NCBI RefSeq assembly: GCF_053078305.1
Contig: NZ_CP166879.1
Reading direction: 5' to 3' (one strand)
DNA length: 64,000 nt
Shown here: positions 1 to 64,000 of the stretch, piece after piece
Position numbering within the stretch: position 1 is the first letter of the stretch
Layout of the letters: each line of letters opens with the position of its first letter
Made by a program: the position numbers and the translations under genes
The notes under the pieces: model-generated
Seen by the model: only the letters and a program-made list of their open reading frames with translations
The model's database searches: none
What the model was told of the DNA's origin: nothing

Positions 1-382
1 TGTCATAAGTAAATATTGAAATGCTATCATCCCCGATCACTAACCGTTCTTGTAGATCAGGGTTTATGAAATCATCATTATTTCTATAAAATTCATTTAC
101 GGCAAAAAGGTTTTTAACTGAAGGTTCTGGAATCGAGAGGCTAAATAATCGTAATCCATTAACTTCGAATCCATCCATTGCTCTTAAAAAAGTAAGATAA
201 TCAGGTTGATTCTTAAAAAGAATACTAACTTCATTACATAACTTCTCCAGGCAATTAGTTGAATTAGAATTAAATTCTATTTGGATTATACTTTCAATAA
301 ATGATTCCTTGAGCGGTGCTTCAAATGGATAGTCTAAATCATTCATCATTTTTATTAATTTGTTTATTTGGGTTTTAGTCAT
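1..382 (-). CDS. Partial ORF (first ~127 codons; runs off the window start) immediately downstream of yhhZ; candidate immunity protein for the HNH toxin; positionally equivalent to yrhA
   Basis: Minus-strand ATG at 382-380 overlaps the yhhZ stop (TGATGA arrangement) and stays open to position 1 (begins MTKTQINKLIKMMNDLDYPFEAPLKESF...). AT-rich like yhhZ. Immunity role is inferred from position only. Confidence 0.5.
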   Translation of the reverse strand, partial: MTKTQINKLIKMMNDLDYPFEAPLKESFIESIIQIEFNSNSTNCLEKLCNEVSILFKNQPDYLTFLRAMDGFEVNGLRLFSLSIPEPSVKNLFAVNEFYRNNDDFINPDLQERLVIGDDSISIFTYD

Positions 383-1560
383 CATTTTGTGGGTTCCATA
401 ATATTTTTCATGGGAGGATAAATTGAGCCAGATGGAATGGCCCAGGGAGTGATTTTGCTTTCACCTACTAATATTCCCTTAGCTATTCGTGATTGCATGT
501 TAGTAAAAACTTTATGATATGGTTCGTTTTCGATTAATACTAAATTTTCGAAATCATTAGTACCACCATCATCTAGAGATAGTTTATGGTGAACATTATA
601 ATTTAGAGGAACATAGCCCTTTCTCATTCTTAAAAGGTCTTCGGTGTTGAATCTTCCAGATGCTTCGGAGGTTTTTGCAAGTTTGATAAGAAAATTTTTT
701 CTTACAGTTTTGTTAAACTCCTTTCGTAAGTTAGCTAAGTCTTTTGAAGGTCTCTTAATGTATATTATTTCTATTATGTCTATGCCATCAAGAAGTTTTT
801 GTTGACCTCTAAGTTTGCCTAAGTAACTATTTATTTCTGTATATGTATCAACTTTAGAACGCTTTGTTAAAAGAATAGATGCTGTTGCTATCGCTATGCC
901 CGCTGTTTTTTCATTTAGTATTTGATCATAGCCTTTGATTGCATCTCCACCCAGTTTTTCCGCAGTATCTCTGAAACCTTCAATGTTCCCATTGTATACG
1001 CCACCAGCAGCAAGTAGCCTGCCAACAGCTTTGCTGTTTAACGTTTTGAAACGATTATTTGTTTGGTTTTTTGAATTTGGTAAAAACAAACGGTTATAAT
1101 TTTCAGGGAGTGCCAAATAGCTGAACTCGGTATTTGCGATAAGATGTTGACAGAGGATAAATTCATAACTAACAGTTATTGTTTCTGTATCCAGTTGATT
1201 TTCAATGATCTGATGATGAATAGCCGATAAAAAAGCGCCTCTTAGTTGTATATAATAATACTTTTCCCATCTGCCAAATCTATTGATTCTATAAAAGTCA
1301 AATTCCATAAATAATTGCTCATTATTGTTAATGGAATTAATAAGTAATGGAGTGCTTTTATCAATTAATTTACAAAATGTTATACCCTGTAACTGTGAAC
1401 CAAGCCCCGTATTAGTAATGCTATTTGCGAGTGAGAATGTAAATATTTCATTCTCATGCCCGCTCTGCCAGCGATTACCTATAGATTCAGTAGTCCCACA
1501 ACCTGCGGAGATGCTTCCTTGTTGTTCTCCCGTTACTGTCAGGTAAACAATATTACTCAT
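382..1560 (-). CDS. yhhZ: Hcp-family (T6SS tube protein) N-terminal domain fused to a C-terminal HNH-type nuclease toxin domain (Hcp-ET type effector)
   Basis: 392-aa ORF. N-terminus has Hcp-like features including an FYRIN motif; C-terminus has NVHHKLSLDDGGTNDFENLVLIENEPYHK, an HNH/colicin-DNase-like His-metal finger. Length and position match my memory of K-12 yhhZ. AT-rich. Confidence 0.85.
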   Translation of the reverse strand: MSNIVYLTVTGEQQGSISAGCGTTESIGNRWQSGHENEIFTFSLANSITNTGLGSQLQGITFCKLIDKSTPLLINSINNNEQLFMEFDFYRINRFGRWEKYYYIQLRGAFLSAIHHQIIENQLDTETITVSYEFILCQHLIANTEFSYLALPENYNRLFLPNSKNQTNNRFKTLNSKAVGRLLAAGGVYNGNIEGFRDTAEKLGGDAIKGYDQILNEKTAGIAIATASILLTKRSKVDTYTEINSYLGKLRGQQKLLDGIDIIEIIYIKRPSKDLANLRKEFNKTVRKNFLIKLAKTSEASGRFNTEDLLRMRKGYVPLNYNVHHKLSLDDGGTNDFENLVLIENEPYHKVFTNMQSRIAKGILVGESKITPWAIPSGSIYPPMKNIMEPTK

Positions 1561-1760
1561 CCCTGAAAAGTCCTTTTATGGCATGCTATTTTATCAATGG
1601 CACTATTATGCTTGTTAATTGTTATTTATTTACTCCAGGAAATTGTAGGCGTATATATTAAAAAATAAAATATTACACTTTAGGAAGTAATTATGAGGTA
1701 AATCTCAATATATTTATTGGGAAAATAAATATATTAAAGGAAGGTATGCCGATTTTGAAT

Positions 1761-1790
1761 GACACCCTTTTTCCATATCAGAAAAAGGGC
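1761..1790. terminator. Inverted repeat ccctttttc / gaaaaaggg just 3' of yhhY; possible terminator
   Basis: 9-bp perfect stem with a 7-nt loop seen in the sequence; flanking U-tract is weak. Confidence 0.35.
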
Positions 1791-1796
1791 ACTATA

Positions 1797-2285
1797 TTAC
1801 TTCACCCGCGCCATATAATACGCATCGACATATTCACCATTACGTAATGCGTACTTCTTACCAGTCCCTTCAATTTCAAAGCCGTATTTTTTATAGACCT
1901 TAATTGCTGGCGCGTTATCGACGAACACCGTTAGCTCGATACGAGCTACCCGCAACCAGTTGTCGCACATTTCAATCATCTCTCGCATAAGGGCGCTGGC
2001 GACGCCGCGATTCTTCCAACGGGAGTCGACACAAATACCAAAATCGGCAACATGACTGCGGCGTGGGCGCTGTTGCACGTCAATGGTGAGGTGACCCACG
2101 ACGGTTCCATCAATACAGGCAACTAACTGTTTGATGCCGGGACGATCGGCGAGTCGCTCCTGCCACATATGATCGGAAGGATGAGGCACCTGTAGTGTGT
2201 TGCAATACACCTCCGGCTGGGCGTGAATCTGCCTGATGGCCTCGTAATCGCGCGTTTCAGCATGGCGTATCACTATCTCACTCAT
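1797..2285 (-). CDS. yhhY: GNAT-family N-acetyltransferase
   Basis: Start placed at the internal MSEIVIRHAETRDYEAIRQIHAQPEV (162 aa) rather than the longer 193-aa ORF; GNAT motif RWKNRGVASALM; synteny next to ryhB. Confidence 0.85.
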   Translation of the reverse strand: MSEIVIRHAETRDYEAIRQIHAQPEVYCNTLQVPHPSDHMWQERLADRPGIKQLVACIDGTVVGHLTIDVQQRPRRSHVADFGICVDSRWKNRGVASALMREMIEMCDNWLRVARIELTVFVDNAPAIKVYKKYGFEIEGTGKKYALRNGEYVDAYYMARVK

Positions 2286-2370
2286 TCCTTTGTCCTCTTT
2301 GGGGTAAATGTCCCTTTCAACATCATTGACTTTCGAATGCGAGTCAAATGCATTTTTTTTGCAAAAAGTG

Positions 2371-2407
2371 TTGGACAAGTGCGAATGAGAATGATTATTA
2401 TTGTCTC
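2371..2407 (+). promoter_or_regulatory. ryhB promoter with Fur box (gaatgagaatgattattattg)
   Basis: Fur-box-like AT-rich hexamer repeats directly upstream of the RyhB 5' end, overlapping a -35/-10-like ttgaca...tattat region. Confidence 0.75.
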
Positions 2408-2497
2408 GCGATCAGGAAGACCCTCGCGGAGAACCTGAAAGCACGACATTGCTCACATTGCTTCCAGTATTACTTAGCCAGCCGGGTGCTGGCTTTT
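2408..2497 (+). ncRNA. ryhB: RyhB small RNA (Fur-repressed, iron-sparing regulator)
   Basis: Sequence GCGATCAGGAAGACCCTCGCGGAGAACCTGAAAGCACGACATTGCTCACATTGCTTCCAGTATTACTTAGCCAGCCGGGTGCTGGCTTTT matches RyhB as I remember it, ending in a GC hairpin plus a run of nine T; lies between yhhY and yhhX. Confidence 0.93.
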
Positions 2498-2619
2498 TTT
2501 TTGATCTTTCGTTCTCAATTTATCCTCGGGAAGTGCTTGTGTTCGTTATGCGCACTCCAGTAGGAACCACGTCCGCTTTGCGCTAAGGTGTAAATAACCA
2601 CCTTAAAAAGGACGAAATC

Positions 2620-3657
2620 ATGGTCATCAACTGCGCCTTTATTGGCTTCGGCAAAAGCACCACCCGTTACCATCTGCCGTATGTACTTAACCGCAAGGAT
2701 AGCTGGCATGTCGCGCATATTTTTCGTCGCCATGCGAAGCCGGAAGAACAGGCTCCCATTTACTCTCATATCCATTTCACCAGCGATCTCGACGAAGTGC
2801 TAAACGATCCCGATGTTAAGCTGGTTGTGGTCTGCACCCACGCGGACAGCCATTTCGAGTACGCGAAACGCGCGCTGGAAGCCGGGAAAAATGTGCTGGT
2901 CGAAAAACCGTTCACTCCGACACTTGCGCAGGCGAAAGAGCTGTTTGCACTGGCGAAAAGCAAAGGGCTGACCGTCACGCCATATCAGAATCGTCGCTTT
3001 GATTCCTGCTTCCTGACAGCGAAAAAAGCGATTGAAAGCGGCAAGCTGGGAGAGATTGTCGAAGTGGAAAGCCATTTTGACTATTACCGCCCGGTCGCAG
3101 AAACCAAACCTGGGTTGCCGCAGGATGGCGCGTTCTATGGCCTTGGTGTGCATACGATGGACCAGATTATTTCTCTGTTCGGTCGCCCGGATCACGTCGC
3201 TTATGACATCCGCAGCCTGCGTAATAAAGCCAATCCTGACGATACTTTCGAAGCGCAACTGTTTTATGGCGATCTAAAAGCCATCGTCAAAACCAGCCAT
3301 CTGGTGAAAATCGATTATCCGAAATTTATCGTTCACGGTAAGAAAGGTTCGTTTATTAAATACGGTATCGACCAGCAGGAAACCAGCCTGAAGGCTAATA
3401 TTATGCCGGGCGAACCGGGATTCGCAGCGGATGATTCGGTCGGTGTGCTGGAGTATGTCAATGACGAGGGCGTGACGGTCAGAGAAGAGATGAAGCCGGA
3501 GATGGGCGATTACGGGCGCGTTTATGATGCGTTGTATCAAACCATCACCCACGGTGCGCCAAATTACGTCAAGGAATCTGAAGTTCTTACCAATCTGGAA
3601 ATCCTTGAACGCGGATTTGAGCAAGCCTCTCCCTCCACCGTGACTCTCGCGAAGTAA
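2620..3657 (+). CDS. yhhX: Gfo/Idh/MocA-family NAD(P)-dependent oxidoreductase
   Basis: 345-aa ORF with N-terminal Rossmann motif FIGFGKSTTRYHLP; synteny. Confidence 0.9.
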   Translation: MVINCAFIGFGKSTTRYHLPYVLNRKDSWHVAHIFRRHAKPEEQAPIYSHIHFTSDLDEVLNDPDVKLVVVCTHADSHFEYAKRALEAGKNVLVEKPFTPTLAQAKELFALAKSKGLTVTPYQNRRFDSCFLTAKKAIESGKLGEIVEVESHFDYYRPVAETKPGLPQDGAFYGLGVHTMDQIISLFGRPDHVAYDIRSLRNKANPDDTFEAQLFYGDLKAIVKTSHLVKIDYPKFIVHGKKGSFIKYGIDQQETSLKANIMPGEPGFAADDSVGVLEYVNDEGVTVREEMKPEMGDYGRVYDALYQTITHGAPNYVKESEVLTNLEILERGFEQASPSTVTLAK

Positions 3658-3779
3658 GTTTGATGGCCCCTCAAATAGTTCAATTTTTTTGAACAGAGGG
3701 GTCAATTTTCACCCTCTATCATCCCAGGCAGATCGGGTCCACACTAAGCCCATCGAAATCATTCAGGGGGCGAATACAA

Positions 3780-4475
3780 ATGATCTACTTACGCAAAGCA
3801 AATGAACGTGGTCATGCAAATCATGGCTGGCTGGACTCCTGGCATACTTTCTCTTTTGCCAACTATTACGATCCGAACTTTATGGGCTTCTCCGCGCTGC
3901 GCGTGATTAACGACGACGTGATTGAAGCAGGGCAGGGCTTCGGCACTCACCCGCATAAAGATATGGAAATTTTGACCTACGTGCTGGAAGGTACTGTTGA
4001 GCACCAGGACAGCATGGGCAATAAAGAGCAGGTTCCGGCGGGTGAGTTCCAGATTATGAGTGCGGGTACGGGTATTCGTCACTCAGAGTACAACCCAAGC
4101 AGCACCGAGCGTCTGCATCTGTATCAGATCTGGATCATGCCTGAAGAAAACGGTATTACGCCGCGTTATGAACAGCGTCGCTTCGATGCAGTGCAGGGCA
4201 AACAACTGGTGCTTTCGCCAGATGCGCGTGATGGTTCATTGAAAGTGCATCAGGATATGGAACTGTACCGCTGGGCGTTGCTGAAAGATGAGCAGTCGGT
4301 GCATCAGATTGCCGCTGAACGCCGCGTCTGGATCCAGGTGGTGAAAGGCAATGTCACCATTAACGGCGTGAAAGCCTCGATCAGCGATGGTCTGGCAATC
4401 TGGGATGAGCAGGCAATCTCCATCCATGCGGATAGCGACAGCGAAGTGTTACTGTTCGATCTGCCGCCGGTTTAA
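3780..4475 (+). CDS. yhhW: Pirin-like cupin (quercetin 2,3-dioxygenase)
   Basis: 231-aa ORF with cupin His motif GFGTHPHKDMEILTYVLEG; synteny upstream of gntR. Confidence 0.9.
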   Translation: MIYLRKANERGHANHGWLDSWHTFSFANYYDPNFMGFSALRVINDDVIEAGQGFGTHPHKDMEILTYVLEGTVEHQDSMGNKEQVPAGEFQIMSAGTGIRHSEYNPSSTERLHLYQIWIMPEENGITPRYEQRRFDAVQGKQLVLSPDARDGSLKVHQDMELYRWALLKDEQSVHQIAAERRVWIQVVKGNVTINGVKASISDGLAIWDEQAISIHADSDSEVLLFDLPPV

Positions 4476-4698
4476 AACTCAACGGCATCTTTGAAGCCTG
4501 CCTTTTTGCAGGCTTCCTCGCTCGCTCCGGTCGCGTGCTGATGTACGCTTCCGGGGTTTTGCCGCGTCGTTAGCACAATGCGATGCAATTGATTTAGTGT
4601 ATATCTAATAATTGTAAACAAGCACTGTTTTCCCCGGGAAGGTTCTGATGCGTCCGTGTTAAACTAAGAGAATCTATCTCTTTTGTACCTTCAGGACG

Positions 4699-5694
4699 AT
4701 GAAAAAGAAAAGACCCGTACTTCAGGATGTGGCTGACCGTGTAGGCGTGACCAAAATGACGGTCAGCCGTTTTTTACGCAACCCGGAGCAGGTTTCCGTC
4801 GCTCTACGCGGCAAGATTGCCGCGGCTCTTGATGAACTGGGCTATATTCCCAATCGTGCGCCCGATATCCTCTCTAACGCCACCAGCCGGGCGATTGGCG
4901 TCCTGTTACCTTCTCTCACCAACCAGGTTTTCGCGGAAGTATTACGCGGAATCGAAAGCGTCACCGACGCGCACGGTTATCAGACCATGCTGGCCCACTA
5001 CGGTTATAAACCGGAAATGGAGCAAGAACGTCTCGAATCAATGCTCTCATGGAATATCGACGGACTTATCCTCACCGAACGTACCCACACGCCGCGCACC
5101 TTAAAGATGATTGAAGTGGCGGGGATTCCCGTGGTGGAACTGATGGACAGCAAGTCGCCATGCCTCGATATTGCCGTCGGTTTTGATAACTTTGAAGCGG
5201 CACGCCAGATGACCGCCGCCATTATTGCTCGCGGGCATCGCCATATTGCCTATCTCGGCGCACGTCTCGACGAACGTACTATCATCAAACAGAAGGGATA
5301 CGAACAGGCGATGCGGGATGCAGGCCTGGTGCCGTATAGCGTGATGGTTGAGCAATCTTCTTCTTACTCTTCCGGTATTGAACTGATTCGCCAGGCGCGG
5401 CGGGAATATCCGCAGCTGGATGGCGTGTTCTGTACTAATGATGATCTGGCGGTCGGCGCGGCGTTTGAATGTCAGCGTCTGGGGTTAAAAGTTCCTGACG
5501 ATATGGCGATTGCCGGTTTCCACGGTCATGACATTGGTCAGGTGATGGAGCCACGACTTGCGAGCGTGCTGACGCCGCGTGAGCGGATGGGCAGTATTGG
5601 CGCTGAACGCCTTCTGGCGCGTATTCGTGGCGAATCTGTGACACCGAAAATGTTAGATTTAGGTTTCACCTTGTCACCGGGCGGATCTATTTAA
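4699..5694 (+). CDS. gntR: LacI-family transcriptional repressor of gluconate genes
   Basis: 331-aa ORF; N-terminal HTH (VTKMTVSRFL) and periplasmic-binding-fold C-terminus; directly upstream of gntK-gntU. Confidence 0.93.
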   Translation: MKKKRPVLQDVADRVGVTKMTVSRFLRNPEQVSVALRGKIAAALDELGYIPNRAPDILSNATSRAIGVLLPSLTNQVFAEVLRGIESVTDAHGYQTMLAHYGYKPEMEQERLESMLSWNIDGLILTERTHTPRTLKMIEVAGIPVVELMDSKSPCLDIAVGFDNFEAARQMTAAIIARGHRHIAYLGARLDERTIIKQKGYEQAMRDAGLVPYSVMVEQSSSYSSGIELIRQARREYPQLDGVFCTNDDLAVGAAFECQRLGLKVPDDMAIAGFHGHDIGQVMEPRLASVLTPRERMGSIGAERLLARIRGESVTPKMLDLGFTLSPGGSI

Positions 5695-5772
5695 GCCCAC
5701 AAATTTGAAGTAGCTCACACTTATACACTTAAGGCACGGATGGATATTGCTTCTGATATTGTCCGGCCGGAG

Positions 5773-5803
5773 AATGTTACCGATAACAGTTACCCGTAAC
5801 ATT
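5773..5803 (+). promoter_or_regulatory. GntR operator pair in the gntKU promoter (aatgttaccgataacagttacccgtaacatt)
   Basis: Two inverted ATGTTACCC...GGGTAACAT-like half-sites; the same motif recurs upstream of gntT at 43925-43946. Confidence 0.7.
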
Positions 5804-5832
5804 TTTAATTCTTGTATTGTGGGGGCACCACT

Positions 5833-6360
5833 TTGAGCACGACTAACCATGATCACCACATTTACGTCTTGATGGGCGTATCGGGCAGCGGCAAATCTGC
5901 GGTCGCAAGTGAAGTGGCGCATCAACTTCATGCCGCGTTTCTTGATGGCGATTTCCTCCATCCACGGCGCAATATCGAAAAAATGGCGTCTGGCGAACCG
6001 CTGAATGACAACGATCGCAAACCGTGGTTGCAGGCGCTGAACGACGCCGCGTTTGCTATGCAGCGCACTAATAAAGTGTCGCTGATCGTCTGTTCTGCAT
6101 TGAAAAAACACTATCGCGACTTGCTGCGTGAAGGTAATCCGAATCTCTCTTTCATCTACCTGAAAGGCGATTTTGATGTGATTGAAAGCCGCCTGAAAGC
6201 GCGCAAAGGCCATTTCTTTAAAACCCAAATGTTGGTGACGCAGTTTGAAACGCTGCAGGAGCCGGGTGCGGACGAAACCGATGTACTGGTGGTGGATATC
6301 GATCAACCGCTGGAAGGTGTTGTGGCAAGCACCATTGAGGTTATTAAAAAAGGCAAATAA
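5833..6360 (+). CDS. gntK: Gluconokinase (thermoresistant)
   Basis: P-loop GVSGSGKS; start placed at the TTG giving MSTTNHDHHIYVLMG (175 aa), not the upstream in-frame ATG of the ORF track. Confidence 0.88.
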   Translation: MSTTNHDHHIYVLMGVSGSGKSAVASEVAHQLHAAFLDGDFLHPRRNIEKMASGEPLNDNDRKPWLQALNDAAFAMQRTNKVSLIVCSALKKHYRDLLREGNPNLSFIYLKGDFDVIESRLKARKGHFFKTQMLVTQFETLQEPGADETDVLVVDIDQPLEGVVASTIEVIKKGK

Positions 6361-6363
6361 GTA

Positions 6364-7704
6364 GTGACTACATTAACGCTTGTTTTAACAGCAGTAGGGT
6401 CTGTTTTACTGCTGCTGTTTTTAGTCATGAAGGCGCGTATGCACGCTTTCCTGGCTTTAATGGTGGTGTCCATGGGGGCTGGCCTTTTTTCCGGTATGCC
6501 GCTCGATAAAATCGCAGCGACGATGGAAAAAGGGATGGGAGGCACCCTCGGCTTCCTGGCGGTGGTTGTCGCCCTGGGAGCTATGTTTGGCAAGATCTTA
6601 CATGAAACCGGCGCAGTCGATCAGATTGCCGTCAAAATGCTTAAATCCTTCGGTCACAGCCGCGCGCATTATGCCATCGGCCTTGCGGGGCTGGTCTGTG
6701 CGCTACCGCTGTTCTTTGAAGTGGCGATTGTTCTGCTGATTAGCGTTGCTTTCTCAATGGCGCGCCACACCGGTACGAACCTGGTGAAGCTGGTAATCCC
6801 ATTATTCGCAGGCGTGGCGGCAGCGGCGGCGTTCCTGGTGCCAGGGCCAGCGCCAATGCTGCTGGCATCGCAGATGAACGCCGATTTTGGCTGGATGATC
6901 CTGATTGGCCTGTGTGCGGCAATTCCGGGAATGATTATTGCCGGGCCGCTGTGGGGTAACTTCATCAGCCGTTACGTTGAGCTGCATATTCCTGACGACA
7001 TCAGCGAGCCGCATCTCGGCGAAGGCAAAATGCCGTCCTTCGGATTCAGCCTGTCGCTGATCCTGCTGCCGCTGGTGCTGGTGGGGCTGAAAACCATTGC
7101 CGCGCGTTTTGTGCCGGAAGGCTCTACCGCTTACGAATGGTTCGAGTTTATTGGTCATCCGTTTACCGCGATTCTGGTTGCTTGTCTGGTAGCGATTTAT
7201 GGCCTGGCAATGCGTCAGGGCATGCCAAAAGACAAAGTGATGGAGATTTGCGGTCACGCGCTGCAACCGGCGGGGATCATTCTGCTGGTGATTGGTGCGG
7301 GCGGCGTGTTCAAACAGGTGCTGGTTGACTCTGGCGTAGGTCCGGCACTGGGCGAAGCGTTAACCGGCATGGGCCTGCCGATTGCTATCACCTGCTTCGT
7401 GCTGGCAGCTGCAGTGCGCATCATTCAGGGGTCTGCCACCGTTGCCTGTTTAACGGCGGTGGGGCTGGTGATGCCGGTCATTGAACAACTGAACTACTCC
7501 GGTGCGCAAATGGCGGCGCTGTCGATTTGTATCGCCGGTGGTTCGATTGTTGTCAGCCACGTTAACGACGCCGGTTTCTGGTTGTTCGGTAAATTTACCG
7601 GCGCGACCGAAGCCGAAACGCTGAAAACCTGGACCATGATGGAAACCATCCTCGGCACTGTTGGTGCCATCGTTGGGATGATTGCGTTCCAGCTGTTGAG
7701 TTAA
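6364..7704 (+). CDS. gntU: Low-affinity gluconate:H+ symporter (GntP family)
   Basis: 446-aa polytopic membrane protein; strongly similar to gntT (42454..43770) in the same window; 3 nt after gntK. Confidence 0.92.
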   Translation: MTTLTLVLTAVGSVLLLLFLVMKARMHAFLALMVVSMGAGLFSGMPLDKIAATMEKGMGGTLGFLAVVVALGAMFGKILHETGAVDQIAVKMLKSFGHSRAHYAIGLAGLVCALPLFFEVAIVLLISVAFSMARHTGTNLVKLVIPLFAGVAAAAAFLVPGPAPMLLASQMNADFGWMILIGLCAAIPGMIIAGPLWGNFISRYVELHIPDDISEPHLGEGKMPSFGFSLSLILLPLVLVGLKTIAARFVPEGSTAYEWFEFIGHPFTAILVACLVAIYGLAMRQGMPKDKVMEICGHALQPAGIILLVIGAGGVFKQVLVDSGVGPALGEALTGMGLPIAITCFVLAAAVRIIQGSATVACLTAVGLVMPVIEQLNYSGAQMAALSICIAGGSIVVSHVNDAGFWLFGKFTGATEAETLKTWTMMETILGTVGAIVGMIAFQLLS

Positions 7705-7717
7705 TTACTGCGACAAA

Positions 7718-7759
7718 TTACTGCGAGCTTGCTCGCAGTAATTCATTTCTCTTTTCTCC
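7718..7759 (+). terminator. Rho-independent terminator-like hairpin after gntU
   Basis: Arms ttactgcgagc / gctcgcagtaa around a tt centre, followed by the U-rich ttcatttctcttttctcc. Confidence 0.55.
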
Positions 7760-7843
7760 TCTCTTCATCTTTTTGATCTCTCTCGCAAATTTACCTGCAA
7801 ATAATCCGTTCTAATCACTGCCTAAAGATCGCAGGAGATAAAG

Positions 7844-9940
7844 ATGGAAAAGCACGCAGCTGAATTGCTTTTACAGCGGATGTTAGGAAATACCACCGCT
7901 ACTTTCAGGGAAGGGCAATGGGAAGCCATAGACGCGGTGGTGAACCAACGGCGAAAACTGCTGGTTGTCCAACGCACTGGCTGGGGGAAAAGTGCTGTGT
8001 ACTTCATCGCCAGTAAAATCTTCCGCGATCGCGGCGCTGGCCCGACAATTATCATCTCTCCTTTGCTTGCCCAGATGCGTAACCAGGTTGCCGCCGCTGA
8101 ACGGTTAGGTATTACGGCTGAAACGTTGAATTCTACAAACAGGGAAGAATGGCAGCGCATTAGCGATAAGTTGCTGCAAGGTGCGGTCGATTGCTTGCTG
8201 GTTTCCCCGGAACGTTTGGCAAACCAGGACTTTATCGAAACGGTTTTATATCCTATAGCCGATCGTATTGGCTTGCTTGTGGTCGACGAGGCGCACTGCA
8301 TCTCTGATTGGGGCCACGATTTTCGCCCGGATTACCGACGTATATTAGATATTTTGCGCCAACTACCTGCGAATACCCCTGTTCTGGGTACAACCGCGAC
8401 AGCGAATAACCGTGTCGTTGAGGATATCCGTCAGCAATTGGGTGACATTGTGATTCAGCGTGGAACGCTGGCTCGCGAAAGTTTGGCGCTTGATGCCTTA
8501 GTCTTAGGTGAACAGTCATCCCGTCTGGCATGGTTAGCAACGGTTATCCCTCAGTTTTCCAAATCGGGAATTGTTTATACCCTGACTACTCGCGATGCCG
8601 AACTTGTCGCCGAGTGGTTAAGGAAAAATGGTATCAGTGCATTTGCTTACTACAGCGGCGTGACTTGTGAAGGCGCGGAAGATTCTAATACTGCCAGGGA
8701 ATATCTGGAGCAGGCGTTGCTGGCAAATAAAATTAAAGTGCTGGTTGCGACAACGGCGCTGGGAATGGGCTTTGACAAACCGGATTTGGGGTTTGTTATT
8801 CATTACCAGATGCCAGGTTCGATAGTTGGTTACTACCAACAGGTGGGGCGTGCCGGTCGCGGTATCGATTCTGCTGTTGGCATACTGCTTTGCGGCAGTG
8901 AAGACCGTGCTATTCATAAATTCTTCCGTGAAAGCGCCTTTCCTGCGGAGGCGCAAATTCATGAATTACTCAACGTACTTAGCGTGAATGACGGTCTTAC
9001 CTTACGAGGCATTGAACAACGGACGAATCTCCGTTATGGGCAAATAGAAAAAGCACTGAAATTATTGGTAGCTGAAAATCCATCGCCTGTGGTGTATACC
9101 GAGAAATTATGGCGCAGAACAATTGTCAGTTTTTCTCCTGACCATGAACGAATTAACCATTTGATGAATCAGAGAAAAAGTGAGCTGGCAGACGTTGAAA
9201 GCTATATCACGACCAAGGAGTGCAAAATGCAATTTCTGCGCCGCGCACTCGATGAGCCAGGTGCCGAACATTGTGGTAAATGTAGCAGTTGTCTTCAGCA
9301 TCCGTTGTTGTCGCCCGACATTGATAGCGGCTTACTCCATGCGGCAAACTTATTTATTAAACACGCTGACCTGTCATTAAATCTCAATAAACAGGTGGCA
9401 GCTGGGGCTTTTACGCAATACGGATTTAAAGGGAACTTGCCTGCGATTTTACAAGGATCTACGGGGCGAATCCTTTCTCGTTGGGGAGATTCCGGGTGGG
9501 GAAAGCAGGTAGCACAGGAGAAAAAAACGGGGCGATTCAGTGATGAACTGGTGGAGGCATGTGCGGAAATGGTTCGCCAACGCTGGAATCCGCATCCTGA
9601 ACCAACCTGGGTATGCTGCGTTCCTTCATTACAGCACCTCGACCTGGTTCCTGATTTTGCCCGGCGACTGGCGGCGAAACTTGGCTTACCTTTTATTGAT
9701 GCCATTGAAAAAGTCGTGGACAATCCACCGCAGAAAATGCAGCAAAACCGTTTCCACCAGTGTCAAAATCTCGACGGGGCGTTTGTGATTACCCCTCCTT
9801 TGATGCCTGGTCCGGCGTTGCTGGTTGACGATATCGTGGATTCTGCATGGACGCTGACAGTTCTGACAGCACTGTTACGCCAGGCAGGTTGCCCGACGGT
9901 TTATCCTCTTGCCCTTGCTTCTACCTCGGTAAAAAATTGA
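7844..9940 (+). CDS. RecQ-family superfamily-2 DNA helicase with Zn-binding module, fused to a C-terminal ComF/GntX-like phosphoribosyltransferase-fold domain (apparently degenerate)
   Basis: 698 aa. Walker A QRTGWGKS; RecQ-type motif II VVDEAHCISDWGHDFRPDY; later helicase motifs TATA and QQVGRAGRG; four-Cys cluster CKMQ...HCGKCSSC. The last ~150 aa parallel the GntX C-terminus (NLDGAFVI...ALLVDDIVDSAWTLTVLTALLRQAGCPTV vs GntX NLKNAFRL...MVIVDDVVTTGSTVAEIAQLLLRNGAATV). Good SD (gcaggag) 8 nt upstream. I do not recall this gene in K-12. Confidence 0.8.
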   Translation: MEKHAAELLLQRMLGNTTATFREGQWEAIDAVVNQRRKLLVVQRTGWGKSAVYFIASKIFRDRGAGPTIIISPLLAQMRNQVAAAERLGITAETLNSTNREEWQRISDKLLQGAVDCLLVSPERLANQDFIETVLYPIADRIGLLVVDEAHCISDWGHDFRPDYRRILDILRQLPANTPVLGTTATANNRVVEDIRQQLGDIVIQRGTLARESLALDALVLGEQSSRLAWLATVIPQFSKSGIVYTLTTRDAELVAEWLRKNGISAFAYYSGVTCEGAEDSNTAREYLEQALLANKIKVLVATTALGMGFDKPDLGFVIHYQMPGSIVGYYQQVGRAGRGIDSAVGILLCGSEDRAIHKFFRESAFPAEAQIHELLNVLSVNDGLTLRGIEQRTNLRYGQIEKALKLLVAENPSPVVYTEKLWRRTIVSFSPDHERINHLMNQRKSELADVESYITTKECKMQFLRRALDEPGAEHCGKCSSCLQHPLLSPDIDSGLLHAANLFIKHADLSLNLNKQVAAGAFTQYGFKGNLPAILQGSTGRILSRWGDSGWGKQVAQEKKTGRFSDELVEACAEMVRQRWNPHPEPTWVCCVPSLQHLDLVPDFARRLAAKLGLPFIDAIEKVVDNPPQKMQQNRFHQCQNLDGAFVITPPLMPGPALLVDDIVDSAWTLTVLTALLRQAGCPTVYPLALASTSVKN

Positions 9941-11142
9941 TGAATCTTTCAGCCAATGCACAAGCAACTCTCCTGCTAACCAGCGATTTTTCTCGCGCGG
10001 CGGCGAGTGAGTATAAACCTCTTAGTAATAGTGAATGGGGGAAGTTTGCATTATGGCTGAAGCACCAACGTATCAGTCCCGCCGAGCTTCTGGTGCCGCA
10101 ACCGCAAGAGAAACTTACAGGCTGGAGCGATCCGCGTATTTCTCAGGAGCGTATTCTTGGCTTGCTGGCGCGTGGTCATAGTCTGGCGTTGGCGGTAGAT
10201 AAGTGGCAACGCGCCGGTTTATGGATCTTAACCCGCGGAGATGCTGATTATCCCGTTCGCTTGAAAAACCGATTGCGAACGGATGCACCTCCCGTTTTAT
10301 TTGGCTGCGGGAATAAAGCATTACTGCAAGCGGAAGGTATGGCGATTGTTGGCTCGCGAGATGCTCCGACTGACGATTTGCGCTATACCCAACAACTGGC
10401 CGCGAAACTGGCCCAACAGGGGATTTGCGTTATCTCTGGTGGTGCGCGAGGTATTGATGAATGTGCAATGGCGTCGGTACTGGAGGCCGGGGGAACTGCC
10501 GTTGGCGTATTAGCTGATAGCTTGTTAAAAACGAGTACGTTAGTGAAATGGCGTGAAGGGCTTATAGCAGGCAACCTGGTGTTGATTTCGCCGTTTTACC
10601 CAGAGGTACGTTTCACCGTCGGCAATGCGATGGCGCGAAATAAATATATTTATTGCCTTGCTGAAAGCGCAATGGTTGTACGTGCGGGAATGACCGGTGG
10701 AACGATAACCGGGGCGATGGAGGCATTAAAACATCAGTGGCTGCCTGTGCAGGTTAAACCAAATCAGGATATGCAATCAGCCAATTCACGATTAGTAGAA
10801 AATGGGGCGTCATGGAGTGCTGAACAGGCTGAGAATGTGACGATCAGACTGCCAGACGTTCCTGGGCTGATGTATGACAGAGCACTCCGTAACGCTCAAC
10901 CAGAACTGTTTTCGCTGCATGAAGATGACGCAAATTACGCAGTAATGCCCGCGTATACGCCTGTCGATTTTTATCAACTCTTTGTGGCGGAACTGGCGAT
11001 CCTTGCAAAGGAATCGATAAGTATTGAAAGGCTGGCGTCTTGTACTGGTTTAACCATCGAACAAATTAGTGTGTGGCTGAACCGCGCAGAAGAAGAGGGA
11101 AGGGTTATCCGATTGGGCGAAGGTCATTATCAGTTCAGGTAA
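9940..11142 (+). CDS. DprA/Smf-like (SLOG-superfamily Rossmann) DNA-processing protein with N- and C-terminal extensions
   Basis: Start taken at the ATG overlapping the helicase stop by 1 nt (ttgATGaat), not the upstream in-frame ATG of the ORF track. DprA core motifs MAIVGSRDAPTD, ISGGARGIDECAMASVLEAGG, ISPFYPEVRF, ARNKYIYCLAESAMVV. About 90-aa C-terminal tail, possibly a winged helix. Confidence 0.8.
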   Translation: MNLSANAQATLLLTSDFSRAAASEYKPLSNSEWGKFALWLKHQRISPAELLVPQPQEKLTGWSDPRISQERILGLLARGHSLALAVDKWQRAGLWILTRGDADYPVRLKNRLRTDAPPVLFGCGNKALLQAEGMAIVGSRDAPTDDLRYTQQLAAKLAQQGICVISGGARGIDECAMASVLEAGGTAVGVLADSLLKTSTLVKWREGLIAGNLVLISPFYPEVRFTVGNAMARNKYIYCLAESAMVVRAGMTGGTITGAMEALKHQWLPVQVKPNQDMQSANSRLVENGASWSAEQAENVTIRLPDVPGLMYDRALRNAQPELFSLHEDDANYAVMPAYTPVDFYQLFVAELAILAKESISIERLASCTGLTIEQISVWLNRAEEEGRVIRLGEGHYQFR

Positions 11143-11145
11143 TAA

Positions 11146-11181
11146 AACAGGTGCCGCGTCTGGTTGTGTGCAGCACCTGTT
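11146..11181. terminator. Imperfect inverted repeat (acaggtgc...gcacctgt) between the convergent DprA-like gene and yhgN
   Basis: Complementary arms about 8 bp each, seen in the sequence; no strong U-tract. Confidence 0.35.
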
Positions 11182-11187
11182 TGAACC

Positions 11188-11781
11188 TTACCCCTTCATC
11201 CACATTCGAATGCCGTCGAGGAACATCTGGGTTGCCATCATCACCAGAATCAATCCCATCAGGCGTTCAAGTGCGTTCACCCCTTTCTCGCCCAGCAGAC
11301 GTAAAAATAGCGAAGACTGTAGCAGGATGACAAAGGTGCCGCCCCAGGCCAGCAGCAGAGCAATCACCAGATGTCCCATCTGATTCGGGTACTGATGAGA
11401 CAACAACATCAGCGTGGCGAGAATAGTTGGCCCGGCGACCAGCGGAATTGCCAGCGGCACGATAAATGGCTCTTCACCTGCCGGAAGCCCGCTGCTATTT
11501 CCTGAAGCGCTGGGGAAAATCATCTTAATGGCAATTAGAAACAGAATGATGCCGCCAGAAATGGAGACGGTTTCTGCTCGTAGGCTGAGAAATGCCAGAA
11601 TTTTCTCACCCGCAAACAGGAACACCAGCATCACCAGGAGAGCAATAAGCAACTCTCGCACCATGATTGCCCGCCGTCTTTTCGGTTCAGTATGTTTCAG
11701 TACGGACATGAAAATAGGTAGGTTTCCGAGCGGATCCATAATCAGGATCAATAAAACTGCTGCAGAAATGATTTCATTCAT
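11188..11781 (-). CDS. yhgN: MarC-family inner-membrane protein
   Basis: 197-aa hydrophobic ORF; synteny next to asd. Confidence 0.88.
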   Translation of the reverse strand: MNEIISAAVLLILIMDPLGNLPIFMSVLKHTEPKRRRAIMVRELLIALLVMLVFLFAGEKILAFLSLRAETVSISGGIILFLIAIKMIFPSASGNSSGLPAGEEPFIVPLAIPLVAGPTILATLMLLSHQYPNQMGHLVIALLLAWGGTFVILLQSSLFLRLLGEKGVNALERLMGLILVMMATQMFLDGIRMWMKG

Positions 11782-11972
11782 AACTCAAATTCCCTGATAA
11801 TTGCCGCGGACTTTCTGCGTGCTAACAAAGCAGGATAAGTCGCATTACTGATGGCTTCGCTATCATTGATTAATTTCACTTGCGACTTTGGCTGCTTTTT
11901 GTATGGTGAAAGATGTGCCAAGAGGAGACCGGCACATTTATACAGCACACATCTTTGCAGGAAAAAACGCTT

Positions 11973-13076
11973 ATGAAAAATGTTGGTTTTATCGGCTGGC
12001 GCGGTATGGTCGGCTCCGTTCTCATGCAACGCATGGTTGAAGAGCGCGACTTCGACGCCATTCGCCCTGTCTTTTTTTCTACTTCTCAGCTTGGTCAGGC
12101 TGCGCCGTCTTTTGGCGGAACCACTGGCACACTTCAGGATGCCTTTGATCTGGAGGCGCTAAAGGCCCTCGATATCATTGTGACCTGTCAGGGCGGCGAT
12201 TATACCAACGAAATCTATCCAAAGCTTCGTGAAAGCGGATGGCAGGGTTACTGGATTGACGCAGCATCGTCTCTGCGCATGAAAGATGACGCCATCATCA
12301 TTCTTGACCCCGTCAATCAGGACGTCATTACCGACGGATTAAATAATGGCATCAGGACTTTTGTTGGCGGTAACTGTACCGTAAGCCTGATGTTGATGTC
12401 GTTGGGTGGTTTATTCGCCAATGATCTTGTTGATTGGGTGTCCGTTGCAACCTACCAGGCCGCTTCCGGCGGTGGTGCGCGACATATGCGTGAGTTATTA
12501 ACCCAGATGGGCCATCTGTATGGCCATGTAGCAGATGAACTCGCGACCCCGTCCTCTGCTATTCTCGATATCGAACGCAAAGTCACAACCTTAACCCGTA
12601 GCGGTGAGCTGCCGGTGGATAACTTTGGCGTGCCGCTGGCGGGTAGCCTGATTCCGTGGATCGACAAACAGCTCGATAACGGTCAGAGCCGCGAAGAGTG
12701 GAAAGGGCAGGCGGAAACCAACAAGATCCTCAACACATCTTCCGTAATTCCGGTAGATGGTTTATGTGTGCGTGTCGGGGCATTGCGCTGCCACAGCCAG
12801 GCATTCACTATTAAATTGAAAAAAGATGTGTCTATTCCGACCGTGGAAGAACTGCTGGCTGCACACAATCCGTGGGCGAAAGTCGTTCCGAACGATCGGG
12901 AAATCACTATGCGTGAGCTAACCCCAGCTGCCGTTACCGGCACGCTGACCACGCCGGTAGGCCGCCTGCGTAAGCTGAATATGGGACCAGAGTTCCTGTC
13001 AGCCTTTACCGTGGGCGACCAGCTGCTGTGGGGGGCCGCGGAGCCGCTGCGTCGGATGCTTCGTCAACTGGCGTAA
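11973..13076 (+). CDS. asd: Aspartate-semialdehyde dehydrogenase
   Basis: Start placed at the internal [21 protein letters not shown] (367 aa), not the longer 387-aa ORF; active-site region CTVSLM. Confidence 0.95.
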
Positions 13077-13348
13077 TCTTTATTCATTAAATCTGGGGCG
13101 CGATGCCGCCCCTGTTAGTGCGTAATACAGGAGTAAGCGCAGATGTTTCATGATTTACCGGGAGTTAAATAGAGCATTGGCTATTCTTTAAGGGTGGCTG
13201 AATACATGAGTATTCACAGCCTTACCTGAAGTGAGGACGACGCAGAGAGGATGCACAGAGTGCTGCGCCGTTCAGGTCAAAAAAATGTCACAACCAGAAG
13301 TCAAAAATCCAATTGGATGGGGTGACACAATAAAACAGGAAGACAAGC

Positions 13349-15535
13349 ATGTCCGATCGTATCGATAGAGACGTGATTAACGCGCTAATTGCAGGCCATT
13401 TTGCGGATCCTTTTTCCGTACTGGGAATGCATAAAACCACCGCGGGACTGGAAGTCCGTGCCCTTTTACCCGACGCTACCGATGTCTGGGTGATTGAACC
13501 GAAAACCGGGCGCAAACTCGCAAAACTGGAGTGTCTCGACTCACGGGGATTCTTTAGCGGCATCATTCCGCGACGTAAGAATTTTTTCCGCTATCAGTTG
13601 GCTGTTGTCTGGCATGGTCAGCAAAACCTGATTGATGATCCTTACCGTTTTGGTCCGCTAATCCAGGAAATGGATGCCTGGCTATTATCTGAAGGTACTC
13701 ACCTGCGTCCGTATGAAACCTTAGGCGCGCATGCAGATACTATGGATGGCGTCACAGGTACGCGTTTTTCTGTCTGGGCTCCAAACGCCCGTCGGGTCTC
13801 GGTGGTTGGGCAATTCAACTACTGGGACGGTCGCCGTCACCCGATGCGCCTGCGTAAAGAGAGCGGCATCTGGGAACTGTTTATCCCTGGGGCGCATAAC
13901 GGTCAGCTCTATAAATACGAGATGATTGATGCCAATGGCAACTTGCGTCTGAAGTCCGACCCTTATGCCTTCGAAGCGCAAATGCGCCCGGAAACCGCGT
14001 CTCTTATTTGCGGGCTGCCGGAAAAGGTTGTACAGACTGAAGAGCGCAAAAAAGCGAATCAGTTTGATGCGCCAATCTCTATTTATGAAGTTCACCTGGG
14101 CTCCTGGCGTCGCCACACCGACAACAATTTCTGGTTGAGCTACCGCGAGCTGGCCGATCAACTGGTGCCTTATGCTAAATGGATGGGCTTTACCCACCTC
14201 GAACTACTGCCCATTAACGAGCATCCCTTCGATGGCAGTTGGGGTTATCAGCCAACCGGCCTGTATGCACCAACCCGCCGTTTTGGTACTCGCGACGACT
14301 TCCGTTATTTCATTGATGCTGCACACGCAGCTGGTCTGAACGTGATTCTCGACTGGGTGCCAGGCCACTTCCCGACTGATGACTTTGCGCTTGCCGAATT
14401 TGATGGTACGAACTTGTATGAACACAGCGATCCGCGCGAAGGCTATCATCAGGACTGGAACACGCTGATTTACAACTATGGTCGCCGTGAAGTCAGTAAC
14501 TTCCTCGTCGGTAACGCGCTTTACTGGATTGAACGTTTTGGTATTGATGCGCTGCGCGTCGATGCGGTGGCGTCGATGATTTATCGTGACTACAGCCGTA
14601 AAGAGGGGGAGTGGATCCCGAACGAATTTGGCGGGCGCGAGAATCTTGAAGCGATTGAATTCTTGCGTAATACCAACCGTATTCTTGGTGAGCAGGTTTC
14701 CGGTGCGGTGACAATGGCTGAGGAGTCTACCGATTTCCCTGGCGTTTCTCGTCCGCAGGATATGGGCGGTCTGGGCTTCTGGTACAAGTGGAACCTCGGC
14801 TGGATGCATGACACCCTGGACTACATGAAGCTCGACCCGATTTATCGTCAGTATCATCACGATAAACTGACCTTCGGGATGCTCTACAACTACACTGAAA
14901 ACTTCGTCCTGCCGTTGTCGCATGATGAAGTGGTCCACGGTAAAAAATCGATTCTCGACCGCATGCCGGGCGACGCATGGCAGAAATTCGCTAACCTGCG
15001 CGCTTACTATGGCTGGATGTGGGCATTTCCGGGCAAGAAACTGCTGTTCATGGGGAACGAATTTGCCCAGGGCCGCGAGTGGAACCATGACGCCAGCCTC
15101 GACTGGCATCTGTTGGAAGGCGGCGATAACTGGCACCACGGTGTCCAGCGTCTGGTGCGCGATCTGAACCTCACCTACCGCCACCATAAAGCGATGCATG
15201 AACTGGATTTTGACCCGTACGGCTTTGAATGGCTGGTGGTGGATGACAAAGAACGCTCGGTGCTGATCTTTGTGCGTCGCGATAAAGAGGGTAACGAAAT
15301 CATCGTTGCCAGTAACTTTACGCCGGTGCCGCGTCATGATTATCGCTTCGGCATTAATCAGCCAGGCAAATGGCGTGAGATCCTCAATACCGATTCCATG
15401 CACTATCACGGCAGTAATGCAGGCAATGGCGGCACGGTACACAGCGATGAGATTGCCAGCCATGGTCGTCAGCATTCACTAAGCCTGACGCTACCACCGC
15501 TGGCCACTATCTGGCTGGTTCGGGAGGCAGAATGA
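13349..15535 (+). CDS. glgB: 1,4-alpha-glucan branching enzyme
   Basis: 728-aa GH13 enzyme; first gene of the glgBX-glgCAP cluster. Confidence 0.95.
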
Positions 15536-17505
15536 CACAACTCGCCATTGGCAAACCCGCTCCCCTCGGCGCGCATTACGACGGTCAGGGCGTCAACTTC
15601 ACACTTTTCTCCGCTCATGCCGAGCGGGTAGAGCTGTGTGTCTTTGACGCCAATGGCCAGGAACATCGCTATGACTTGCCAGGGCACAGTGGCGACATTT
15701 GGCACGGTTATCTGCCGGATGCGCGCCCGGGTTTGCGTTATGGTTATCGCGTTCATGGCCCCTGGCAACCCGCCGAGGGGCATCGCTTTAACCCGGCGAA
15801 GTTGTTGATTGATCCTTGCGCGCGGCAAATTGACGGGGAGTTTAAAGATAACCCGCTGCTGCACGCCGGTCATAATGAACCTGACTATCGCGACAACGCC
15901 GCCATTGCGCCGAAATGCGTAGTGGTGGTTGATCACTATGACTGGGAAGATGATGCCCCGCCGTGCACGCCGTGGGGCAGCACCATCATTTATGAAGCCC
16001 ATGTCAAAGGATTAACATACCTGCACCCGGAGATCCCGGTCGAGATCCGTGGCACTTATAAAGCCCTCGGGCATCCGGTGATGATCAACTATTTGAAACA
16101 GTTGGGCATTACCGCGCTGGAACTGCTGCCGGTGGCGCAGTTTGCCAGTGAACCACGTCTGCAACGCATGGGGCTAAGTAACTACTGGGGGTACAACCCG
16201 GTGGCGATGTTTGCGCTGCATCCGGCGTATGCCTGCTCGCCAGAAACGGCGCTGCATGAGTTTCGCGATGCAATCAAAGCACTGCATAAAGCGGGTATCG
16301 AAGTCATTCTTGATATCGTGCTCAACCATAGTGCGGAACTGGACCTCGACGGCCCGTTATTCTCGCTGCGTGGGATCGACAACCGTAGCTATTATTGGAT
16401 AAGAGAAGACGGCGATTATCACAACTGGACCGGTTGTGGCAACACGCTCAATTTGAGTCACCCGGCGGTGGTGGATTATGCCAGCGCCTGCCTGCGTTAT
16501 TGGGTAGAAACCTGCCACGTCGATGGTTTCCGCTTTGATCTGGCGGCAGTCATGGGTCGTACGCCAGAGTTCCGTCAGGATGCGCCGTTGTTTACCGCTA
16601 TCCAGAACTGCCCGGTGCTCTCGCAGGTGAAGTTAATTGCTGAACCGTGGGATATCGCTCCTGGTGGTTATCAGGTGGGAAATTTCCCGCCGCTGTTTGC
16701 CGAGTGGAACGATCATTTCCGCGATGCTGCCCGTCGTTTCTGGCTACATTATGATTTGCCTCTGGGGGCGTTTGCCGGGCGTTTTGCTGCCTCCAGCGAT
16801 GTTTTTAAACGTAATGGTCGTCTGCCGAGTGCCGCGATTAATCTCGTCACCGCACATGACGGTTTTACGCTTCGCGACTGCGTTTGCTTCAACCATAAAC
16901 ACAATGAAGCAAACGGAGAAGAAAATCGCGACGGGACCAACAACAATTACAGTAACAATCATGGTAAAGAAGGGTTAGGCGGTACTCTTGATCTGGTTGA
17001 ACGGCGGCGCGACAGCATTCATGCCCTGTTAACAACGTTGTTGCTCTCCCAGGGCACGCCGATGTTACTGGCCGGTGACGAACATGGTCACAGCCAGCAT
17101 GGCAATAACAATGCCTACTGTCAGGATAACCAATTAACCTGGTTGGACTGGTCGCAGGCAAGCAGTGGTTTAACCGCATTTACCGCCGCGTTAATCCATC
17201 TGCGCAAGCGTATTCCCGCTTTGGTGGAGAATCGCTGGTGGGAAGAAGGCGACGGCAATGTCCGTTGGCTAAATCGATATGCTCAACCTTTAAGCACGGA
17301 TGAGTGGCAAAACGGGCCGAAACAGCTGCAAATTCTGCTCTCGGATCGCTTTTTGATCGCAATTAACGCCACGCTTGAGGTAACAGAGATTGTTTTACCT
17401 GCAGGGGAGTGGCACGCCATTCCCCCATTCGCTGGAGAGGATAACCCAGTGATTACGGCTGTCTGGCAGGGACCTGCACACGGATTGTGTGTGTTCCAGA
17501 GATGA
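15532..17505 (+). CDS. glgX: Glycogen debranching enzyme
   Basis: 657-aa GH13 ORF; overlaps the glgB stop by 4 nt. Confidence 0.95.
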
Positions 17506-17520
17506 TAAAAAAGGAGTTAG
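17476..17520 (+). promoter_or_regulatory. glgC leader with CsrA binding sites (GGA in the cacacGGAuugugug hairpin loop and at the Shine-Dalgarno AAGGAG)
   Basis: Hairpin and GGA motifs seen in the sequence; CsrA repression of glgCAP is established knowledge. Confidence 0.7.
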
Positions 17521-17522
17521 TC

Positions 17523-18818
17523 ATGGTTAGTTTAGAGAAGAACGATCACTTAATGTTGGCGCGCCAGCTGCCATTGAAATCTGTTGCCCTGATACTGGCG
17601 GGAGGACGTGGTACCCGCCTGAAGGATTTAACCAATAAGCGAGCAAAACCGGCCGTACACTTCGGCGGTAAGTTCCGCATTATCGACTTTGCGCTGTCTA
17701 ACTGCATCAACTCCGGGATCCGTCGTATGGGCGTGATCACCCAGTACCAGTCCCACACTCTGGTGCAGCACATTCAGCGCGGCTGGTCATTCTTCAATGA
17801 AGAAATGAACGAGTTTGTCGATCTGCTGCCAGCACAGCAGAGAATGAAAGGGGAAAACTGGTATCGCGGCACCGCAGATGCGGTCACCCAAAACCTCGAC
17901 ATTATCCGCCGTTATAAAGCGGAATACGTGGTGATCCTGGCGGGCGACCATATCTACAAGCAAGACTACTCGCGTATGCTTATCGACCACGTCGAAAAAG
18001 GCGCACGTTGCACCGTTGCTTGTATGCCAGTACCGATTGAAGAAGCCTCCGCATTTGGCGTTATGGCGGTTGATGAGAACGATAAAATTATCGAATTCGT
18101 TGAAAAACCTGCTAACCCGCCGTCAATGCCGAACGATCCGAGCAAATCTCTGGCGAGTATGGGTATCTACGTCTTTGACGCCGACTATCTGTATGAACTG
18201 CTGGAAGAAGACGATCGCGATGAGAACTCCAGCCACGACTTTGGCAAAGATTTGATTCCCAAGATCACCGAAGCCGGTCTGGCCTATGCGCACCCGTTCC
18301 CGCTCTCTTGCGTACAATCCGACCCGGATGCCGAGCCGTACTGGCGCGATGTGGGTACGCTGGAAGCTTACTGGAAAGCGAACCTCGATCTGGCCTCTGT
18401 GGTGCCGGAGCTGGATATGTACGATCGCAATTGGCCAATTCGCACCTACAATGAATCATTACCGCCAGCGAAATTCGTGCAGGATCGCTCCGGTAGCCAC
18501 GGGATGACCCTTAACTCACTGGTTTCCGGCGGTTGTGTGATCTCCGGTTCGGTGGTGGTGCAGTCCGTTCTGTTCTCGCGCGTTCGCGTGAATTCATTCT
18601 GCAACATTGATTCCGCCGTATTGTTACCGGAAGTATGGGTAGGTCGCTCGTGCCGTCTGCGCCGCTGCGTCATCGATCGTGCTTGTGTTATTCCGGAAGG
18701 CATGGTGATTGGTGAAAACGCAGAGGAAGATGCACGTCGTTTCTATCGTTCAGAAGAAGGCATCGTGCTGGTAACGCGCGAAATGCTACGGAAGTTAGGG
18801 CATAAACAGGAGCGATAA
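17523..18818 (+). CDS. glgC: Glucose-1-phosphate adenylyltransferase
   Basis: Start placed at [33 protein letters not shown] (431 aa), not the upstream in-frame ATG. Confidence 0.95.
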
Positions 18819-20251
18819 TGCAGGTTTTACATGTATGTTCAGAGATGTTCCCGCTGCTTAAAACCGGCGGTCTGGCTGATGTTATTGGGGCATTACCCGC
18901 AGCACAAATCGCAGACGGCGTTGACGCTCGCGTACTGTTGCCTGCATTTCCCGATATTCGCCGTGGCGTGACCGATGCGCAGGTAGTATCCCGTCGTGAT
19001 ACCTTCGCCGGGCATATCACGCTGTTGTTCGGTCATTACAACGGGGTTGGCATATACCTGATTGACGCGCCGCATCTCTATGATCGTCCGGGAAGCCCGT
19101 ATCACGATACCAACTTATTTGCCTATACCGACAACGTATTGCGTTTTGCGCTACTGGGGTGGGTTGGGGCAGAAATGGCCAGCGGGCTTGACCCATTCTG
19201 GCGTCCTGATGTGGTGCATGCGCACGACTGGCATGCAGGCCTTGCGCCTGCGTATCTGGCGGCGCGCGGGCGTCCGGCGAAGTCGGTGTTTACTGTGCAC
19301 AACCTGGCCTATCAAGGCATGTTTTATGCACATCACATGAATGACATCCAATTGCCATGGTCATTCTTTAATATTCATGGGCTGGAATTCAACGGACAAA
19401 TCTCTTTCCTGAAGGCCGGTCTGTACTATGCCGATCACATTACGGCGGTCAGTCCAACCTACGCTCGCGAGATCACCGAACCGCAGTTTGCCTACGGTAT
19501 GGAAGGTCTGTTGCAACAGCGTCACCGTGAAGGGCGTCTTTCCGGCGTACTGAACGGCGTGGACGAGAAAATCTGGAGTCCAGAGACGGACTTACTGTTG
19601 GCCTCGCGTTACACCCGCGATACGTTGGAAGATAAAGCGGAAAATAAGCGCCAGTTACAAATCGCAATGGGGCTTAAGGTTGACGATAAAGTGCCGCTTT
19701 TTGCAGTGGTGAGCCGTCTGACCAGCCAGAAAGGTCTCGACCTGGTGCTGGAAGCCTTACCGGGCCTTCTGGAGCAGGGCGGGCAGCTGGCGCTACTCGG
19801 CGCGGGCGATCCGGTGCTGCAGGAAGGTTTCCTTGCGGCGGCAGCGGAATACCCCGGCCAGGTGGGCGTTCAGATTGGCTATCACGAAGCATTTTCGCAT
19901 CGCATTATGGGCGGCGCGGACGTCATTCTGGTGCCCAGCCGTTTTGAACCGTGCGGCTTAACGCAACTTTATGGATTGAAGTACGGTACGCTGCCGTTAG
20001 TGCGGCGCACCGGTGGGCTTGCTGATACGGTTTCTGACTGTTCTCTTGAGAACCTTGCAGATGGCGTCGCCAGTGGGTTTGTCTTTGAAGATAGTAATGC
20101 CTGGTCGCTATTACGGGCTATTCGACGTGCTTTTGTACTGTGGTCCCGTCCTTCACTGTGGCGGTTTGTGCAACGTCAGGCTATGGCAATGGATTTTAGC
20201 TGGCAGGTCGCGGCGAAGTCGTACCGTGAGCTTTACTATCGCTTGAAATAG
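18818..20251 (+). CDS. glgA: Glycogen synthase
   Basis: 477 aa; N-terminal [14 protein letters not shown] motif; start overlaps the glgC stop. Confidence 0.95.
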
Positions 20252-22717
<2,466 letters not shown>

Positions 22718-22733
22718 GTTCGCTAAAAAACAG

Positions 22734-22761
22734 AACGGGGCCACAAGGTCCCGTTTTTTTT
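22734..22761 (+). terminator. Rho-independent terminator of the glgCAP operon
   Basis: GC hairpin (cggggcc acaa ggtcccg) followed by a run of eight T. Confidence 0.7.
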
Positions 22762-22833
22762 CGCCTTTATTTCGGAAAAGTGTCCAGAGGGGGCGAGGGT
22801 TCTCGGGGAGTATAATTCCGTCATTCAGGAAGA

Positions 22834-24351
22834 ATGGACAGAATGATGCCAAATAGAAAATGGATTTTGACCTCGCTGATAATGACTTTTTTCGGCATCC
22901 CCATACTGGCGCAATTTTTGGCAGCGGTTGTTGCCATGCTGGGTGTCGGGCTTACCGGTATTATTGAAGTTTGTAATATCCTTATCACGCCAACAATTTA
23001 TCTTCTACTCAACGTCTTTATGCTGACGCTGGGGGCGATAATAATATTTTTCTCTGGTCGCGTGTGGGCCGGTGATAGCGCGCCAGAAAACAGAGAAATA
23101 GCCGTCTGGCGGCAATGCTTTTTTCTCTTACCCGCGCTATTAACCCTGGTTGGCTGGATAATCACGCTACATCTGGCAGATTATCAATTTCGCCAGATGG
23201 GAGCTGGTTGGTTGGCAAACCTTATGCTTCCCTGGTTGGGCGTTTTTTTAGTCTCATTAGTGGGTGGTGAGTACTGGTGGATGGTCATTATTCCCGTTGG
23301 GGTGCATATCAGTTTTTCGCTGGGATACGCCTGGCCGACCAGATATCCTTTATCCGGCACGTCCGGACTACGTTGCCGTAACTTACTCCTGTTTCTACTT
23401 CTCTTACTTGGTATTGTCGCCGGGTATCAGGCCCATTTATATAAGCAGCAAAATCCTGGTGTCGGTGTACGCGAAAATATTGATATCTGGGCCTGGCGAC
23501 CCGATAAACTCAATAATCGACTGACGCCGCTGCGTGGCAAACCGCAAATTCAGTTTAGGCAAAACTGGCCGCGAATCGATGGCGCCACGGCTGCGTACCC
23601 AATTTATGCTTCTGCATTTTATGCATTAAGTGTAATACCAGAGGATTTTCACGTTTGGGATTATCTGGAAAACTCTCGTACGCCAGAAGCATATAACAAA
23701 ATCGTTAAGGGCGATGCTGATATTATTTTCGTGGCGCAACCTTCCGGTGGGCAAAAAAAACGTGCAAAGGAATCTGGTGTCACTTTGCTGTACACCCCCT
23801 TTGCCCGTGAAGCATTCGTTTTCATCGTCAATGCGGATAATCCGGTTAATTCCCTGACTGAACAACAGGTGCGTGACATTTTCAGTGGTGCAATTACCAA
23901 CTGGCGTACTTTTGGCGGTAACGATCAGGAGATCCAGACCTGGCAGCGCCCGGAAGACTCTGGCAGCCAGACAGTGATGCAATCACAGGTCATGAAAAAT
24001 GTCCGCATGATCTCGCCGCAGGAAACGGAAGTGGCAAGCGTGATGGAGGGAATGATTAAAGTCGTTGCCGAATACCGTAATACAAACAACGCAATAGGCT
24101 ATACCTTCCGCTATTACGCGACGCAAATGAATGCTGATAAAAATATAAAATTGCTAGCGATTAACGGTATTACACCGACGGCGGAAAACATTCGCAACGG
24201 CAAATATGCGTACATCGTCGATGCATTTATGGTGACGAGAGAAAATAAAACGTCAGAAACACAAAAACTGGTCGAATGGTTTTTAACGCCGCAGGGGCAG
24301 AGTCTGGTAGAAGATGTGGGATATGTGCCGCTGTATAAAATCTTACCTTAA
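22834..24351 (+). CDS. Membrane-anchored protein: N-terminal polytopic domain (~6 predicted TM helices) plus C-terminal periplasmic solute-binding-protein-like domain (PBP superfamily, possibly phosphate/oxyanion type)
   Basis: 505-aa ORF. First ~200 aa hydrophobic; C-terminal part has SBP-like segments (DGATAAYPIYASAFY, FVAQPSGGQ, LLAINGITPTAENIRNGKYAY). K-12 carries only a pseudogene (yzgL) at this position as far as I recall. SBP subfamily is a guess. Confidence 0.6.
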   Translation: MDRMMPNRKWILTSLIMTFFGIPILAQFLAAVVAMLGVGLTGIIEVCNILITPTIYLLLNVFMLTLGAIIIFFSGRVWAGDSAPENREIAVWRQCFFLLPALLTLVGWIITLHLADYQFRQMGAGWLANLMLPWLGVFLVSLVGGEYWWMVIIPVGVHISFSLGYAWPTRYPLSGTSGLRCRNLLLFLLLLLGIVAGYQAHLYKQQNPGVGVRENIDIWAWRPDKLNNRLTPLRGKPQIQFRQNWPRIDGATAAYPIYASAFYALSVIPEDFHVWDYLENSRTPEAYNKIVKGDADIIFVAQPSGGQKKRAKESGVTLLYTPFAREAFVFIVNADNPVNSLTEQQVRDIFSGAITNWRTFGGNDQEIQTWQRPEDSGSQTVMQSQVMKNVRMISPQETEVASVMEGMIKVVAEYRNTNNAIGYTFRYYATQMNADKNIKLLAINGITPTAENIRNGKYAYIVDAFMVTRENKTSETQKLVEWFLTPQGQSLVEDVGYVPLYKILP

Positions 24352-24453
24352 GCAGGATAATCATATGGATACCGGTATTATTCGCCTGAACGCGGCCAAT
24401 GCTCGTTTTGTTTATCAACCGTTTACACGCAATCAGCGGAAGAGGGAGTAATT

Positions 24454-25230
24454 ATGCAATGCAGCCCCGCCATGCAGGCATTAATTGAGCAGATTTATCA
24501 TATTTTTCGTCGTTATCCGGTGCCGTCGAGATTTCATGTTTGTTGTCCTTACTGCTTTAGCGAAGAACAACAACAAGCCTTAAGAGGGGTTTCACTGCGT
24601 GCCATACCTTTCCCTTTATTACATGCCTGGGGAACAAGTATTGGTCCTACCCCGCAAAATGATGATGAGATTCGCTATTTATTACCCAGATTGTTTGAAT
24701 TTATTTCCCAAAGGCAATTTCCAGGCATTTATGAAGGCTGCTGTTTACAGAGAATAGCAGAGGCAGATAACCAGAACTGGCGAACGGACGAACTACAAAT
24801 AATTAGCGATTTCGCCTATTTATATATGCAGGATTGGGTGTCGGCTAAGGAGGTCGTAGAACTGGAAATAATATTAGAAATGTTTTATCGCGGTGGTATA
24901 AAGATTGAACCCTTACTTGACGCCATTATGTCCATTTCCGGTTACTGGCCGACGGCGTCTATGGCATGTTTGCTCTGGCGTAACAGTAAAGAATACGTCG
25001 AAAATAGCGATTTTGAGCAGAGTGATGATAATAAAACTATTACCACTCAAATTAATACCTGGGCTAGAAATAATCATCCTTTTCTGAAAGAAAGAGCGCG
25101 ACAAGCGATTGAGAACCCACTAAAACAGCCTGAACCAATGACAGAATATCAAGTCTGGGAAGACGACTGGATGATTGATGAGTGTTTATGCGCGATGTAT
25201 GACGCATCACCCGAACAATCAGGACAATAA
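24454..25230 (+). CDS. Hypothetical soluble protein, Cys-containing N-terminus (CCPYC); no family recognised
   Basis: 258-aa ORF, AT-richer than flanking core genes; its stop is 2 nt before the next ORF's start. Confidence 0.5.
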   Translation: MQCSPAMQALIEQIYHIFRRYPVPSRFHVCCPYCFSEEQQQALRGVSLRAIPFPLLHAWGTSIGPTPQNDDEIRYLLPRLFEFISQRQFPGIYEGCCLQRIAEADNQNWRTDELQIISDFAYLYMQDWVSAKEVVELEIILEMFYRGGIKIEPLLDAIMSISGYWPTASMACLLWRNSKEYVENSDFEQSDDNKTITTQINTWARNNHPFLKERARQAIENPLKQPEPMTEYQVWEDDWMIDECLCAMYDASPEQSGQ

Positions 25231-25232
25231 AG

Positions 25233-25823
25233 ATGAATAAAATCAGACTTTATATTTATCCGCTATATCTCGGCTTTGTTATTGTGCCGTTGTTGGTGTG
25301 GCCGACGGTGGTTGTTGTTGGTATCACACTGAGTTTTCTAATGGAGATGCTGTTCTCAAATTCGTTCATGCACAGGCGTATTTCCCTTCTGGAATTACAA
25401 CTTGGGTTATTGGCTGAATATACGCTTTTGTTCTGCGCCATATGTTGCGTTGGTTGGCAATTTGCTCGCATAACTCAATCTGAATTGAAAAGCAAACTGC
25501 ATTATTGGCTGGTATTTGTACCAGTTTATTTCTGGTTGCTCCTGTGGAATATCATTTTCTATGTCGCGCCAGCGAAAATTGCATTGCTGGAAAATATGCG
25601 CAGTTTCTTTCTGACCGTTGTCTGGCTCCCACTGAATTTTTCGCCATTTTGGTCTCAACCGTGGATTGACTTTGTCGGTCCAATAAGCGCACAGCTTGGT
25701 TTTGCGTTGGGATATTATTGCCAGTGGCGTAGCAAAAATAGAAGCCAGAGGAAGAAGTGGGGCGAGTGGGTAATGTGCTTAAGTTTTGTTACGTTGGGTA
25801 TGATGGCGTGGGCTTTGCGGTAA
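25233..25823 (+). CDS. Hypothetical integral membrane protein (4-5 predicted TM helices)
   Basis: 196-aa hydrophobic ORF tightly coupled to the preceding ORF; AT-rich. Confidence 0.5.
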   Translation: MNKIRLYIYPLYLGFVIVPLLVWPTVVVVGITLSFLMEMLFSNSFMHRRISLLELQLGLLAEYTLLFCAICCVGWQFARITQSELKSKLHYWLVFVPVYFWLLLWNIIFYVAPAKIALLENMRSFFLTVVWLPLNFSPFWSQPWIDFVGPISAQLGFALGYYCQWRSKNRSQRKKWGEWVMCLSFVTLGMMAWALR

Positions 25824-25876
25824 TTCCCTGAATCAAAAAGTAGGTCAGATTGTTGACAACGTGGCGCTTTGTTCAT

Positions 25877-25975
25877 GCCTGATGCGGCGTGAACGCCTTA
25901 TCAGGCCTACAAAATCATGCAAATTCAACATATTGCATAAACCACGTAGGCCTGATAAGCGTAGCGCATCAGGCA
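25877..25975. repeat. BIME: two inverted REP sequences (gcctgatgcggcgtgaacgccttatcaggcctac ... gtaggcctgataagcgtagcgcatcaggca)
   Basis: Canonical enterobacterial REP consensus (GATGCGGCG ... GGCCTAC) read directly; intergenic, downstream of glpD. Confidence 0.85.
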
Positions 25976-26037
25976 ATTTTGTGTTTGTCATCAGTCTCAG
26001 GCCAGATTGAAATCTGACCTGATCACCTTACGTTAAT

Positions 26038-27543
26038 TTACGACGCCAGCGACAACTTCTGCTGCGTATATTCCACCAGCCACTGACTCACACGAGATTG
26101 TTGATCCGCATTCAGCCACATGCCTTGTTTTGTGCGACGCCACAGGGCATCGTCGGCGCGGCGGACCCATTCGTGATCCACCAGATATTTCAGCTCCGCT
26201 TCGTAGAACTCATGACCGAAATCCTCCCCAAGGTCGCTTACCGCTCCCGCATTGCCGAGCAGCAGCTCGCTGTTGCTGCCATAAGTACGCGCGTAATGAC
26301 GTGCCAGCGATTCGGTCAGGAACGGATAACGACGGCGCAGACGAGCTGCGTAATCGTCGCGGTCGCCTTCAATGGCACCACCCGGCAGCACGCTCTCTTT
26401 CGTCCATGCCGGGCCAATGCCCTGATAATACGGCGTCAGTTTTTCCAGCGCATGTTCCGCCAGTTTGCGGTAGGTGGTCAACTTACCGCCGAATACCGAC
26501 AGCAGCGGTGCTTTGCCGTTTTCATCATGGATATCAAGGGTGTAATCACGGGTAATAGCCTGCGGCGAGTCGGACTCATCATCACACAGCGGACGCACAC
26601 CGGAGTAGGTCCAGACGATATCGTCACGGCTTAACTGCTTTTTAAAGTGCGTGTTATACACTTTCAGCAGGTAATTGATTTCACTCTCTTCAATCTTCAC
26701 TGCTTTCGGATCACCTTTGTATTCCACATCGGTGGTGCCGATGATGGAAAACTCGTCCATCCACGGGATCACGAACACAATGCGTTTATCTTCGTTTTGC
26801 AGAATGTAGGCCTGCTTTTGGGTATGCACGCGCGGCACCACAATATGGCTACCTTTGATCAGGCGAATGCCATAAGGCGAAGGCAGATGCATCCCGTCGT
26901 CGAAGAACTGTTTCACCCACGGGCCGGTGGCGTTAACCAGGCCGCGCGCTTGCCAGCTATATTTTTTGCCGGTATCGATATCTTCCGCTTCCACAATCCA
27001 CAGGCCGTTTTCGCGACGAGCAGAAGTAGCACGAGTACGAGTAAGCACTTCGCCGCCTTTACGCACCACCATCTGGGCGTTGGCGAGTACCAGACGGGCG
27101 TCGTCTACCCAACAGTCAGAATATTCGAATCCGCGCTTAATTTCCGGTTTTAACACTGAGTTTGCGCCAAAACGCAAACCAGTTGATCCCGGCAGGCTGG
27201 TGCGTTTACCCAGATGATCGTACATAAACAGACCAATGCGAATCATCCACGCCGGGCGCAGATGCGGACGATGTGGCAGGCGAAAACGCATCGGGAAGGC
27301 GATATGCGGGGCCATTTTCAGCAGCACTTCACGTTCAGCCAGCGCCTCGCTGACCAGGCGGAATTCATAGTGCTCAAGGTAGCGCAGGCCACCGTGGATG
27401 AGTTTTGAACTGGCGGAAGAGGTCGCGCAAGCGAGATCCTGCGCCTCCAGCATCAGCACGGATAAACCGCGTCCAGCGGCGTCTGCCGCGATACCAGCAC
27501 CATTGATGCCGCCACCTATCACAATCAGATCTTTGGTTTCCAT
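26038..27543 (-). CDS. glpD: Aerobic glycerol-3-phosphate dehydrogenase
   Basis: Start placed at METKDLIVIGGGINGAGIAADAAGRGL (501 aa, FAD-binding GxGxxG). Confidence 0.95.
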   Translation of the reverse strand: METKDLIVIGGGINGAGIAADAAGRGLSVLMLEAQDLACATSSASSKLIHGGLRYLEHYEFRLVSEALAEREVLLKMAPHIAFPMRFRLPHRPHLRPAWMIRIGLFMYDHLGKRTSLPGSTGLRFGANSVLKPEIKRGFEYSDCWVDDARLVLANAQMVVRKGGEVLTRTRATSARRENGLWIVEAEDIDTGKKYSWQARGLVNATGPWVKQFFDDGMHLPSPYGIRLIKGSHIVVPRVHTQKQAYILQNEDKRIVFVIPWMDEFSIIGTTDVEYKGDPKAVKIEESEINYLLKVYNTHFKKQLSRDDIVWTYSGVRPLCDDESDSPQAITRDYTLDIHDENGKAPLLSVFGGKLTTYRKLAEHALEKLTPYYQGIGPAWTKESVLPGGAIEGDRDDYAARLRRRYPFLTESLARHYARTYGSNSELLLGNAGAVSDLGEDFGHEFYEAELKYLVDHEWVRRADDALWRRTKQGMWLNADQQSRVSQWLVEYTQQKLSLAS

Positions 27544-27576
27544 GCTGCCCTCATTCACTTTCGTTAAAGCTCATAA

Positions 27577-27594
27577 ATGTTCGTTATCGAACAT
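27577..27594. promoter_or_regulatory. GlpR operator in the glpD promoter (atgttcgttatcgaacat)
   Basis: Near-palindrome with ATGTTCG / CGAACAT half-sites, ~35 bp upstream of the glpD start. Confidence 0.65.
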
Positions 27595-27654
27595 ATTAGC
27601 AAAGAATCGCGCTTTAGGTAACATTGAAAAAACATTTTAGAGTGATATGTATAA

Positions 27655-28059
<405 letters not shown>

Positions 28060-28091
28060 CGCTTTATACTGTCCCCTTTTGTGTGGAATAA

Positions 28092-28934
<843 letters not shown>

Positions 28935-28950
28935 TTCCAGGGATTTAGAA

Positions 28951-29709
28951 ATGAAACAAACACAACGTCACAACGGTATTATCGAACTGGTTAAACAGCA
29001 GGGTTATGTCAGTACCGAGGAGCTGGTGGAGCACTTCTCCGTCAGCCCGCAGACTATTCGCCGCGACCTCAACGAACTGGCAGAGCAAAACCTGATCCTG
29101 CGCCATCATGGCGGTGCGGCGCTGCCTTCCAGTTCGGTTAACACGCCGTGGCACGATCGTAAAGCCACCCAGACCGAAGAAAAAGAGAGGATTGCCCGTA
29201 AAGTGGCGGAGCAAATCCCCAACGGCTCGACGCTGTTTATCGATATCGGCACCACGCCGGAAGCGGTGGCGCACGCGCTGCTCAATCACAGCAATTTGCG
29301 CATTGTCACCAACAATCTCAATGTTGCTAACACGTTGATGGTAAAAGAAGATTTCCGCATTATTCTCGCCGGTGGCGAATTACGCAGCCGCGATGGCGGG
29401 ATCATTGGCGAAGCGACGCTCGATTTTATCTCCCAGTTCCGCCTTGATTTCGGCATTCTGGGGATAAGCGGCATCGATAGCGACGGCTCGCTGCTGGAGT
29501 TCGATTACCACGAAGTTCGCACCAAACGCGCCATTATTGAGAACTCGCGCCACGTTATGCTGGTTGTCGATCACTCCAAATTTGGCCGTAACGCGATGGT
29601 CAATATGGGCAGCATCAGCATGGTAGATGCCGTCTACACCGACGCCCCGCCGCCAGTAAGCGTGATGCAGGTGCTGACGGACCACCATATTCAACTGGAG
29701 CTGTGCTGA
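28951..29709 (+). CDS. glpR: DeoR-family repressor of the glp regulon
   Basis: Start placed at MKQTQRHNGIIELVKQQGYVSTEEL (252 aa); DeoR HTH. Confidence 0.92.
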   Translation: MKQTQRHNGIIELVKQQGYVSTEELVEHFSVSPQTIRRDLNELAEQNLILRHHGGAALPSSSVNTPWHDRKATQTEEKERIARKVAEQIPNGSTLFIDIGTTPEAVAHALLNHSNLRIVTNNLNVANTLMVKEDFRIILAGGELRSRDGGIIGEATLDFISQFRLDFGILGISGIDSDGSLLEFDYHEVRTKRAIIENSRHVMLVVDHSKFGRNAMVNMGSISMVDAVYTDAPPPVSVMQVLTDHHIQLELC

Positions 29710-31289
29710 TCCTGCAATGCTTCCCACGTCAGACCAAAACGCGCCAGGTATTTGCGTAGCCGATCCGCGTCATTGACGCTGGCTTTGCCCTGGCGCGAAA
29801 CGTCAAAAAGCTGGCGTCCGGCTGCGGAAAGCGACTTTGCCTGGCGGCAGATTGCGATAACGTGTTCCAGTTGCATACGGTCGAAGAGATCGATGTTTTC
29901 TGCCTCTGCGCCCAGTAGCTGCGTAAGCGCGGAGGGGCGGCTCTCCTGCCAGTTATAGCGCAGACGGTTTATCTCATCTTCAACCACGTCCAGAGTGATG
30001 CGTCCGCTAGTGGCAAAGGTAGCCATCCGCGTGACGCTGGCAGAAAGCTCGCGAAAGTTACCGCGCCATGTTGCCTGGGGAGATGTCGCAAAGGCCAGCC
30101 AGGCGCGCCGCGCTTCGGTGTTAAAACGCACGCTGTCGCCGGTGAGTGAAGCGTGGCGCTCCACTTCATAATCCAGGTTAGGTTCAATATCTTCCTGACG
30201 CTGGCGTAGCCCCGGCAGGGTGAAGGTCCAGAGATTGATCCGCGCGTATAGATCTTCGCGGAATTTGCCATCGGCAACCAGCTGGCGCAAATCACGCACC
30301 GTTCCGGCGATAAGCTGAAAATCACTGCTCACCTGGCGATCGCTGCCAAACGGATAAAAGGTTTTTTCTTCAATGGCTTTCAGCAGCATTGCCTGTTCGT
30401 CTGCGCCCAGTTCGCCAATCTCATCAAGAAACAACATTCCGCCGTTGGCGCTGCGTAATAATCCTTCACGAGATTCCCGCGCCCCGGTAAACGCGCCTTT
30501 CACATGACCAAACAGCGTCGACATGGCGGTATCGCCGCGCAGGGTTGCGCAGTTCACTTCCACAAACGCGCCGCTAAACTGATGCCGCGCCTGTTTTAAT
30601 TCAAATATACGTCGCGCCAGAAATGACTTGCCCGCACCGGTTGGGCCGTTTAGCAGGATCGGTGCGCGGGATTTAATCGCCACTTTTTCAATCTGCTCAA
30701 TCATGCGGTTGAAGTGGGGGTTACGCGTGGCAATACCGGACTTAAGAAAATCAAGCGTTTGCTGGCGTTCCTCGGCAAAGCGGCTGGCGATGGCGTTATA
30801 ACGGCTTAAATCGAGATCGATAATCGTCACTTCACCTGCGCCGCGCGGCTGTTCTTTTTTGCGCGGAGGTGAAGATTGTATCAACCGGGCGGGCAGGTAA
30901 CGCGCTTCAGCCAGCAGAAACCAGCAAATCTGCGCGACGTGGGTGCCGGTGGTGATGTGAATTAAATAGTCTTCTTTTTCTGGCTGAAACTCGTAACCAC
31001 GGGCGAAATCATGCAGGCAGGCGTAAACCTCTTCGAAATCCCACGGGTTATGCAGCTCAATCTCAACGCTCACCACTTCTGTTTCTGGCGAAACGCTGAC
31101 GATATCGCGTTTAAGCGTTTCAAACAGCGAGCGCGAGCGGGCGTCGTGCAATAATTCCAGTCGATCGATGACTAACGATTCTTGCTGGCATATACAGAGT
31201 GACGGACGCCATTTCGACCAGCGCTGACTGCCGCGTCCGGCATAATCCAGTACGGTGCCGACAAAGCCAAAAGCCACTGTTTTACGCAT
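29691..31289 (-). CDS. rtcR: Sigma-54-dependent transcriptional activator of rtcBA
   Basis: Start placed at [16 protein letters not shown] (532 aa); AAA+ core with GAFTGA motif; divergent from rtcB. Confidence 0.92.
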
Positions 31290-31423
31290 CTTAGATATCC
31301 TTATAAAAGACGATATTTCATTATCGGTAAATCGGCTTTGCGGGAAATCTCCGGTTACGGACGTAAAGATATAATCTTTTTTAAAACAATGAATTAAAAA
31401 ATTAATCTGCTTATTTAATTTTC

Positions 31424-31439
31424 TGGCACGACGGTTGCA
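31424..31439 (+). promoter_or_regulatory. Sigma-54 (-24/-12) promoter of rtcBA: TGGCAC-N5-TTGCA
   Basis: Exact match to the sigma-54 consensus, ~37 bp upstream of the rtcB ATG, next to the sigma-54 activator gene rtcR. Confidence 0.88.
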
Positions 31440-31475
31440 ATTATCAGGACATACCAACGAAAAGAGAAAAACAAA

Positions 31476-32702
31476 ATGAATTACGAATTACTGACCACTG
31501 AAAATGCCTCGGTAAAAATGTGGACCAAAGGCGTGCCGGTAGAAGCCGATGCGCGTCAGCAACTTATTAATACGGCGAAGATGCCGTTTATTTTCAAACA
31601 TATTGCGGTAATGCCTGATGTACACCTGGGTAAAGGTTCCACCATTGGTAGCGTGATCCCGACCAAAGGGGCGATTATTCCGGCGGCGGTGGGCGTGGAT
31701 ATTGGCTGTGGAATGAACGCACTACGTACCGCTTTAACGGCGGCTGACCTGCCGGAAAACCTGGCGGAGCTGCGTCAGGCGATTGAAACTGCGGTGCCGC
31801 ACGGGCGTACCACTGGCCGTTGTAAACGTGATAAAGGCGCATGGGAAAACCCGCCTGTTAACGTCGATGCGAAATGGGCTGAGCTGGAGGCCGGTTATCA
31901 GTGGTTAACGCAAAAATATCCGCGTTTCCTTAACACTAACAACTATAAACACCTGGGAACGCTGGGAACGGGTAACCACTTTATTGAAATCTGCCTTGAT
32001 GAGTCGGACCAGGTGTGGATTATGCTGCACTCCGGTTCACGCGGAATTGGTAATGCCATCGGGACTTACTTTATCGATCTGGCGCAAAAAGAGATGCAGG
32101 ACCAACTTGAGACGTTGCCGTCGCGTGATCTGGCGTACTTTATGGAAGGTACGGAATACTTTGATGATTACCTGAAAGCCGTGGCCTGGGCGCAGCTTTT
32201 TGCCAGCCTTAACCGCGATGCGATGATGGAAAACGTGGTAACAGCGTTGCAGAGCATTACGCAGAAAACGGTCAGACAGCCACAAACGCTGGCGATGGAA
32301 GAGATCAACTGTCACCACAACTATGTGCAAAAAGAACAGCACTTTGGTGAAGAGATCTATGTGACGCGTAAAGGCGCGGTGTCTGCGCGTGCTGGTCAAT
32401 ATGGAATTATTCCCGGTTCGATGGGTGCGAAAAGCTTTATCGTCCGTGGGCTGGGAAATGAAGAGTCGTTCTGTTCGTGCAGCCACGGTGCCGGGCGGGT
32501 AATGAGCCGTACTAAAGCGAAAAAACTGTTCAGCGTGGAAGATCAAATTCGTGCTACCGCGCATGTGGAATGCCGTAAAGATGCCGAAGTGATCGACGAA
32601 ATCCCGATGGCGTATAAAGATATTGATGCGGTGATGGCGGCACAAAGCGATCTGGTGGAAGTTATCTATACCCTGCGTCAGGTGGTGTGCGTAAAAGGAT
32701 AA
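31476..32702 (+). CDS. rtcB: RNA-splicing ligase RtcB (3'-phosphate/5'-OH RNA ligase)
   Basis: 408-aa ORF of the expected length and position in the rtcR/rtcBA locus. Confidence 0.95.
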   Translation: MNYELLTTENASVKMWTKGVPVEADARQQLINTAKMPFIFKHIAVMPDVHLGKGSTIGSVIPTKGAIIPAAVGVDIGCGMNALRTALTAADLPENLAELRQAIETAVPHGRTTGRCKRDKGAWENPPVNVDAKWAELEAGYQWLTQKYPRFLNTNNYKHLGTLGTGNHFIEICLDESDQVWIMLHSGSRGIGNAIGTYFIDLAQKEMQDQLETLPSRDLAYFMEGTEYFDDYLKAVAWAQLFASLNRDAMMENVVTALQSITQKTVRQPQTLAMEEINCHHNYVQKEQHFGEEIYVTRKGAVSARAGQYGIIPGSMGAKSFIVRGLGNEESFCSCSHGAGRVMSRTKAKKLFSVEDQIRATAHVECRKDAEVIDEIPMAYKDIDAVMAAQSDLVEVIYTLRQVVCVKG

Positions 32703-33734
<1,032 letters not shown>

Positions 33735-33783
33735 AATCCCTCCCGGATCAGACTCATCAGTGTGACTATCCGGTAGAGGTAAA

Positions 33784-34269
33784 TTACTCCAGAGTAATGA
33801 GATACAGTAAGGTAAGTGACTGGAATGGTGAAGGTACAAAGGCATACTTCAGATAGAAATTGCGTACTGAATCGTCTAAGGCATGAACAATAAGCGCACG
33901 AACCCCTACCTGTTGAGCTATGGACATTGTGCGATAGACTGCATCTTTCAACAATGCGACGCCCAACCCTTTACCTGCCCAGGCTTGATCAATTGCCAGT
34001 CTGCCTAATACGACAACAGGCAACGATTCGGGAGCATTACGTCGCATGGCTCCAGGGGCCAAATTACGTTGAATACTGCCTGTAGAAAGGCAGTAATAGC
34101 CGATTACCTGGCGGGTATTGGCAATACAGATAACGTAAACACGAGACAGACCGGAGCTGTGATTTTTTAATGCTTTCTTTTTTAGCCATTCATTCATCCC
34201 GTGATCGGAACAGCAAAAGTCAGCCAGATTATGTTCAGACGTTAGGGGAGTAGGAGCCGTTATTCCCAT
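33784..34269 (-). CDS. GNAT-family acetyltransferase toxin (TacT/AtaT/ItaT/KacT-like; predicted aminoacyl-tRNA acetylating toxin)
   Basis: 161 aa; acetyl-CoA binding motif QAWAGKGLGVALL; start codon lies inside the last codons of the upstream DUF1778 ORF. I do not recall this pair in K-12. Confidence 0.75.
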   Translation of the reverse strand: MGITAPTPLTSEHNLADFCCSDHGMNEWLKKKALKNHSSGLSRVYVICIANTRQVIGYYCLSTGSIQRNLAPGAMRRNAPESLPVVVLGRLAIDQAWAGKGLGVALLKDAVYRTMSIAQQVGVRALIVHALDDSVRNFYLKYAFVPSPFQSLTLLYLITLE

Positions 34270-34544
34270 GGCGATTTACGATTCATCAACGCGTTAATTT
34301 TGGCCTGACGCTCAGCAGTGATGGGGGCGTCCAGGGCAGCCAGAAACGCATCGTATTGCTCGTCATCAAGGATGAATAGTCGTTGATCTAATAAGATGTC
34401 TTGCGCTTCACGGCATGCGGCATCCAGCATAAAATCAGTGCGCGATTTTGCGACCAGATTCGCTGCCATATCAATCAGGTCACGCTGTGAGGCTTTCGCT
34501 CTGATATTGATTGGCGCTTCTTTGCTTTCCGGTTTCATATTCAT
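34260..34544 (-). CDS. DUF1778-type (ribbon-helix-helix) antitoxin partnered with the GNAT toxin
   Basis: 94 aa; INIRAKASQRDLIDMAANLVAKSRTDFMLDAA is the typical DUF1778 N-terminus; upstream of and overlapping the toxin ORF by 10 nt. Confidence 0.75.
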   Translation of the reverse strand: MNMKPESKEAPINIRAKASQRDLIDMAANLVAKSRTDFMLDAACREAQDILLDQRLFILDDEQYDAFLAALDAPITAERQAKINALMNRKSPWE

Positions 34545-34604
34545 GAGCCTGTAGTGCGATTTTATATACAGTATAAAGAGTGTACATAAAAACGCTATAC
34601 AAAC

Positions 34605-37316
<2,712 letters not shown>

Positions 37317-37799
37317 TCACTTCACTGTGGAAAATGAGGAAATATTATTTTTTTTGCGCTTCGTAATTAATGGTTATAAGGTCGGCCAGAAACCTTTCTA
37401 ATGCAAGCGATGACGTTTTTTTATGTGTCTGAATTTGCACTGTGTCACAATTCCAAATCTTTATTAACAACTCACCTAAAACGACGCTGATCCAGCGTGA
37501 ATACTGGTTTCCCTTATGTTCATCAGATTCATTTAAGCAAGGGTTTCTTCTTCATTCCTGATGAAAGTGCTATCTAAAAAGATGATCTTAATAAATCTAT
37601 TAAGAATGAGATGGAGCACACTGGATATTTTACTTGTGAAACTGTTTCACTCCTTTACTTAATTTATAGAGTTACCTTCCGCTTTTTGAAAATACGCAAC
37701 GGCCATTTTTTGCACTTAGATACAGATTTTCTGCGCTGTATGGCATTGATTTGCTGCTAATCCTGTGGTTTGCACTAGCTTTAAGTGGTTGAGATCACA

Positions 37800-37860
37800 T
37801 TTCCTTGCTCATCCCCGCAACTCCTCCCTGCCTAATCCCCCGCAGGATGAGGAAGGTCAA
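37800..37860. promoter_or_regulatory. malPQ promoter region with MalT-box-like GGATGA motifs
   Basis: caggatgagg plus reverse-oriented ctcatcc seen 60-120 bp upstream of malP; assignment rests on the known MalT-box consensus. Exact site boundaries not resolved. Confidence 0.4.
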
Positions 37861-37897
37861 CATCGAGCCTGGCAAACTAGCGATAACGTTGTGTTGA

Positions 37898-40315
<2,418 letters not shown>

Positions 40316-40324
40316 GGAAGCTCG

Positions 40325-42409
40325 ATGGAAAGCAAACGTCTGGATAATGCCGCGCTGGCGGCGGGGATTAGCCCCAATTACATCAATGCCCACGGTAAAC
40401 CGCAGTCGATTAGCGCCGAAACCAAACGGCGTTTGCTTGACGCGATGCATCAACGTACCGCCACGAAAGTGGCGGTAACGCCAGTCCCGAATGTCATGGT
40501 TTATACCAGCGGCAAAAAAATGCCGATGGTGGTGGAGGGCAGCGGCGAATATAGCTGGCTGCTGACCACCGAAGAAGGAACGCAGTACAAAGGCCATATA
40601 ACGGGGGGCAAAGCGTTCAATCTACCGACGAAGCTGCCGGAAGGTTATCACACGCTGACGCTTACCCAGGAAGACCAGCGCGCGCATTGCAGGGTGATTG
40701 TCGCCCCGAAACGCTGTTACGAACCGCAGGCGTTGCTGAATAAACAAAAGCTGTGGGGTGCCTGCGTCCAGCTTTATACGCTGCGATCGGAAAAAAACTG
40801 GGGTATTGGGGATTTTGGCGATCTCAAAGCGATGCTGGTGGATGTGGCAAAACGTGGCGGGTCGTTCATCGGCCTGAACCCGATTCATGCGCTCTATCCG
40901 GCAAATCCGGAGAGCGCCAGCCCATACAGCCCGTCTTCTCGCCGCTGGCTGAATGTGATTTATATCGACGTTAACGCCGTCGAAGATTTCCATCTTAGCG
41001 AAGAGGCTCAGGCCTGGTGGCAGTTGCCGACCACGCAACAGACGCTGCAACAGGCGCGGGATGCCGACTGGGTCGATTACTCCACGGTTACCGCCCTAAA
41101 AATGACAGCATTACGAATGGCGTGGAAAGGTTTCGCGCAACGTGATGATGAGCAGATGGCCGCGTTTCGCCAGTTTGTTGCAGATCAAGGCGACAGCCTG
41201 TTCTGGCAGGCAGCCTTTGATGCGCTACATGCCCAGCAAGTGAAAGAGGACGAAATGCGCTGGGGCTGGCCTGCATGGCCAGAGATGTATCAGAACGTGG
41301 ATTCACCAGAAGTGCGTCAGTTCTGCGAAGAACATCGCGATGACGTTGATTTTTATCTCTGGTTGCAGTGGCAGGCTTACAGCCAGTTTGCCGCCTGCTG
41401 GGAGATAAGCCAGGGCTATGAAATGCCGATTGGCTTGTATCGTGATCTGGCGGTTGGCGTAGCGGAAGGTGGGGCGGAAACCTGGTGCGACCGTGAACTG
41501 TATTGCCTGAAAGCGTCGGTTGGCGCGCCGCCGGATATCCTCGGCCCGTTGGGGCAGAACTGGGGATTGCCGCCAATGGACCCGCATATCATCACCGCGC
41601 GTGCTTATGAACCGTTTATCGAGCTGTTGCGTGCCAATATGCAAAACTGCGGCGCATTACGAATTGACCATGTGATGTCGATGCTGCGTTTGTGGTGGAT
41701 ACCGTATGGCGAGACGGCGGATCAGGGGGCATACGTACACTATCCGGTGGATGATCTGCTCTCAATTCTGGCACTCGAAAGTAAGCGTCATCGCTGCATG
41801 GTGATTGGTGAAGATCTCGGTACCGTACCGGTAGAGATTGTCGGCAAGCTGCGCAGCAGCGGTGTTTACTCCTACAAAGTGCTCTATTTCGAAAACGACC
41901 ACGAGAAGACGTTCCGTTCACCGAAAGCGTACCCGGAGCAGTCGATGGCGGTTGCGGCGACACACGACCTGCCAACGCTGCGTGGTTACTGGGAGAGCGG
42001 GGATCTAACTCTGGGCAAAACCCTGGGGCTGTATCCGGATGAAGTGGTACTGCGCGGTCTGTATCAGGATCGCGAACTGGCGAAGCAAGGGCTGCTGGAT
42101 GCACTGCATAAATATGGTTGTCTGCCAAAACGTGCCGGGCATAAGGCATCGTTGATGTCGATGACGCCGACGCTGAACCGTGGTTTGCAGCGCTACATTG
42201 CCGACAGTAACAGTGCTCTGTTAGGACTACAGCCGGAAGACTGGCTGGATATGGCCGAACCGGTGAATATTCCTGGCACCAGTTACCAGTATAAAAACTG
42301 GCGACGCAAGCTTTCCGCAACGCTTGAGACGATGTTTGCCGATGATGGCGTGAACAAGTTGCTGAAGGATTTGGACAGACGGCGCAGAGCTGCAGCGAAG
42401 AAGAAGTAG
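40325..42409 (+). CDS. malQ: 4-alpha-glucanotransferase (amylomaltase)
   Basis: 694-aa ORF immediately downstream of malP. Confidence 0.95.
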   Translation: MESKRLDNAALAAGISPNYINAHGKPQSISAETKRRLLDAMHQRTATKVAVTPVPNVMVYTSGKKMPMVVEGSGEYSWLLTTEEGTQYKGHITGGKAFNLPTKLPEGYHTLTLTQEDQRAHCRVIVAPKRCYEPQALLNKQKLWGACVQLYTLRSEKNWGIGDFGDLKAMLVDVAKRGGSFIGLNPIHALYPANPESASPYSPSSRRWLNVIYIDVNAVEDFHLSEEAQAWWQLPTTQQTLQQARDADWVDYSTVTALKMTALRMAWKGFAQRDDEQMAAFRQFVADQGDSLFWQAAFDALHAQQVKEDEMRWGWPAWPEMYQNVDSPEVRQFCEEHRDDVDFYLWLQWQAYSQFAACWEISQGYEMPIGLYRDLAVGVAEGGAETWCDRELYCLKASVGAPPDILGPLGQNWGLPPMDPHIITARAYEPFIELLRANMQNCGALRIDHVMSMLRLWWIPYGETADQGAYVHYPVDDLLSILALESKRHRCMVIGEDLGTVPVEIVGKLRSSGVYSYKVLYFENDHEKTFRSPKAYPEQSMAVAATHDLPTLRGYWESGDLTLGKTLGLYPDEVVLRGLYQDRELAKQGLLDALHKYGCLPKRAGHKASLMSMTPTLNRGLQRYIADSNSALLGLQPEDWLDMAEPVNIPGTSYQYKNWRRKLSATLETMFADDGVNKLLKDLDRRRRAAAKKK

Positions 42410-42421
42410 AGTGCGGTTGAT

Positions 42422-42442
42422 GCCGGATGCGATGCATCCGGC
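42422..42442. terminator. Palindrome gccggatgcgatgcatccggc between convergent malQ and gntT (bidirectional terminator / REP-like)
   Basis: Perfect 9-bp arms, seen in the sequence. Confidence 0.55.
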
Positions 42443-42453
42443 AGTCAGTGTTA

Positions 42454-43770
42454 TCAAATCACCATATTCAGCAGCAGACAGCCTACCAGACCGCACACCG
42501 AGATAATGGTTTCCAGCATCGACCAAGATTTGATGGTCTCGCCGATAGTCAGGTTAAAGTACTCTTTGAACAGCCAGAAGCCCGGATCGTTCACATGAGA
42601 GAAAATCACACTACCGGAACCAACCGCAATAACCATCAGCTCCGGGCTAACACCCGTCGTTGCAATCAGCGGTGCCGCGATACCACCCGCAGTGATTGCC
42701 GCAACGGTTGCGGAACCCAGCGCGATACGCAGTACGGCAGCAATCGACCAGGCCATCAGCAGCGGAGAAATGTTGGTTTCGTGCATCATGGAAGCAATGT
42801 ATTTGTCCACGCCGCTGTCTACCAGCACCTGCTTGAACGCACCGCCACCACCGATGATCAACAGCATCATCGCAATGATTTTGATGGAAGAAACCAGCGT
42901 GTCGTTAATCTGATCCATTGAACGACCACGGTTCAGACCAAAGGTGAACATCGCAATCAGCACGGCAATCAGCGTAGCCATTACCGGGTCACCGAGGAAC
43001 TCCGCTACCGGCAGGAAAGCGTGACCTTTCGGCAGGATCATTTCGGCAATCGCACGCATCGCCATCAGTACTACCGGCACCAGAGAGGTCCAGACGCTGA
43101 CGCCAAAGCTCGGCATCTCTTCTTCGCTGAAGGTTTTCGCGCTGTAGAGACCTTCCGGAATTGGCTTATCGATACCTTTCAACACGCGAGCGTAAACCGG
43201 ACCGGCGAGAATCACGGTCGGGATTGCCAGAATAGTACCGTACAGCAGGGTTTTACCCATATCGGCATTGAAAATGGTGGCAATCGCAGTCGGACCCGGA
43301 TGCGGTGGCAGGAAGCCGTGGGTCACAGACAGTGCAGCCGCCATTGGTACACCAACATACAGCAGTGGAATATTCGCGGAAGCCGCGATGGTAAACACCA
43401 GCGGCAGCATCAGCACAAAGCCCACTTCATAGAACAGGGCAAAACCAACGGTAAAACCGGTCAGTACCACCGCCCACTGGATGTGTTTTTTACCAAATTT
43501 GGCAATCAGCGTGGTGGCGATACGTTGTGCGCCACCGCAGTCTGCCAGCATTTTGCCCAGCATTGCGCCAAAACCCATGATCAGGGCAAGGCTACCGAGC
43601 GTCCCGCCGACACCGGCTTTGATGGAGCCAATAACTTTATCCAGCGGCATTCCTTGCATTAATCCAACAGCAAGCGCCACGAGGACGAGAGCGATGAAGC
43701 CGTTCATTTTGAAGCGGATCATCAGGAGCAACAACAAGATTACACCGATAGCAACAATGACTAATGGCAT
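42454..43770 (-). CDS. gntT: High-affinity gluconate:H+ symporter
   Basis: 438-aa GntP-family permease, paralogous to gntU. Confidence 0.93.
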   Translation of the reverse strand: MPLVIVAIGVILLLLLMIRFKMNGFIALVLVALAVGLMQGMPLDKVIGSIKAGVGGTLGSLALIMGFGAMLGKMLADCGGAQRIATTLIAKFGKKHIQWAVVLTGFTVGFALFYEVGFVLMLPLVFTIAASANIPLLYVGVPMAAALSVTHGFLPPHPGPTAIATIFNADMGKTLLYGTILAIPTVILAGPVYARVLKGIDKPIPEGLYSAKTFSEEEMPSFGVSVWTSLVPVVLMAMRAIAEMILPKGHAFLPVAEFLGDPVMATLIAVLIAMFTFGLNRGRSMDQINDTLVSSIKIIAMMLLIIGGGGAFKQVLVDSGVDKYIASMMHETNISPLLMAWSIAAVLRIALGSATVAAITAGGIAAPLIATTGVSPELMVIAVGSGSVIFSHVNDPGFWLFKEYFNLTIGETIKSWSMLETIISVCGLVGCLLLNMVI

Positions 43771-43924
43771 GATTTACCTGGCCTTTCATTTGTTATGGGT
43801 AACGTCAATTTTCTGACGACAAACTCTAATTATCCCAATCGGGAACAGAGATATTGCGGCACCACGACTGATACCCACTAAAACTAATTATTGTAGTCAG
43901 ATGTCAGGAGTATGTTTGGTACCC

Positions 43925-43946
43925 ATGTGAATGATACGGGTAACAT
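43925..43946. promoter_or_regulatory. GntR operator in the gntT promoter (minus-strand atgttacccgtatcattcacat)
   Basis: Same ATGTTACCCGTA motif as in the gntK promoter. Confidence 0.65.
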
Positions 43947-44069
43947 CTGGCGTTTGAGAATCACCAGAGCGGGGTAAATTTAAATTATGAGAGGTTGGTC
44001 ATATTATCGCGGGGAAACGAAGGGAGGGATTTGCCAAAGCAATGCTGCGCCAACGTCTGGCACATGTTC

Positions 44070-44130
<61 letters not shown>

Positions 44131-44706
44131 TTAGTAGTAGGAGTGTTCGCCGCGCTGGTGTTCGGTGAGATCGCGCACACCTTTCAGCTCCGGGAATTCG
44201 TTTAGTAGCTGCTTCTCGATCCCTTCTTTCAGCGTCACATCGACCATGGAACAACCGTTACAGCCGCCGCCAAATTGCAGAATGGCGTAACCGTCTTCGG
44301 TGATTTCCATCAGTGAAACGCGGCCACCGTGACCAGCAAGCTGTGGGTTGATCTGCGACTGCAGCATATACTCCACGCGCTCCATCAGTGGTGCATCGTC
44401 TGCCACTTTACGCATTTTGGCGTTAGGCGCTTTCAGTGTTAGCTGAGAACCCAACTGGTCGGTAACAAAATCGATCTCTGCATCTTCCAGGTATGGTGCG
44501 CTTAACTCATCAACATACGCGGTCAGCAGGTCAAATTTCAGGGCGGTGTCGGTGGCTTCCACGGCATCCGGCGGACAATAAGAAACACCACATTCAGCGT
44601 TAGGCGTGCCAGGGTTAATCACAAATACGCGGATTTGTGTCCCTTCTTCCTGATTTGCCAGCAGTTTGGCAAAGTGCGCTTGTGCAGCATCGGAAATACG
44701 GATCAT
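44131..44706 (-). CDS. nfuA: Fe-S cluster carrier protein NfuA
   Basis: 191 aa; C-terminal Nfu domain with CNGC motif. Confidence 0.93.
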
Positions 44707-44764
44707 AGTAATGGCCTAATAGTTGACTATTTTAGTTGGTTATAATACGCCCATCATCGAGGCT

Positions 44765-46256
<1,492 letters not shown>

Positions 46257-46282
46257 GCACTTTTGAATGGCGAGACAGAACT

Positions 46283-47161
46283 TTACTGACTCGCCGCAGC
46301 CAACTCTTCTTCTGACAGCCCGGTAAAGCGCATGATGTCTGCAAGAGGGACTCCGGATTCAAGCATTATTTTGGCTATATGCAAGGCTTTGGATTGTTCC
46401 CCCTCCTGCCGCAATCTTTCCGCAATAGTCATTAAACTCTCCTTGTGTTTCGGTGAACGTTCGGCAACGCCGTCGATAAAATCGTTAAAACGTACCGCAT
46501 CGCCGGTTTGCAAGATGTAATTAAACAGCCCTTTGATTTGTCTGTCATTAGCGTATCCACTACTTAATAAGCAGGCCATTTGTTCTACCAGCCCCATCAG
46601 ATCGCGTTGACGAATATGTTTTTGAATTAACTCCAGCAGCGCCATACGTCGGTGCTGCATGATTTCATCATCAGGCATGACGGTGACATCAATCAGCGGA
46701 AATGCGGAGGCATAAAGTTGCCTTGCCAGTTTGGGATCGGCGAAACAATCCAGCCAACACAGCGAATAGGGATAGGGGCTTTCAATACCGTGGTAAAACA
46801 ACAATGGCACCACCATCGGCAACGTTTTGTATCCGGCATCAAGGTGATTTTGCATTGCGGCAATAGCGTAACGCATCATGCGAAATGCGATCAGTTTGTT
46901 TGAGGTGCTTTGATGTTCAATCAGACAATAGATGTATCCTGGTCCTTGTTCTGTTTTCACCGACCACAGCACATCGGAATAGCTTTCACGCAGATCGTCA
47001 TCAATAAAGCTGCTCGACTCCAGCTTGAGGGTTTTCATATCACAGAGCGCGTGAATGGGTGCCGGTAAATGGAACGCAAGAAAATCGCGTGCCGTGTCTG
47101 GTTGGCGTAAAAAGAGTTTGAACAGCGCGTCGTGTGGGGTGGAACTCTGCTTTTTGCTCAT
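46283..47161 (-). CDS. yhgA: Rpn-family recombination-promoting nuclease (PD-(D/E)XK, transposase_31-like)
   Basis: 292-aa ORF; identification rests mainly on synteny and length. Confidence 0.85.
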
Positions 47162-47304
47162 GGCGTTCCTTCACCTGTTGTTTGAATGCCGCGACTCTAC
47201 GCGCCACTCTACACCTGTGCATTAGCCAGTTTTCATCCCTGCGAGACGCTTTCAGAGGAACTTACGCTGTGCTGCAAGAGTTGCATTGTTATGGAAAGCG
47301 GCAC

Positions 47305-47342
47305 GCAAAAAAGCCCGGATGCAAACGCATACCGGGCTTTTC
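47305..47342 (-). terminator. Rho-independent terminator after feoC
   Basis: Hairpin agcccgg...ccgggct flanked by an A-tract on the plus strand (U-tract on the minus strand). Confidence 0.6.
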
Positions 47343-47363
47343 AAAACAGGCGATGGAGTATGG

Positions 47364-47600
47364 TTAACGCAGCGCCCACCACTCGCGCAGACAGGCTTTT
47401 CCTTCCGGGCAGCTTTTACAACTGCCGGAGAGGCAGCCGTCAGGTTCTTCCTGAATCCGCACGGCTTTGCCCATACTTTCCAGTTGTTGCAGCATGGCGT
47501 TAATCATTGGCTGTGGAGTGTTCAATGTCTGGCTTATCTGGGCCGCTTCCATACGGCCCCGTAACGCCAGCAAATCACGCACCTGAATAAGTGAAGCCAT
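47364..47600 (-). CDS. feoC: FeoC, winged-helix Fe-S protein of the ferrous iron transport system
   Basis: Start placed at [21 protein letters not shown] (78 aa); C-terminal Cys cluster. Confidence 0.88.
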
Positions 47601-49921
47601 TAATGGCAATCACCGGTGGTGCTGGCTGCGCAGCAACTACTTACCGACTTGCGGGTTGCCAGCAGTTCGATATCCACCCGGCTACGCGCGCGGCGCAGCA
47701 GACCGATAACCACGATGTTAAACAGGATAACCGCCAGAATGCACACCAGGCTGTAAGTTGGGTGCTGACTGTAGCTGGCGACCTGATAGAACAATGTTGC
47801 CAGTGAGTAAGCGATATTCAGCCCCCACAGGATGGAGAAGCCCATCCAGCCACGGCTTGATTCACGGGCGATGGCTCCCATCACCGAGATGCACGGTACA
47901 TACAGCAGGACGAAAATCAGGTAGCTGTATGCGGCAGCTGCGCTACCGAATTTCTGATCCATCACGCCCATCGCCCCGGTACCCATTTCGCCGTCGCCTT
48001 TGCTAGCTTCAATGGGGTTCATCAGTACGCTAAGGCTGAAGGTGTCTTTCAGGCTCTGCCAGGTTTCATCTACCGCGCTGAACAACTCTTCACCGAGGTT
48101 AAATTCCGCCGGATTGAACTCTTCGTCCTGAATATTTTCTGCGGTGTAGAGGGTGTTGAGCGTACCCACCACCACTTCTTTCGCCATTGCACCCGTAAAC
48201 AGGCCAACTGTTGCCTGCCAGTTATCTTCATGCACGCCAATCGGCTTGAAGACCGGGGTGATCACCCGGCTGACGGAAGCCAGCGCCGAGTCGTTGATGT
48301 TATCGACGATTTTCCCGCTCAACGAGAAGCTGTTGAAAGCGCTCAGGAAAATGCTGACGATGATAATCACTTTACCAGCACGCAGAACGAAGCCTTTCAG
48401 ACGCTGCCAGGTCTGGATAATCAGGCTTTTAACGTGTGGTACATGGTAGACCGGCAGCTCCATGACAAACGGCGTCGCTTCACCGCGCATGATGGTGTAC
48501 TTGAGCATCAGGCCAGTCAGCACCGCCATCACGATACCGAGCATATACAGCGAGAAGACCGCTAGCGCACCGTTCTGCCCGAAGAAGGCAGCCGCGAATA
48601 CTGCGAAGATAGCCAGACGCGCGCCGCAGGACATAAACGGTGCCATCATGATGGTCATCAGACGTTCACGCGGTGCATCAAGTGTACGTGCACCCATTAC
48701 CGACGGTACGTTACAACCGAAACCGACGATCAGCGGCACAAAGGATTTCCCCGGCAAGCCCAGCGCCTGCATCAGGCGGTCCATCACAAACGCCGCACGC
48801 GCCATATAGCCGGAGTCCTCAAGGAAGGAGAGGAACAGGTACATCATGCCGATCTGCGGCACCAGTGGCAGCACGGTGTTAATACCGCCACCCAAGCCCT
48901 GGGCGAGGAAGATAGTCAGCCAGTCCGGGAAGTGGAGCGTGTAGCCAATCCATTGAATACCATGCACAAATAGCGCCACGGAGCCGACGTCAAACAGCGG
49001 CTGTAACGCCCCGCCGATGTTGATAGCCAGCAGGAACATCAGGTACATCACAAAGAGGAAAATCGGCAGACCGAGGAAACGGTTGAGCACGATTTTATCT
49101 ACCGCAGTGGTGAAACGGCTGGGTTCTGCCGTCAGGGTGTTGCTTACCACATCACAGATGGCAGCAATGCACTGGTAACGCGCATCGGCAATGTGCAGCG
49201 CCGGATCGTCCATCTCATTACGCAGACGGGCGAGGGCGGCATCCAGATGCTGCGACGCTTCACCGGCGTAGGCGCGGCTGTAGATATCGCCTTCCAGCAT
49301 TTGCAGGCCCAGCCAGCGACGTTGTTTCAGCGGGATGTCGGAAGGCATCACTTTTGCCAGTGAATCTGCTTCGTTGAGCAGCGGCTGAGCGTAATGCACC
49401 AGTTCCACATTTTCGTTAGCTTTATAGCGATCAATCGCCAGCTTGAGCGCTTCAATACCGCGACCACGGGTTGAAACCAGCGGGATCACCGGGCAGCCCA
49501 GACGCGCCGACAGGGCATCAATTTCAATACGAATATTTTGCTTCTCGGCAATGTCGAGCATGTTCAGTGCCACGATGCAGGGAATGCCGAGTTCCAGCAG
49601 TTGTAGCGTCAGGTACAGGTTACGCTCAAGGTTAGACGCATCCACCACGTTAATCAGCAGGTCGGCGTCGCCACTCAAAATGTAGTGACAGGCGATTTGC
49701 TCATCGAGCGAGGTCTGCGATGAGATGGTGGTCAGAGAATAGGTGCCGGGCAGGTCCACCAGCGTGACCTGATGATCGGTGGTGGAGAATTGCCCTTCTT
49801 TACGTTCGACGGTAACGCCAGCCCAGTTACCTACACGCTGACGTGCGCCAGTGAGCTGGTTAAATAAGGTTGTCTTGCCAGAATTTGGATTACCAATTAA
49901 GCCTATGGTTAATTTTTTCAT
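47600..49921 (-). CDS. feoB: Ferrous iron transporter FeoB (N-terminal GTPase plus permease)
   Basis: Start placed at [21 protein letters not shown] (773 aa). Confidence 0.95.
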
Positions 49922-49937
49922 TGTTGTTATCACCGTA

Positions 49938-50165
49938 TTAACAGGAAACCGCTTCCACTTCTAATAAGGCCAGATCTTTTTTGCGTAATACCAGGCTCAC
50001 ACGACGGGTTTCGATATGAATGGGGTCGCCGAGTGGAGCGACGCGCACCACATTAAAAGAGGAGCCAGGTAACATGCCAAGAGAAAGCAGTTTTTGGCGA
50101 TATGCCGGGCTGATTTCACGGGAAAAGCCAGTGATTTTCCACGCAGTATCTGGAGTGTATTGCAT
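49938..50165 (-). CDS. feoA: FeoA (SH3-like)
   Basis: 75-aa ORF immediately upstream of feoB on the same strand. Confidence 0.9.
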
Positions 50166-50269
50166 AGGTGCCTACTTGTTTCTCATTAACTGGATAACTA
50201 CCTCATGGGGCGTTTGACAGCGACATGAGACCAGATGATTTGCCAACGAAGGAGAGATTAAATAATCAA

Positions 50270-50295
50270 CAGTACAATGATAATGAGAATGGTTT
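50270..50295. promoter_or_regulatory. Candidate Fur box upstream of feoA (aatgataatgagaatgg)
   Basis: Matches the Fur GATAAT hexamer pattern; ~110 bp upstream of the feoA ATG, so its role is uncertain. Confidence 0.4.
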
Positions 50296-50529
50296 CTATC
50301 AGCAATACTTAAAATGTGTGCGAATGTTGGTTTGAATAATAATCTGACTCAATGTTGATGTGGCTCAAGGTTATATCGCAGCGAAAATATAATTCGAATA
50401 GCGAATTACCAGGACTGGCTAATGTTTAATTAAGGTTTCAGTTGTTAATGAAGTGATAAATATTAACGAAATATATTGTGAGTTTGGCTGTGGAATAAAT
50501 ATGCCGGAGATATTCTCCGGCACTTTTAT

Positions 50530-50580
50530 GTCAGGCAAGGCGTTCGTTGCCAGATGCGGCGTGAACGCCTTATCGCGCAG
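50530..50580. repeat. REP element (tgccagatgcggcgtgaacgccttatc) between yhgF and the feo promoter
   Basis: Same REP core as at 25877. Confidence 0.75.
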
Positions 50581-50602
50581 GTTTAGGGGCCAGTCCGGGC
50601 GT

Positions 50603-52924
50603 TTAACGTTTTTTGCCCATTGCTGCCGCCAGCGCGTCCATCATCGCGCTGTTACCGGCAGGCTGCGCTTCACGACCGCGTGGTTTGGCTGCCGGGCGGT
50701 TGTTTTGCGGGCGATCGTTACTGCCGCCGCGACGAGAGTTGGTTTCGCCAGGCTGCTCGTCCAGACGCATAGTCAGGGCGATACGTTTACGCTGAAGATC
50801 CACTTCCAGCACTTTCACCTTCACAATGTCGCCCGCTTTCACCACGGTATGCGGATCTTCCACAAACTTGTTCGACAATGAAGAGATGTGAACCAGGCCG
50901 TCCTGATGCACGCCGATATCGACAAACGCGCCAAAGTTGGTGACGTTGGTGACAGCGCCTTCGAGGATCATACCCGGTTGCAGGTCGTTCATTGTCTCGA
51001 CGCCATCGGCAAACTGAGCGGTTTTAAATTCCGGACGCGGATCGCGACCCGGTTTTTCCAGCTCTTTGATGATGTCAGTTACTGTCGGCACACCGAATTT
51101 TTCATCAGTAAAGTCAGACGCTTTCAGGTTACGCAGTTCGCTGCTGTTACCCATCAGATCTTTCAGTGCCTGCTGTGTTGCTGCCAGAATGCGTTCCACC
51201 ACCGGATAGGCTTCCGGGTGAACGGTAGAGGCGTCCAGCGGGTTATCACCGTGGTTAATGCGCAGGAAGCCCGCGCACTGCTCGAAGGCTTTCGGCCCCA
51301 GACGGCTGACTTTCAGCAGTTGCTGACGGTTCTGGAACTGGCCGTTCTCATCGCGCCAGGCCACGATGTTTTGCGCCATCATGCGCGTCAGGCCCGCCAC
51401 GCGAGTTAATAGCGGAACAGAAGCGGTGTTGAGATCGACGCCAACGGCGTTTACGCAGTCTTCTACTACTGCATCCAGTTTGCGGGCTAGTTGCGTCTGG
51501 CTGACGTCATGCTGATACTGACCTACGCCGATAGATTTCGGATCGATTTTCACCAGCTCCGCCAGCGGATCCTGCAAACGGCGGGCGATAGAAACCGCGC
51601 CACGCAGCGAAACGTCGAGATCCGGGAACTCCTGCGCTGCCAGCTCGGAAGCCGAGTAAACCGACGCGCCAGCTTCGCTGACGATCACTTTCTGTGCGGT
51701 CACTTTCGGGAACTGCTTCTGCACGTCGAGATAGAAACGTTCGGTTTCGCGGGAAGCTGTACCGTTGCCGATCGCCACCAGTTCAACGTTATGCTTTTCA
51801 CACAGCGCAGCAACAGTCATCGCTGCTTTTGCGGCTTGTCCGGTGTGCGGGTAAATGGTATCGGTCGCTACCAGTTTGCCAGTGGCATCGACCACCGCCA
51901 CTTTTACCCCAGTACGCAGACCCGGATCGAGGCCCATCGTTGCACGCAGTCCGGCAGGGGCCGCCATCAGCAGATCGTGCAGGTTACGGGCAAAGACGTT
52001 GATTGCTTCATCTTCCGCGCGTTCGCGCACGGTGCCCATCAGTTCGGTTTCCAGATGCATCAGCACCTTGATGCGCCAGGTCCAGCTCACCACGCCTTTG
52101 CGCCAGCTATCCGCCGGAGCATTGTTCAGGCGCAGGCCGAGATGATCCATGATGATTTGCTCGCAATAGCTCTCTTTTGGCGGCTCATCGAACTGCGGAT
52201 CGGCATTCAGCGAAAGCTGGAGTACGCCTTCGTTACGCCCACGGAACATCGCCAGCGCGCGGTGAGAAGGCACCGTTGACAGCGGTTCGTGATGATCGAA
52301 ATAGTCGCGGAATTTCGCCCCTTCCTCTTCTTTACCGCTCACCACGGTTGAGACCAGATGCGCGTTCTTCCACAGATAATCACGCACTTTCGCCAGCAGC
52401 GCGGCATCTTCGGCAAACCGTTCCATCAGGATATAGCGCGCGCCGTCCAGCGCGGCTTTGGTATCTGCCACGCCTTTATCGGCATCAACATATTGTGCAG
52501 CGGCGACTTCTGGCGTGTGTGACGGATCGCTCCACAGCAGGTCAGCCAACGGCTCAAGCCCTGCTTCAATGGCGATTTGCCCGCGGGTGCGGCGTTTAGG
52601 TTTGTAGGGCAGGTAGAGGTCTTCGAGTTCGGTTTTGCTTAGGGTGGCGTTGATGGCCTTCGCCAGATCATCGGTGAGTTTGCCTTGCTCGGAAATGGAC
52701 TTGAGGATCGCCTGACGTCTCTCTTCCAGCTCGCGCAGGTATCCCAGACGCGTTTCCAGATTACGCAGCTGCGTGTCATCCAGACCGCCGGTGATTTCCT
52801 TACGATAACGTGCAATAAAAGGCACGGTATTCCCTTCGTCAAGCAGGCGAACGGCAGCGTCAACCTGTTCCGGGCGCGCCTGAATTTCACCCGCAATAAT
52901 GCGGCAGAACGAATCATTCATCAT
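50603..52924 (-). CDS. yhgF: Tex-like transcription accessory protein with C-terminal S1 domain
   Basis: 773-aa ORF of the length and position expected between feoA and greB; domain content not verified here. Confidence 0.92.
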
Positions 52925-53020
52925 GGTTTGAGTTCATCTTTTCGGATCAAAAATCAGGGGATAGTTATACGGACTGGCTGGCAAAAATGCCAGCCATCGG
53001 CAGGAGGTTAAGACTCTTCC

Positions 53021-53497
53021 TTACGGTTTCACGTACTCGATAGCATTAACATACCAGCTCGCTTCCCCGGCAGGTGTATTCACCACCGCCAGATCGCCGA
53101 CTTCTTTTTTCAGCAATGCGCGGGCCATCGGGGAATCGATAGAGATGTAATCTTTACGGCCAAAAATTTCATCGTAGCCGACAATACGGAAACGGTGAGT
53201 CACGCCATCGTCGTTTTCAATCTCCACCCACGCGCCAAAAAAGACTTTGCCTTCCTGCTGCGGGGAGTAATCGACGATTTTGAGATTTTCCATGCATTTA
53301 GTGAGATAGCGCACGCGACGGTCGATTTCACGCAGGCGCTTTTTATTATACTGATAGTCAGCATTTTCGCTGCGGTCGCCCAGACTTGCGGCCCAGGTCA
53401 CCTTTTTTGTGACCTCCGGGCGTTCTTCACGCCAGAGATAATTTAGCTCTTGTTTGAGTTTTTCATACCCTTCCCGGGTAACCAGGGGCGTTTTCAT
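53021..53497 (-). CDS. greB: Transcript cleavage factor GreB
   Basis: Start placed at MKTPLVTREGYEKLKQELNYLW (158 aa). Confidence 0.93.
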   Translation of the reverse strand: MKTPLVTREGYEKLKQELNYLWREERPEVTKKVTWAASLGDRSENADYQYNKKRLREIDRRVRYLTKCMENLKIVDYSPQQEGKVFFGAWVEIENDDGVTHRFRIVGYDEIFGRKDYISIDSPMARALLKKEVGDLAVVNTPAGEASWYVNAIEYVKP

Positions 53498-53724
53498 CTC
53501 GTTGATTCCCTTTGTCTGTTTGATAATGCGCACATTGGGTATAACGTGATCATATCAACAGAATCAATAATGTTTCGCCGAATAAATTGTATACTTAAGC
53601 TGCTGTTTAATATGCTTTGTAACAATTTAGGCTGAAATTCATACCAGATTTAGCTGGTGACGAACGTGAGCTTTTTTAAGAATACACGCTTACAAATTGT
53701 TGCGAACCTTTGGGAGTACAAACA

Positions 53725-55793
<2,069 letters not shown>

Positions 55794-55798
55794 ATAAA

Positions 55799-55828
55799 CG
55801 GGAGGCGAAGGTGCCTCCCGTTTTGCTT
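55799..55828. terminator. Bidirectional Rho-independent terminator between convergent envZ and pck
   Basis: Hairpin cgggaggc gaaggt gcctcccg followed by ttttgctttc. Confidence 0.7.
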
Positions 55829-55868
55829 TCTATAAGATACTGGATAGATATTCTCCAGCTTCAAGTCA

Positions 55869-57491
55869 TTACAGTTTCGGACCAGCCGCTACCAGCGCGG
55901 CACCCGCAGGGGTGTCGGTGTATTTATCAAAGTTGTCGATAAACAGTTTCGCCAGGGTTTCGGCTTTTTCCTGCCACTGTTCCGGGGAAGCGTAGGTGTT
56001 ACGCGGATCGAGAATCTTCGTGTCTACGCCCGGCAGTTCGGTTGGGATCGCCAGGTTAAACATCGGCAGAGTGAAGGTTTCTGCATTATCCAGCGAACCG
56101 TTGAGGATAGCGTCGATAATGGCGCGGGTATCTTTAATCGAGATACGTTTGCCAGTGCCGTTCCAGCCAGTGTTAACCAGATAAGCCTGCGCGCCCGCCG
56201 CCTGCATACGTTTCACCAGCACTTCTGCGTACTGAGTCGGGTGCAGCGACAGGAATGCCGCGCCGAAGCAAGCGGAGAAGGTTGGCGTCGGTTCGGTGAT
56301 GCCACGCTCAGTACCGGCCAGTTTGGCGGTGAAGCCAGAGAGGAAGTGGTACTGGGTTTGATCGGCAGTCAGACGAGAAACCGGCGGCAGCACACCAAAG
56401 GCGTCTGCGGTCAGGAAGATAACTTTCGTTGCGTGACCCGCTTTTGAAACCGGCTTAACGATGTTATCGATGTGATAGATCGGATAAGAAACGCGGGTGT
56501 TCTCGGTTTTTGAACCATCATCAAAGTCGATAGTGCCATCTTCACGCACGGTGACGTTTTCCAGCAGCGCATCGCGACGGATAGCGTTGTAGATTTCAGG
56601 TTCCGCTTCTTTCGACAGCTTGATAGTTTTTGCGTAGCAGCCGCCTTCGAAGTTAAACACGCCGTCATCGTCCCAGCCGTGTTCGTCATCGCCAATCAGG
56701 CGACGTTTCGGGTCGGTGGAAAGGGTGGTTTTACCGGTGCCGGAAAGGCCGAAGAACACCGCAACATCGCCTTTCTCGCCAACGTTGGCGGAGCAGTGCA
56801 TAGAAGCGATACCTTTCAGCGGCAGCAGGTAGTTCATCATCGAGAACATCCCTTTCTTCATTTCGCCGCCATACCAGGTGCCGCCAATCAGCTGCATGCG
56901 CTCGGTCAGGTTAAAAGCCACGAAGTTTTCGGAATTCAGACCCTGTTCTTTCCACTGCGGGTTAGTGCACTTCGCGCCGTTCATAACGATAAAGTCTGGT
57001 TTGAAACCTGCCAACTCTTCATCGCTCGGGCGAATAAACATGTTTTTGACAAAATGCGCCTGCCAGGCCACTTCGGTGATGAAACGGACGGAAAGACGAG
57101 TATCCGGGTTCGCACCACAGAAGGCGTCGACAACGAACAGACGTTTGCCGGAAAGCTGTTTGGTCACCAGGCCTTTCAGATGTTGCCAGGTTTCCGGAGA
57201 GAGAGGTTTGTTATCGTTCTTACCTTTGCCTTTGTCTGCCCACCAGAAAGTATCGCGAGTGGTATCGTCACGGACGATATACTTATCTTTTGGTGAACGA
57301 CCGGTGAAGATCCCGGTATCGACGGCAACGGCACCCAGATTAGTTAACACCCCGCGCTCATAACCTGTCAGGCTCGGATCGAGCTCTTCCTGATACAGCA
57401 GGTCGTAGCTTGGGTTGTAAACGATATCATGTACGTCACTGATACCATAAGCCTCGAGTTCTTGCGGGGTCAAACCATTGTTAACGCGCAT
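55869..57491 (-). CDS. pck: Phosphoenolpyruvate carboxykinase (ATP)
   Basis: 540 aa; kinase-1a motif GLSGTGKTT. Confidence 0.96.
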
Positions 57492-57870
57492 TTCACTGCT
57501 CCTTAGCCAAGTATGTATTGCCTGAATAGTAAAGTCTTTTTGGGGGTGTTAACCGCGACAAGGCTCATAGATTTACGTATCTGGAGAAATTCATATTTGA
57601 CAAAAAACTCCGTGATTCCTGTCACGAAACGGTTGCTATTATCGCAGAAATAGCATTTTAGGTGTGGAAAATGTTCTCAAAAGGTTAAATCTTGGTTTAT
57701 ATGGCGGGAATATTGTGAGTGGAATCGCATTCCTGAATGAAATTGATGCAAATTCAACCGGTAAAGTATCGATTCACCACGCTAACTTTTTTTGATTATT
57801 TTCTGAAAAAAGCAAAATACTACTGCCCGGATGCGATAATTAACCCACCTTTTGATTCTGGATAACCAAC

Positions 57871-59595
57871 ATGGATAACGTTGAACTTTCACCCGCAACA
57901 CGCTGGGGGATGATTGCTACCGGATTACTTCAGGGGCTGGTTTGCTATCTGCTGATCGCCTGGCTTGCCGGAAAAAATCACAGTTGGATTGTTTATGGCG
58001 TGCCTGCGACCGTTGCGTTTTCATCCGTTTTACTCTTCTCCGTGATCTCTTTTAAACAGAAGCGCCTTTGGGGATGGCTGGCGCTGGTGTTTATTGCCAC
58101 GCTGGGGATGAGCGGCTGGTTGAAGTGGCAAACTGATGGCATGAACCCCTGGAGAGCTGAAAAGGCGCTTTGGGATTTTGGCTGCTATCTGCTGCTGATG
58201 GCAATGTTGTTGCTACCGTGGATACAACAAAGCCTTCGTATCCGCAATGACAGTAGCCGCTATCGCTATTTTTACCAGTCAGTATGGCATAACGTACTTA
58301 TATTACAGGTTATTTTTCTCGCCAATGGCCTGACGTGGCTGGTGCTTTTACTGTGGGGTGAGTTGTTTAAACTTGTTGGCATCACGTTTTTCAATACGCT
58401 CTTTTTTGCAACCGACTGGTTTATGTATCTTACATTAGGTCTGGTTACCGCGCTGGCGGTGATCCTCGCGCGAACACAGTCACGTTTAATCGACTCTATT
58501 CAAAAGTTGTTCACGTTAATCGCCACGGGGTTGCTGCCGTTAGTATCATTGCTAACCCTGATGTTTATCATCACCCTGCCGTTTACAGGCCTGAGTGCGA
58601 TTTCTCGCCACATCTCCGCCGCTGGGTTGCTGTTAACGCTGGCCTTTTTGCAATTGATCTTAATGGCTATTGTCCGCGATCCGCAAAAAGCGTCACTTCC
58701 CTGGACGGGGCCGTTGCGTTGCCTGATTAAAACCGCTTTGCTGGTTGCTCCGCTGTATGTGTTCGTCGCCGCCTGGGCGTTATGGCTGCGGGTCGCTCAG
58801 TACGGCTGGACTGTCGACCGCTTGCAGGGCGCGCTGGCGGTGCTGGTGTTACTGGTATGGTCGCTGGGGTATTTTGTCAGTATCGTATGGCGCAAAGGGC
58901 AAAATCCCCTTGTTCTTCAGGGCAAAGTGAACCTTGCGGTTTCGTTATTGGTGTTGGTAATACTGGTGCTTCTTAATTCTCCGGTGCTGGACAGTATGCG
59001 CATTAGCGTGAACAGTCATATGGCGCGTTATCAGAGTGGCAAAAACACGCCAGACCAGGTAACTATCTACATGCTCGAACAGAGCGGTCGCTATGGACGT
59101 GCGGCGCTTGAGTCGCTGAAAAGCGATGCCGGGTTTATGAAAGACCCGAAACGTGCGCGGGATCTGTTGATGGCGTTAGATGGAGAGCAACATCTTCAGC
59201 AACAGATATCGGAAAAAGTATTAGCCGAAAATGTGTTAATTGCCCCTGGTTCTGGTAAACCGGATGCGACATTCTGGTCGGCCTTAATCCAGGATCGCTA
59301 TAACGTGATGACCTGTATTGAAAAAGACGCCTGCGTACTGGTCGAGCAAGATCTGAATAGTGATGGCAGGGCAGAGCGGATCCTCTTTGCCTTTGATGAT
59401 GAAAGATACATTGTCTATGGCTTTGATCCTGACAAGAAAGAATGGCAAGAGCTTACGATGAGTTTACTTCCGCGTGATATAACGAAAGAAAAATTACTCA
59501 CAGCTGCGAAGGATGGAAAACTGGGAACGAAGCCCAAAGCGTGGCGCGATCTTGTAGTGGATGGTGAAAGGCTGGATGTGAATCTGAATGAGTGA
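57871..59595 (+). CDS. yhgE: Inner-membrane protein YhgE (polytopic)
   Basis: 574-aa hydrophobic ORF between pck and hslO. Confidence 0.85.
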
Positions 59596-59625
59596 CAAAG
59601 CGCATCAGGTGTATTAGTCGTAAAA

Positions 59626-59649
59626 TCCGGCAGAGCCCTCTCTGCCGGA
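59626..59649. terminator. Inverted repeat tccggcagag...tctgccgga between convergent yhgE and hslO
   Basis: 9-10-bp stem seen in the sequence; weak U-tract. Confidence 0.45.
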
Positions 59650-59657
59650 CATACTCA

Positions 59658-60536
59658 TTAATGAACTTGCGGATCTGCCGGAGACGCGTTGTTGCGGATT
59701 TCAGCAATATCCATCGCATTGAACAGATAGTGGTTACCGCAGTAATCACAATGCATGTCAATTTCGCCATCTTCCGCCAGGATGCTATCGACTTCTTCAT
59801 CAGGCAGCGTTTTCAGCGCATCGGCGCAACGTTCACGCGAGCAGGTGCATTTGAACTCCACATCCTGCGGATCGTAAACCGTCACCTCTTCTTCGTGATA
59901 CAAACGCCACAACACTTCGTTTGCCGGTAAGGTCAGCAGTTCTTCGGTTTTGATGGTTTCGGTTAGCGTCGCCAGGTGGTCGAAGTCGTCCTGCTGGGCA
60001 TTTTGCGCAGGCATTACCTGCAACAACATACCGCCTGCAGCCGGTTTGCCGTCTACGTCGCCGGTGCGAATAAACAGGCGCGTCGGCAGCTGTTCAGAAC
60101 GCATAAAGTAATCTTCCAGGCAGGCCGCCAGGGTATCACCTTCCAGACCAACTACGCCCTGATAGCGTTCGCCTTCGCTCGGGGTAATGGTGATCACCAC
60201 GTAACCATTGCCGACCAGCGTTTTCAGGTCGGCATTTTCTGGAATTTCGCCCTGCACGCGCGCCACACCGCGCATCTGCTGGTTGTTGTTACCGTTAATA
60301 ACCGCCAGATTCATCGGACCGTCGCCTTGCAGCTGTACGGTGATATCACCATCAAACTTCAGCGTAGCGGTTAACAGGCTGGTCGCAACCAGCAGTTCTG
60401 CCAGCACGTTTTTAACGGGCTGCGGATAATCGTGATTCTCAAGGATCTGTTGCAGGGTTTCCGAAACGGTTACCAGTTCGCCGCGAACGGCAAAGTTTTC
60501 AAACAGATAGCGATGTAATTGGTCATGTTGCGGCAT
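59658..60536 (-). CDS. hslO: Redox-regulated chaperone Hsp33
   Basis: Start placed at [15 protein letters not shown] (292 aa; the ORF track starts 2 codons earlier at MIM); C-terminal zinc centre CTCSRERC...CDYCG. Confidence 0.93.
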
Positions 60537-60560
60537 AATCATCTCTCTTGCAGGTGACAG

Positions 60561-60962
60561 TTATTCACTGTCGCCGTGTTTAAATCGTAACAGGTCGCGG
60601 CGCTCTTTTTTGTCCGGGCGTCGGTCCGGATGCGGCATGGTTAAGGCATTAAGTTTACGTGCCAGCGCCATTTTTTCGCGTTTCTCTACACTTTCCGCAG
60701 TCTCTTCATACAGTAAGGCTGCCTCGCTGGCGGGGCGACGCTGTTCAGTAATCGCCTTTACAATCACCGTGCGTTCGTCATTTCCCTGGCGCAGAGTGAG
60801 CGTGGCATTCAGCTCGACGATTTTGCTCGGCTTGCTGCGCTGCCCGTTGTAATGCACCTTACCGCCTTCAATCATTTCACGGGCCAGCGCGCGGGTTTTA
60901 TAAAAACGGGCAGCCCATAGCCATTTATCCAGTCGAACCTCAACAGCAGGTTTTTCTTTCAT
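60561..60962 (-). CDS. hslR: Heat-shock protein Hsp15 (ribosome-associated, S4-like RNA-binding)
   Basis: 133-aa ORF immediately upstream of hslO on the same strand. Confidence 0.93.
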   Translation of the reverse strand: MKEKPAVEVRLDKWLWAARFYKTRALAREMIEGGKVHYNGQRSKPSKIVELNATLTLRQGNDERTVIVKAITEQRRPASEAALLYEETAESVEKREKMALARKLNALTMPHPDRRPDKKERRDLLRFKHGDSE

Positions 60963-60972
60963 GGCGTCTCCT

Positions 60973-61641
60973 TCACATTAGCGAGGGGATCAGGCGGCGG
61001 TAGTCATTCAGTGACGGATGGCGTTGATACTGTTTCTCGGCAATCCCTGAGTCAGGATTAGTCACGCCGAGGCAGTAACGAATACCAAATTGCGCGGCAG
61101 CATCGAGAATCGCTTCGCTGTCATCAATAAACAGCGTTCTTTCAGCTTTCAGACCCGTAGCTTCGGCCACCGCATGCCATAACCGCTGATCCTCTTTCGG
61201 ATAACCAAATGTGTGGGTGGAAAGTAATAAATCAAGGTGTGCGTCCAGACCGGTATGCTCAAGTTTTACCGCCAGGTTGTGCGGATGCGCATTGGTGAGC
61301 AAAATTCGCTGCTTACCGCTGGCTTTCAGTGCCTCAAGAAACGGAATGGTATCTTCACGCAGTACGGCACGCGGTCCCATCTCGGTGGTCATCGCACAGA
61401 TATCCAGACCCAGTTGCTCACTCCAGTAATCAAGACAGTACCAGTTTAGCGTATGCTGTACGTCGTGATATTGCTGGCGCATATATTCCATCGCTTCCTG
61501 TGGCGTAACCCCGTTTTTCGCGCCCCATGTTTCAGGCACCAGCTTTTGCCAGAAATAGTTATCGAAGGCGAGGTCGAGCAACGTGCCGTCCATATCCAGC
61601 AGAACGGTATCTACGTCCTGCCAGGCAATGTTGATATGCAT
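60973..61641 (-). CDS. yrfG: HAD-superfamily phosphatase
   Basis: Start placed at MHINIAWQDVDTVLLDMDGTLLDL (222 aa); HAD motif I DxDGT. Confidence 0.9.
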   Translation of the reverse strand: MHINIAWQDVDTVLLDMDGTLLDLAFDNYFWQKLVPETWGAKNGVTPQEAMEYMRQQYHDVQHTLNWYCLDYWSEQLGLDICAMTTEMGPRAVLREDTIPFLEALKASGKQRILLTNAHPHNLAVKLEHTGLDAHLDLLLSTHTFGYPKEDQRLWHAVAEATGLKAERTLFIDDSEAILDAAAQFGIRYCLGVTNPDSGIAEKQYQRHPSLNDYRRLIPSLM

Positions 61642-61705
61642 GAGGAAAATCTCCAGAGTGAAGCAATTTGCGCGACAGGGTAGCATAACCTGCCGCGCAA
61701 ACGTG

Positions 61706-63841
61706 TTATTCGATAAGGCTTTCTGAAGGGGTGATCAGTTGCGGGTTCAGGCAGCTTTCATAATAGGCCTGAATCTTCATCATGCGAGTGCGATGACGCT
61801 GGTAACGCCGCCAGGCCTGTACGCCATTATAAATGGCGCTACCCAGCATCGTCAGTAGCAGCAGCGTGGTGCTGAGATAGCGCCACAGGCCGGAACGATC
61901 CGGGATCGGATGAAGGCCTATATGCTGCGTACCATTGGCGTCAGTGAAGATTTTTGTGACGATACCCTCGGCGTTAAACGGCGTATGCATCAGCATTTGT
62001 GCCAGTTTCTGGAAAGCGTTCCACTGTTCTTGCGGCGGGTAGTCGTAAAGTGATGCCGAAGGCCAGGGCTGATCAACAAAATCGCTGCCTTCGTCGCTGA
62101 CAATCAGGAATCCGCCGGGGGCCGGACTGTTTAGTGATTGTGCCGCTCGCGCCGTTTCATGCGTGATAAACGGCGCGGTGGAGGTTGCCACCAGGTTATC
62201 CAGCGATTCCGCACTCACCGGGCGTAATAACACATTCACGCCATCGAGCTTCCCGGCGTTGGCGCGTTTTACCAGCGCGTCCCAGTCTTTACTGTTGCCG
62301 AGATTGACCAGCGCATTTTTCAGTCGCACACAGTCATCTTTGGCAGAACACAGATCCGCTGTCTTCAGTACAATGTCGCCAAAATCATCAAGCAATACCA
62401 TGCCGGATTTTTGAATTGCTGAACGTAATGAGGCGCTGACGCGAGATTCATCTTCCGGTTTAGGGTGCAGCTGGCGATTAACTGCTTCAGTCAATGCCGT
62501 CGCTTTGTTGACCAGTTCAGATTCTGGTAATGGCAATGAGCGGGCGTCGTTCCAGATGATCTGCGAGCAGTCAAACGGTAAAAAAGGTGAATTGGTTTTC
62601 GCGCTCCAGGTTCCGGAAGTGCGAATATTACACATTCCCGTACCGCTAATACGCAATGTATCGCCTACCCGCACGCCAGCGTCAGCCAGTTGTTTTACGC
62701 TGGTGGCTTCAATGGTCTGCGCACCTTTCATCCATGAGAGAGTGAATTTCAGCGGCATATCCAGCGGGATCCAGAATAACAGCATAAACAGCACCAGCAG
62801 CGAGCCCGCAGCGATAATCGTACTGCGCAGCCAGTGCTGTAACGGAAAGTTTTTTACTTCATCATGCAGCGAAAGATATCGTCCCTGACGCACTACATGG
62901 CGGTCGAGATAGATATCGATATCGGTTTGTTGACCGAGATCCTGAGCAATGTATGGCTGCCAGTGTGCGGGATAGACCAGGTCGATAATACCGAGTGAAA
63001 TATTGTTGATCTGTTCCTGATCGTTTTCGCCAAACAATCCCCAACGACGGGGTGTACCGCGCAGACAATGAATTTCCCGCAGGGAGGATTTTGCCGGGGG
63101 GGCGAATAGCCCCCACAGACCTGCGCCCAGCAGCAGTAACGCGCCACCTGCCAGCCACGGAACAAATACATCCGGGGTAATCAGGCAGAAAAAGAACATC
63201 AGGAAGGAGGCGACGATCAGCAACGCTTCACGCAGCCCGCGCGGACGACTCAGCGCATATTCTTCATGCGTTTCTTTGCGAATATTGAGTAGCTCGATTT
63301 GCTCACTCTCTTCCCCGCGAATCGACGCCTGCGTGGACGGAACAGGTTGCAAGGCATAGCCGCGCGTTTCCTGCATGTACTCCTGCAGCGTATGACCGTT
63401 GAGTGAAATAACCAACGGCAGCGAATCGGTATGAATCAGTTCAACGGTATTCTCATCGTTGATGTACTGTTCCCAGAAGGGGGGCAGGTGGACTTCTACC
63501 GAATCGAGGTAGTAACGCCATTTATTCGGATCGTCGGTAGAGATGCCGTAACGTGTGATAGCGTGTGTCAGCATCATGACGTTGTTGCTTTCGGCATTCA
63601 GCGCCAGAGAGATCGGTGCCGCGCTGGCTCCCGTTGGGCCAGGCACCTGTAATACCTGCGTCAGGCTCTCAAGATAATTTTCAACGGCGCTACGTTCTTC
63701 AGGTGTGAGTTTACGCGTTTGCGCATCCGCGAAGGCGTTGGTCCAGGGCAGCTGACGCCGTCTGGATCGCACTTTTATCAGCCATCCCGCAAGTAGTGAG
63801 CAGGCCAGCAAAGCAGCTAAAAAAATCACAATGGTGCTCAT
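61706..63841 (-). CDS. igaA: Inner-membrane repressor of the Rcs phosphorelay (IgaA/YrfF)
   Basis: 711-aa membrane ORF at the expected position upstream of yrfG-hslR-hslO. Confidence 0.92.
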   Translation of the reverse strand: MSTIVIFLAALLACSLLAGWLIKVRSRRRQLPWTNAFADAQTRKLTPEERSAVENYLESLTQVLQVPGPTGASAAPISLALNAESNNVMMLTHAITRYGISTDDPNKWRYYLDSVEVHLPPFWEQYINDENTVELIHTDSLPLVISLNGHTLQEYMQETRGYALQPVPSTQASIRGEESEQIELLNIRKETHEEYALSRPRGLREALLIVASFLMFFFCLITPDVFVPWLAGGALLLLGAGLWGLFAPPAKSSLREIHCLRGTPRRWGLFGENDQEQINNISLGIIDLVYPAHWQPYIAQDLGQQTDIDIYLDRHVVRQGRYLSLHDEVKNFPLQHWLRSTIIAAGSLLVLFMLLFWIPLDMPLKFTLSWMKGAQTIEATSVKQLADAGVRVGDTLRISGTGMCNIRTSGTWSAKTNSPFLPFDCSQIIWNDARSLPLPESELVNKATALTEAVNRQLHPKPEDESRVSASLRSAIQKSGMVLLDDFGDIVLKTADLCSAKDDCVRLKNALVNLGNSKDWDALVKRANAGKLDGVNVLLRPVSAESLDNLVATSTAPFITHETARAAQSLNSPAPGGFLIVSDEGSDFVDQPWPSASLYDYPPQEQWNAFQKLAQMLMHTPFNAEGIVTKIFTDANGTQHIGLHPIPDRSGLWRYLSTTLLLLTMLGSAIYNGVQAWRRYQRHRTRMMKIQAYYESCLNPQLITPSESLIE

Positions 63842-64000
63842 GCTTTCCCCATCTTACTTAGTCTGTCAGGCGTGGTCAGTCGCACCGGACACAATACATG
63901 ATTCTGCGGTTGGCTATCGGCAAGCGTGGAGTTTAACTTGAGCATCATTAAGCACATCACAGTAACCGCTGATCATAGCAAACCCTCTGAAGGCGGAATA

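Follow-up and report, generated by a model that had tools for sequence, protein, structure and literature searches.

The yhhZ-yrhA cassette of Escherichia coli as a very probable ortholog of the Hcp-ET1/ETI1 effector-immunity pair

An Hcp-HNH protein and the product of the gene downstream of it have been described in Escherichia coli as Hcp-ET1 and ETI1. Secondary accounts of the work of Ma et al. (2017, Virulence 8:1189) present Hcp-ET1 as an HNH DNase that is delivered by T6SS2 and neutralized by ETI1 (PMC6730261, PMC6099711), and the passages on Hcp-ET1 in a third source likewise speak of an HNH DNase with T6SS2 delivery (PMC9990079). Metal-dependent DNA cleavage is reported for Hcp-ET1 in these same secondary sources (PMC6730261, PMC6099711, PMC9990079); hexamer assembly and secretion by the T6SS are reported in review passages (PMC6730261, PMC6099711). 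The same orphan Hcp-HNH protein, with ETI1 downstream, also appears in a preprint. The pair is that of STEC004, O104:H4 C227-11 and 55989, located at ggt-yrhB-yrhD-yrhA-hcpHNH-yhhY and with the same architecture as the proteins considered here.

In this study we analyzed a stretch of 64,000 nucleotides of contig NZ_CP166879.1 (assembly GCF_053078305.1), referred to as the window, whose first 1,796 positions (1-1796) carry the E. coli yhhZ-yrhA cassette. We consider it highly likely that this cassette is the ortholog of the published Hcp-ET1/ETI1 pair and that it would encode a T6SS-delivered DNase together with its immunity protein. Our own results establish the domain architecture and catalytic motif, the predicted folds, the co-inheritance of toxin and immunity genes, orthology and synteny, and the base composition; for DNase activity, T6SS2 dependence and neutralization by ETI1, as for the binding of H-NS in K-12, we draw on the literature. 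We infer that the properties reported there carry over to the present allele and that the source strain has a suitable T6SS.

The yhhZ-yrhA locus and its relation to Hcp-ET1/ETI1

The hcp-ET1 ortholog yhhZ occupies 382-1560 on the minus strand as an ORF of 392 aa with an ATG start, and its product combines an Hcp tube domain with a putative HNH DNase toxin. On the same strand follows the ETI1 ortholog yrhA (1-385), coding for a candidate immunity protein of predicted SUKH fold; it is cut by the window edge and leaves the window after 128 of its 164 codons (codons 1-128). The two genes share an ATGA at 382-385 (minus strand), in which the TGA stop of yhhZ lies at 382-384 and the ATG of yrhA at 383-385. 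A sequence-only reading of the window had already placed the start of the downstream ORF on the yhhZ stop codon, and the RefSeq annotation of yrhA, which begins at the ATG of this overlap, agrees. The overlap suggests that yhhZ and yrhA are translationally coupled.

The Hcp/TssD domain comprises aa 1-147 of YhhZ (1120-1560, minus strand). These residues matched TIGR03344 (TssD/Hcp1, NCBIfam) with 123.7 bits compared to a cut-off of 58.9 (E 6.6e-36), the match spanning profile positions 1-161 of 167, and aa 18-139 matched Pfam T6SS_HCP (PF05638; E 1.8e-12). Solved Hcp structures (3he1, 6a2v, 5mxn) were matched as well, with E-values from 1.4e-10 to 5.6e-12. With a score above the curated threshold, YhhZ can be assigned to the Hcp/TssD family at the level of sequence profiles.

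In E. coli O104:H4 C227-11 the orthologous locus (AAF13_RS24945/RS24950) lies between yhhY and yrhD/yrhB/ggt. Compared to the C227-11 proteins, the effector of the window is 95% and the immunity protein 99% identical, and the HNH region of YhhZ (aa 317-388) does not differ at all. Locus and high identity together indicate that YhhZ/YrhA are orthologous to Hcp-ET1/ETI1. The 19 amino-acid differences between YhhZ and the C227-11 protein include 12 within the Hcp domain, and the tract diverging from C227-11 (about 1170-2270) looks like a recombination mosaic. Our link to Hcp-ET1 is drawn from the locus tag in the review and from the descriptions in secondary sources; the tag, given in the Hcp-ET1 passage of the review as AAF13_24945 (PMC6730261), is one gene off the RefSeq numbering in C227-11. 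The RefSeq naming accords with this identification. The yhhZ-yrhA pair is real and has an earlier literature, experiments included, under the name Hcp-ET1/ETI1, and the present result mostly confirms the existing annotation.

In the mechanism that we propose, the Hcp domain would allow YhhZ to be built into the tube of a T6SS whose genes lie elsewhere in the genome, which in the published case is T6SS2. Contraction of the sheath would fire YhhZ into a neighboring bacterium, and there its C-terminal HNH (His-Me finger) domain, resembling those of colicins and pyocins, would degrade DNA. YrhA, presumably translationally coupled, would bind the nuclease and neutralize it in producing cells and their kin. 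As a specialized T6SS effector of the Hcp-ET1/ETI1 type, yhhZ-yrhA might serve as a contact-dependent DNase weapon shaping inter-strain competition in E. coli.

An AT-rich cassette in a variable slot and its likely activity

The cassette stands out by its composition. The GC content is 0.327 for 1-1796 and 0.52 for 1797-64000, and 1-1796 is the lowest-GC stretch of its size in the window. In the intergenic region 5' of yhhZ (1561-1796, no strand), presumed to hold the promoter and the H-NS-bound region, GC drops to 0.284 and between 1600 and 1745 to 0.233, so that the AT-rich block with an extremely AT-rich upstream region noticed in the sequence-only reading holds in numbers. A consensus promoter scan found no sigma-70-like site on the minus strand 5' of yhhZ, and the promoter was therefore not located; the totals of the scan were not above those of shuffled sequences (8 found, 9.5 expected). 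A repeat search gave neither direct repeats at the flanks of the island nor convincing inverted repeats, and thus no sign of an integration scar or of the ends of a mobile element.

The cassette is present in 3780 of 5426 complete E. coli genomes (~70%). In genomes without it, similarity to the window begins at 1797, so that the variable ggt-yhhY slot has its right edge at 1796/1797. In O157:H7 a different gene occupies this slot; the DUF4225 protein of O157 had no NCBIfam match, and neither had YrhB and YrhD. The ggt-yhhY slot can hence be viewed as a variable site with alternative cargo. Published ChIP-chip data of K-12 show H-NS-bound "promoter islands" in yhhZ and yrhA (PMC3661553), which answers in the affirmative the check on H-NS binding suggested earlier. 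The horizontal origin proposed along with it, and H-NS binding, fit the presence/absence polymorphism, the exchanged slot in O157:H7 and the H-NS binding in K-12. The cassette would accordingly be described as an AT-rich, horizontally acquired insert between ggt and yhhY, whose expression is probably kept low by H-NS.

These features bear on whether the cassette is active in the source strain. It might be a horizontally acquired, H-NS-silenced remnant that goes undelivered because a compatible T6SS is absent or not expressed, and that persists only through being harmless when silent, an explanation that we regard as somewhat unlikely and that concerns activity only, the identity of the genes being unchanged. 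K-12 appears to be in such a silenced or stranded state. Its YhhZ (b3442) and YrhA (b3443) are orthologous and located at the same position, with a DNA identity of 97.2% over 1-2700 of the window. For K-12 and B laboratory strains an absence of T6SS genes is reported (PMC6730261). K-12 nevertheless has an intact yhhZ beside a yrhA that is split by IS1E after codon 130 (the window ends 5 bp short of this junction), and the cassette is therefore probably silent or unused in some strains. In strain A16, the genome closest to the window (99.9% identical), yrhA is intact with 164 codons. Silencing is also consistent with H-NS binding of both genes in K-12, with a spontaneous yhhZ-yrhA deletion that arose at no reported cost, and with one strain that lost yrhA, yhhZ and yhhY next to IS903B. 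Moreover, dN/dS of yhhZ reached 0.3-0.5 compared to 0-0.07 in the neighboring genes (small counts), indicating weaker constraint, and by collinearity with the annotated strain A16 no T6SS structural genes occur at 1-50630 of the window. The effector thus is indeed an orphan within this part of the window, as had been stated before. Nevertheless, the yhhZ ORF is intact and its catalytic motif invariant, the locus is retained in about 70% of the complete genomes, dN/dS of yhhZ stays below 1, and the STEC ortholog is reported in secondary accounts to be active and delivered (PMC6730261, PMC6099711). These observations speak against a silenced or stranded state.

A portable toxin module with a colicin/pyocin-like nuclease

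The C-terminal part of YhhZ (aa ~174-392; 385-1041, minus strand) corresponds to a portable toxin module, a helical subdomain followed by a predicted colicin/pyocin-like HNH DNase, which is common to proteins with N-termini other than Hcp at 47-70% identity. Three N-terminal partners were found, namely Hcp, DUF8093 and a third domain that occurs on IncHI2 plasmids and in an ICE. Four contexts were examined, and in 4/4 of them, covering all three partners (Hcp in E. coli/Citrobacter, DUF8093 in Enterobacter, and the domain of the Pantoea ICE / IncHI2 plasmids), a gene of the YrhA family (NF038335) lies at most 20 nt 3' of the toxin module. One toxin/immunity pair with swapped N-terminal domains is the pattern of polymorphic toxins, to which the YhhZ module can be assigned by sequence comparison.

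Without Hcp, the toxin/YrhA module occurs within the transfer regions of conjugative IncHI2 plasmids and of an ICE, a point that could merit a separate look, as could the sharing of the module with DUF8093 proteins. The N-terminal partner in these elements is present in such regions of about 500 conjugative plasmids, for the most part IncHI2. It is conceivable, although we find it doubtful, that HNH/YrhA is a portable cassette independent of the T6SS, which has become linked to different N-terminal domains on at least three occasions; the Hcp fusion of E. coli, with the copies in T6SS-less strains such as K-12, would then be one branch. Such a cassette might lead a T6SS-independent life as a conjugation-associated weapon or an addiction/exclusion module, and the divergent Hcp-domain allele of the window could be the outcome of recombination that re-matched it to another T6SS.

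We consider it very unlikely that the cassette itself has a T6SS-independent role, either as an intracellular addiction or defense-like cassette or through another route of delivery, with Hcp as a mere scaffold. The Hcp-less modules in IncHI2 transfer regions and the ICE would agree with such a role, as would the presence of the cassette in K-12, which has no T6SS, and the older description by Blondel et al. of an "evolved Hcp not linked to T6SS function" (PMC2907695). However, the TssD cut-off is exceeded by a wide margin in the Hcp domain, T6SS2-dependent delivery of the ortholog is reported in the secondary literature (PMC6730261, PMC6099711), and none of the PADLOC models matched YhhZ, YrhA, YrhB or YrhD. 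As PADLOC gave no match for these four island proteins, the reading as a known defense system was dropped. A separate proposal, in which yhhZ-yrhAB are genes for methionine-to-cysteine conversion (PMC3309015), was rejected because nothing in the sequences supports it; it appears to confuse the names with yrhA/yrhB of B. subtilis.

The details of the toxin module point to a nuclease. The HNH catalytic motif (aa 324-349, HHKLSLDDGGTNDFENLVLIENEPYH; 514-591, minus strand) contains nine residues that were invariant in an alignment of 35 sequences: H324, H325, D330, D331, G333, N335, N339, L340 and H349. In the AlphaFold model the HNH part reached pLDDT values >90, and the motif residues fall on a strand-strand-helix arrangement. 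A Foldseek search of the PDB returned the DNase domains of pyocin S2/AP41 and ColE7/E9 as its top 21 matches (probability 1.00), with an rmsd of ~2.5-2.9 A over ~77-80 columns and 17-28% identity, at modest E-values (1.6e-3 to 2.5e-2, extending to ~1e-1). Both features expected of an HNH / His-Me finger nuclease, the catalytic His with the metal-ligand Asn/His motif and the similarity in fold, were found in YhhZ, which has been placed among the His-Me finger nucleases (PMC5714182). Taken together with the Hcp family match, the invariant motif and the predicted fold sustain the Hcp-HNH "extended toxin" architecture recognized in the sequence-only reading. That the HNH is catalytically dead, so that YhhZ would serve as a decoy or a structural Hcp whose C-terminus is degenerate and lacks nuclease activity, is hardly credible: the Pfam HNH match taken alone is marginal (PF01844, aa 322-343, E 0.015), the wording "degenerate HNH domain" was used for YhhZ (PMC2907695), and at the variable position of HHKL[S/P]LDD the E. 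coli proteins carry Ser and the homologs of other genera Pro, but every canonical HNH position is invariant across the 35 homologs, the high-confidence model resembles active colicin/pyocin DNases, a tightly linked immunity gene, which would be pointless beside an inactive toxin, is kept across contexts, and an ortholog with DNase activity reported in a review passage (PMC6730261) is identical over aa 317-388.

YrhA and comparison with known toxin-immunity systems

Since yrhA is truncated in the window, the full-length protein of A16 was compared with NF038335, the YrhA family of NCBIfam, and matched it with an E-value of 1.5e-36. No Pfam family was matched by YrhA even at E <= 10, so that no SUKH/SMI1 model was reached. 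When the YrhA alignment was compared as a profile with PDB sequences, the only matches were chance ones (antibody chains, SATB1). Some UniRef names for YrhA nonetheless read SMI1/KNR4. The AlphaFold model of YrhA (pLDDT 85.6, pTM 0.83) consists of mixed helices and beta strands, and its top Foldseek matches were 3d5p (SMI1/KNR4, BF1740), 2prv (YobK), 2icg, Knr4, FBXO3 and Syd. The model superimposed on SUKH-type structures (3d5p, 2prv, Knr4, the SUKH domain of FBXO3, Syd) with TM scores of 0.49-0.63, and YrhA is accordingly predicted to have the SUKH (SMI1/KNR4) alpha+beta fold, which includes B. subtilis YobK. A predicted SUKH fold for YrhA despite the missing Pfam family match is a modest addition to the annotation.

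The SUKH proteins were reportedly linked to immunity by Zhang, Iyer and Aravind in 2011. That the ORF downstream of yhhZ encodes the cognate immunity protein, as had been proposed from the gene order, remains plausible in view of the YrhA-family gene that accompanies the toxin module in 4/4 contexts and of the predicted fold. Compared to SUKH immunity proteins such as YobK, YrhA is alike in its predicted fold, and yrhA is located directly 3' of a nuclease toxin; YrhA differs in that it lacks a Pfam SUKH/SMI1 sequence match and forms an NCBIfam family of its own (NF038335). The immunity proteins of colicins and pyocins are small and helical. YrhA, in contrast, has 164 aa and a predicted SUKH fold, no such immunity protein was among the top 50 PDB matches of its model, and similarity of the Im type is therefore not indicated by the model.

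The toxin module recurs, at 58-69% identity, in DUF8093 (PF26362)-HNH proteins of Enterobacter, Leclercia and Pantoea. These too are encoded at orphan chromosomal loci and are followed 3' by a YrhA-family gene, but their N-terminal domain is not Hcp. A literature search found no mention of PF26362. PIX-type T6SS effectors, with which the DUF8093 proteins may be compared, reportedly are orphan too and count HNH toxins among them.

The best structural matches of the YhhZ nuclease remain the DNases of colicins E7/E9 and pyocins S2/AP41, with which the model shares the common HNH / His-Me finger core. Relative to these bacteriocins, YhhZ has an additional conserved helical subdomain before the DNase core (aa ~174-235, "NSKAxGRLLAAGGVYNGNxEGFR..."). 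The two groups also differ in delivery: colicins and pyocins are delivered through receptor and translocation domains, whereas YhhZ would reach its target as a T6SS Hcp fusion.

Layout and composition of the yhhZ block

A second reading of the sequence bore out the coordinates and all descriptive statements of the sequence-only reading on the ORFs, the ATGA overlap and the low GC content. On the minus strand, window positions 1-1796 contained an AT-rich leader and two closely packed ORFs. The yhhZ ORF (382-1560, 392 aa, N-terminus MSNIVYLTVTGEQQG) ended in a TGA stop (382-384) overlapping the ATG (383-385, same strand) of the second ORF, yrhA, of which 128 codons lie inside the window before the left edge cuts it. 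The GC content of 1-1796 was 0.327 (0.284 in intergenic 1561-1796 and 0.233 in 1600-1745) versus 0.52 in the other 62 kb, making it the most AT-rich among stretches of equal size in the 64-kb window. A simple promoter scan located no promoter for yhhZ. To the right of the block followed yhhY (1797-2285, minus strand), the RyhB sRNA (2437-2501, plus strand; Rfam RF00057, 83.1 bits), whose terminator lies at 2476-2494, and then yhhX and yhhW.

YhhZ and its candidate immunity protein

The proposed fusion of an Hcp domain to an HNH nuclease was confirmed at both ends of YhhZ. Residues 1-147 form an Hcp/TssD domain (TIGR03344, 123.7 bits; cut-off, 58.9 bits); PF05638 also matched the N-terminal part (Pfam, E = 1.8e-12), and solved Hcp structures matched the domain at E of about 1e-11. 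As the Pfam match to HNH at the C-terminus was weak by itself (E = 0.015), this part was tested by alignment and by a structure model. Across 35 homologues, with identity down to 48%, the residues H324, H325, D330, D331, G333, N335, N339, L340, and H349 were invariant; the motif reads HHKLSLDDGGTNDFENLVLIENEPYH. In the AlphaFold model of residues 151-392, the HNH part reached pLDDT values above 90, and the best PDB matches found by Foldseek were all colicin/pyocin DNase domains (pyocin S2, pyocin AP41, ColE7, and ColE9), with a probability of 1.00 and an rmsd of about 2.5-2.9 Å over about 77-80 columns, at modest E-values (1.6e-3 to about 1e-1).

The sole family match of YrhA was its own NCBIfam family (NF038335); neither Pfam models nor PDB sequences matched it. 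Its AlphaFold model (pLDDT 85.6, pTM 0.83) matched the SMI1/KNR4 protein BF1740 (3d5p), B. subtilis YobK (2prv), yeast Knr4, the SUKH domain of FBXO3, and Syd, which jointly indicate a predicted SUKH fold. Zhang, Iyer and Aravind reportedly described SUKH in 2011 as a superfamily of immunity proteins against nuclease toxins. The toxin module of YhhZ (residues ~174-392) was found behind three distinct N-terminal domains. E. coli and Citrobacter have it joined to Hcp, whereas Enterobacter, Leclercia, Pantoea, and others have DUF8093 (PF26362) in this place; the third domain occurs in a Pantoea dispersa ICE and IncHI2 plasmids. In all four contexts examined, a YrhA-family gene was located at most 20 nt 3' of the module. 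Toxin and downstream gene are thus co-inherited across domain swaps, the signature of a polymorphic toxin-immunity pair, and this, with the predicted SUKH fold, supports the suggestion that the downstream ORF encodes cognate immunity.

About 600 plasmid records, mostly from Enterobacter, Salmonella, Klebsiella, and Citrobacter, matched YhhZ (E ≤ 1e-5), and 497 were predicted conjugative; among the plasmid matches listed, the toxin module had ~47% identity to YhhZ. Two IncHI2A records were examined; in each, a ~353-aa 'HNH endonuclease' gene and then a 168-aa YrhA-family gene adjoin TraG-N/TrhH in the transfer region, and the P. dispersa ICE carries the same pair at 75% identity to the plasmid protein (plasmid and ICE loci L013 4638-6213, L014 4638-6215, and L010 4001-5581). 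The DUF8093 fusion (4001-5663 in L007-L009, from Enterobacter and relatives) occupies orphan chromosomal sites, with a YrhA-family gene 3'. DUF8093 may be the published PIX T6SS delivery domain; the module in IncHI2 and ICE transfer regions and the DUF8093 fusion may be undescribed.

A variable site between ggt and yhhY

Using Megablast, at least 80% of window 1-2400 was recovered on the E. coli chromosome in 3,780 of 5,426 complete genomes, while nearly all others matched only from ~1797 onward, that is, yhhY. The best match was strain A16 from otter faeces (99.9% identity), where yrhA is intact (164 aa), yrhD, yrhB, and ggt follow it, and an AT-rich tract of about 2.4 kb covers yrhD, yrhA, and yhhZ. 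K-12 MG1655 has the same genes as b3442 (yhhZ, annotated 'putative endonuclease') and b3443 (yrhA), but its yrhA is split by IS1E after codon 130; with just 97.2% identity over 1-2700, the window is distinct from K-12. Window position 1 falls 5 bp from the K-12 insertion point (7428/7429 in the K-12 locus L006), within the 9-bp target duplication. This closeness may be a coincidence, or an IS insertion in this AT-rich hot spot may mark the end of the source contig; the window itself showed no IS sequence.

In O157:H7 (L004 4100-6000), an unrelated 303-aa DUF4225 protein replaces yrhB-yrhD-yrhA-yhhZ, and this other cargo marks the ggt-yhhY slot as a variable site. The DUF4225 protein has a glycine-rich hydrophobic stretch, and small ORFs flank its gene. 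One strain lacked the segment from yrhA through yhhY and had an IS903B transposase gene there instead. Citrobacter koseri showed the syntenic order yhhY-hcpHNH-yrhA-ggt. The island seems to hold a second, orphan immunity gene, as the Imm35 model of Pfam ('Immunity protein 35') matched YrhB at E = 4.6e-23 (L001 7157-7441, beyond the window, left of yrhA; in K-12 a 'putative heat shock chaperone'). The 51-aa yrhD between yrhB and yrhA matched nothing.

A horizontal origin had been suggested from base composition, and the variable presence of the cassette between strains, the DUF4225 gene in O157:H7, and an overlap with predicted foreign DNA all support it. In K-12, this overlap concerns 'promoter islands' within yhhZ and yrhA that were H-NS-bound in two ChIP-chip data sets (PMC3661553). 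The suggested H-NS silencing is therefore supported for K-12; for the present strain we infer it.

Over positions 1-50630 the window aligned collinearly with A16, whose annotation of this stretch lists the gnt, asd, glg, glpD, rtc, mal, and feo genes but, as the sequence-only reading had held, no T6SS structural genes. K-12 is devoid of T6SS genes (PMC6730261), and since it keeps yhhZ with a disrupted yrhA, the cassette is probably silent or stranded in some strains.

Compared to K-12 and the O104:H4 strain C227-11, differences were few in yrhA and in the toxin-encoding half of yhhZ (98.5-99.5% identity), whereas ~1170-2270, covering the Hcp-domain half, the intergenic region, and yhhY, was dense in differences (about 94-95% identity). 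Because divergence from both strains jumps within yhhZ, from about 1.5% to about 5%, the tract may have been imported by recombination, with one breakpoint near the domain boundary. Just 29 complete-genome records had a best match of at least 99% identity. Within yhhZ, dN/dS reached 0.31 in the Hcp part and 0.49 in the toxin part, compared with 0-0.07 in yhhY, yhhX, and yhhW; by these values, which come from small counts, yhhZ is less constrained than those genes but still under purifying selection.

At ~7850-11150, between gntU and yhgN, the window and A16 carry genes for a RecQ-family helicase and a DprA-like protein; the RecQ gene is present but frameshifted in O157:H7, and in the K-12-like C227-11, without the insertion, yhgN directly follows gntU. 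The segment between glgP and glpD (~22850-25980) holds two genes for phosphate-binding proteins of the PstS family together with one hypothetical gene, and, after the yhhZ block, it has some of the lowest-GC stretches of the window; 24336-25187 did not align with A16.

Relation to Hcp-ET1/ETI1

The earlier observation is confirmed and its interpretation supported; the cassette is already known and annotated. Its description as yhhZ-yrhAB genes of methionine-to-cysteine conversion (PMC3309015) finds no support in the sequences and apparently reflects a name clash with B. subtilis yrhA/yrhB. In a classification of His-Me finger nucleases, YhhZ forms a separate group of T6SS effector nucleases (PMC5714182). 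C227-11 has orthologues of both genes (AAF13_RS24945, yrhA; AAF13_RS24950, tssD) in the same order, ggt-yrhB-yrhD-yrhA-hcp-yhhY, with 95% identity for YhhZ and 99% for YrhA (using the A16 protein, near-identical to that of the window); YhhZ residues 317-388 around the HNH motif are identical. A review table assigns locus tag AAF13_24945 to Hcp-ET1 (PMC6730261), one gene off in RefSeq numbering. This orphan Hcp-HNH gene is also reported in a preprint, which places ETI1 downstream of it. Since the work of Ma et al. 2017 is cited here through secondary sources and the tag differs from the RefSeq numbering, the case for yhhZ-yrhA as orthologues of Hcp-ET1/ETI1 is second-hand, but strong.

Follow-up and report, generated by a model that had tools for sequence, protein, structure and literature searches.

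The DNA between yhhY and yhhX in the stretch analyzed here (64,000 nucleotides, referred to below as the window) carries, at 2408-2502 on the plus strand, what is almost certainly the chromosomal ryhB gene of a non-K-12 E. coli, whose sequence predicts a Fur-repressed, iron-sparing sRNA. In the alignment with MG1655, its promoter and full RNA match ryhB (b4451) at 100% identity, and none of the evidence collected contradicts this identification. The feature is already known, and this copy holds nothing new, its promoter and RNA being the same as in the K-12 reference; the original prediction had also called it a known feature, and the sequence agrees letter for letter. RyhB is said to have been first characterized by Masse and Gottesman in 2002.

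Identification of the ryhB gene

MG1655 has ryhB annotated as a minus-strand ncRNA flanked by yhhX and yhhY (NC_000913.3, 3580922..3581016). Mapping this annotation by alignment placed the 5' end at 2408 and the 3' end at 2502, which gives an RNA of 95 nt; the classical form of 90 nt, which has four U at its end, stops at 2497. The whole window was scanned against 4227 Rfam families at curated thresholds, and RyhB (RF00057) was one of the two matches, located at 2437-2501 (+) with 83.1 bits against a gathering score of 55, an E value of 3.6e-14, and coverage of the complete model (1-67/67). The RyhB sRNA had been proposed from the letters, with this covariance-model search as the suggested check, and the claim is borne out by the family score together with the identity to K-12 ryhB. 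The stretch 2371-2497 reads TTGGACA (-35), the A/T-rich run GCGAATGAGAATGATTATTATTGTC, and then GCGATCAGGAAGACC...GCTGGCTTTT. The invariant core GCACGACAUUGCUCACAUUGCUUCCAG, a feature of RyhB membership that is used for target pairing, is present at 2441-2467.

The same two results bear on whether the match could be a chance resemblance or a decayed, non-functional relic of RyhB. We give this reading practically no weight: the E value is very small, and the sequence is identical to a functional gene including its promoter and terminator, so the family-model score and the K-12 identity refute it.

Mechanical open reading frames overlap the gene at 2348..2563 (+, 71 aa), 2401..2586 (+, 61 aa), and 2282..2449 (-, 55 aa), and one RefSeq genome (H12) has a "hypothetical protein" call under the ryhB match, which would fit a small protein encoded here. 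However, these frames cross the promoter, the Fur box, and the terminator, the 90-nt RNA contains no AUG, conservation tracks the RNA unit and no reading frame, and the MG1655 annotation at the locus is ncRNA only. A coding function is therefore highly improbable, and we excluded it on the grounds that the frames run through regulatory elements and that the RNA lacks an AUG. The gene had been described as invisible to an ORF track, which holds for the eight listed RefSeq records that have no feature under the match; the strain with the "hypothetical protein" call is the one departure.

Fold prediction places a 5' stem-loop (GCGA...UCGC) at 2408-2427 (+), outside the Rfam model. The predicted fold of the RNA is not more stable than that of shuffled sequences (z = -0.67), and fold stability was set aside as evidence because it does not distinguish the RNA from the shuffles. 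Such a lack of extra stability is common among sRNAs whose pairing region is open.

Promoter and Fur boxes

A consensus scan of 2200-2700 found a sigma-70 promoter on the plus strand with the -35 hexamer TGGACA at 2372-2377 and the -10 hexamer TATTAT at 2396-2401, separated by an 18-nt spacer and with 10 of their 12 bases agreeing with the consensus; 6 nt separate the -10 hexamer from the 5' end at 2408. The scan returned no second sigma-70-like promoter in this interval.

Every 19-mer of the window was scored on both strands against the Fur-box consensus GATAATGATAATCATTATC. The top score in the 64-kb window belongs to GAGAATGATTATTATTGTC at 2387-2405, which matches at 16/19 positions and lies over the -10 hexamer; it is the sole match in the window with at most 3 mismatches, of which shuffled sequences contain 0.01 on average. 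The Fur box that the original prediction had placed at this promoter is therefore well supported. A second match, GCGAATGAGAATGATTATT (14/19), lies 6 bp upstream at 2381-2399, and the two boxes show the hexamer-phased overlap typical of Fur sites. Matches of at least 14/19 outside the ryhB promoter amount to about 2 per 64 kb (window, both strands). Chen et al. (2007, PMC2189734) described the K-12 ryhB Fur site as lying at about -15, with 25.2 bits and an overlap with two weaker sites, and verified it by gel shift; its published sequence is identical to that of the main box in the window. From this published work and the identical sequence, Fur would be expected to bind here and to make expression iron dependent.

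Another Fur-box-like cluster, with two overlapping 13/19 matches 6 bp apart (GATAGAAACCATTCTCATTATCATTGTA), was observed at 50273-50301 in the minus-strand sense. The feoA start (50165) is about 108-136 nt downstream of this cluster, whose position fits a Fur-regulated feoABC promoter.

Terminator and probable Hfq module

A terminator scan of 2200-2700 found one Rho-independent terminator, at 2476-2502 (+), composed of a stem of 7 pairs (AGCCAGC/GCTGGCT, 2476-2494; 5 G-C) followed by nine T (2494-2502). Covariation in this helix was evaluated by aligning 79 distinct homologues that carry a terminator. The homologues had been gathered by the exact 22-mer of the core, which makes the central-hairpin columns invariant by construction, and the terminator helix alone is informative. 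In this helix, 96% of the cells were paired, and changes on both sides were found at 4 of the 7 pairs; one pair changed from A-U to C-G in 17 sequences and to G-C in 6. When the 3' partners were slid by 1-3 columns, pairing over the whole tested structure fell from 97% to 28-45%.

In published work, the ryhB terminator with its U-tail is the module to which Hfq binds, read-through forms with a 3' extension lose Hfq binding, and iron depletion enhances termination (PMC4509938). The same dependence on Hfq would be expected of the RNA encoded in the window.

Conservation of the RNA unit

The 132-bp unit of promoter and RNA (2371-2502) was matched in 5424 of 5426 complete E. coli genomes, in 5413 of them at 99% identity or above. 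The 334-bp yhhY-yhhX intergenic region was found in the same number of genomes (5424/5426), always on the chromosome and with a median of one copy, and reached at least 99% identity in 1677. The difference between 5413 and 1677 genomes at this level indicates that the RNA and its promoter are more tightly constrained than their surroundings. In a few E. coli genomes, up to three places match the ryhB region.

For comparison across genera, the exact 22-nt core (2446-2467) was searched with one genome per species, and it was present in at least 120 loci, distributed over Enterobacterales, Vibrionaceae, and Aeromonadaceae. The matches listed include Escherichia albertii, Citrobacter, Enterobacter, Klebsiella, Yersinia, Serratia, Photorhabdus, Xenorhabdus, Pantoea, Erwinia, Dickeya, Morganella, Providencia, Vibrio, Aliivibrio, Salinivibrio, and Aeromonas. 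A Fur box of at least 14/19 lies within 100 nt upstream of the core in 102 of the 116 listed loci with enough flank. Among the non-E. coli matches listed, genomes with two loci carrying the exact core were frequent. The Vibrio copies among the matches listed have no terminator nearby, which suggests that they are longer RNAs.

Possible read-through toward yhhX

The divergent upstream neighbor is yhhY (1797..2285, -), a GNAT N-acetyltransferase with a Pfam Acetyltransf_1 match, and the downstream neighbor is yhhX (2620..3657, +), a GFO/IDH/MocA oxidoreductase by Pfam and annotation. Open reading frames, Pfam matches, and MG1655 synteny agree on this arrangement, and the predicted location between the two genes was correct.

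Since yhhX is on the same strand as ryhB and begins 117 bp past the terminator, the element might be mainly a Fur-regulated promoter and leader of yhhX, with the "sRNA" as an attenuated 5' product and an iron-regulated ryhB-yhhX mRNA arising by read-through. The simple promoter scan described above, which left 2200-2700 without another sigma-70-like promoter, is in line with this, as is the original assignment of the Fur site to yhhX by Vassinova and Kozyrev, taken here as it is cited in PMC2189734. Frequent read-through of the ryhB terminator was also reported by Morita et al. (2015), for whom co-transcription of yhhX is likely but unproven (PMC4509938). However, the core, the Fur box, and the terminator recur in many genera, which suggests independent conservation of the RNA, and the enhanced termination under iron depletion occurs when the promoter is on. 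A role in yhhX expression would moreover add to the function of the sRNA and would not replace it. We consider it doubtful that the element is mainly a leader of yhhX, and the gene at 2408-2502 is best described as ryhB.

It is possible, although we put this forward only tentatively, that yhhX is transcribed mainly from the Fur-controlled ryhB promoter, by read-through of the terminator; if true, the yhhX oxidoreductase would join the iron-starvation response. The spacer at 2503-2619 (+) contains a predicted hairpin (AAGGUGU...ACCACCUU) that immediately precedes the yhhX ribosome-binding site, and it holds two of the four intergenic differences from K-12. Compared with shuffled sequences, its fold is not compelling (z = -1.65). 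The 117-nt spacer, with its predicted fold around the ribosome-binding site, might tune yhhX expression.

Proposed target pairing and mode of action

The hybridizing region of RyhB was reported as nt 28-68 (Wang et al. 2015, PMC4666370), which corresponds to 2435-2475 (+) in the window and contains the 22-mer at 2446-2467 as well as the nonamer GACAUUGCU at 2445-2453 (RyhB nt 38-46). This nonamer is a perfect 9-bp complement of MG1655 sodB from -4 to +5, spanning the AUG. The predicted duplex energy between the RyhB core and sodB gives a modest advantage, with 58 of 1000 shuffled cores performing as well, and prediction with the whole RyhB molecule gave an end-to-end duplex, which carries no information on the pairing site. 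Because the duplex energy beats the shuffles only moderately, the sodB case rests on the exact complementarity and on the literature. Judged by this pairing, the complementarity corresponds to the published mode of action, in which the start region of the mRNA would be occluded. Acting through Hfq and RNase E, RyhB lowers both the translation and the stability of many iron-protein mRNAs (PMC4666370), and target decay would be expected for this copy on the same basis.

The proposed sequence of events is as follows. Under iron sufficiency, Fe2+-Fur would occupy the overlapping boxes at 2381-2405, and RNA polymerase would be blocked because the -10 hexamer is covered. Under iron scarcity, Fur would leave the site, and the sigma-70 promoter would fire from 2408, with transcription stopping at the intrinsic terminator (2476-2502) to give an RNA of about 90 nt. 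Hfq would be bound by the terminator hairpin and U-tail and by the AU-rich stretch preceding the hairpin. The single-stranded conserved core (about 2435-2475) would then pair with mRNAs that encode non-essential iron proteins, for example sodB, sdhCDAB, acnB, and ftnA, at the regions where their translation is initiated. Such pairing would block ribosome binding and lead to RNase E-dependent decay of both RyhB and the target, and iron would be spared for essential uses.

Comparison with K-12 RyhB, RyhB paralogues, and PrrF

The window and K-12 RyhB (b4451; RF00057) have the same promoter, Fur boxes, RNA, terminator, and yhhY/yhhX neighbors. The intergenic region at 2287-2620 is 99% identical to the reverse complement of the K-12 sequence, and its four differences are all outside the promoter and RNA unit: a G/A substitution and an added T precede the -35 hexamer, and a T/A substitution and an added A lie between the terminator and yhhX.

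Paralogue pairs such as RyhB-1/RyhB-2 of Salmonella (RfrA/RfrB) share with the window copy the 22-nt core, a Fur box upstream of it, and a terminator that ends in a U-tail. The second-copy type found in other Enterobacterales differs in having a GCCCGC/GCGGGC terminator, another 5' part, and a Fur box of the GATAAAGATTATCTTTCTC type, whereas ryhB of the window is of the canonical GCCAGC type.

PrrF1 and PrrF2 of Pseudomonas (RF00444) are functional analogues, being Fur-repressed, iron-sparing sRNAs with a terminator. A permissive Rfam scan of 2200-2700 again returned RyhB, and PrrF was the only addition, below threshold at 21.3 bits against a gathering score of 90 (E = 0.27). At the level of family models, we judge ryhB of the window and PrrF not to be homologous.

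The yhhZ block and its boundary

The original prediction had placed ryhB at the edge of the AT-rich yhhZ accessory block. Positions 1-1800 have a GC content of 30-36%, which rises to about 50% beyond 1800, with 34.6% in the yhhZ CDS (382-1560, -), 28% in the yhhZ-yhhY spacer, and 51% in the yhhY CDS (1797-2285, -). Of 5426 E. coli genomes, only 3823 contain the block at 1-1796, which identifies it as accessory DNA. Homology to DSM 103246, which has other genes in place of the block, begins exactly at 1797, the end of yhhY, and yhhY is present in a strain without yhhZ. With the boundary of the variable block at 1796/1797, ryhB belongs to the conserved DNA and is separated from the block by one gene (about 575-610 bp). 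The low-GC accessory block was described correctly, but ryhB is not at its edge, since yhhY intervenes.

The genes that replace the block in DSM 103246 include a DUF4225 gene. The yhhZ product, an Hcp-effector fusion, joins an N-terminal Hcp/TssD domain to a long C-terminal extension; yrhA (1-381) is located downstream of yhhZ.

Other differences between the window and K-12

Several segments elsewhere in the window also differ from K-12. About 3.5 kb between gntU and yhgN (7705-11187) is absent from K-12 and includes an ORF at 7844..9940 (+, 698 aa) for a RecQ-family helicase (PADLOC PsyrT, 1056 bits) and an ORF at 9847..11142 (+, 431 aa) for a DprA/SLOG-like protein (PADLOC PsyrA, 669 bits). 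These matches identify the two as a PsyrTA (RqlHI) toxin-antitoxin/anti-phage defense pair.

Between glgP and glpD, about 2.7 kb (23069-25758) is absent from K-12, which has only a yzgL remnant there. The ORF at 22834..24351 (+) encodes 505 aa with a PstS-like (PBP_like_2) C-terminal half, and the ORFs at 24454..25230 (258 aa) and 25233..25823 (196 aa), both on the plus strand, had no match in Pfam, NCBIfam, or PADLOC. Just past this insertion on the glpD side, intergenic DNA at 25911-25953 (+) gave a marginal Rfam match to the ES036/CssrF sRNA (39.3 bits against a gathering score of 37.6).

A further segment of about 0.9 kb between rtcA and malT (33712-34600) is absent from K-12. It carries an ORF at 34260..34544 (-) for a TacA1-family antitoxin of 94 aa (Pfam, 70.8 bits), followed by an ORF at 33784..34269 (-) for a weakly GNAT-like protein of 161 aa, and together they look like a TacAT-type type II toxin-antitoxin module. 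At 42434, the malQ-gntT intergenic region is 65 bp shorter than in K-12; this difference may reflect the presence or absence of a REP-type element.

Significance for annotation

The listed RefSeq records leave ryhB unannotated, and its recovery from the raw sequence therefore indicates that the scan works correctly. ryhB is a master post-transcriptional regulator of iron use, and the copy described here matters for annotation only.

Follow-up and report, generated by a model that had tools for sequence, protein, structure and literature searches.

A GntR operator motif shared by the gntKU and gntT promoters of Escherichia coli

A short palindromic sequence lies upstream of gntK in the window, that is, the whole 64,000-nucleotide stretch of DNA analysed here, which is a piece of an Escherichia coli chromosome with the gene order yhhW-gntRKU ... 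malQ-gntT-nfuA. The question that it raises is whether the same operator recurs at gntT and, if so, which regulator would read it. The original prediction, made from the raw sequence, had placed one GntR-type operator upstream of gntK (5773-5803) and another upstream of gntT (43925-43946), and had joined the two gluconate permease loci into one regulon. Sites of a common consensus are indeed found at both places, above chance. The motif is non-random, coincides with characterised operators, overlaps predicted promoter elements, is conserved, and has the gene for a cognate LacI-type regulator next to it. With high confidence, we regard the sites as GntR operators; GntR, the gluconate repressor of E. 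coli, is a dimeric protein of the LacI/GalR family whose gene is at 4699-5694.

The genes concerned are given below; both Pfam and the way in which almost identical genomes are annotated in RefSeq confirm the identities of gntR, gntK, gntU and gntT.

4699-5694, plus strand: gntR, LacI/GalR-family gluconate repressor (RefSeq annotation of a 99.8% identical genome; Pfam)
5833-6360, plus strand: gntK, gluconokinase, with a TTG start at 5833 (annotation; Pfam SKI/AAA_33 kinase fold)
6364-7704, plus strand: gntU, GntP-family gluconate permease (annotation; PF02447, 2e-168)
42454-43770, minus strand: gntT, GntP-family gluconate permease (annotation; PF02447, 4.4e-189)

The repressor gene is directly upstream of gntK. 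Bases 4500-8500, where gntR, gntK and gntU are found, match 5424 of the 5426 complete E. coli genomes, while bases 42300-45000 carry malQ, gntT, nfuA and gntX. The distance between gntKU and gntT is 38 kb in this window, as had been predicted, compared with 31 kb in K-12; the difference is due to three strain-specific insertions.

Operator sites at the two loci

When the whole 64-kb window was scanned with the consensus ATGTTACCCGTAACAT, allowing up to three mismatches, six strand-matches were returned, corresponding to four distinct sites. The chance expectation was 0.37 ± 0.68, and none of 100 shuffles reached six matches. All four sites, each with one to three mismatches, fall inside the two gnt regulatory regions. 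Their half-sites, TGTTAC and GTAACA, flank two central G/C bases.

5774-5789, no strand assigned: gntK operator a, ATGTTACCGATAACAG (consensus scan; weight matrix, 18.0 bits; as in K-12)
5787-5802, no strand assigned: gntK operator b, CAGTTACCCGTAACAT (consensus scan; weight matrix, 15.7 bits; as in K-12)
43946-43931, minus strand (gntT sense strand): gntT operator O1, ATGTTACCCGTATCAT (consensus scan, promoter scan)
43805-43790, minus strand: gntT operator O2, ACGTTACCCATAACAA, in the 5' leader (consensus scan; weight matrix, 20.35 bits)

The stretch 5773-5803 reads AATGTTACCGATAACAGTTACCCGTAACATT and contains two sites of 16 bp each, which have 3 bp in common and centres 13 bp apart. At gntT, O2 is centred 141 bp downstream of O1 and lies 20-35 nt upstream of the ATG. 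The picture of one operator per locus consequently needs correction, in that gntK has an overlapping tandem pair and the second gntT site (43805-43790) had been missed. The statement that the two loci carry the same operator is true of the consensus, but the 12-mer named in the original prediction, ATGTTACCCGTA, occurs in exact form at gntT only, having GTTACCCGTA in common with gntK site b and ATGTTACC with site a; for this reason, "same operator" has to be read as "same consensus".

Short AT-rich palindromes could resemble each other by chance, with no common function behind the likeness. The imperfect fit of every site to the consensus leaves some room for this explanation and, for comparison, the CRP-like pattern shows no enrichment in the window (22 found, 25.7 expected). 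On the other hand, the count of six matches, all at gnt promoters, is far from what shuffled sequence yields, and a matrix derived from other loci singles out the same sites. To obtain that matrix, we used K-12 loci at which the motif is present, namely the edd upstream region (ATGTTACCGGTAAAAT), the edd 5' end (TTGTTACGCGTAACAA) and the idnD/idnK intergenic region (ATGTTACGCATAACGT); the chance expectation at the edd-eda and idn loci was 0.02-0.03 per locus. The matrix was palindromised and built from these three out-of-window sites alone (edd twice, idnD/idnK once).

In this weight-matrix scan, which the original prediction had proposed, the four window sites took ranks 1-4 among approximately 64,000 positions, with scores of 15.7-20.4 bits, gntT O2 being the top match. 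The fifth match scored 12.5 bits, equal to the mean of the shuffle maxima (12.4), and matches 5 and 6 (60286-60301, 12.5 bits; 32359-32374, 11.8 bits) were only at the level of those maxima. One shuffle reached a maximum of 18.4 bits, the highest of all, meaning that neither gntK site (18.0 and 15.7 bits), taken alone, exceeds all of the shuffles; what the matrix supports it with is therefore the joint ranking and the location of the sites. With the occurrences at edd and idn, the regulon extends past the window to edd-eda and idnK/idnDOTR.

The repressor and its published operators

The product of gntR (4699-5694) contains a LacI-type helix-turn-helix (HTH) domain (PF00356, 6.6e-19) together with the LacI-family sugar-binding domain (PF00532/PF13377; Peripla_BP_1, 1.4e-32). 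Its alignment with solved LacI-family repressors, DNA-bound CcpA, PurR and LacI among them (structures such as 1rzr, 1pnr and 1efa), extends over the whole protein. A search of the same product with Pfam gave no match to PF00392, the winged helix of the GntR family. That family, whose type member is Bacillus subtilis GntR, shares with the E. coli protein the name and the role of a gluconate-responsive repressor of a gnt operon, but it has another fold and another DNA-binding domain, whereas here a LacI HTH is combined with a domain resembling periplasmic binding proteins. Judged from its domains, GntR here is a LacI/GalR-family protein despite its name, in agreement with its published assignment to the LacI/GalR subfamily with gluconate and gluconate-6-P as inducers (PMC3877293). 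Since the protein has a LacI HTH and not PF00392, the operator rules of the GntR family do not apply, and sites for a PF00392 regulator were ruled out.

The sites themselves look like those of LacI, PurR, CcpA and GalR, being 16-bp palindromes of two 6-7-bp half-sites around a central G/C dinucleotide. Binding as a dimer, an N-terminal LacI-type HTH and arrangements of two operators are all typical of the family. The gntK pair departs from this pattern in that its sites overlap, with centres merely 13 bp apart, a spacing for which solved dimer-DNA complexes offer no explanation (PMC4052901). GntR is also shorter than LacI (331 aa, compared with chains of 360 aa) and so probably lacks the C-terminal tetramerisation helix of LacI. 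Without that helix, any looping between O1 and O2 at gntT would need another contact.

All four sites are identical to those of K-12 MG1655, as are their positions relative to the genes. The same adjacent repressor gene and the same CRP-like sites (see below) belong to the K-12 GntI system (Izu et al. 1997, Porco et al. 1997, Peekhaus and Conway 1998, Tsunedomi et al. 2003), and the gntR-gntK spacer differs from that of K-12 by three single bases, all upstream of operator a and one of them in the predicted -10 hexamer.

Several of the sequences have a documented function. Both ATGTTACCGATAACAG and the consensus ATGTTACCCGTAACAT were the sequences recognised by GntR in mammalian gene switches controlled by gluconate, in which deletion or disruption of the site abolished the response, and the best response in the GntR-based switch came from an operator equal to gntK operator a (PMC10450161). 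In the cell-free PURE system, ATGTTACCCGTATCAT, with TATCAT as the -10 element, conferred repression by GntR that was relieved by gluconate (bioRxiv 10.1101/2023.01.10.523462). As PMC2230225 summarises Peekhaus and Conway 1998, the E. coli repressor binds in vitro to the gntT promoter, gluconate releases it, and both gluconate and 6-phosphogluconate inhibit this binding.

The proposal that two gluconate permease loci belong to one regulon is borne out by the GntR consensus at both, by the PF02447 membership of both gntU and gntT, and by the match with published operators. The original prediction had thereby picked out a real regulatory motif from raw sequence. The reading of a motif shared between gntK and gntT is correct but ordinary, the operators having been characterised already: the GntI regulon (gntKU and gntT under GntR and cAMP-CRP) is known from work done in 1996-2003. 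As GntI operators are also in use as synthetic-biology parts, the discovery value here is small. We add to the earlier description that the gntK sites form a tandem pair, that gntT has a second site and that the repressor is a LacI-family protein.

Promoter geometry and conservation

A promoter scan predicted a gntT promoter spanning 43960-43931 on the minus strand, and its -10 hexamer, TATCAT, is formed by the last six bases of operator O1; the predicted gntT start is at about 43924. A generic sigma-70 scan found no plus-strand promoter for gntK, a failure due to a weak -35. The gntK promoter was placed instead by cross-genus conservation, using 95 distinct orthologous upstream regions anchored on the operator. 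The predicted elements, together with two CRP-like sites, are as follows.

5704-5719, no strand assigned: CRP-like site TTTGAAGTAGCTCACA (one mismatch to TGTGA-N6-TCACA; about -70.5 from the predicted gntK start)
5747-5752, plus strand: predicted gntK -35, TTGCTT, inferred from a conserved block in the 95 anchored regions, 17 bp upstream of the -10
5770-5775, plus strand: predicted gntK -10, GAGAAT (conserved GA(C/G)AAT in the anchored regions)
43955-43960, minus strand: predicted gntT -35, TTCTCA, with an 18-bp spacer (promoter scan; invariant in the divergent allele described below)
43988-44003, no strand assigned: CRP-like site TGAGAGGTTGGTCATA (two mismatches; about -71.5 from the predicted gntT start)

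The last two bases of the predicted gntK -10 are the first two of operator a. With this placement, operator a would begin within the -10 and span the predicted start near 5782, and operator b would cover roughly +6 to +21 of the predicted transcript. The position of the sites relative to the -10 hexamer thus differs between the gntK and gntT promoters. The hexamer reads GAGAAT here, as opposed to GACAAT in K-12 and in the cross-genus consensus, the difference being at position 5772. Within the hexamer, conservation is lowest at this position.

Because the CRP pattern is unenriched in the window, we base the two CRP-like sites on their position, their conservation and published CRP control. The half-sites of TTTGAAGTAGCTCACA are conserved across genera in the anchored gntK upstream profile, and, going by the title of Peekhaus and Conway 1998, gntT is subject to control by CRP.

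Conservation of the gntK operators was assessed by scanning species-representative genomes with GTTACNNNTAACNGTTACNNNTAAC, the gntK tandem site, which gave at least 120 loci. Of the 120 matches listed, 96 have a GntK homologue (64-98% identity) encoded 19-154 nt downstream of the tandem site, and 95 of these 96 gntK-linked loci, again among the matches listed, also have gntR upstream. The gntK-linked sites occur in Escherichia, Salmonella, Citrobacter, Klebsiella, Enterobacter, Kosakonia, Edwardsiella, Photorhabdus, Proteus and Providencia. As the motif itself served to gather the set, conservation of the columns that it specifies is built in; independent evidence consequently comes from the unspecified columns, the flanks and the linkage to gntK. 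In the anchored gntK regions, information per column was 1.85 bits inside the operators, 0.93 upstream and 0.16 downstream.

A second comparison was available within the species. In about 920 complete E. coli genomes, the nfuA-gntT upstream region is an allele just 80-90% identical to that of the window (43771-44130). For two genomes with such an allele (approximately 86% identical), 56 of the 365 non-coding columns differ from the window, and none of the 56 differences falls in the 32 positions of the gntT operators (hypergeometric P ~ 0.004). O1 and O2 are each conserved at 16 of 16 positions, with substitutions immediately flanking both sides of each, and in the same two genomes the CRP-like 22-mer of gntT is unchanged. 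This distribution of differences points to purifying selection on the operator sites. Chance similarity, to which we give practically no credence, is excluded by the consensus scan, the matrix ranking and the conservation in the divergent allele; the conservation across genera and the identity with tested operators also stand against it.

As side observations, the start of the gntT coding sequence is nearly unchanged in the divergent-allele genomes, and the non-coding divergence is large for variation within a species. Most of it is found around 44046-44110 (minus strand), a part of the nfuA-gntT spacer with a terminator-like hairpin (44064-44046) and, upstream of it, the palindrome GCCCGATGCGACGCTAAAGCGTCATTTCGGGCC, which we take to resemble a REP element.

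Taken with the literature on binding and induction, this geometry suggests how GntR would act. In the absence of gluconate, the repressor occupies imperfect 16-bp palindromes (ATGTTAC-SS-GTAACAT). Those at gntKU are a pair that would start in the predicted -10 and cover the predicted start and the early transcribed region; those at gntT are O1 over the predicted -10 and O2 141 bp downstream in the leader. Occupied sites would presumably exclude or block RNA polymerase, until the repressor is released by gluconate or, at higher concentration, by 6-phosphogluconate. Activation by cAMP-CRP would come from about 70-72 bp upstream of each predicted start, and the same motif at edd-eda and idnK/idnDOTR makes these genes part of one gluconate regulon.

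The overlapping pair at gntK and other features of the window

The tandem palindrome at 5774-5802, together with the TTTTT after it, might also be viewed mainly as an RNA hairpin, acting as a weak intrinsic terminator or attenuator of read-through from gntR. Izu 1997 reportedly described such read-through into gntKU, a run of five U residues follows the stem, and a 45-nt stretch folds with -9.1 kcal/mol (z = -2.15), 8 of 200 shuffles doing equally well. Nevertheless, the stem is AU-rich with an irregular interior, a terminator scan found none in 5600-5900, and Rfam returned no RNA family at the gntK or gntT locus. In most genera the site is followed by CAATT, not by a T-run, and conservation collapses downstream. 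Moreover, any near-palindrome of 29 bp will necessarily be able to form some hairpin. Neither of the single gntT sites folds (-0.1 and -0.4 kcal/mol), so a hairpin cannot account for what the two loci share. An intrinsic terminator at the gntK tandem site was rejected on the grounds of the AU-rich stem and the negative terminator scan. We regard the hairpin reading as very improbable; the gntK hairpin simply follows from the palindrome or is, at best, a small additional feature.

Returning to GntR operators, the sites could in addition be bound by the paralogous LacI-family regulator IdnR (GntH), which would link the GntI and GntII systems. This would complement the explanation by GntR and not replace it. 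The IdnR sites at idnK and idnDOTR are recognised by GntR as well, the two proteins being closest paralogues (PMC4052901); the idnD/idnK site fits the gnt consensus, and the title of Tsunedomi et al. speaks in the same direction. Against this stands the location of idnR, which is outside the window. On balance, we lean somewhat towards such sharing.

The 13-bp spacing of the GntR operators at gntK has a precedent. Ravcheev et al. 2014 described a 13-bp peak in the distances between LacI-family sites, in 110 operons; they cited functional evidence for the arrangement at gntKU of E. coli and found it conserved in over half of the gamma-proteobacterial operons regulated by GntR (PMC4052901). Solved structures fail to explain how dimers use sites offset by 13 bp (PMC4052901). 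Our species scan reproduces the published tandem arrangement and its conservation. The overlapping pair, kept from Escherichia to Proteus, might reflect a non-canonical binding mode of a LacI-family protein, an idea that we put forward tentatively and consider rather unlikely. Such a mode may consist of two dimers on distorted or partly unwound DNA, or of alternate occupancy of the two sites. If true, it would solve a puzzle that is already published and would not amount to a new system.

Tandem 13-bp-offset sites of the TGTTACCGGTAACA type were also seen far outside Enterobacterales (L013, 1349-1373; L005, 4375-4399; L051, 9984-10008). In Advenella, the tandem site is located between a 2-hydroxyacid dehydrogenase gene and that of a LacI-family regulator; in an actinomycete metagenome-assembled genome (MAG), it adjoins a LacI-family regulator, and in Streptomyces, a GH35 beta-galactosidase. 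In proteobacterial MAGs (L021, L042, L123), similar tandem sites precede GntR-like regulators (28-30% identity).

The window contains several stretches that are insertions relative to K-12. The one between gntU and yhgN (3.5 kb, absent from K-12) encodes a RecQ-like helicase (698 aa) and a DprA-like protein (431 aa) at 7844-11142 on the plus strand. The pair matches the PADLOC models PsyrT (E = 0, 1057 bits) and PsyrA (7e-202), and is present in 1650 of the 5426 complete E. coli genomes. Between glgP and glpD, a 2.7-kb insertion (23069-25758) is found at the spot that yzgL occupies in K-12. It harbours the gene for a protein of 505 aa that carries a PBP_like_2 domain (22834-24351), as well as two open reading frames, 24454-25230 and 25233-25823, that gave no Pfam match. 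A 0.9-kb insertion between rtcA and malT contains genes for a GNAT acetyltransferase (161 aa) and a TacA-like antitoxin (94 aa; PF08681, 1e-19) at 33784-34544 on the minus strand, a pair that looks like a TacAT-type toxin-antitoxin system. Finally, Rfam matches were obtained on the plus strand for the sRNA ES036/CssrF at 25911-25953 (39.3 bits, barely over the gathering score) and for the RyhB sRNA at 2437-2501 (83 bits).

Follow-up and report, generated by a model that had tools for sequence, protein, structure and literature searches.

The window analysed here is a 64,000-nucleotide stretch of contig NZ_CP166879.1 (NCBI RefSeq assembly GCF_053078305.1), in which the gluconate transporter gene gntU (6364-7704, + strand, with its TAA stop codon at 7702-7704, as given by the ORF list and the RefSeq annotation of identical loci) is followed by a helicase gene and a DprA-like gene. 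This 'helicase/DprA insert' is the known RqlHI module, also called PsyrTA, a two-gene toxin-antitoxin and phage-defence system, and the genes lie in the order typical of it, with the toxin gene, which encodes a RecQ-like helicase, overlapping a downstream antitoxin gene for a DprA-like protein. Both are full-length matches to the corresponding PADLOC profiles: rqlH (psyrT; 7844-9940, + strand) matches PsyrT with 1056.6 bits over residues 3-697 and carries the Pfam DEAD and Helicase_C domains, and rqlI (psyrA; 9940-11142, + strand) matches PsyrA with 668.8 bits over residues 32-431 of the long ORF and carries the Pfam domain DNA_processg_A. The longest ORF for rqlI begins at 9847, and the true start is likely the ATG at 9940, which overlaps the TGA of rqlH (TGATG); rqlI orthologues begin at the same stop-codon overlap. 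A C-terminal PRTase domain has been reported for RqlH/PsyrT (Russell & Mulvey 2015, PMC4670107), and the two genes are the same operon as that studied in the ExPEC strain F11.

On the right, the segment ends at yhgN (11188-11781, - strand, from the ORF list), a MarC/NAAT family gene that flanks both alleles of the site. Between the convergent rqlI and yhgN genes, alignment places a right-border hairpin (AAACAGGTGCCGC ... GCAGCACCTGTTT; 11145-11182, no strand assigned). No transposase or integrase was found in the segment. Of its ORFs, rqlH and rqlI are the two long ones on the same strand, and a Pfam scan of these two gave helicase and DprA domains; the shorter ORFs listed in the span overlap them. 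No terminal inverted repeats join the segment's two ends, and a megablast search with the 3483-bp segment (7705-11187) returned no match in the plasmid and phage collections.

The left junction reads, 5' to 3', gag TAA-TTACTGCGA-CA-AATTACTGCGA-GCTTGC-TCGCAGTAATT. The 11-mer AATTACTGCGA occurs twice on the + strand, at 7703-7713 (copy 1, which shares two nucleotides with the gntU stop codon) and at 7716-7726 (copy 2), and a third copy lies inverted at 7733-7743 (- strand). The sequence bears out the first-pass annotation, in which copy 2 was the left arm of a hairpin after gntU: folding and covariation delimit a 5' arm (AATTACTGCGAGC, 7716-7728) and a 3' arm (GCTCGCAGTAATT, 7731-7743), both given here on the + strand, with the inverted 11-mer contained in the latter. 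The hairpin (7716-7743) starts 12 nt past the gntU TAA; its 13-nt arms are perfectly complementary, with 2 nt between them, and fold as a 12-bp stem, including five GC pairs, closed by a 4-nt loop. The folding energy is -16.6 kcal/mol for the hairpin alone and -22.2 kcal/mol (z = -4.4) in an 86-nt context. A pyrimidine- and T-rich tail (CATTTCTCTTTTCTCC..., 7744-7772, + strand) follows the stem and would be the U-tract of a putative terminator. The feature had been described as terminator-like, and a consensus scan agrees, flagging the hairpin with the tail CATTTCTCTT. Perfect hairpins with arms of at least 12 nt occur at two sites in the window, versus 0.03 expected. The direct repeat taken alone is not significant, since the whole window holds one case of exact 11-mers repeated at most 30 nt apart versus 0.33 expected, and 27% of dinucleotide shuffles hold at least one.

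From the end of the tail to the rqlH start codon extends the leader/promoter region of rqlHI (7773-7843, + strand), defined by cross-genus alignments. It opens with a TTGAT motif (7773-7777) that is invariant across genera, and further downstream contains a stretch (7789-7843) with 29% divergence between two E. coli alleles. A consensus scan of the + strand between the hairpin and rqlH found no match to the sigma-70 consensus.

In E. coli, the site downstream of gntU exists in two forms. Of 5424 complete genomes, 3774 have a 56-bp K-12-type spacer, which holds another hairpin, and the other 1650 have the hairpin described here together with rqlHI; there is no other allele at the site and no alternative cargo. 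Divergence between the two forms starts at the first base past the gntU stop and runs to the last base before the yhgN stop, and the hairpin sits exactly at the left edge of this allele-distinguishing DNA, which is the junction position that had been claimed for it. A sensitive blastn search of the 1650 genomes located the hairpin junction in a single place per genome, always adjoining gntU, which rules out a dispersed repeat of the REP/BIME or ERIC type. Beyond the stop codons, the empty allele of K-12/BL21 has nothing in common with the junction. When the K-12 spacer was compared with the ends of the insert for residual homology, the only common element was a pyrimidine run, CTCTTTTC, which was judged a low-complexity coincidence.

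The layout gntR-gntK-gntU-hairpin-rqlH-rqlI recurs in Citrobacter freundii, in Silvania and in four metagenomic enterobacterial lineages, with RqlH proteins 68-73% identical to that of E. coli. These closer enterobacterial homologues were found by protein search and contig look-ups; the RqlH scan of the genome collection had relatives of 46-65% identity among the matches listed. RqlH and GntU give congruent groupings. The arrangement of gntU with rqlHI is old and common to several enterobacterial genera, and it is therefore not a recent island in E. coli. The description 'inserted module' has to be qualified for a module so long established at its site.

Comparison across these lineages shows that pairing in the hairpin is maintained. 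Its core, CTGCGAG-N4-CTCGCAG, is invariant in seven of eight sequences, and the outer stem varies in a compensatory manner (AATTA/TAATT, TATTG/CAATA, CATAAG/CTTATG, TAGCG/CGCTA), so that six of the 13 pairs have changed on both sides. Overall, 95.2% of the cells pair, versus 21-58% with the partner shifted by one to three columns, and none of 500 shuffles reached the observed covariation score. Such compensatory changes reveal selection for pairing, as in a terminator. Three cells hold G-U combinations that are wobble pairs on the + strand only, a strand bias that is consistent with an RNA of gntU sense. Against Rfam 15, the best scores were 14-21 bits, compared with gathering thresholds of 35-96.

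The hairpin is also strictly linked to the module. The first-pass annotation had suggested looking for it in genomes without the helicase/DprA pair, and it was present in none of the 3774 empty-allele E. coli genomes; outside E. coli, it is likewise absent from the Salmonella, Enterobacter kobei, Klebsiella aerogenes and Cedecea loci. Among fetched loci, the core is present in all 12 exactly matching gntU-rqlH loci and in none of the 89 others, and rqlH came next in 23 of 23 gntU-linked hits of the metagenome scan. Among the loci examined, no gntU locus without all trace of rqlH carries the hairpin. K-12/BL21, Salmonella and Enterobacter kobei use another terminator at this place, a CCCGGTAG...CTACCGGG-type hairpin that is homologous in all of them and keeps a CGGT/ACCGG core across the three genera, with different downstream neighbours (yhgN, asd, plsB). 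These two observations, the confinement to loci with rqlH and the use of another terminator elsewhere, assign the hairpin to the module, and we are highly confident that it is a conserved, cassette-linked structure.

We propose that the hairpin at 7716-7743 is a selectively maintained RNA stem-loop, formed on the gntU sense strand, which marks the 5' boundary of the rqlHI (PsyrTA) cassette. In rqlHI genomes, it would replace gntU's own intrinsic terminator at the same position and most probably does the same job. Transcripts of gntKU would then end 12-40 nt past the gntU stop codon, termination would prevent read-through from the gluconate-induced operon into the toxin gene rqlH, and rqlHI would be transcribed from its own promoter, downstream of the hairpin. 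Both termination and insulation are inferred. The complete reading, in which a module-linked hairpin terminates gntKU and insulates rqlHI while the direct repeat is an E. coli-specific duplication and not a recombination site, is the one we favour, with moderate confidence.

Several features temper the assignment as a plain terminator. In E. coli, eight of the 12 nt after the stem are T, in an interrupted run (CAUUUCUCUUUU; CATTTCTCTTTT); the count is 7-8 in other lineages, but four in Silvania and lineage L094, which nonetheless keep the hairpin. An interrupted or poor U-tract suggests that the hairpin may have another or an additional role, and it may serve in mRNA 3'-end protection, as a processing site or in protein binding. 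Moreover, the core is invariant in sequence and not only in pairing, as would also be seen for a sequence-specific site, although the K-12-type terminator retains its CGGT/ACCGG core across three genera in the same way. With no sigma-70-like promoter found between the hairpin and rqlH, some expression of rqlHI by read-through from gntKU is possible.

A protein-binding operator would be such a site. Autoregulation through a palindrome ahead of the first gene is common in toxin-antitoxin operons, and the three 11-mers that lie within 41 bp in E. coli, two direct and one inverted, could be half-sites for RqlI autoregulating rqlHI, or for GntR or LexA; the invariance of the 7-bp core across genera would fit. 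We nevertheless consider an operator unlikely. Between the end of the palindrome and the rqlH ATG lie 100 nt. The palindrome abuts the gntU stop and is followed by a T-rich tail, its outer positions covary for pairing rather than for sequence, and other species lack the third (direct) copy found in E. coli. Furthermore, no palindrome is conserved upstream of psyrT in 79 distant loci: their median best arm is 6 nt, versus 5 nt after shuffling, and only three of the 79 have a perfect inverted repeat of at least 10 nt in the 220 nt upstream. As to the individual regulators, the LexA box has the spacing CTG-N10-CAG and the hairpin CTG-N12-CAG, and the palindrome does not resemble the consensus of the GntR operator.

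There is also a small chance that the hairpin is a dedicated cis-element of rqlHI rather than a generic terminator, acting either as a leaky attenuator or as a site of capture and exchange. As an attenuator, tuned by its structure, it could couple the toxin-antitoxin/defence operon to gluconate-induced gntKU transcription, and the extra copy of the arm over the gntU stop in E. coli could offer a translation-sensitive alternative pairing. As a capture site, it could be a single-stranded hairpin site that allowed the cassette to be taken up behind gntU and to pass between enterobacterial genera, with the right-border CTGCG...CGCAG hairpin as its counterpart. An alternative structure in which copy 1 pairs with the 3' arm is predicted at -11.8 to -14.0 kcal/mol, weaker than the -16.6 kcal/mol of the main hairpin, and the same tail follows both structures, so that no switch results. 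A functional alternative pairing was also rejected across lineages, as their spacers match their own arm no better than those of others, with the exceptions of E. coli and of a 7-mer in lineage L095.

The termination and insulation reading leaves the direct repeat to be accounted for. The first-pass annotation had considered it a possible junction scar or recombination site. On such a reading, the tandem 11-mer or the 11-6-11 palindrome would be a trace of rqlHI insertion, in the form of a target-site duplication or an att/dif-like site, or a site that still moves the cassette. The position of the feature exactly at the left allele boundary, its strict linkage to the cassette, an 11-6-11 geometry like that of Xer/dif-type sites and a right-border hairpin that also holds CTGCG...CGCAG in several genera all speak for this idea, which we regard as very unlikely all the same. 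The right border (11143-11187), where the first-pass annotation proposed to look for a matching repeat, holds none, and with one mismatch allowed the only other match in the 64-kb window is an unrelated one at 38410; nor is there a copy in the empty allele, which is unrelated in sequence. Both direct copies lie on one side of the cassette, unlike a target-site duplication. Six other lineages have the same cassette at the same site and lack the exact repeat, copy 1 varies, and the outer stem covaries rather than being conserved. The cassette consists of rqlH and rqlI only, has no integrase or transposase, was not found on plasmids or phages by the megablast search described above, and faces no alternative cargo in E. 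coli. Compared by eye, only 8 of 28 positions match the E. coli dif sequence in register. The CTGCG 5-mer common to left and right stems has a probability of ~0.1 by chance on a rough estimate of our own, and it does not occur in the right hairpin of E. coli. The second junction has no related core, the E. coli right hairpin being unrelated, and inspection of the arms by eye revealed no attC GTTRRRY box. We conclude that the repeat is very probably not a recombination site.

The exact 11-mer repeat is confined to E. coli; in other lineages, the longest match between spacer and arm is 3-7 nt. Within E. coli, it is present in both diverged alleles and in about 1647 of the 1650 genomes. Copy 1 can vary while the hairpin stays perfect: it reads AATTACCGCGA in L117 and L122, and strain HB6 has lost 13 bp. 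The single-copy form was considered as an ancestral state and rejected, as HB6 is its only representative among the 1650 genomes, sits amid O157-like two-copy genomes and has an rqlH annotated as frameshifted, a context that points to a recent deletion by slippage or to a fault in the assembly. The repeated unit corresponds exactly to the 5' arm of the hairpin, and by our own estimate the probability of an exact copy of a given 11-mer within about 20 positions is roughly 5e-6, which indicates a real local duplication. In lineage L095, 7 nt of that lineage's arm are repeated independently of E. coli, which suggests not coincidence but a mutational process that recurs, either slippage at the hairpin or template switching there. 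A repeat arising by chance beside an ordinary terminator, compatible as it is with the window-wide repeat counts, is accordingly most improbable in view of the exact match to the arm, the presence in both diverged alleles and nearly all genomes, and the independent case in L095. We infer that the repeat originated as a local duplication, or a templated copy, of the 5' arm into the 13-nt stop-to-stem spacer. It is secondary, specific to the E. coli lineage, slippage-prone, dispensable as an exact copy and without demonstrable function; its near-fixation (all but about three of 1650 genomes) would also fit weak selection.

The finding is an ordinary one and of low interest; its practical value lies mostly in annotation, and it opens no long-standing question. 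The hairpin shows where the RqlHI/PsyrTA cassette truly begins on the left, and the cassette seems to have brought its own terminator-like hairpin in place of the native terminator of gntU. The 140-bp leader comprises an insulator-like element, the conserved TTGAT motif and a hypervariable stretch, contents that are relevant to cloning or deleting rqlHI and to comparing its expression between strains. The searched passages of Sberro 2013, PMC4670107 and Millman 2022 make no mention of the flanking hairpins, the cross-genus linkage to gntU or the replacement of the gntU terminator, and a search for literature on a gntU terminator found nothing usable.

Two kinds of known systems invite comparison. 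Like att/dif sites and target-site duplications, the junction places a short direct repeat, together with an 11-6-11 palindrome, where a segment of variable presence begins; it differs from them in having its copies at one end only, with none at the other end or in the empty site, in the lack of a recombinase, in a sequence unlike dif and in the lack of conservation of the repeat across lineages that share the cassette. The other counterpart is a Rho-independent (intrinsic) terminator, the native K-12 terminator of gntU (CCCGGTAG-N8-CTACCGGG, then CTCTTTTC). Both hairpins start within ~12 nt of the gntU stop on the sense strand, and both combine a perfect, GC-containing stem, a short loop, a pyrimidine- or T-rich tail and a core conserved across genera. 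In contrast to the K-12 terminator, the rqlHI hairpin is unrelated in sequence and present only when rqlHI follows, its stem ends in A-U pairs, and its U-tract is interrupted, and weak in two lineages. Finally, in K-12 the convergent genes gntU and yhgN share a single hairpin; in the rqlHI allele, each end of the cassette has a hairpin of its own.

The 11-mer AATTACTGCGA occurs twice on the + strand at the end of gntU, at 7703-7713 and 7716-7726, as the first-pass annotation had read it, and once inverted at 7733-7743 (junction sequence: ...ttgagTTAATTACTGCGAcaAATTACTGCGAgcttgcTCGCAGTAATTcatttctcttttctcc...). The first copy shares two bases with the gntU stop codon, TAA at 7702-7704. The other two are contained in the 13-nt, perfectly complementary arms of a hairpin (7716-7728 and 7731-7743), confirming the second copy as the left arm of a terminator-like hairpin after gntU. 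This hairpin has a folding energy of -16.6 kcal/mol (12-bp stem, 4-nt loop), its 86-nt context folds at -22.2 kcal/mol (z = -4.4), and a consensus scan flagged it as terminator-like. Taken alone, the 11-mer repeat is unremarkable, since one close exact 11-mer repeat was observed window-wide versus 0.33 expected, and at least one appeared in 27% of shuffles; it is a genuine local duplication because the repeated unit is exactly the hairpin arm. A search of the 64-kb window for further AATTACTGCGA returned a single other near-match, unrelated. Perfect hairpins of such length are found at two sites versus 0.03 expected; the second, at 1707-1735 (12-nt arms, 5-nt loop), is the only other one in the window with arms of at least 12 nt.

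Two alleles of this site exist in E. coli. This left junction is found in 1650 of 5426 complete genomes, in single copy and always beside gntU, and the K-12-type gntU-yhgN junction in another 3774, which accounts for 5424 genomes, so that no third occupant was seen among the 5426. The window is E. coli DNA, and its junction is 100% identical to that of O157:H7 genomes. K-12 and BL21 have 56 bp between gntU and yhgN, and these hold a different hairpin (CCCGGTAG-ttgtgacg-CTACCGGG, then CTCTTTTC). The alleles diverge directly after the gntU TAA, which places the feature at the left edge of the inserted module, as first proposed, and reconverge at the yhgN stop codon; the entire intergenic space is thus alternative, 56 bp versus 3483 bp. 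Of the 1650 junction-bearing genomes, 1641 match the 5-kb region over 80% or more of its length, so about nine probably have an interrupted or partly deleted rqlHI, the helicase toxin (rqlH) and DprA-like antitoxin (rqlI) gene pair; PMC4670107 reports an rqlH disrupted by an IS in Shigella sonnei. Comparing the O157-like allele of the window with the B2-type allele of clone D i14 gives 29% divergence (55 nt, 16 mismatches, 1 gap) over 7789-7843, just 5' of the rqlH start, versus 0-4% over 7703-7788 and 5.6% in rqlH; 7789-7843 is a local hypervariable leader or promoter segment.

The nearest RqlH proteins outside E. coli (68-73% identity) belong to Citrobacter freundii, Silvania hatchlandensis and further enterobacterial contigs. 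All share the layout gntR-gntK-gntU, a gap of ~141 bp, rqlH and rqlI; yhgN and asd follow rqlI in most, and one locus, L095, has a different right-hand neighbour. RqlH and RqlI similarities group the lineages as GntU does (RqlH and GntU identities are 90% and 99% for L086 and L092, 82% and 97% for L088 and L094). Such agreement is more in keeping with long residence of the module at the gntU site than with its recent insertion into E. coli. The Mangrovibacter gene pair (66% identity) lies at another location, without the hairpin. DNA downstream of gntU is variable among Enterobacteriaceae (L097, L098, L100, L101, L090): in Klebsiella aerogenes and the Salmonella locus, asd comes after ~420-470 bp of non-coding sequence with no yhgN in between; plsB lies downstream of gntU in Enterobacter kobei; in Cedecea neteri, two small ORFs (144 and 64 aa) that carry no annotation separate gntU from yhgN; and L090 has rqlHI without a yhgN call.

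The hairpin sits at the same place in every gntU-rqlH lineage (left-junction alignments A1 and A2). Its core, CTGCGAG-N4-CTCGCAG, is identical in seven of eight sequences, the eighth (L094) having a GA-to-AG swap, and the outer five or six pairs covary: AATTA/TAATT in E. coli, TATTG/CAATA in Citrobacter and L092, CATAAG/CTTATG in Silvania, and TAGCG/CGCTA in L090. Over the 13 pairs counted, 95.2% of cells are paired and both sides have changed in six pairs. The observed covariation score was reached by none of 500 shuffles, and with the partner shifted by 1-3 columns pairing fell to 21-58%. The few G-U cells wobble solely on the + strand, in agreement with an RNA of gntU sense; a comparison with the known RNA families of Rfam 15 found none matching the hairpin. 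Two short motifs further downstream, in otherwise variable surroundings, are also invariant in all lineages (A1): TTGAT at 7773-7777, ~30 nt past the hairpin, and AAT (within TAAT/TAAAT), at about 7811-7815, ~30 nt 5' of the rqlH start. Lying 32 nt apart, they are too distant for a standard -35/-10 pair, and a consensus scan found no sigma-70 promoter between the hairpin and rqlH.

Each of the 12 exact-matching gntU-rqlH loci has the core, and 0 of the 89 other loci compared do. Scanning metagenome contigs for the end of gntU plus the core hairpin gave 32 hits, nine of them unrelated chance matches; the remaining 23 are gntU-linked, and rqlH follows in 23 of 23. The only case without an intact gene pair, L122 (OBUV01000015.1), retains the hairpin and the first 45 rqlH codons, 92-93% identical to E. 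coli rqlH, which run straight into the right-border hairpin and yhgN. This is a secondary natural deletion that joins the 8-bp CTGGTTGT in rqlH (7960-7967) to an identical 8-mer in the right-hairpin loop (11161-11168), apparently through microhomology; a search of complete E. coli genomes found none of this type. The outcome that the first-pass annotation had named as refuting its reading, this hairpin in genomes without the gene pair, was therefore not observed.

Loci of gntU without rqlHI bear other hairpins. Salmonella has a clear homologue of the K-12 hairpin (GCTCGGTGG...CTTACCGGGC), as does Enterobacter kobei (CCCGGTAGCGTTAACGCTGACCGGG), despite different downstream neighbours (asd and plsB, respectively); Klebsiella aerogenes and Cedecea neteri have yet other hairpins after gntU. 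Being tied to gntU whatever lies downstream, the K-12-type hairpin is gntU's own terminator; the CTGCGAG hairpin, which accompanies rqlHI and not gntU, is the left-end element of the rqlHI cassette and takes the terminator's place. An intrinsic terminator for gntKU transcripts is the best explanation, favoured by the position, the stem, the T-rich tail and structure-preserving evolution. The 12 nt after the stem contain 8 T in E. coli, 7-8 in most lineages and 4 in Silvania and L094. The hairpin would end gntKU transcripts and thereby shield the gene of a toxic helicase from a sugar operon that can be strongly induced. Three points temper this explanation: the weak U-tract of Silvania and L094, the lack of a sigma-70 consensus match between the hairpin and rqlH, and a core invariant in its very sequence, although the K-12-type terminator likewise keeps a CGGT/ACCGG core across genera.

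A rival reading makes the hairpin an operator bound by RqlI or some other regulator. Against this, the site is 100 nt from the start codon, its outer half covaries rather than keeping its sequence, and a counterpart is absent upstream of 79 distant psyrT genes.

Unlike the hairpin, the exact upstream 11-mer is found only in E. coli among the gntU-rqlH lineages compared. Elsewhere, the stop-codon spacer of a lineage matches its own arm over 3-4 nt at most, no better than it matches the arms of other lineages; L095 is the exception, with a 7-nt repeat, CTGTTGC. Copy 1 has a substitution (AATTACCGCGA) in L117 and L122, both with the E. coli-type allele, and HB6 (NZ_CP040305.1), the sole single-copy genome among the 1650, lacks one 13-bp unit; the hairpin stays intact in all three. 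In HB6 (locus L004, 4500-4530 and 4629-6753), rqlH also carries an annotated frameshift and internal stop; the slippage may be real and accompanied by loss of the toxin, or the assembly may be at fault. Slippage or template switching at the hairpin is the most likely origin of the direct repeat, which would then be a by-product of mutation; this fits both the HB6 deletion and the independent repeat in L095. Copy 1 could also pair with the 3' arm, at -11.8 to -14.0 kcal/mol versus -16.6 for the main hairpin; this weaker pairing runs into the same tail and so makes no switch.

Of the junction scar or recombination site first envisaged there is no sign: a partner repeat is absent from the right border (11143-11187) and the rest of the window, the empty site resembles neither repeat nor hairpin, neither of the segment's two long ORFs is a recombinase, the site has two alleles only, the repeat is missing from sister lineages, and the sequence is unlike dif. 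CTGCG...CGCAG does recur in the right-border hairpins of several genera, but two GC-rich stems would share a 5-mer by chance with a probability of ~0.1 (a rough estimate), and the E. coli right hairpin lacks it. The rqlI-yhgN hairpin is also kept across genera (right-border alignment A3: window 11145-11182, L086 about 7305-7335, L094 and L088); its core is CTGCG...CGCAG in Citrobacter, L092 and L094, whose right arm reads TTACTGCG, and TGCG...CGCA in Silvania. The likeness of the two cores may be a coincidence. The hairpin is a conserved, cassette-linked, terminator-like stem-loop, and the tandem repeat a local duplication confined to E. coli.

The 3.5-kb segment has a GC content of ~0.50, similar to its flanks, and searching plasmid and phage collections with it gave no match. 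Its first ORF (7844-9940) is a full-length PADLOC PsyrT (1056.6 bits) with Pfam DEAD and Helicase_C domains, and the second (9847/9940-11142) a full-length PsyrA (668.8 bits) with DNA_processg_A (DprA). The longest rqlI ORF (431 aa, also the RefSeq annotation) probably begins too early: residue 32 is the first that the PsyrA profile matches, the rqlH TGA shares bases with an ATG at 9940 (TGATG; region 9847-9942), and RqlI orthologues of other genera (391-401 aa) have an equivalent start overlapping the stop codon. The module is the rqlHI operon known from extraintestinal pathogenic E. coli (PMC4670107), in which, as described by Russell & Mulvey (2015, PMC4670107), the two genes are co-transcribed and the RecQ-like helicase toxin RqlH is restrained by the DprA-like RqlI; the system was subsequently catalogued as the PsyrTA defence system. 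The module itself is thus already known, and what is new is small: the boundary of the cassette, the replacement of the gntU terminator, and a module position common to several genera.

Follow-up and report, generated by a model that had tools for sequence, protein, structure and literature searches.

The two genes that lie between gntU and yhgN in the analysed window (64,000 nucleotides of contig NZ_CP166879.1, RefSeq assembly GCF_053078305.1) very probably represent an intact Escherichia coli allele of rqlHI, which is the same as PsyrTA, a protein–protein toxin–antitoxin module made up of two genes. The pair is an already described system, and the original prediction was a correct sighting of a known thing, not a discovery.

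Identity and layout of the locus

The original prediction had proposed a PADLOC scan, which returned PsyrT for RqlH (E = 0, 1056.6 bits, residues 3–697 on profile positions 5–687 of 689) and PsyrA for RqlI (5.1e-202, profile positions 1–397 of 398), both being full-length matches to the family profile HMMs. All eight published rqlH and rqlI primers (Russell and Mulvey, 2015; PMC4670107) mapped inside the ORFs with 0–1 mismatch and in the right orientation, and control primers did not. The DIVD motif that was mutated in RqlH of strain F11 was found at residue 663, and the length of RqlI (400 aa) was that of F11 RqlI and of the IMG PsyrA of construct SG127. This construct, the PsyrTA clone of E. 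coli STEC 1299 (Millman et al., 2022), was colinear with positions 7704–11188, with 392 of the 399 nucleotides shown being identical, and its PsyrA matched RqlI at 391 of 400 amino acids. The fused-helicase architecture had been regarded as a variant or something new; it is instead that of PsyrTA/RqlHI itself, as follows from the full-length PADLOC matches, the genetics of 2015, and the cloning of 2022. The DprA-plus-PRTase defence system mentioned in the original prediction is ShosTA, and PsyrTA is its helicase-fused sibling. PsyrTA is reportedly also credited to Sberro et al. in 2013.

Assignment of RqlH to DpdF, as a stray part of a system for 7-deazaguanine DNA modification (Dpd), was considered because the PADLOC DpdF matches were strong: DpdF models matched at 4.8e-91, and a 74-aa DpdF model matched the PRTase C-terminus at 7.9e-54. 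However, the PsyrT model outscored all DpdF models (1056 vs. 304 bits), the NCBIfam DpdF model reached 143 of the 550 bits that its cut-off requires, and other dpd genes were absent, the neighbours being gntU and yhgN. With the equivalog score below threshold, this assignment is effectively refuted and its probability is negligible.

In K-12 MG1655, gntU and yhgN are convergent neighbours separated by a 56-bp spacer, so both their predicted adjacency and the insertion relative to K-12 were confirmed. The segment 7705–11187 (3,483 bp) replaces this spacer and fills precisely the interval between the two stop codons; therefore, the predicted borders were exact, and the two-gene module between them is real and intact. 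The gene of the DprA-like antitoxin is located directly downstream of the toxin gene on the same strand and starts at the toxin stop codon, the rqlH TGA (9938–9940) sharing its A with the rqlI ATG (9940–9942), which was chosen as the start on family support. This 1-base overlap is consistent with the translational coupling proposed earlier. A Shine-Dalgarno-like GGAG was present just 5' of the rqlH ATG; scanning of the 139-bp leader for a sigma-70 consensus promoter revealed none. The hairpin between the convergent rqlI and yhgN probably serves as a bidirectional terminator, judging by its sequence (Table 1).

As predicted, an ORF survey and a repeat search found no integrase or transposase ORFs in or beside 7705–11187 and no target-site duplication or terminal repeats at its borders. 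A perfect 16-nt inverted repeat (7308–7323 and 11171–11186) was judged to be due to chance, with about 0.5 such pairs expected per 64 kb; its right arm is not exactly kept in the strain 131 allele. Palindromes dominated the shuffle control, which was therefore uninformative. The position of gntX in the window (44765..45448) agreed with the K-12 map.

Table 1. Features of the gntU–yhgN segment (positions in the 64,000-nt window).
Feature	Position	Strand	Details
Leader, gntU stop codon to rqlH start	7705..7843	+	139 bp
Terminator-like hairpin in leader	7716-7743		13-nt arms
rqlH / psyrT (ORF1)	7844..9940	+	698 aa; toxin, RecQ-family helicase fused to C-terminal PRTase-fold domain
SF2 RecQ-type helicase core of RqlH	7901..8914	+	aa 20-357; Pfam DEAD 2.9e-23, Helicase_C 9.5e-13
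Walker A GWGKS	7979-7993	+	intact
DEAH motif	8285-8296	+	intact
Motif VI QQVGRAGRG	8837-8863	+	intact
RecQ-type zinc-binding module of RqlH	9170..9295	+	aa 443-484; weak Pfam RecQ_Zn_bind match, E=0.0031
C-terminal effector domain of RqlH, type I PRTase fold	9311..9937	+	aa 490-698
Published rqlH primers	9360-9379, 9637-9656, 9901-9920		in rqlH
PRPP-binding loop LLVDDIVDSAWT of RqlH	9818-9853	+	includes DIVD663
rqlI / psyrA (ORF2)	9940..11142	+	400 aa; DprA/SLOG-like antitoxin
Published rqlI primers	9949-9968, 10408-10426, 10703-10722		in rqlI
DprA-type Rossmann/SLOG domain of RqlI	10204..10815	+	aa 89-292; Pfam DNA_processg_A 6.1e-50, SLOG cluster4 5.9e-11
C-terminal tail of RqlI, putative winged-helix/HTH	10897..11139	+	aa ~320-400; faint Pfam HTH_26 match, E=0.35
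Hairpin between rqlI and yhgN	11145..11182		13-nt arms, 12-nt loop

Domain architecture of RqlH and RqlI

The N-terminal part of RqlH is a RecQ-family SF2 helicase core, as had been called from the ORF. It scored above the cut-off of NCBIfam recQ_fam (248.9 vs. 219.8 bits), matched Pfam DEAD and Helicase_C, retained intact motifs, and matched RecQ structures in the PDB search, including E. coli RecQ (1oyw) at 7e-52. As a canonical RecQ, RqlH was rejected: TIGR01389 has a cut-off of 640 bits and gave 292, with the match stopping at approximately aa 365. No HRDC domain was found in the Pfam search. Cys460, Cys477, Cys480, and Cys483 form the pattern C-x16-C-x2-C-x2-C. A sequence search of our PDB copy retrieved no structure of PsyrT.

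The predicted ComF-like PRTase fold at the C-terminus of RqlH was supported by the structural model, the family profile, Pfam, and the PRPP-binding loop. Full-length RqlH modelled with AlphaFold2 from the single sequence was unusable (mean pLDDT 36.5), and the domain model, built from a 56-sequence alignment, was used instead (pLDDT 96.5, pTM 0.91); the effector domain now has a confident AlphaFold2 model. A Foldseek search of this model against the PDB gave Helicobacter pylori ComF (7p0h) as the best match, and the top 50 were all PRTases. The single sequence yielded only marginal PRTase matches in the PDB, so the family profile was required; it produced 46 matches, all of the PRT family. Pfam Pribosyltran (PF00156) was detected in 33 of the 56 family members. 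Identification as ComF/GntX was rejected, as the score with the GntX equivalog NF008616 was 15.4 bits (cut-off, 304). To our knowledge, neither an enzymatic activity nor a substrate is known for the PRTase domain of PsyrT.

The DprA/Smf-like call for ORF2 held (Pfam DNA_processg_A 6e-50), and RqlI matched DprA structures in the PDB at approximately 9e-11. Canonical DprA/Smf was rejected for RqlI, which scored below the cut-offs of both TIGR00732 (100.4 vs. 191 bits) and PRK10736 (77 vs. 495). An HTH is predicted in RqlI; the truncated protein 1–320 still neutralises RqlH, so the tail is dispensable (Russell and Mulvey, PMC4670107).

Such a domain set could belong to a housekeeping accessory of DNA repair, recombination, or DNA uptake, in which a RecQ-like helicase works with a DprA-like ssDNA loader. 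The helicase core is bona fide RecQ-family, the nearest solved fold of the effector is the competence protein ComF, the core of RqlI is a DprA domain, and the RqlH homologue of M. smegmatis is described as an active 3'–5' helicase (PMC3378886). The likeness to the competence toolkit noted in the original prediction stands as an analogy and was already drawn by Russell and Mulvey (ComF helicase, ComF PRTase, and DprA), but no natural transformation was detected in their ExPEC isolates (PMC4670107). Moreover, the module is missing from 70% of E. coli genomes, K-12 included, toxicity of RqlH maps to the PRTase domain and not to helicase activity, the equivalog models of RecQ, DprA, and GntX all scored below their cut-offs, and the genome retains its own gntX. 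We consider a housekeeping function highly improbable.

Toxicity, distribution, and the defence question

In F11, RqlH–RqlI is a toxin–antitoxin pair, and RqlH needs the PRTase motif DIVD663 to be toxic (Russell and Mulvey, 2015; PMC4670107). The two genes are co-transcribed, RqlI neutralises RqlH, and the physical interaction of the two proteins requires the PRTase domain (PMC4670107). Deletion of the whole operon caused no defect in mouse gut colonisation, and deletion of rqlI alone was deleterious (PMC4670107). A psyrA deletion construct could not be transformed (Millman et al., 2022). That RqlH toxicity and its neutralisation by RqlI extend to the present allele is suggested by the mapped primers and by the conserved position of the motif.

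PsyrTA is listed as a phage-defensive toxin–antitoxin system (Millman et al., 2022). There is about an even chance that this allele of the module provides defence of the abortive-infection type, a proposal modelled on the helicase-less ShosTA, in which toxicity of ShosT needs PRPP binding and ShosT perturbs purine metabolism and DNA replication (ShosTA papers). RqlH is very probably a RecQ-like 3'–5' helicase with the C-terminal PRTase-fold domain as the toxic effector. RqlI, made from the same mRNA, binds this domain and keeps it silent; unrestrained RqlH leads to DNA stress, SOS induction, and filamentation. In the defence model, the helicase, the DprA-like partner, or both may sense an intermediate of phage or foreign DNA, whereupon the hold of RqlI would be released, and the freed PRTase domain would consume or transfer PRPP in such a way that neither the cell nor the phage could replicate its DNA. 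Sensing of ssDNA by the module is a reasonable hypothesis.

Direct phage data on the E. coli alleles were negative. The STEC 1299 construct SG127 is marked "observed defense: x", and only the homologue from Bacillus sp. FJAT-29814 is marked "v" (Millman et al., 2022, Table S2). For PsyrTA of E. coli NILS69, neither deletion in the native host nor expression in K-12 revealed detectable protection, and K-12 cells that expressed the system showed a growth defect.

The distribution of the module was strictly two-state. Among 5,426 complete E. coli genomes, 1,650 carried rqlHI and 3,774 had the empty site, which together (5,424) make up every genome with the gntU–yhgN locus. All 1,650 copies were chromosomal, had the same left junction, and were always located between gntU and yhgN. 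In the E. coli chromosome, rqlHI constitutes an old presence/absence polymorphism, one that is non-mobile and fixed at this site. Compared with the strain 131 allele, amino acid identity was approximately 97% for RqlH and 99% for RqlI; the module had diverged about as much as its flanks, mostly through synonymous changes, and its least conserved part was the 139-bp leader (88.8%). In 292 O157-type genomes, rqlH has decayed to a pseudogene and rqlI is intact; loss of the toxin with retention of the antitoxin fits a dispensable toxin. In the isolate NRZ94505, rqlH is broken by ISEcp1. An IS also interrupts rqlH in Shigella sonnei 53G (PMC4670107).

The neighbourhood survey suggested in the original prediction revealed non-uniform presence in E. 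coli and, for distant homologues, association with defence operons. One such pair is flanked by hsdS and hsdR in a type I R-M operon carried by an E. coli IncF plasmid; another, on a plasmid of Acinetobacter, has pglX and pglZ of a BREX-1 operon on its two sides. The distant pairs keep the arrangement of toxin followed by DprA-like antitoxin. The E. coli module was not in a defence island and was without mobility genes. A search of the phage collection found no full-length homologue.

It is possible, though doubtful, that the E. coli module has no defence role. It would then be an addiction or relic cassette that is fixed in the chromosome, undergoes slow decay in some lineages, and persists because loss of rqlI alone is harmful. 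The two independent negative phage screens point in this direction, as do the colonisation phenotypes of the operon and rqlI deletions, the 292 O157-type genomes, the IS-interrupted genes of NRZ94505 and S. sonnei 53G, and the lack of mobile or defence-island context. On the other hand, rqlH of divergent alleles differed by 85 synonymous vs. 21 nonsynonymous codons and was full-length with all motifs intact, which indicates that in most lineages the toxin is still under purifying selection. In addition, the family is embedded in R-M and BREX operons and has one member protecting against phages, the negative screens had limited phage panels, and SG127 had only the 139-bp leader, where no sigma-70 promoter was detected.

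Another explanation, which we consider unlikely, is that the trigger or target of the chromosomal module (for example, a particular phage family, conjugative plasmid, or satellite) was missed by standard coliphage panels, or that the PRTase domain, tethered to the helicase, has DNA itself or a DNA-bound nucleotide as its direct target. If the trigger was missed, the negative screens would be due to unsuitable challengers or to weak expression driven by the 139-bp leader. We know of no defence system for which PRTase chemistry on DNA or a DNA-bound nucleotide has been described.

As a discovery the locus carries little weight: the system is named, has profile HMMs in PADLOC and DefenseFinder, and was studied by genetics in 2015 and by a phage screen of the insert in 2022. 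Nevertheless, surveys count the E. coli allele among defence systems although its phage data are all negative, and the 292 O157-type toxin pseudogenes call for caution in defensome statistics. The clean two-state polymorphism between gntU and yhgN is suited to natural-variation or competition experiments.

Comparison with known systems

The closeness of the RqlH effector domain to ComF/GntX is at the level of fold only, its top structural match being H. pylori ComF, and the DprA-domain core of RqlI scores far under the cut-off of the DprA/Smf family of natural transformation. ComF/GntX and DprA/Smf belong to an uptake pathway, whereas RqlH and RqlI behave as a toxin and its inhibitor.

In ShosTA, too, a DprA-like antitoxin neutralises a toxin with a PRTase domain; RqlI matched ShosA models at 4.2e-26 and the ShosA structure 9vzo at 6e-7, and the two systems share a toxicity phenotype of DNA damage with filamentation. 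According to the ShosTA papers, however, ShosT has no RecQ helicase module, and in RqlH the PRTase domain stands behind a complete helicase. Assignment to ShosTA was rejected on this full RecQ core and on the antitoxin scores (669 bits to PsyrA vs. 90 to ShosA).

With PsyrTA, both proteins agree over the full length of the family HMMs, and the E. coli allele of the exact insert is SG127. The member verified as phage-defensive is that of Bacillus sp. FJAT-29814, unlike the E. coli construct, for which no defence was observed. RqlH–RqlI of the ExPEC strains F11, CFT073, and 536 is the same operon, with RqlH of 698 aa, DIVD663, RqlI of 400 aa, and overlapping stop and start codons; the differences are allelic only, this likeness resting on primers, motif position, and lengths. 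The chromosomal context of rqlHI described here is the same as in other E. coli genomes.

Insertion site and gene layout

In K-12 MG1655, gntU and yhgN are convergent neighbours with a 56-bp spacer. In the window, 3,483 bp stand in place of this spacer, and homology to K-12 stops precisely at both stop codons. The K-12 comparison thus confirmed the coordinates and description of the insert in the original prediction, with the gntU and yhgN stop codons as its borders. As had been stated, no integrase, transposase, or terminal repeat was found at this segment, nor was a target-site duplication. The GC content was 49.4% in the insert vs. 52–54% in the flanks. One arm of a perfect 16-nt inverted repeat falls within gntU; the other abuts the right border of the insert and doubles there as part of a hairpin. 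This repeat is probably due to chance, because the strain 131 allele does not preserve its right arm exactly.

The TGA stop of rqlH (9938–9940) and an ATG codon (9940–9942) have one A in common. RefSeq/PGAP annotation starts the DprA-like gene at an upstream ATG, giving a 431-aa product and a 94-nt overlap with rqlH (window 9847–9939; L002 8143–9438). The start of rqlI was placed at 9940 since the first position of the PADLOC profile PsyrA pairs with the residue encoded there and both the published and the IMG lengths are 400 aa; read in this way, the second gene overlaps rqlH by 1 base. This ATG was preferred because it is backed by the family profile, by the 2015 paper and the IMG annotation, and by how the genes are arranged in distant homologues; the start given by RefSeq probably lies 31 codons too far upstream. 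A consensus scan of the 139-bp leader found no sigma-70-like promoter. A terminator-like hairpin is located in the leader directly after gntU.

Elsewhere in the window, an 889-bp segment absent from K-12 lies between rtcA and malT and harbours another small toxin–antitoxin pair, with the TacA-like antitoxin gene upstream of the gene for the toxin candidate. Between glgP and glpD, an interval with yzgL alone in K-12, the window has a 2.7-kb segment that K-12 lacks. The products of this segment include a 505-aa membrane-anchored PstS-family phosphate-binding-like protein; the 258-aa and 196-aa ORFs had no NCBIfam match, and the latter looks membrane-embedded.

Features of the window and motifs of RqlH (window positions unless residues are indicated)
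Feature	Position	Strand	Remarks
Insert replacing the K-12 spacer	7705-11187		3,483 bp
Leader	7705-7843		139 bp
Terminator-like hairpin	7716-7743		in leader
rqlH	7844..9940	same as rqlI	698 aa
rqlI	9940..11142 (ORF open from 9847)	same as rqlH	400 aa
16-nt inverted repeat	7308-7323 / 11171-11186		perfect
Hairpin at right border	11145-11182		
Walker A, GWGKS	RqlH aa 46-50		intact
DEAH	RqlH aa 148-151		intact
Motif VI	RqlH aa 332-340		intact
Zinc module, four cysteines	RqlH 460/477/480/483		intact
RyhB sRNA	2437-2501		Rfam 83.1 bits, above gathering score
glgP–glpD segment	23069-25758		absent from K-12
Three ORFs in/around glgP–glpD segment	22834-24351, 24454-25230, 25233-25823	same strand	
ES036/CssrF sRNA	25911-25953		Rfam 39.3 bits, above gathering score; just past glgP–glpD segment
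rtcA–malT segment	33712-34600		absent from K-12
Two ORFs of the TacA-like antitoxin/GNAT acetyltransferase toxin candidate pair	33784-34269, 34260-34544	minus	Pfam TacA1 1.2e-19 for antitoxin

Identity and domains of RqlH and RqlI

The insert is an intact allele of the already known RqlHI/PsyrTA module. The PADLOC scan proposed in the original prediction yielded full-length matches for both proteins, RqlH being identified as PsyrT (E=0, 1056.6 bits) and RqlI as PsyrA (5.1e-202); PsyrTA is equated with RqlHI in the literature. The two genes were previously studied in E. coli F11, CFT073, and 536 (Russell and Mulvey, 2015; PMC4670107). All eight rqlH/rqlI RT-PCR and qPCR primers of that work mapped inside both ORFs with 0–1 mismatch and in the expected orientation, and its 16S and frdA primers did not map. 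The DIVD663 motif mutated there was found at residue 663 of RqlH from the window, and the RqlI length reported there was 400 aa. Clone SG127 is listed as 'PsyrTA, Escherichia coli STEC 1299', 3,485 bp (Millman et al., 2022, Table S2). From position 7704 on, the window is colinear with the printed 5′ end of this clone (392/399 nt identical), and the PsyrA of the clone shares 391 of 400 residues with RqlI; therefore, the flagged insert had already been cloned as a unit. The original interpretation was partly supported. Its anatomy and its general idea of a defence-like pair were correct, but its suggestion of something new was wrong.

The core of RqlH is a RecQ-family SF2 helicase (NCBIfam recQ_fam above cut-off; Pfam DEAD and Helicase_C). 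Its score for the NCBIfam RecQ equivalog was far under the cut-off, and the E. coli RecQ structure 1oyw matched at 7e-52 over aa 7–351 only. Helicase activity has been demonstrated only for the M. smegmatis RqlH homologue (PMC3378886).

Single-sequence search with the C-terminal ~200 aa of RqlH gave only marginal matches, all of them PRPP-binding enzymes, GntX among them; for this reason, a family alignment was made. Domain representatives were gathered from 1.84 billion proteins (1,615 matches at E≤0.001), and the fold tests were built on 56 cropped and aligned sequences. Against PDB, the domain profile matched 46 sequences, all PRT-family, with PRPP synthetase as the best one (1.9e-6, aligned on the LLVDD..DS.WT loop), and Pfam Pribosyltran was detected in 33 of the 56 members (E≤0.001). 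Among solved structures, H. pylori ComF matched the AlphaFold2 model (pLDDT 96.5, pTM 0.91) best, and the top 50 matches of the model were all type I PRTases. Profile, Pfam, and model agree on the PRTase fold expected of this domain. RqlI holds a DprA-type domain (DNA_processg_A, 6e-50; SLOG cluster4 also matched) and scored under the DprA equivalog cut-off.

Distribution, divergence, and decay of the module

The module was present in 1,650 of 5,426 complete E. coli genomes, always chromosomal and single-copy, and the gntU–rqlH junction was likewise counted in 1,650. The K-12-type empty junction occurred in 3,774 genomes. Since empty and occupied counts sum to 5,424, i.e., every genome having the locus, the gntU–yhgN site is strictly two-state and not a variable-cargo hotspot.

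Identity to the strain 131 allele (L005) was 97–99% in the flanks, 98.8% in rqlI, 94.6% in rqlH, and 88.8% in the leader, where the module diverges most. Divergence of rqlH (7844–9940 vs. L005 5141–7237) was about twice that of the flanks and fell into patches (17, 2, 25, 3, 2, 7, 27… differences per 150 nt), a pattern suggestive of mosaic recombination in this toxin gene. Most of its codon differences were synonymous (85 vs. 21 nonsynonymous). These patchy, mainly synonymous differences fit a module that has long resided at the locus under recombination and purifying selection.

The rqlH copy of O157:H7 strain 86-24 (NZ_CP017251.1, L007 5140–7264) is a pseudogene: 1 nt is missing at window position 8359, and 29 bp are tandemly duplicated after 9630. 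The rqlI gene of this strain is intact. Of the 1,650 complete genomes with the module, 292 have the duplication junction; those among the matches listed were O157:H7 or O157-like. A published survey reported enrichment of PsyrTA in phylogroup E2; counts of this kind in defence-system surveys may take in the decayed copies. In isolate NRZ94505 (NZ_OZ501598.1, L006 4552–6586), rqlH is interrupted by an ISEcp1–blaCTX-M-15 unit, and remnants of Tn3 and IS26 lie upstream of it. The remainder consists of a PRTase-domain fragment labelled 'ComF family protein' and an intact rqlI.

Toxin–antitoxin activity and a possible defence role

For orthologous E. coli alleles, RqlH alone inhibited growth, induced SOS and filamentation, and increased the mutation rate; deletion of the PRTase domain, D663A, or DIVD→EVME abolished these effects, and co-expression of RqlI neutralised RqlH (PMC4670107). 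According to the same work, the proteins co-immunoprecipitated only with the PRTase domain present, and neutralisation required the N-terminal and DprA regions of RqlI but not its C-terminal HTH. The genes were co-transcribed; deletion of the whole operon caused no gut-colonisation defect, and deletion of rqlI only was deleterious.

A Bacillus PsyrTA homologue is protective against phages (Millman et al., 2022). We found one distant pair within a type I R-M system, between hsdS and hsdR, on the conjugative E. coli IncF plasmid NZ_OX030731.1 (L003 9001–12518; helicase identity 60.7%), and another within BREX-1, between pglX and pglZ, on the Acinetobacter plasmid NZ_CP090068.1 (L004 7998–11527; 49%). 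Such nesting in defence operons argues for a defence role. At the two-state E. coli site, the module does not lie in a defence island. The Acinetobacter pair also adjoins a DUF262 gene.

SG127 was scored 'observed defense: x' (Millman et al., 2022, Table S2). PsyrTA of E. coli NILS69 gave no protection, either by native-host deletion or by expression in K-12, where it caused a growth defect (native-host study). Both results count against defence by the E. coli chromosomal allele. The SG127 negative carries a caveat, since the clone had only the 139-bp leader, without a sigma-70 consensus promoter and with the terminator-like hairpin. If the module does act in defence, infection would release RqlH and thereby trigger an abortive-infection response. 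In the related ShosTA system, the toxin must bind PRPP to be toxic, and it disturbs purine metabolism and DNA replication.

Follow-up and report, generated by a model that had tools for sequence, protein, structure and literature searches.

A probably functional phosphate-binding loop in the ComFC-like C-terminal domain of RqlH, the toxin of the RqlHI (PsyrTA) module

Previous work (Sberro 2013; Russell & Mulvey 2015; Millman 2022) described RqlHI, or PsyrTA, in which a RecQ-like helicase carries a C-terminal PRTase domain that has been called atypical since 2012-2015. For the F11 allele, RqlH toxicity is neutralised by the partner RqlI; it is abolished by deletion of the domain, by D663A or by DIVD663EVME and is increased in helicase-dead mutants, and the PRTase domain by itself is not toxic (PMC4670107). 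RqlI co-immunoprecipitates with RqlH only if the C-terminal domain is present, and the SOS response and raised mutation rate that RqlH induces depend on D663 (PMC4670107). Mutagenesis of the acidic pair, which the original prediction for the present sequence had proposed, was thus already in print. Anti-phage protection by PsyrTA has been published (Millman 2022); in a native E. coli host no protection was detected against the phages tested. The M. smegmatis RqlH orthologue translocates 3' to 5' on ssDNA. Of the related proteins, ComFC binds PRPP, AMP and ssDNA with no transferase activity demonstrated, and a ComFC nucleotide-site mutant retains ssDNA binding. PRPP was bound in crystals of both ComFC and ShosT. 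The toxicity of ShosT has been put down to disturbed purine metabolism and not to DNA modification, its authors also weigh a PRPP-sensor model, and defence-associated PRTases reportedly belong to a single clade. The literature reports no enzymatic activity for PsyrT or ComFC, and no ligand for any RqlH/PsyrT.

The window analysed here is a 64,000-nucleotide stretch of contig NZ_CP166879.1 (assembly GCF_053078305.1), and its features are collected in Table 1. The PADLOC PsyrT profile (PDLC03928) matched the 698-aa ORF at E=0 (1056.6 bits; aa 3-697 over profile positions 5-687 of 689), and the PsyrA profile (PDLC03927) matched the downstream ORF at E 7.2e-202. Because both models match at this level, and because the same locus, an insertion between gntU and yhgN, is found in 1650 of 5426 complete E. 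coli genomes (~30%), the gene pair is the published RqlHI, that is, the PsyrTA toxin-antitoxin and anti-phage module, and is already known. The rqlH ORF also scored 248.9 bits against NCBIfam recQ_fam (cutoff 219.8) and bears the RefSeq product name 'RecQ family ATP-dependent DNA helicase'; the rqlI ORF matched NCBIfam dprA at 9.5e-29. The PsyrA alignment begins at residue 32 of the long ORF, and the rqlI start is probably the ATG at 9940, where the rqlH stop and the rqlI start overlap in TGATG (9938-9942). Nucleotide identity with the locus in other E. coli strains is 95.8-99.8%. RqlI is an obligate partner of RqlH: of 80 species-level RqlH loci, 78 have a DprA-like homologue directly 3' in the same orientation, and in the other two the downstream DNA is no longer than 213 nt. 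Residue numbers here are those of Russell & Mulvey 2015, in which DIVD begins at D663.

Table 1. Coordinates of the rqlHI genes, the parts of RqlH and the gntX comparator in the window
Feature	Position	Strand	Basis or remark
rqlH / psyrT	7844..9940	+	698-aa RecQ-like helicase with C-terminal ComF-like PRTase-fold domain; toxin of RqlHI/PsyrTA
SF2 helicase core, aa 23-339	7910..8860	+	Pfam DEAD 2.9e-23 (aa 23-194), Helicase_C 9.5e-13 (aa 239-339)
RecQ-type tetracysteine zinc-binding module, aa 443-484	9170..9295	+	Pfam RecQ_Zn_bind, weak, i-E 0.0031; adjoins ComF-like domain on upstream side
ComFC-like type I PRTase-fold domain, aa ~511-698	9374..9937	+	includes the region of the original prediction, 9490-9940
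PPi-loop position, aa 593-600, VPSLQHLD	9620..9643	+	between strand 589-592 and helix 601-613 in model
Flexible-loop region, aa 624-647, ComF-type Q630...R636...N642-L...A646-F647	9713..9784	+	alignment to GntX Q..R..NL..AF
Hydrophobic strand, acidic pair and 5'-phosphate (PRPP) loop, A658-LLV-D662-D663-IV-D666-S667-A668-W669-T670	9815..9853	+	conservation, HGPRT equivalence
rqlI / psyrA, DprA-like antitoxin	9940..11142	+	PADLOC PsyrA and NCBIfam dprA
gntX (ComF family), comparator of the original prediction, outside the toxin-antitoxin system	44765..45448	-	NCBIfam GntX 433 bits, TIGR00201 comF 272 bits, both above cutoffs

RqlH consists of a RecQ-like SF2 motor, a tetracysteine module and a ComF-like PRTase domain, and this architecture matches the PsyrT type. 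The translation shows the pattern C-x17-CGKCSSC at the tetracysteine module, and the same domain was described in M. smegmatis RqlH (PMC3378886). The ORF ends ...PGPALLVDDIVDSAWTLTVLTALLRQAGCPTVYPLALASTSVKN, within which LLVDDIVDSAWT is aa 659-670 (nt 9818-9853). In the AF2 model of the C-terminal domain (pLDDT 96), an alpha/beta core built on a parallel sheet bears the PPi, flexible and PRPP ligand loops; this is the type I PRT fold, in line with the PRTase-like domain proposed from the letters, and not a different one. In keeping with that fold, ALLV-DD-IV-DSAWT combines the hydrophobic strand, the acidic pair and a loop of the form [STD]-[ST]-[GA]-x-[ST]. Pfam PF00156 matched this copy marginally (i-E 0.0087, 15.8 bits); most homologues carry a precomputed PF00156 match. 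Searched as a single sequence against PDB sequences, the domain had no significant match (E 0.34 for the best-placed real PRTase), and a profile search was needed to reach the PDB PRTases. With the RqlH family profile the best sequence matches were the PRPP synthetase loops DTAGT and DTGGT, at E 1e-6.

The link to the ComF family was likewise reached by profiles. GntX of the same window carries HMVIVDDVVTTGSTVAEI. A profile of 86 RqlH C-domains matched GntX with a probability of 95% (E 3.7e-8), and in hhalign a broader RqlH family profile matched the GntX-orthologue profile with a probability of 96.7% (E 3.4e-10, 174 columns), DSAWT lying opposite TTGST; the PADLOC PsyrT model matched GntX at E 3.5e-9. 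The alignment first made by eye, with LLVDDIV kept and DSAWT set against TTGST, is therefore statistically sound. In the profile-profile alignment, RGFNQS of GntX falls opposite a six-residue gap and RqlH has LVPD-F there; the PPi-loop Arg is a named hallmark of the ComFC clade (PMC5512222). Of the curated ComF models, TIGR00201 gave no match to RqlH and the GntX model gave 15.3 bits (cutoff 304; E 0.011). No CxxC pairs of a ComF-type 4-Cys zinc finger occur in RqlH aa 491-588. ComFC is nonetheless the nearest structure to the domain, and the flexible-loop signature Q..R..NL..AF is present.

The original prediction also took TTGST to be the canonical loop of type I PRTases. TTGST is GntX's own version, and the loops of proven enzymes vary: STGST in T. 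thermophilus APRT, DTGGT in E. coli PRPP synthetase and DTAGT in those of B. subtilis and Burkholderia. H. pylori ComFC has TTGTT. The human HGPRT loop is D137-T138-G139-K140-T141, and in the active HGPRT of L. tarentolae D129-S130-A131-I132-T133 all contact the GMP phosphate (PMC2228302). The latter enzyme, a 6-oxopurine PRTase (1PZM) with E125-D126-x-x-D129-S130-A131-I132-T133, is a near-exact match to D662-D663-I-V-D666-S667-A668-W669-T670 of RqlH; DSAWT differs from the working loop DSAIT at the variable fourth position only. The loop is HGPRT-like, and therefore gives no argument against catalysis. Presumably the RqlH loop also fits PROSITE PS00103, which allows [GAC] at the third loop position; relatives in which that residue is Arg or Lys would fall outside the pattern.

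Conservation was assessed in 200 non-redundant RqlH relatives of less than 70% identity. The segment 662-670 has the lowest entropy in the C-domain. D662 is found in 200 relatives, D663 and S667 in 199 each, W669 in 198 and T670 in 195, i.e., at least 97% for each, and D666, the counterpart of HGPRT Asp137, in 176, so that it is substituted in ~12%. Elsewhere in the domain, P594 and S595 are each kept in 197 of the 200, Q630 in all, N635 in 196 and N642 in 198. Position 668, within the loop singled out in the original prediction, is the one that varies, with Gly in 87, Arg in 84, Ala in 12, Thr in 6 and Lys in 6; Arg or Lys thus stands there in ~45% of the family. As read from these alignments, the family signature is DD-x-x-D-S-x-W-T, in which the Trp is invariant and the 'Gly' position free; RGFNQ of ComF has been lost. 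Because this segment is the most strongly conserved in the domain among the 200 relatives, selection on 662-670 points to a pocket in use and not a decayed one, and the comparison of homologues went against a degraded loop. Nor is DSAWT a strain-specific mutation. The loop is identical in Nissle 1917 RqlH (95.8% nt identity), Ala being fixed in divergent E. coli alleles, DSAWT recurs in RqlH homologues of unrelated phyla, and the DS-x-WT signature recurs in the 80 species-level loci, from many phyla; about half of the family does, however, have the canonical Gly. On these comparisons DSAWT is probably the family's own, strongly selected 5'-phosphate-binding loop, of the 'D-[ST]-[GA]-x-T' type of HGPRT and PRPP synthetase.

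Variation in the loop was also compared with the gene neighbourhood. The residue at 668 (G/R/A/K/T) does not track the presence of the DprA-like antitoxin: irrespective of the variant, the partner is there in 78 of 80 loci. The idea that loss of D666 marks a 'solo' RqlH was dropped, since P0191 and P0220 (ASRWT) have a DprA neighbour. P0195 (DDASASGWT) is a solo RqlH without a DprA neighbour; the contig of P0198 is short, so that its DprA neighbourhood is uninformative. What looks like an RqlH-RqlI fusion in Defluviicoccus vanus, a 1244-aa ORF with X at the junction, is an artefact that arises because the stop codon contains an ambiguous base.

From DSAWT the original prediction had argued for a binding or sensor module rather than a transferase. 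Two parts of that view hold: the ligand loops are not those of ComF, and the domain is a module that binds a partner, RqlI (PMC4670107). The checks on fold and on strain-specificity also left the idea standing. Such a non-catalytic module for a nucleotide, ssDNA or RqlI, with the DD pair serving ligand binding only and toxicity coming from the helicase once the sensor is unmasked, is conceivable but doubtful. The loss of RGFNQ and the unconstrained Gly position 668 fit it, as does the behaviour of ComFC, the closest structure, which binds its ligands without demonstrated transfer; the PRTase domain has no toxicity when isolated and is bound by RqlI (PMC4670107), and the PRPP-sensor model for ShosT is of the same kind. 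The argument from the loop itself fails, since DSAIT works in active HGPRT (PMC2228302), and the pocket is conserved as strongly as in enzymes. Moreover, the genotoxic phenotype (SOS, mutagenesis) needs D663 even in a helicase-dead background. The K49A/D663A double mutant restores titres (PMC4670107), which makes the pocket, and not the helicase activity, the toxic effector.

We favour the reading that the RqlH/PsyrT C-domain is a ComFC-like PRTase-fold domain whose pocket has a functional, family-type phosphate loop, and judge it probable. The RecQ-like motor would translocate 3' to 5' on ssDNA, as in the M. smegmatis orthologue, and the ComF-like pocket would bind Mg2+ and a 5-phosphoribosyl ligand, either PRPP or a nucleotide. 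D662 and D663 would hold the ribose and the metal, the 666-670 backbone with S667 and T670 would hold the 5'-phosphate, and Q630, N635, N642 and P594-S595 would close the pocket. Occupancy or turnover of the pocket, with the helicase on DNA, would damage DNA, induce the SOS response and cause filamentation; that D663 and the domain are needed is shown in the literature. The DprA-like RqlI, which is published to bind the domain, would restrain it until infection or ssDNA disturbs the complex, a trigger suggested by analogy with ShosA. In our estimate, the chemistry would be real, PRPP-consuming catalysis with not quite an even chance, could well be ligand binding only, and might, with a smaller likelihood, be something else.

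Several observations stand against a functional pocket. The position that holds Gly in most PRTases is Arg or Lys in ~45% of the family, so that the loop may depart from canonical geometry. The ComF RGFNQ motif with its Arg is missing, the PF00156 match is marginal, D666 is replaced in ~12%, and no ligand or activity has been reported. It is quite improbable, but consistent with the invariant Trp at the helix N-terminus, the unconstrained and often Arg/Lys 'Gly' position and the RGFNQ loss, that the pocket is remodelled and does not use PRPP; it might grip a nucleotide unit of DNA, either a 5'-phosphorylated end or a base flipped from motor-spooled ssDNA, and then modify DNA, or sense phage ssDNA and release the toxin from RqlI.

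DNA is also the substrate in the model of Russell and Mulvey, in which a DNA-directed phosphoribosyltransferase modifies bases in helicase-exposed ssDNA and RqlI helps resolve the lesion. The fusion of a PRTase pocket to a 3'-5' ssDNA translocase fits this model, as does a partner that is an ssDNA-binding DprA-like protein, and both SOS induction and the higher mutation rate are D663-dependent (PMC4670107). The HGPRT-like D666 is placed where Asp137 approaches purine N7 (PMC2228302), and W669, being invariant, is a residue on which a base could stack. The model is nevertheless distinctly unlikely: the literature reports no modified base, D666 is not invariant (176/200), the ComFC nucleotide-site mutant still binds ssDNA, and ShosT toxicity is attributed to purine metabolism, not DNA modification.

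A further alternative is a metabolic toxin like ShosT, in which the pocket would use up PRPP or produce an aberrant nucleotide, so that disturbed nucleotide pools damage DNA indirectly. This is unlikely, even though ShosTA and RqlHI both combine a toxin of PRTase type and a DprA-like antitoxin and the defence-associated PRTases are placed in a single clade. The PRTase domain of RqlH has no toxicity in isolation (PMC4670107), contrary to expectation for a toxin that acts purely through metabolism. RqlH is without the N-terminal pyrophosphatase domain of ShosT (PDB 8ZVB/8ZVC), having a helicase in its place. The PADLOC ShosT model matched the RqlH domain insignificantly (E 0.066). Further, direct binding of the toxin is found with RqlI but not with ShosA. 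The two toxins also differ in the loop, which is ...D336-G337-N338 in ShosT.

The signature DD-x-x-D-S-x-W-T, with its invariant Trp, free 'Gly' and lost RGFNQ, and the HGPRT-like character of the loop should be useful for work on PsyrTA, ShosTA, ComFC and retron PRTase effectors. RqlHI is a published, database-annotated toxin-antitoxin and defence system for which the key mutagenesis is already done. Its locus in tractable E. coli is a reasonable place to settle the activity of defence-associated PRTase domains. Compared with ComFC (H. pylori, 7P0H) and GntX, RqlH shares Q..R..NL..AF, the VP that ends strand 1, the hydrophobic strand, the DD pair and a functional link to a helicase and to DprA. 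Unlike them, RqlH is without the ComF 4-Cys finger and has a RecQ-type zinc module upstream instead, its RGFNQ PPi-loop motif is deleted, and its PRPP loop is DS-x-WT (D-S-[G/R/A/K/T]-W-T family-wide) where theirs is TTG-x-T; it is fused to a RecQ-like motor and is a toxin, not a transformation factor. In sum, the closest system is RqlH/RqlI of ExPEC F11, which is PsyrT/PsyrA: the family, the 698-aa architecture, the D663 numbering, the downstream DprA-like gene and the gntU-yhgN site are the same, the allele is essentially the same, and nothing substantive sets the copy in the window apart, which adds one more E. coli strain.

The system studied here is one already known. The PADLOC PsyrT profile matched the 698-aa helicase along its whole length (E=0, 1056.6 bits), the PsyrA profile matched the ORF directly after it (7.2e-202), and exactly this E. 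coli gene pair, rqlH-rqlI, was the subject of Russell & Mulvey 2015 (PMC4670107); PsyrTA and RqlHI are one and the same system. NCBIfam placed the rqlH product in the RecQ family with a score exceeding the subfamily cutoff, and detected the DprA core in the rqlI product. Pfam found DEAD and Helicase_C in RqlH, plus a weak RecQ zinc-binding module and a marginal Pribosyltran match (aa 605-683, i-E 0.0087). The M. smegmatis RqlH orthologue is a 3'-5' helicase whose "ComF-like" C-domain is not needed for unwinding (Ordonez et al. 2012, PMC3378886), and Millman et al. 2022 counted PsyrTA among the defence systems that pair a PRTase toxin with a DprA-like antitoxin. The genes are flanked by gntU and yhgN, with asd and glgB nearby, i.e., they lie on the E. 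coli chromosome. Among 5426 complete E. coli genomes, the 3.5-kb rqlHI island occurred in 1650, on the chromosome and at the same site in every case.

Coordinates of the features discussed (window positions unless a numbered locus is named)
Feature	Position	Strand	Remark
rqlH ORF, 698 codons	7844..9940	+	translation; studied loop at ORF 3' end
RqlH C-terminal PRTase-like domain	9314-9937		matched by DpdF-labelled profiles
RqlH C-domain plus DprA-like gene	9374..11142	+	
RqlH aa 659-670	9818-9853		contains the loop
rqlI start, RefSeq/PGAP	9847		ATG
rqlI start, PsyrA profile	9940		ATG
gntU	6364..7704		flank
yhgN	11188..11781	-	flank
gntX	44765..45448	-	ComF-like module
L082 (NZ_OZ501598.1 361970-369815)	421-3586		interrupted rqlH
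L085	556-2640		P0195
L089	1320-4100		P0191
L090	805-5130		P0220
L045	688-6408		Gemmatimonadota MAG

The original prediction aligned the helicase C-terminus to GntX by eye, and that alignment proved to be real. An 86-sequence RqlH C-domain alignment matched GntX in hhalign with 95% probability (E 3.7e-8), a broader RqlH family profile matched a GntX-orthologue profile at 96.7% (E 3.4e-10, 174 columns) with TTGST facing DSAWT, and the PADLOC PsyrT model also matched GntX (3.5e-9). An AlphaFold2 model of RqlH aa 491-698, with the 86-sequence alignment as input, was very confident (pLDDT 96.2, pTM 0.91). Foldseek with this model returned H. pylori ComFC 7p0h as the best PDB match (E 1.7e-4), with APRTs, purine PRTases and PurF ranking next. 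As modeled, the RqlH C-domain has a ComFC-type fold.

At the sequence level it is accurate that RqlH (LLVDDIVDSAWT) has DSAWT where GntX (corresponding sequence VIVDDVVTTGST) has TTGST. The premise that TTGST is the canonical type I PRTase loop was wrong in being too narrow, as PRTases and PRPP synthetases have other loops: that of T. thermophilus APRT reads STGST, that of E. coli PRPP synthetase DTGGT, those of the B. subtilis and Burkholderia PRPP synthetases DTAGT, and that of H. pylori ComFC TTGTT. The human HGPRT loop is D137-T138-G139-K140-T141, and that of the catalytically active L. tarentolae HGPRT is D129-S130-A131-I132-T133 (PMC2228302). In the latter enzyme, the GMP 5'-phosphate is held by the backbone N of Asp129, Ser130, Ala131, Ile132 and Thr133 and by Ser/Thr hydroxyls, and the purine N7 is approached by the Asp carboxylate of the loop (PMC2228302, Table 2). 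Because the Leishmania loop is DSAIT, RqlH D666-S667-A668-W669-T670 matches the loop of a working enzyme at 4 of 5 positions, Ala included; the sole difference is at loop position 4, which is variable everywhere. Top matches of the RqlH family profile to PDB sequences were PRPP synthetase loops (E 1e-6).

Conservation was scored in 200 RqlH-type sequences, non-redundant at 70% identity. D662 (200/200), D663 (199), S667 (199), W669 (198) and T670 (195) are near-invariant, and segment 662-670 has the lowest entropy in the entire C-domain. D666, conserved in 176, falls below its loop neighbours, and position 668 is G in 87, R in 84, A in 12, T in 6 and K in 6. The remaining two ligand loops also have near-invariant residues in this set (P594, S595, Q630, N635, N642). 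Loop variants among the 120 closest 90%-identity clusters were DSGWT (77), DSAWT (29) and DSRWT (4); among 148 representatives of 50%-identity clusters, DSRWT (58), DSGWT (32), DSAWT (4) and DSKWT (4); and among 80 species-level genomic loci from Proteobacteria, Bacteroidota, Acidobacteriota, Planctomycetota, Chloroflexota and Verrucomicrobiota, DSGWT (40), DSRWT (23), DSAWT (7), DSTWT (5), DSKWT (3), V (1) and C (1). Nor is the Ala of DSAWT a strain-specific mutation, since Nissle 1917, whose RqlH allele has 21 residue differences, has the identical loop. Judged from sequence conservation, the RqlH pocket is under strong purifying selection and is no relic. Given the Leishmania HGPRT loop and the conservation data, the argument from the loop to a sensor rather than a transferase is undermined, but that conclusion itself may be right on other grounds. 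The literature reports no enzymatic activity for PsyrT, and treats ComFC as enzyme or regulator. By our own estimate, the predicted pocket could be catalytic with a chance approaching even; binding only is somewhat less probable, and some other role is unlikely.

When RqlI is missing, RqlH is toxic, with SOS induction, filamentation and mutagenesis (PMC4670107). Toxicity is lost on deletion of aa 509-690, in DIVD663EVME and in D663A, so that the DD-pair mutation proposed in the original prediction had already been published in 2015; the PRTase domain alone is non-toxic (PMC4670107). The helicase-dead changes K49A and D148A raise toxicity, K49A/D663A is rescued, and RqlI and RqlH co-precipitate only with the PRTase domain present (PMC4670107). 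ComFC and ShosT, the latter the PRTase toxin of the related ShosTA pair, have a Mg2+/5-phosphoribosyl ligand bound in crystals, and by analogy the RqlH pocket may bind such a ligand. A ligand event in the pocket, with the helicase engaged with ssDNA, would lead to DNA damage, and RqlI would mask the C-domain.

The RefSeq/PGAP start of the DprA-like gene is an ATG made by the A668-W669 codons GCA TGG, within the PRPP loop; the gene so annotated encodes 431 aa and overlaps rqlH by 94 nt. The alignment to the PsyrA profile begins only at residue 32, whose ATG and the rqlH stop overlap as TGATG; the annotated rqlI start is therefore probably 31 codons too long. Pairing of rqlH with a DprA-like gene is near-obligate: it was seen in 78 of the 80 species-level loci, and the 2 exceptions had <=213 nt of downstream DNA. 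Loop variant did not correlate with antitoxin presence in these loci, D666 loss was rejected as a marker of solo helicases on a partner check of D666-less relatives, and an apparent RqlH-RqlI fusion was an ambiguous-base artefact. One "solo" RqlH-type helicase (P0195, loop DDASASGWT) is without a DprA-like neighbour and adjoins an MT0933-like antitoxin gene, which fits a comment in the literature that rqlI is missing from some rqlH-bearing lineages. At L082, from a single clinical isolate of E. coli, rqlH is interrupted by an ISEcp1-blaCTX-M-15 unit; the helicase part is lost, the C-terminal domain is left and is annotated as a "ComF family protein" pseudogene, and rqlI is intact. Two relatives have long N-terminal extensions, of pentapeptide repeats (P0220, 1441 aa) or helix-hairpin-helix modules (P0191, 926 aa), and both retain the downstream DprA-like gene; these and L045, with a very long 1907-aa open frame, retain the DD..xS.WT loop. 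The DpdF-labelled PADLOC profiles PDLC02869 (74 aa) and PDLC02866 (255 aa) matched the PRTase-like domain (E 1.4e-54 and 4.6e-13), and several further "DpdF" profiles strongly matched the RqlH helicase; PsyrT and DpdF could be cross-annotated.

Unlike ComF, the RqlH family has an invariant Trp at loop position 4 and no constraint at the "Gly" position. The RqlH PPi loop has a deletion of the ComF RGFNQ motif, the Arg of which is a hallmark of ComFC-like PRTases (PMC5512222); in the profile alignment, RqlH VPSLQHLDLVPD and a 6-residue gap stand opposite GntX VPLWQRRHWRRGFNQSD. The RqlH C-domain also lacks the ComF zinc finger, but it retains the overall ComF fold and, in the flexible loop, the Q..R..NL..AF signature. 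Curated ComF models did not accept the RqlH C-domain, which is therefore ComF-like rather than a ComF family member. Both gntX and the RqlH C-domain are ComF-like modules, and the window has a DprA-like gene as well; RqlHI-positive E. coli therefore has a second, diverged ComF/DprA/helicase trio, a combination known from natural transformation.

Follow-up and report, generated by a model that had tools for sequence, protein, structure and literature searches.

The open reading frame at 9940–11142 (+ strand) of the window, the 64,000-nt stretch of DNA analysed here, is as a whole best explained, with high confidence, as rqlI (psyrA), the antitoxin gene of the RqlHI/PsyrTA toxin–antitoxin and anti-phage module. 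It encodes a 400-aa DprA-like protein, which is matched over its full length by the PADLOC PsyrA profile PDLC03927 (E 5.5e-202, 669 bits; residues 1–400 against positions 1–397 of the 398-position model) and by Pfam DNA_processg_A (PF02481) at residues 89–292 (E 6e-50). The gene directly follows, in the same orientation, the helicase-PRTase gene rqlH (psyrT; 7844–9940, + strand), the arrangement expected of the family. The encoded toxin, a 698-aa RecQ-like SF2 helicase with a C-terminal PRTase-like domain, is likewise recognised by the PADLOC PsyrT model over residues 3–697 (E = 0, 1056.6 bits). Of 5426 complete E. coli genomes, 1641 (~30%) carry the locus, with gntU and yhgN as its neighbours. 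RqlI from the window is 99.0% identical to the ST131 allele protein and shares at least 99% protein identity with two other E. coli alleles examined, and its homologues outside E. coli, among the matches listed, are 47–72% identical in alignments that cover at least 96% of the length. The preliminary description, of a DprA-like gene coupled to a helicase gene, is correct but ordinary, as it describes the already known RqlH/RqlI pair, i.e. PsyrT/PsyrA. Publications from 2013 to 2022 already cover the gene, its partner, the operon, the interaction of the two proteins and the layout of their domains, and the pair is picked up by standard defence-system finders.

The helicase character of RqlH is evident from the NCBIfam recQ_fam model (248.9 bits, above the cut-off of 219.8) and from the Pfam DEAD and Helicase_C matches, which are accompanied by weak matches to RecQ_Zn_bind and Pribosyltran, the latter at residues 605–683 (E 0.0087). 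The PRTase-like domain occupies 9371–9937 (+ strand; approximately residues 510–698) and includes LLVDDIVDSAWT; comparison of this domain with PDB sequences yielded no significant match (best E 0.18; adenine PRTases ~0.3). In published work the PRTase domain is both the toxic and the RqlI-binding part of RqlH (PMC4670107). Co-immunoprecipitation of RqlH and RqlI requires this domain and is lost with RqlH 1–509, so that the physical complex with the helicase, proposed earlier from the sequence, has in fact been documented. The same study demonstrated co-transcription of rqlHI by RT-PCR (Russell & Mulvey 2015), and identified RqlI 1–320 as sufficient for antitoxin function, with residues 1–84 needed and the HTH dispensable. 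The toxicity of free RqlH is manifested as SOS induction, filamentation and growth arrest, and the phenotype of an rqlI deletion is reported to be fully suppressed by deletion of rqlH. In agreement with an antitoxin function, the source equating PsyrTA with RqlHI states that a psyrA deletion could not be transformed. PsyrTA is listed as an anti-phage system (Millman 2022), and expression in K-12 of the native E. coli PsyrTA from strain NILS69 did not measurably protect against the phages tested. No mechanistic PsyrTA study was found in the literature searched, and the link between RqlHI and phage defence is made at the phenotype level only.

The requirement for the PRTase domain in co-immunoprecipitation also bears on how the toxin is neutralised. 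RqlI could act indirectly, in the manner of ShosA, by binding ssDNA and RecA and repairing or masking the damage, with no inhibitory complex being formed. This appears unlikely considering the observed association of the two proteins; moreover, the ShosA PADLOC models align only with RqlI residues 85–266 (E 4.2e-26) and 88–256 (E 1e-7), i.e. with the Rossmann core rather than the full length, and far more weakly than PsyrA. Still, direct and indirect neutralisation are not mutually exclusive.

The domain organisation of RqlI was studied using single-chain AlphaFold models of the full protein (mean pLDDT 85) and of its C-terminal domain. An N-terminal helical, SAM-like domain (9940–10212, + strand; residues 1–91), with helices filling residues 5–91, is as conserved as the Rossmann domain and is found at the place of the SAM domain in DprA and ShosA, in line with the earlier suggestion. 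It is followed by the DprA Rossmann (SLOG-type) domain (10213–10839, + strand; residues ~92–300, first strand at 95–98), a variable, predicted-disordered linker (10840–10962, + strand; residues 301–341) and a winged-helix domain (10963–11139, + strand; residues 342–400). The linker has a mean identity of 19% across orthologues, varies between 30 and 83 aa in length, and falls below a pLDDT of 50 at residues 306–341 (about 31–34). Domain prediction, which had been suggested as a check, thus gives folded termini (helices at 5–91; 344–399) and confines disorder to residues 306–341. The original estimate of ~110 aa before the core and ~90 aa after it was roughly right, the values being ~91 and ~100 with ~58 of the latter folded. 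Conversely, the terminal domains cannot be termed "extra". SAM–Rossmann–winged helix is the most frequent arrangement of domains among DprA proteins (PMC3950713; PMC6533540), and RqlI displays this ordinary layout of long DprA proteins; the clear statement that its terminal domains are inherited from DprA is added by the present analysis.

Residues 344–399 are predicted to fold as helix–helix–helix–strand–strand, with a two-residue bridge (360–361) after the first helix, and the resulting three helices and beta hairpin superpose on solved winged helices. This agrees with the assignment of a winged HTH made in the preliminary description, where the quoted peptide corresponds to residues 353–399. 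The domain is Z-alpha-like and flexibly tethered and, like the ssDNA pocket of the Rossmann domain, is present in 51 of 51 aligned family members. Comparison of the isolated domain with PDB sequences gave only non-significant homeodomain and ArsR matches (best E 0.067), and the Pfam search with the domain from the window returned nothing below E 0.013; the corresponding domains of a few orthologues reach E 5e-5 to 6e-4 for Pfam winged-helix families. For this domain, only the comparison of the modelled fold is informative.

The Rossmann domain carries G-S-R at residues 138–140, SGGARGID at 166–173 and A-M-A-R-N at 230–234. G138 and S139 are invariant among orthologues and R140 is retained in at least 90% of them, and A230, R233 and N234 are invariant as well. 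The signature motifs for ssDNA binding in DprA are G-S/T/A-R and F/L/Y-x-x-R-N/D (Wang et al. 2014; PMC3950713). The second motif of RqlI is the A-M-x-R-N variant, a form that the same authors link to the E. coli O157:H7 Sakai protein described as a "second DprA homologue", and RqlI may bind ssDNA through these residues. With a complete DprA architecture and ssDNA motifs, RqlI might accordingly be read as a second genuine DprA, working with the helicase-PRTase in DNA uptake, recombination or repair as a fused analogue of ComFA-ComFC-DprA, and not as an antitoxin. The parallel with ComFA/ComFC/DprA was drawn by Iyer et al. 2017, and M. smegmatis RqlH is described as an active 3'-5' helicase (PMC3378886). 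However, RqlI does not reach the NCBIfam equivalog thresholds for DprA (100.4 vs 191.15 for TIGR00732; 77.1 vs 495 for PRK10736), and the pair is modelled as PsyrTA by PADLOC. Furthermore, according to published work, deletion of rqlI does harm only in cells that carry rqlH, and RqlH on its own is genotoxic. In at least 15 related loci the pair is also embedded in a type I restriction-modification operon, between hsdS and hsdR; the occurrence of the rqlHI cassette inside such operons of other genera is an addition of the present analysis. A genuine DprA function is consequently regarded as very improbable, and RqlI is treated as an antitoxin in the following.

The junction between the two genes could be read directly from the sequence. 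AAAAAATTGATGAAT contains the rqlH stop codon TGA (9938–9940) and the rqlI start codon ATG (9940–9942), which have one base in common within TGATG (9938–9942, + strand), confirming the stop/start overlap noted earlier. The in-frame ATG at 9847 is the RefSeq start of rqlI and would extend the protein to 431 aa. Were this the true start, rqlI would overlap rqlH by 94 nt and TGATG would represent an internal Met with no role in coupling. The longer form is annotated by PGAP in both E. coli records examined, and the representative of the 90%-identity cluster, which covers 3041 sequences, is likewise 431 aa long. Nevertheless, the 31 additional N-terminal residues show no conservation, whereas every orthologue examined starts with MN(L/V)S/T, aligned to the MNLS encoded from 9940, and in two loci (L005 and L011) a stop codon is found one codon before that Met. 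In addition, the alignment to the PADLOC PsyrA model begins at residue 1 of the 400-aa form, a published 400-aa construct complements the deletion, the RqlI of PMC4670107 also comprises 400 aa, and ATG 9847 likewise lacks a Shine-Dalgarno sequence (-3.1 kcal/mol). Initiation at 9847 is therefore very unlikely. The start at 9940 is supported by the first residues of the orthologues and by the upstream stop codons, and the RefSeq form is probably too long, an error of start codon that probably extends to thousands of E. coli entries. As a separate observation, overlaps of this type are in themselves commonplace: the listed glgB and glgX open reading frames of the same window overlap by 4 nt, and the putative glgC and glgA reading frames, assigned by their positions, overlap by 1 nt.

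The conservation of the junction was evaluated across 61 loci: the one in the window, those of two further E. coli genomes, and 58 belonging to other species. The spacing was -4 in 37 loci, -1 in 13, +1 in 9 and +6 in 1, with one outlier; in 59 cases, stop and start thus either share 4 or 1 nt or are separated by 1 nt. This cross-species measurement, and the near-invariant spacing it reveals, are additions of the present analysis, and what goes beyond chance at the rqlH–rqlI junction is its conservation, not the overlap itself. In 79 of 80 related loci, and in 81 of 82 once two extra E. coli copies are added, the RqlI match directly follows the end of an RqlH-like PRTase segment.

No Shine-Dalgarno sequence was found upstream of the rqlI start (anti-SD -3.1 kcal/mol; window background mean -2.9), and local folding of the RNA around the junction gave no sign of a stable structure (z = 0.12). 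The rqlH gene is preceded by AGGAG (7833–7837, + strand), 6 nt before ATG 7844, with an anti-SD duplex of -7.4 kcal/mol. From the stop/start overlap, the missing Shine-Dalgarno sequence and the conserved junction we infer that translation of rqlI is coupled to that of rqlH, with which the lack of a ribosome-binding site is consistent. A GGTGA stretch occurs at roughly half of the orthologous loci and pairs moderately well with the anti-SD (median -6.0 kcal/mol), which could allow independent initiation of rqlI at those loci. Coupled translation would in any case not guarantee a 1:1 ratio of RqlH to RqlI, as the "stoichiometric" co-expression of the preliminary description would have it.

The unit is set apart from gntU by a terminator-like hairpin (7716–7743, + strand), whose 12-bp stem precedes a T-rich tail. 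At the other end, an inverted repeat between the convergent rqlI and yhgN genes (11145–11182) is stable when folded on either strand (+ strand: -18.9 kcal/mol, z -3.2; - strand: -21.0 kcal/mol, z -4.2), and is a probable bidirectional terminator; it was missed by a simple terminator scan limited to loops of 3–8 nt. A simple scan for sigma-70 consensus promoters upstream of rqlH gave none (3.7 expected by chance). An operator-like motif conserved across loci in the same region was considered as a target of the winged helix and rejected, the conserved DNA there being the hsdS 3' end.

In combination, these features suggest how the module may operate. Lacking its own ribosome-binding site, rqlI is most likely translated by ribosomes just finishing rqlH, and passage of ribosomes from one gene to the other would ensure that the toxin is never made without its antitoxin. 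The DprA ssDNA-pocket motifs and the winged helix probably bind nucleic acid, either for sensing phage DNA or replication/recombination intermediates, with release of RqlH, or for autoregulation of the operon by RqlI. Freed RqlH would trigger the SOS response, filamentation and growth arrest, and the infection would be aborted. It is possible, albeit doubtful, that RqlI is a phage sensor beyond a passive inhibitor, with phage ssDNA or unusual DNA detaching it from the PRTase domain and unleashing RqlH. This proposal draws on the ssDNA pocket and on a winged helix that is dispensable for neutralisation yet retained throughout the family. The toxin-first gene order, with the start placed on the stop, would then tie the antitoxin supply strictly to rqlH translation, and the toxin/antitoxin balance would likewise be shifted if a phage shut off translation in the host.

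Among known systems, the ComFA-ComFC-DprA proteins of natural transformation contain the same three modules (SF2 helicase, PRTase-like domain and DprA), a parallel that is already published, as noted above; RqlH differs by fusing helicase and PRTase in one protein, and by the toxicity of its PRTase, and the RqlHI pair is not known to take part in DNA uptake. Compared with canonical three-domain DprA/Smf (e.g. R. palustris 3MAJ, H. influenzae, N. meningitidis), RqlI falls under the equivalog cut-offs, has a long disordered linker ahead of the winged helix and is paired with a toxin gene instead of being linked to competence. ShosA (PDB 8ZVA, 9VZO), the nearest relative that has been characterised, has only a short disordered tail in place of the winged helix, and its toxin ShosT is a pyrophosphatase-PRTase without the helicase found in the partner of RqlI. 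The analogy is further limited because ShosA, according to published work, makes no direct contact with its toxin, acting via ssDNA and RecA, in contrast to the co-immunoprecipitation of RqlI with RqlH. PsyrA of PsyrTA (Sberro 2013; Millman 2022) is matched at full length, as is PsyrT by the partner; anti-phage activity is reported for PsyrTA and is putative for the copy in the window. The closest counterpart is the RqlI of E. coli F11 (PMC4670107), a protein of the same species and the same 400 aa, encoded directly downstream of a RecQ-like helicase-PRTase, and with the same predicted DprA region and C-terminal HTH.

The two overlapping genes correspond to a named toxin-antitoxin pair. The helicase matches the PADLOC model of the toxin PsyrT over residues 3-697 (E = 0, 1056.6 bits), and the DprA-like protein matches that of the antitoxin PsyrA over residues 1-400 (E = 5.5e-202); PsyrTA and RqlHI are one system under two names. 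The gene order in the window is gntR, gntK, gntU, rqlH (7844-9940, + strand, 698 aa), rqlI (9940-11142, + strand, 400 aa), yhgN (- strand), asd and glgB. Of 5426 complete E. coli genomes, 1641 carry the locus between gntU and yhgN, in every case on the chromosome, with the two genes annotated as 'RecQ family ATP-dependent DNA helicase' and 'DNA-processing protein DprA'. The E. coli copy is solitary, bounded by the gntU terminator (7716-7743) on one side and by a strong inverted repeat (AAACAGGTGC...GCACCTGTTT, 11145-11182) between the convergent rqlI and yhgN on the other. Folding at -18.9 kcal/mol on the + strand (z = -3.2) and at -21.0 kcal/mol on the - strand (z = -4.2), this repeat probably terminates transcription in both directions; its long loop hides it from a simple terminator scan. 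Elsewhere in the window, a 392-aa ORF (382-1560, - strand) in a stretch of 34% GC begins with a tube domain of the Hcp/TssD type VI secretion kind (residues 1-147, E = 6.6e-36), continues with about 245 C-terminal residues of unassigned function, and looks like an Hcp-effector fusion; a second GC dip (43% vs about 52% around it) is found at 24001-26000.

The closest copies of the locus share 99.6-99.8% DNA identity, and the ST131 allele of RqlI is 99.0% identical at the protein level. Relative to E. coli MNCRE44 (ST131; locus L002) the alleles diverge in a mosaic pattern: DNA identity is only 87.5-93% in the rqlH helicase core (7844-9243), where most differences are synonymous, compared with 96-98.5% for the PRTase part and 97.5-100% for rqlI. 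In total, rqlH differs at 85 synonymous and 21 non-synonymous codons. The pattern suggests that recombination imported a divergent helicase segment.

The overlap of helicase stop and DprA-like start in TGATG, reported in the preliminary description, is borne out by the sequence, in which TGA (9938-9940) and ATG (9940-9942) have one base common to both frames. Translation from 9940 yields 400 aa and includes the C-terminal peptide quoted in that description. Stop/start overlaps are in themselves ordinary in the window: the glgB and glgX ORFs have 4 nt in common (15532-15535), and the following pair, assigned to glgC and glgA by position only, have 1 nt in common (18818). They are routine among the operons of 13349-20251. 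Anti-Shine-Dalgarno pairing in the 20 nt before ATG 9940 amounts to -3.1 kcal/mol, equivalent to the window-wide background mean (-2.9), while rqlH is preceded by AGGAG at 7833-7837 (-7.4 kcal/mol). No stable RNA structure was found at the rqlH/rqlI junction (z = 0.12). In 79 of 80 related loci, drawn from a one-genome-per-species collection, an RqlH-like PRTase segment ends just upstream of the RqlI match. The junction was measured at 61 loci (58 of the 80, the window and a further two E. coli genomes), revealing a 4-nt overlap (ATGA) at 37, a 1-nt overlap at 13, a 1-nt gap at nine and a 6-nt gap at one; the single outlier looks disrupted. Likewise, rqlH was observed always to precede rqlI, whose start usually lies near or overlaps the rqlH end (PMC4670107). 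Given anti-Shine-Dalgarno pairing no better than background, the conserved junction and the absence of stable RNA structure there, translational coupling of rqlI to rqlH is the most likely reading of the sequence. It stays an inference: roughly half of the other species have a GGTGA stretch with a moderate anti-Shine-Dalgarno match (median -6.0 kcal/mol). Coupling would link antitoxin synthesis to toxin synthesis but does not fix a 1:1 ratio.

RefSeq/PGAP places the rqlI start at the in-frame ATG 9847, giving a 431-aa form that overlaps rqlH by 94 nt and represents, as P0001, 3041 sequences clustered at 90% identity. The 31 extra residues (9847-9939) are conserved in no orthologue. All retrieved orthologues start MN(L/V)(S/T)...AQATLLLTS at the position of the 400-aa start, a stop precedes the MNLS methionine by one codon in two species (related loci L005 and L011), the PADLOC PsyrA alignment begins at residue 1 of the 400-aa form, and the functional RqlI construct spans 1-400 (PMC4670107). 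These observations favour 9940; the RefSeq start is probably wrong, and the mis-start may be common across entries of the cluster.

RqlI matches Pfam DNA_processg_A at 89-292 (E = 6e-50), together with an overlapping SLOG family. AlphaFold modelling based on 51 orthologues (mean pLDDT 85) predicts six short helices at 1-91, a Rossmann domain from 95 to about 300, a disordered stretch at 306-341 (pLDDT about 31-34) and a compact helix-helix-helix-strand-strand unit at 344-399, the last in support of the C-terminal winged HTH suggested earlier. Pfam DprA_WH matches the window protein only at E = 0.1, but 16 of 34 orthologues with E ≤ 0.1 (best 5e-5), and common descent with the canonical DprA winged helix is plausible. 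The terminal domains had been regarded as extra; rather, they represent an inherited layout, SAM-Rossmann-winged helix (DML1/Z-alpha-like) being the commonest DprA architecture (PMC3950713, PMC6533540). Conservation, taken as mean identity of orthologues to the window protein, is 66% in the N-terminal domain, 59% in the Rossmann domain, 44% in the winged helix and 19% in the linker (30-83 aa long), in agreement with published antitoxin activity in the N-terminal and Rossmann parts. RqlI lacking its first 84 or 129 residues is inactive and RqlI 1-320 still neutralises RqlH (PMC4670107), showing the HTH to be dispensable.

The suspected physical complex is supported by published work on other E. 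coli strains: RqlI co-immunoprecipitates with RqlH, and the interaction is lost upon removal of the PRTase domain (PMC4670107). In such strains, RqlH alone causes SOS induction, filamentation and mutagenesis, with the PRTase domain as the toxic part. Millman et al. placed PsyrTA among phage-protecting toxin-antitoxin pairs and found a psyrA deletion unobtainable. No protection was seen with one native E. coli copy against the phages it was challenged with. Of the proposed checks, helicase interaction and domain prediction had largely been addressed already, with positive outcome; the preliminary finding is accurate and its interpretation supported, for a gene already named and experimentally studied. 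No mechanistic PsyrTA study was found in the literature searched, which ran up to mid-2026.

In at least 15 of the 80 loci, a type I restriction-modification operon holds rqlH-rqlI between its hsdS and hsdR genes; these loci come from gammaproteobacterial genera including Vibrio, Shewanella, Providencia, Kluyvera, Alteromonas and Chelonobacter. The gaps are 12-16 nt in the two loci with listed ORFs (L016, 766-8587; L038, 734-8572). DNA conserved upstream of rqlH in many genera, considered as a candidate operator, is the 3' end of hsdS. Across most of these genera the HsdR proteins share 83-86% identity (65% in L005), pointing to a mobile cassette that combines restriction-modification genes with RqlHI. 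The operon context fits a defence role and horizontal cassette spread.

The most likely mechanism starts from one rqlH-rqlI transcript, as shown in the literature, on which antitoxin translation would be tied to termination of toxin translation. The co-immunoprecipitation and truncations show, at the level of whole domains, that the SAM-like and Rossmann domains of RqlI clamp the PRTase domain; the predicted ssDNA pocket and tethered winged helix may bind nucleic acid, as trigger sensor or autoregulator. Freed RqlH, of documented toxicity, would harm DNA or nucleotide pools, its putative targets, and arrest the cell.

RqlI retains the DprA G-S/T/A-R motif (G138-S139-R140) and SGGARGID, and carries A-M-A-R-N (230-234, window 10627-10641) instead of the DprA ssDNA motif F/L/Y-x-x-R-N; all three are invariant or nearly so across the RqlI family. 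E261 is also invariant, the aligned H. pylori DprA residue being Leu. Wang et al. 2014 (PMC3950713) described this very A-M-x-R-N variant in an unnamed 'second DprA homologue' of, e.g., E. coli O157:H7 Sakai, which is evidently RqlI. The closest characterised antitoxin is ShosA, which binds ssDNA and RecA, not its toxin. In contrast, RqlI binds its toxin directly (co-immunoprecipitation, PMC4670107) and possesses a winged helix, which ShosA lacks.
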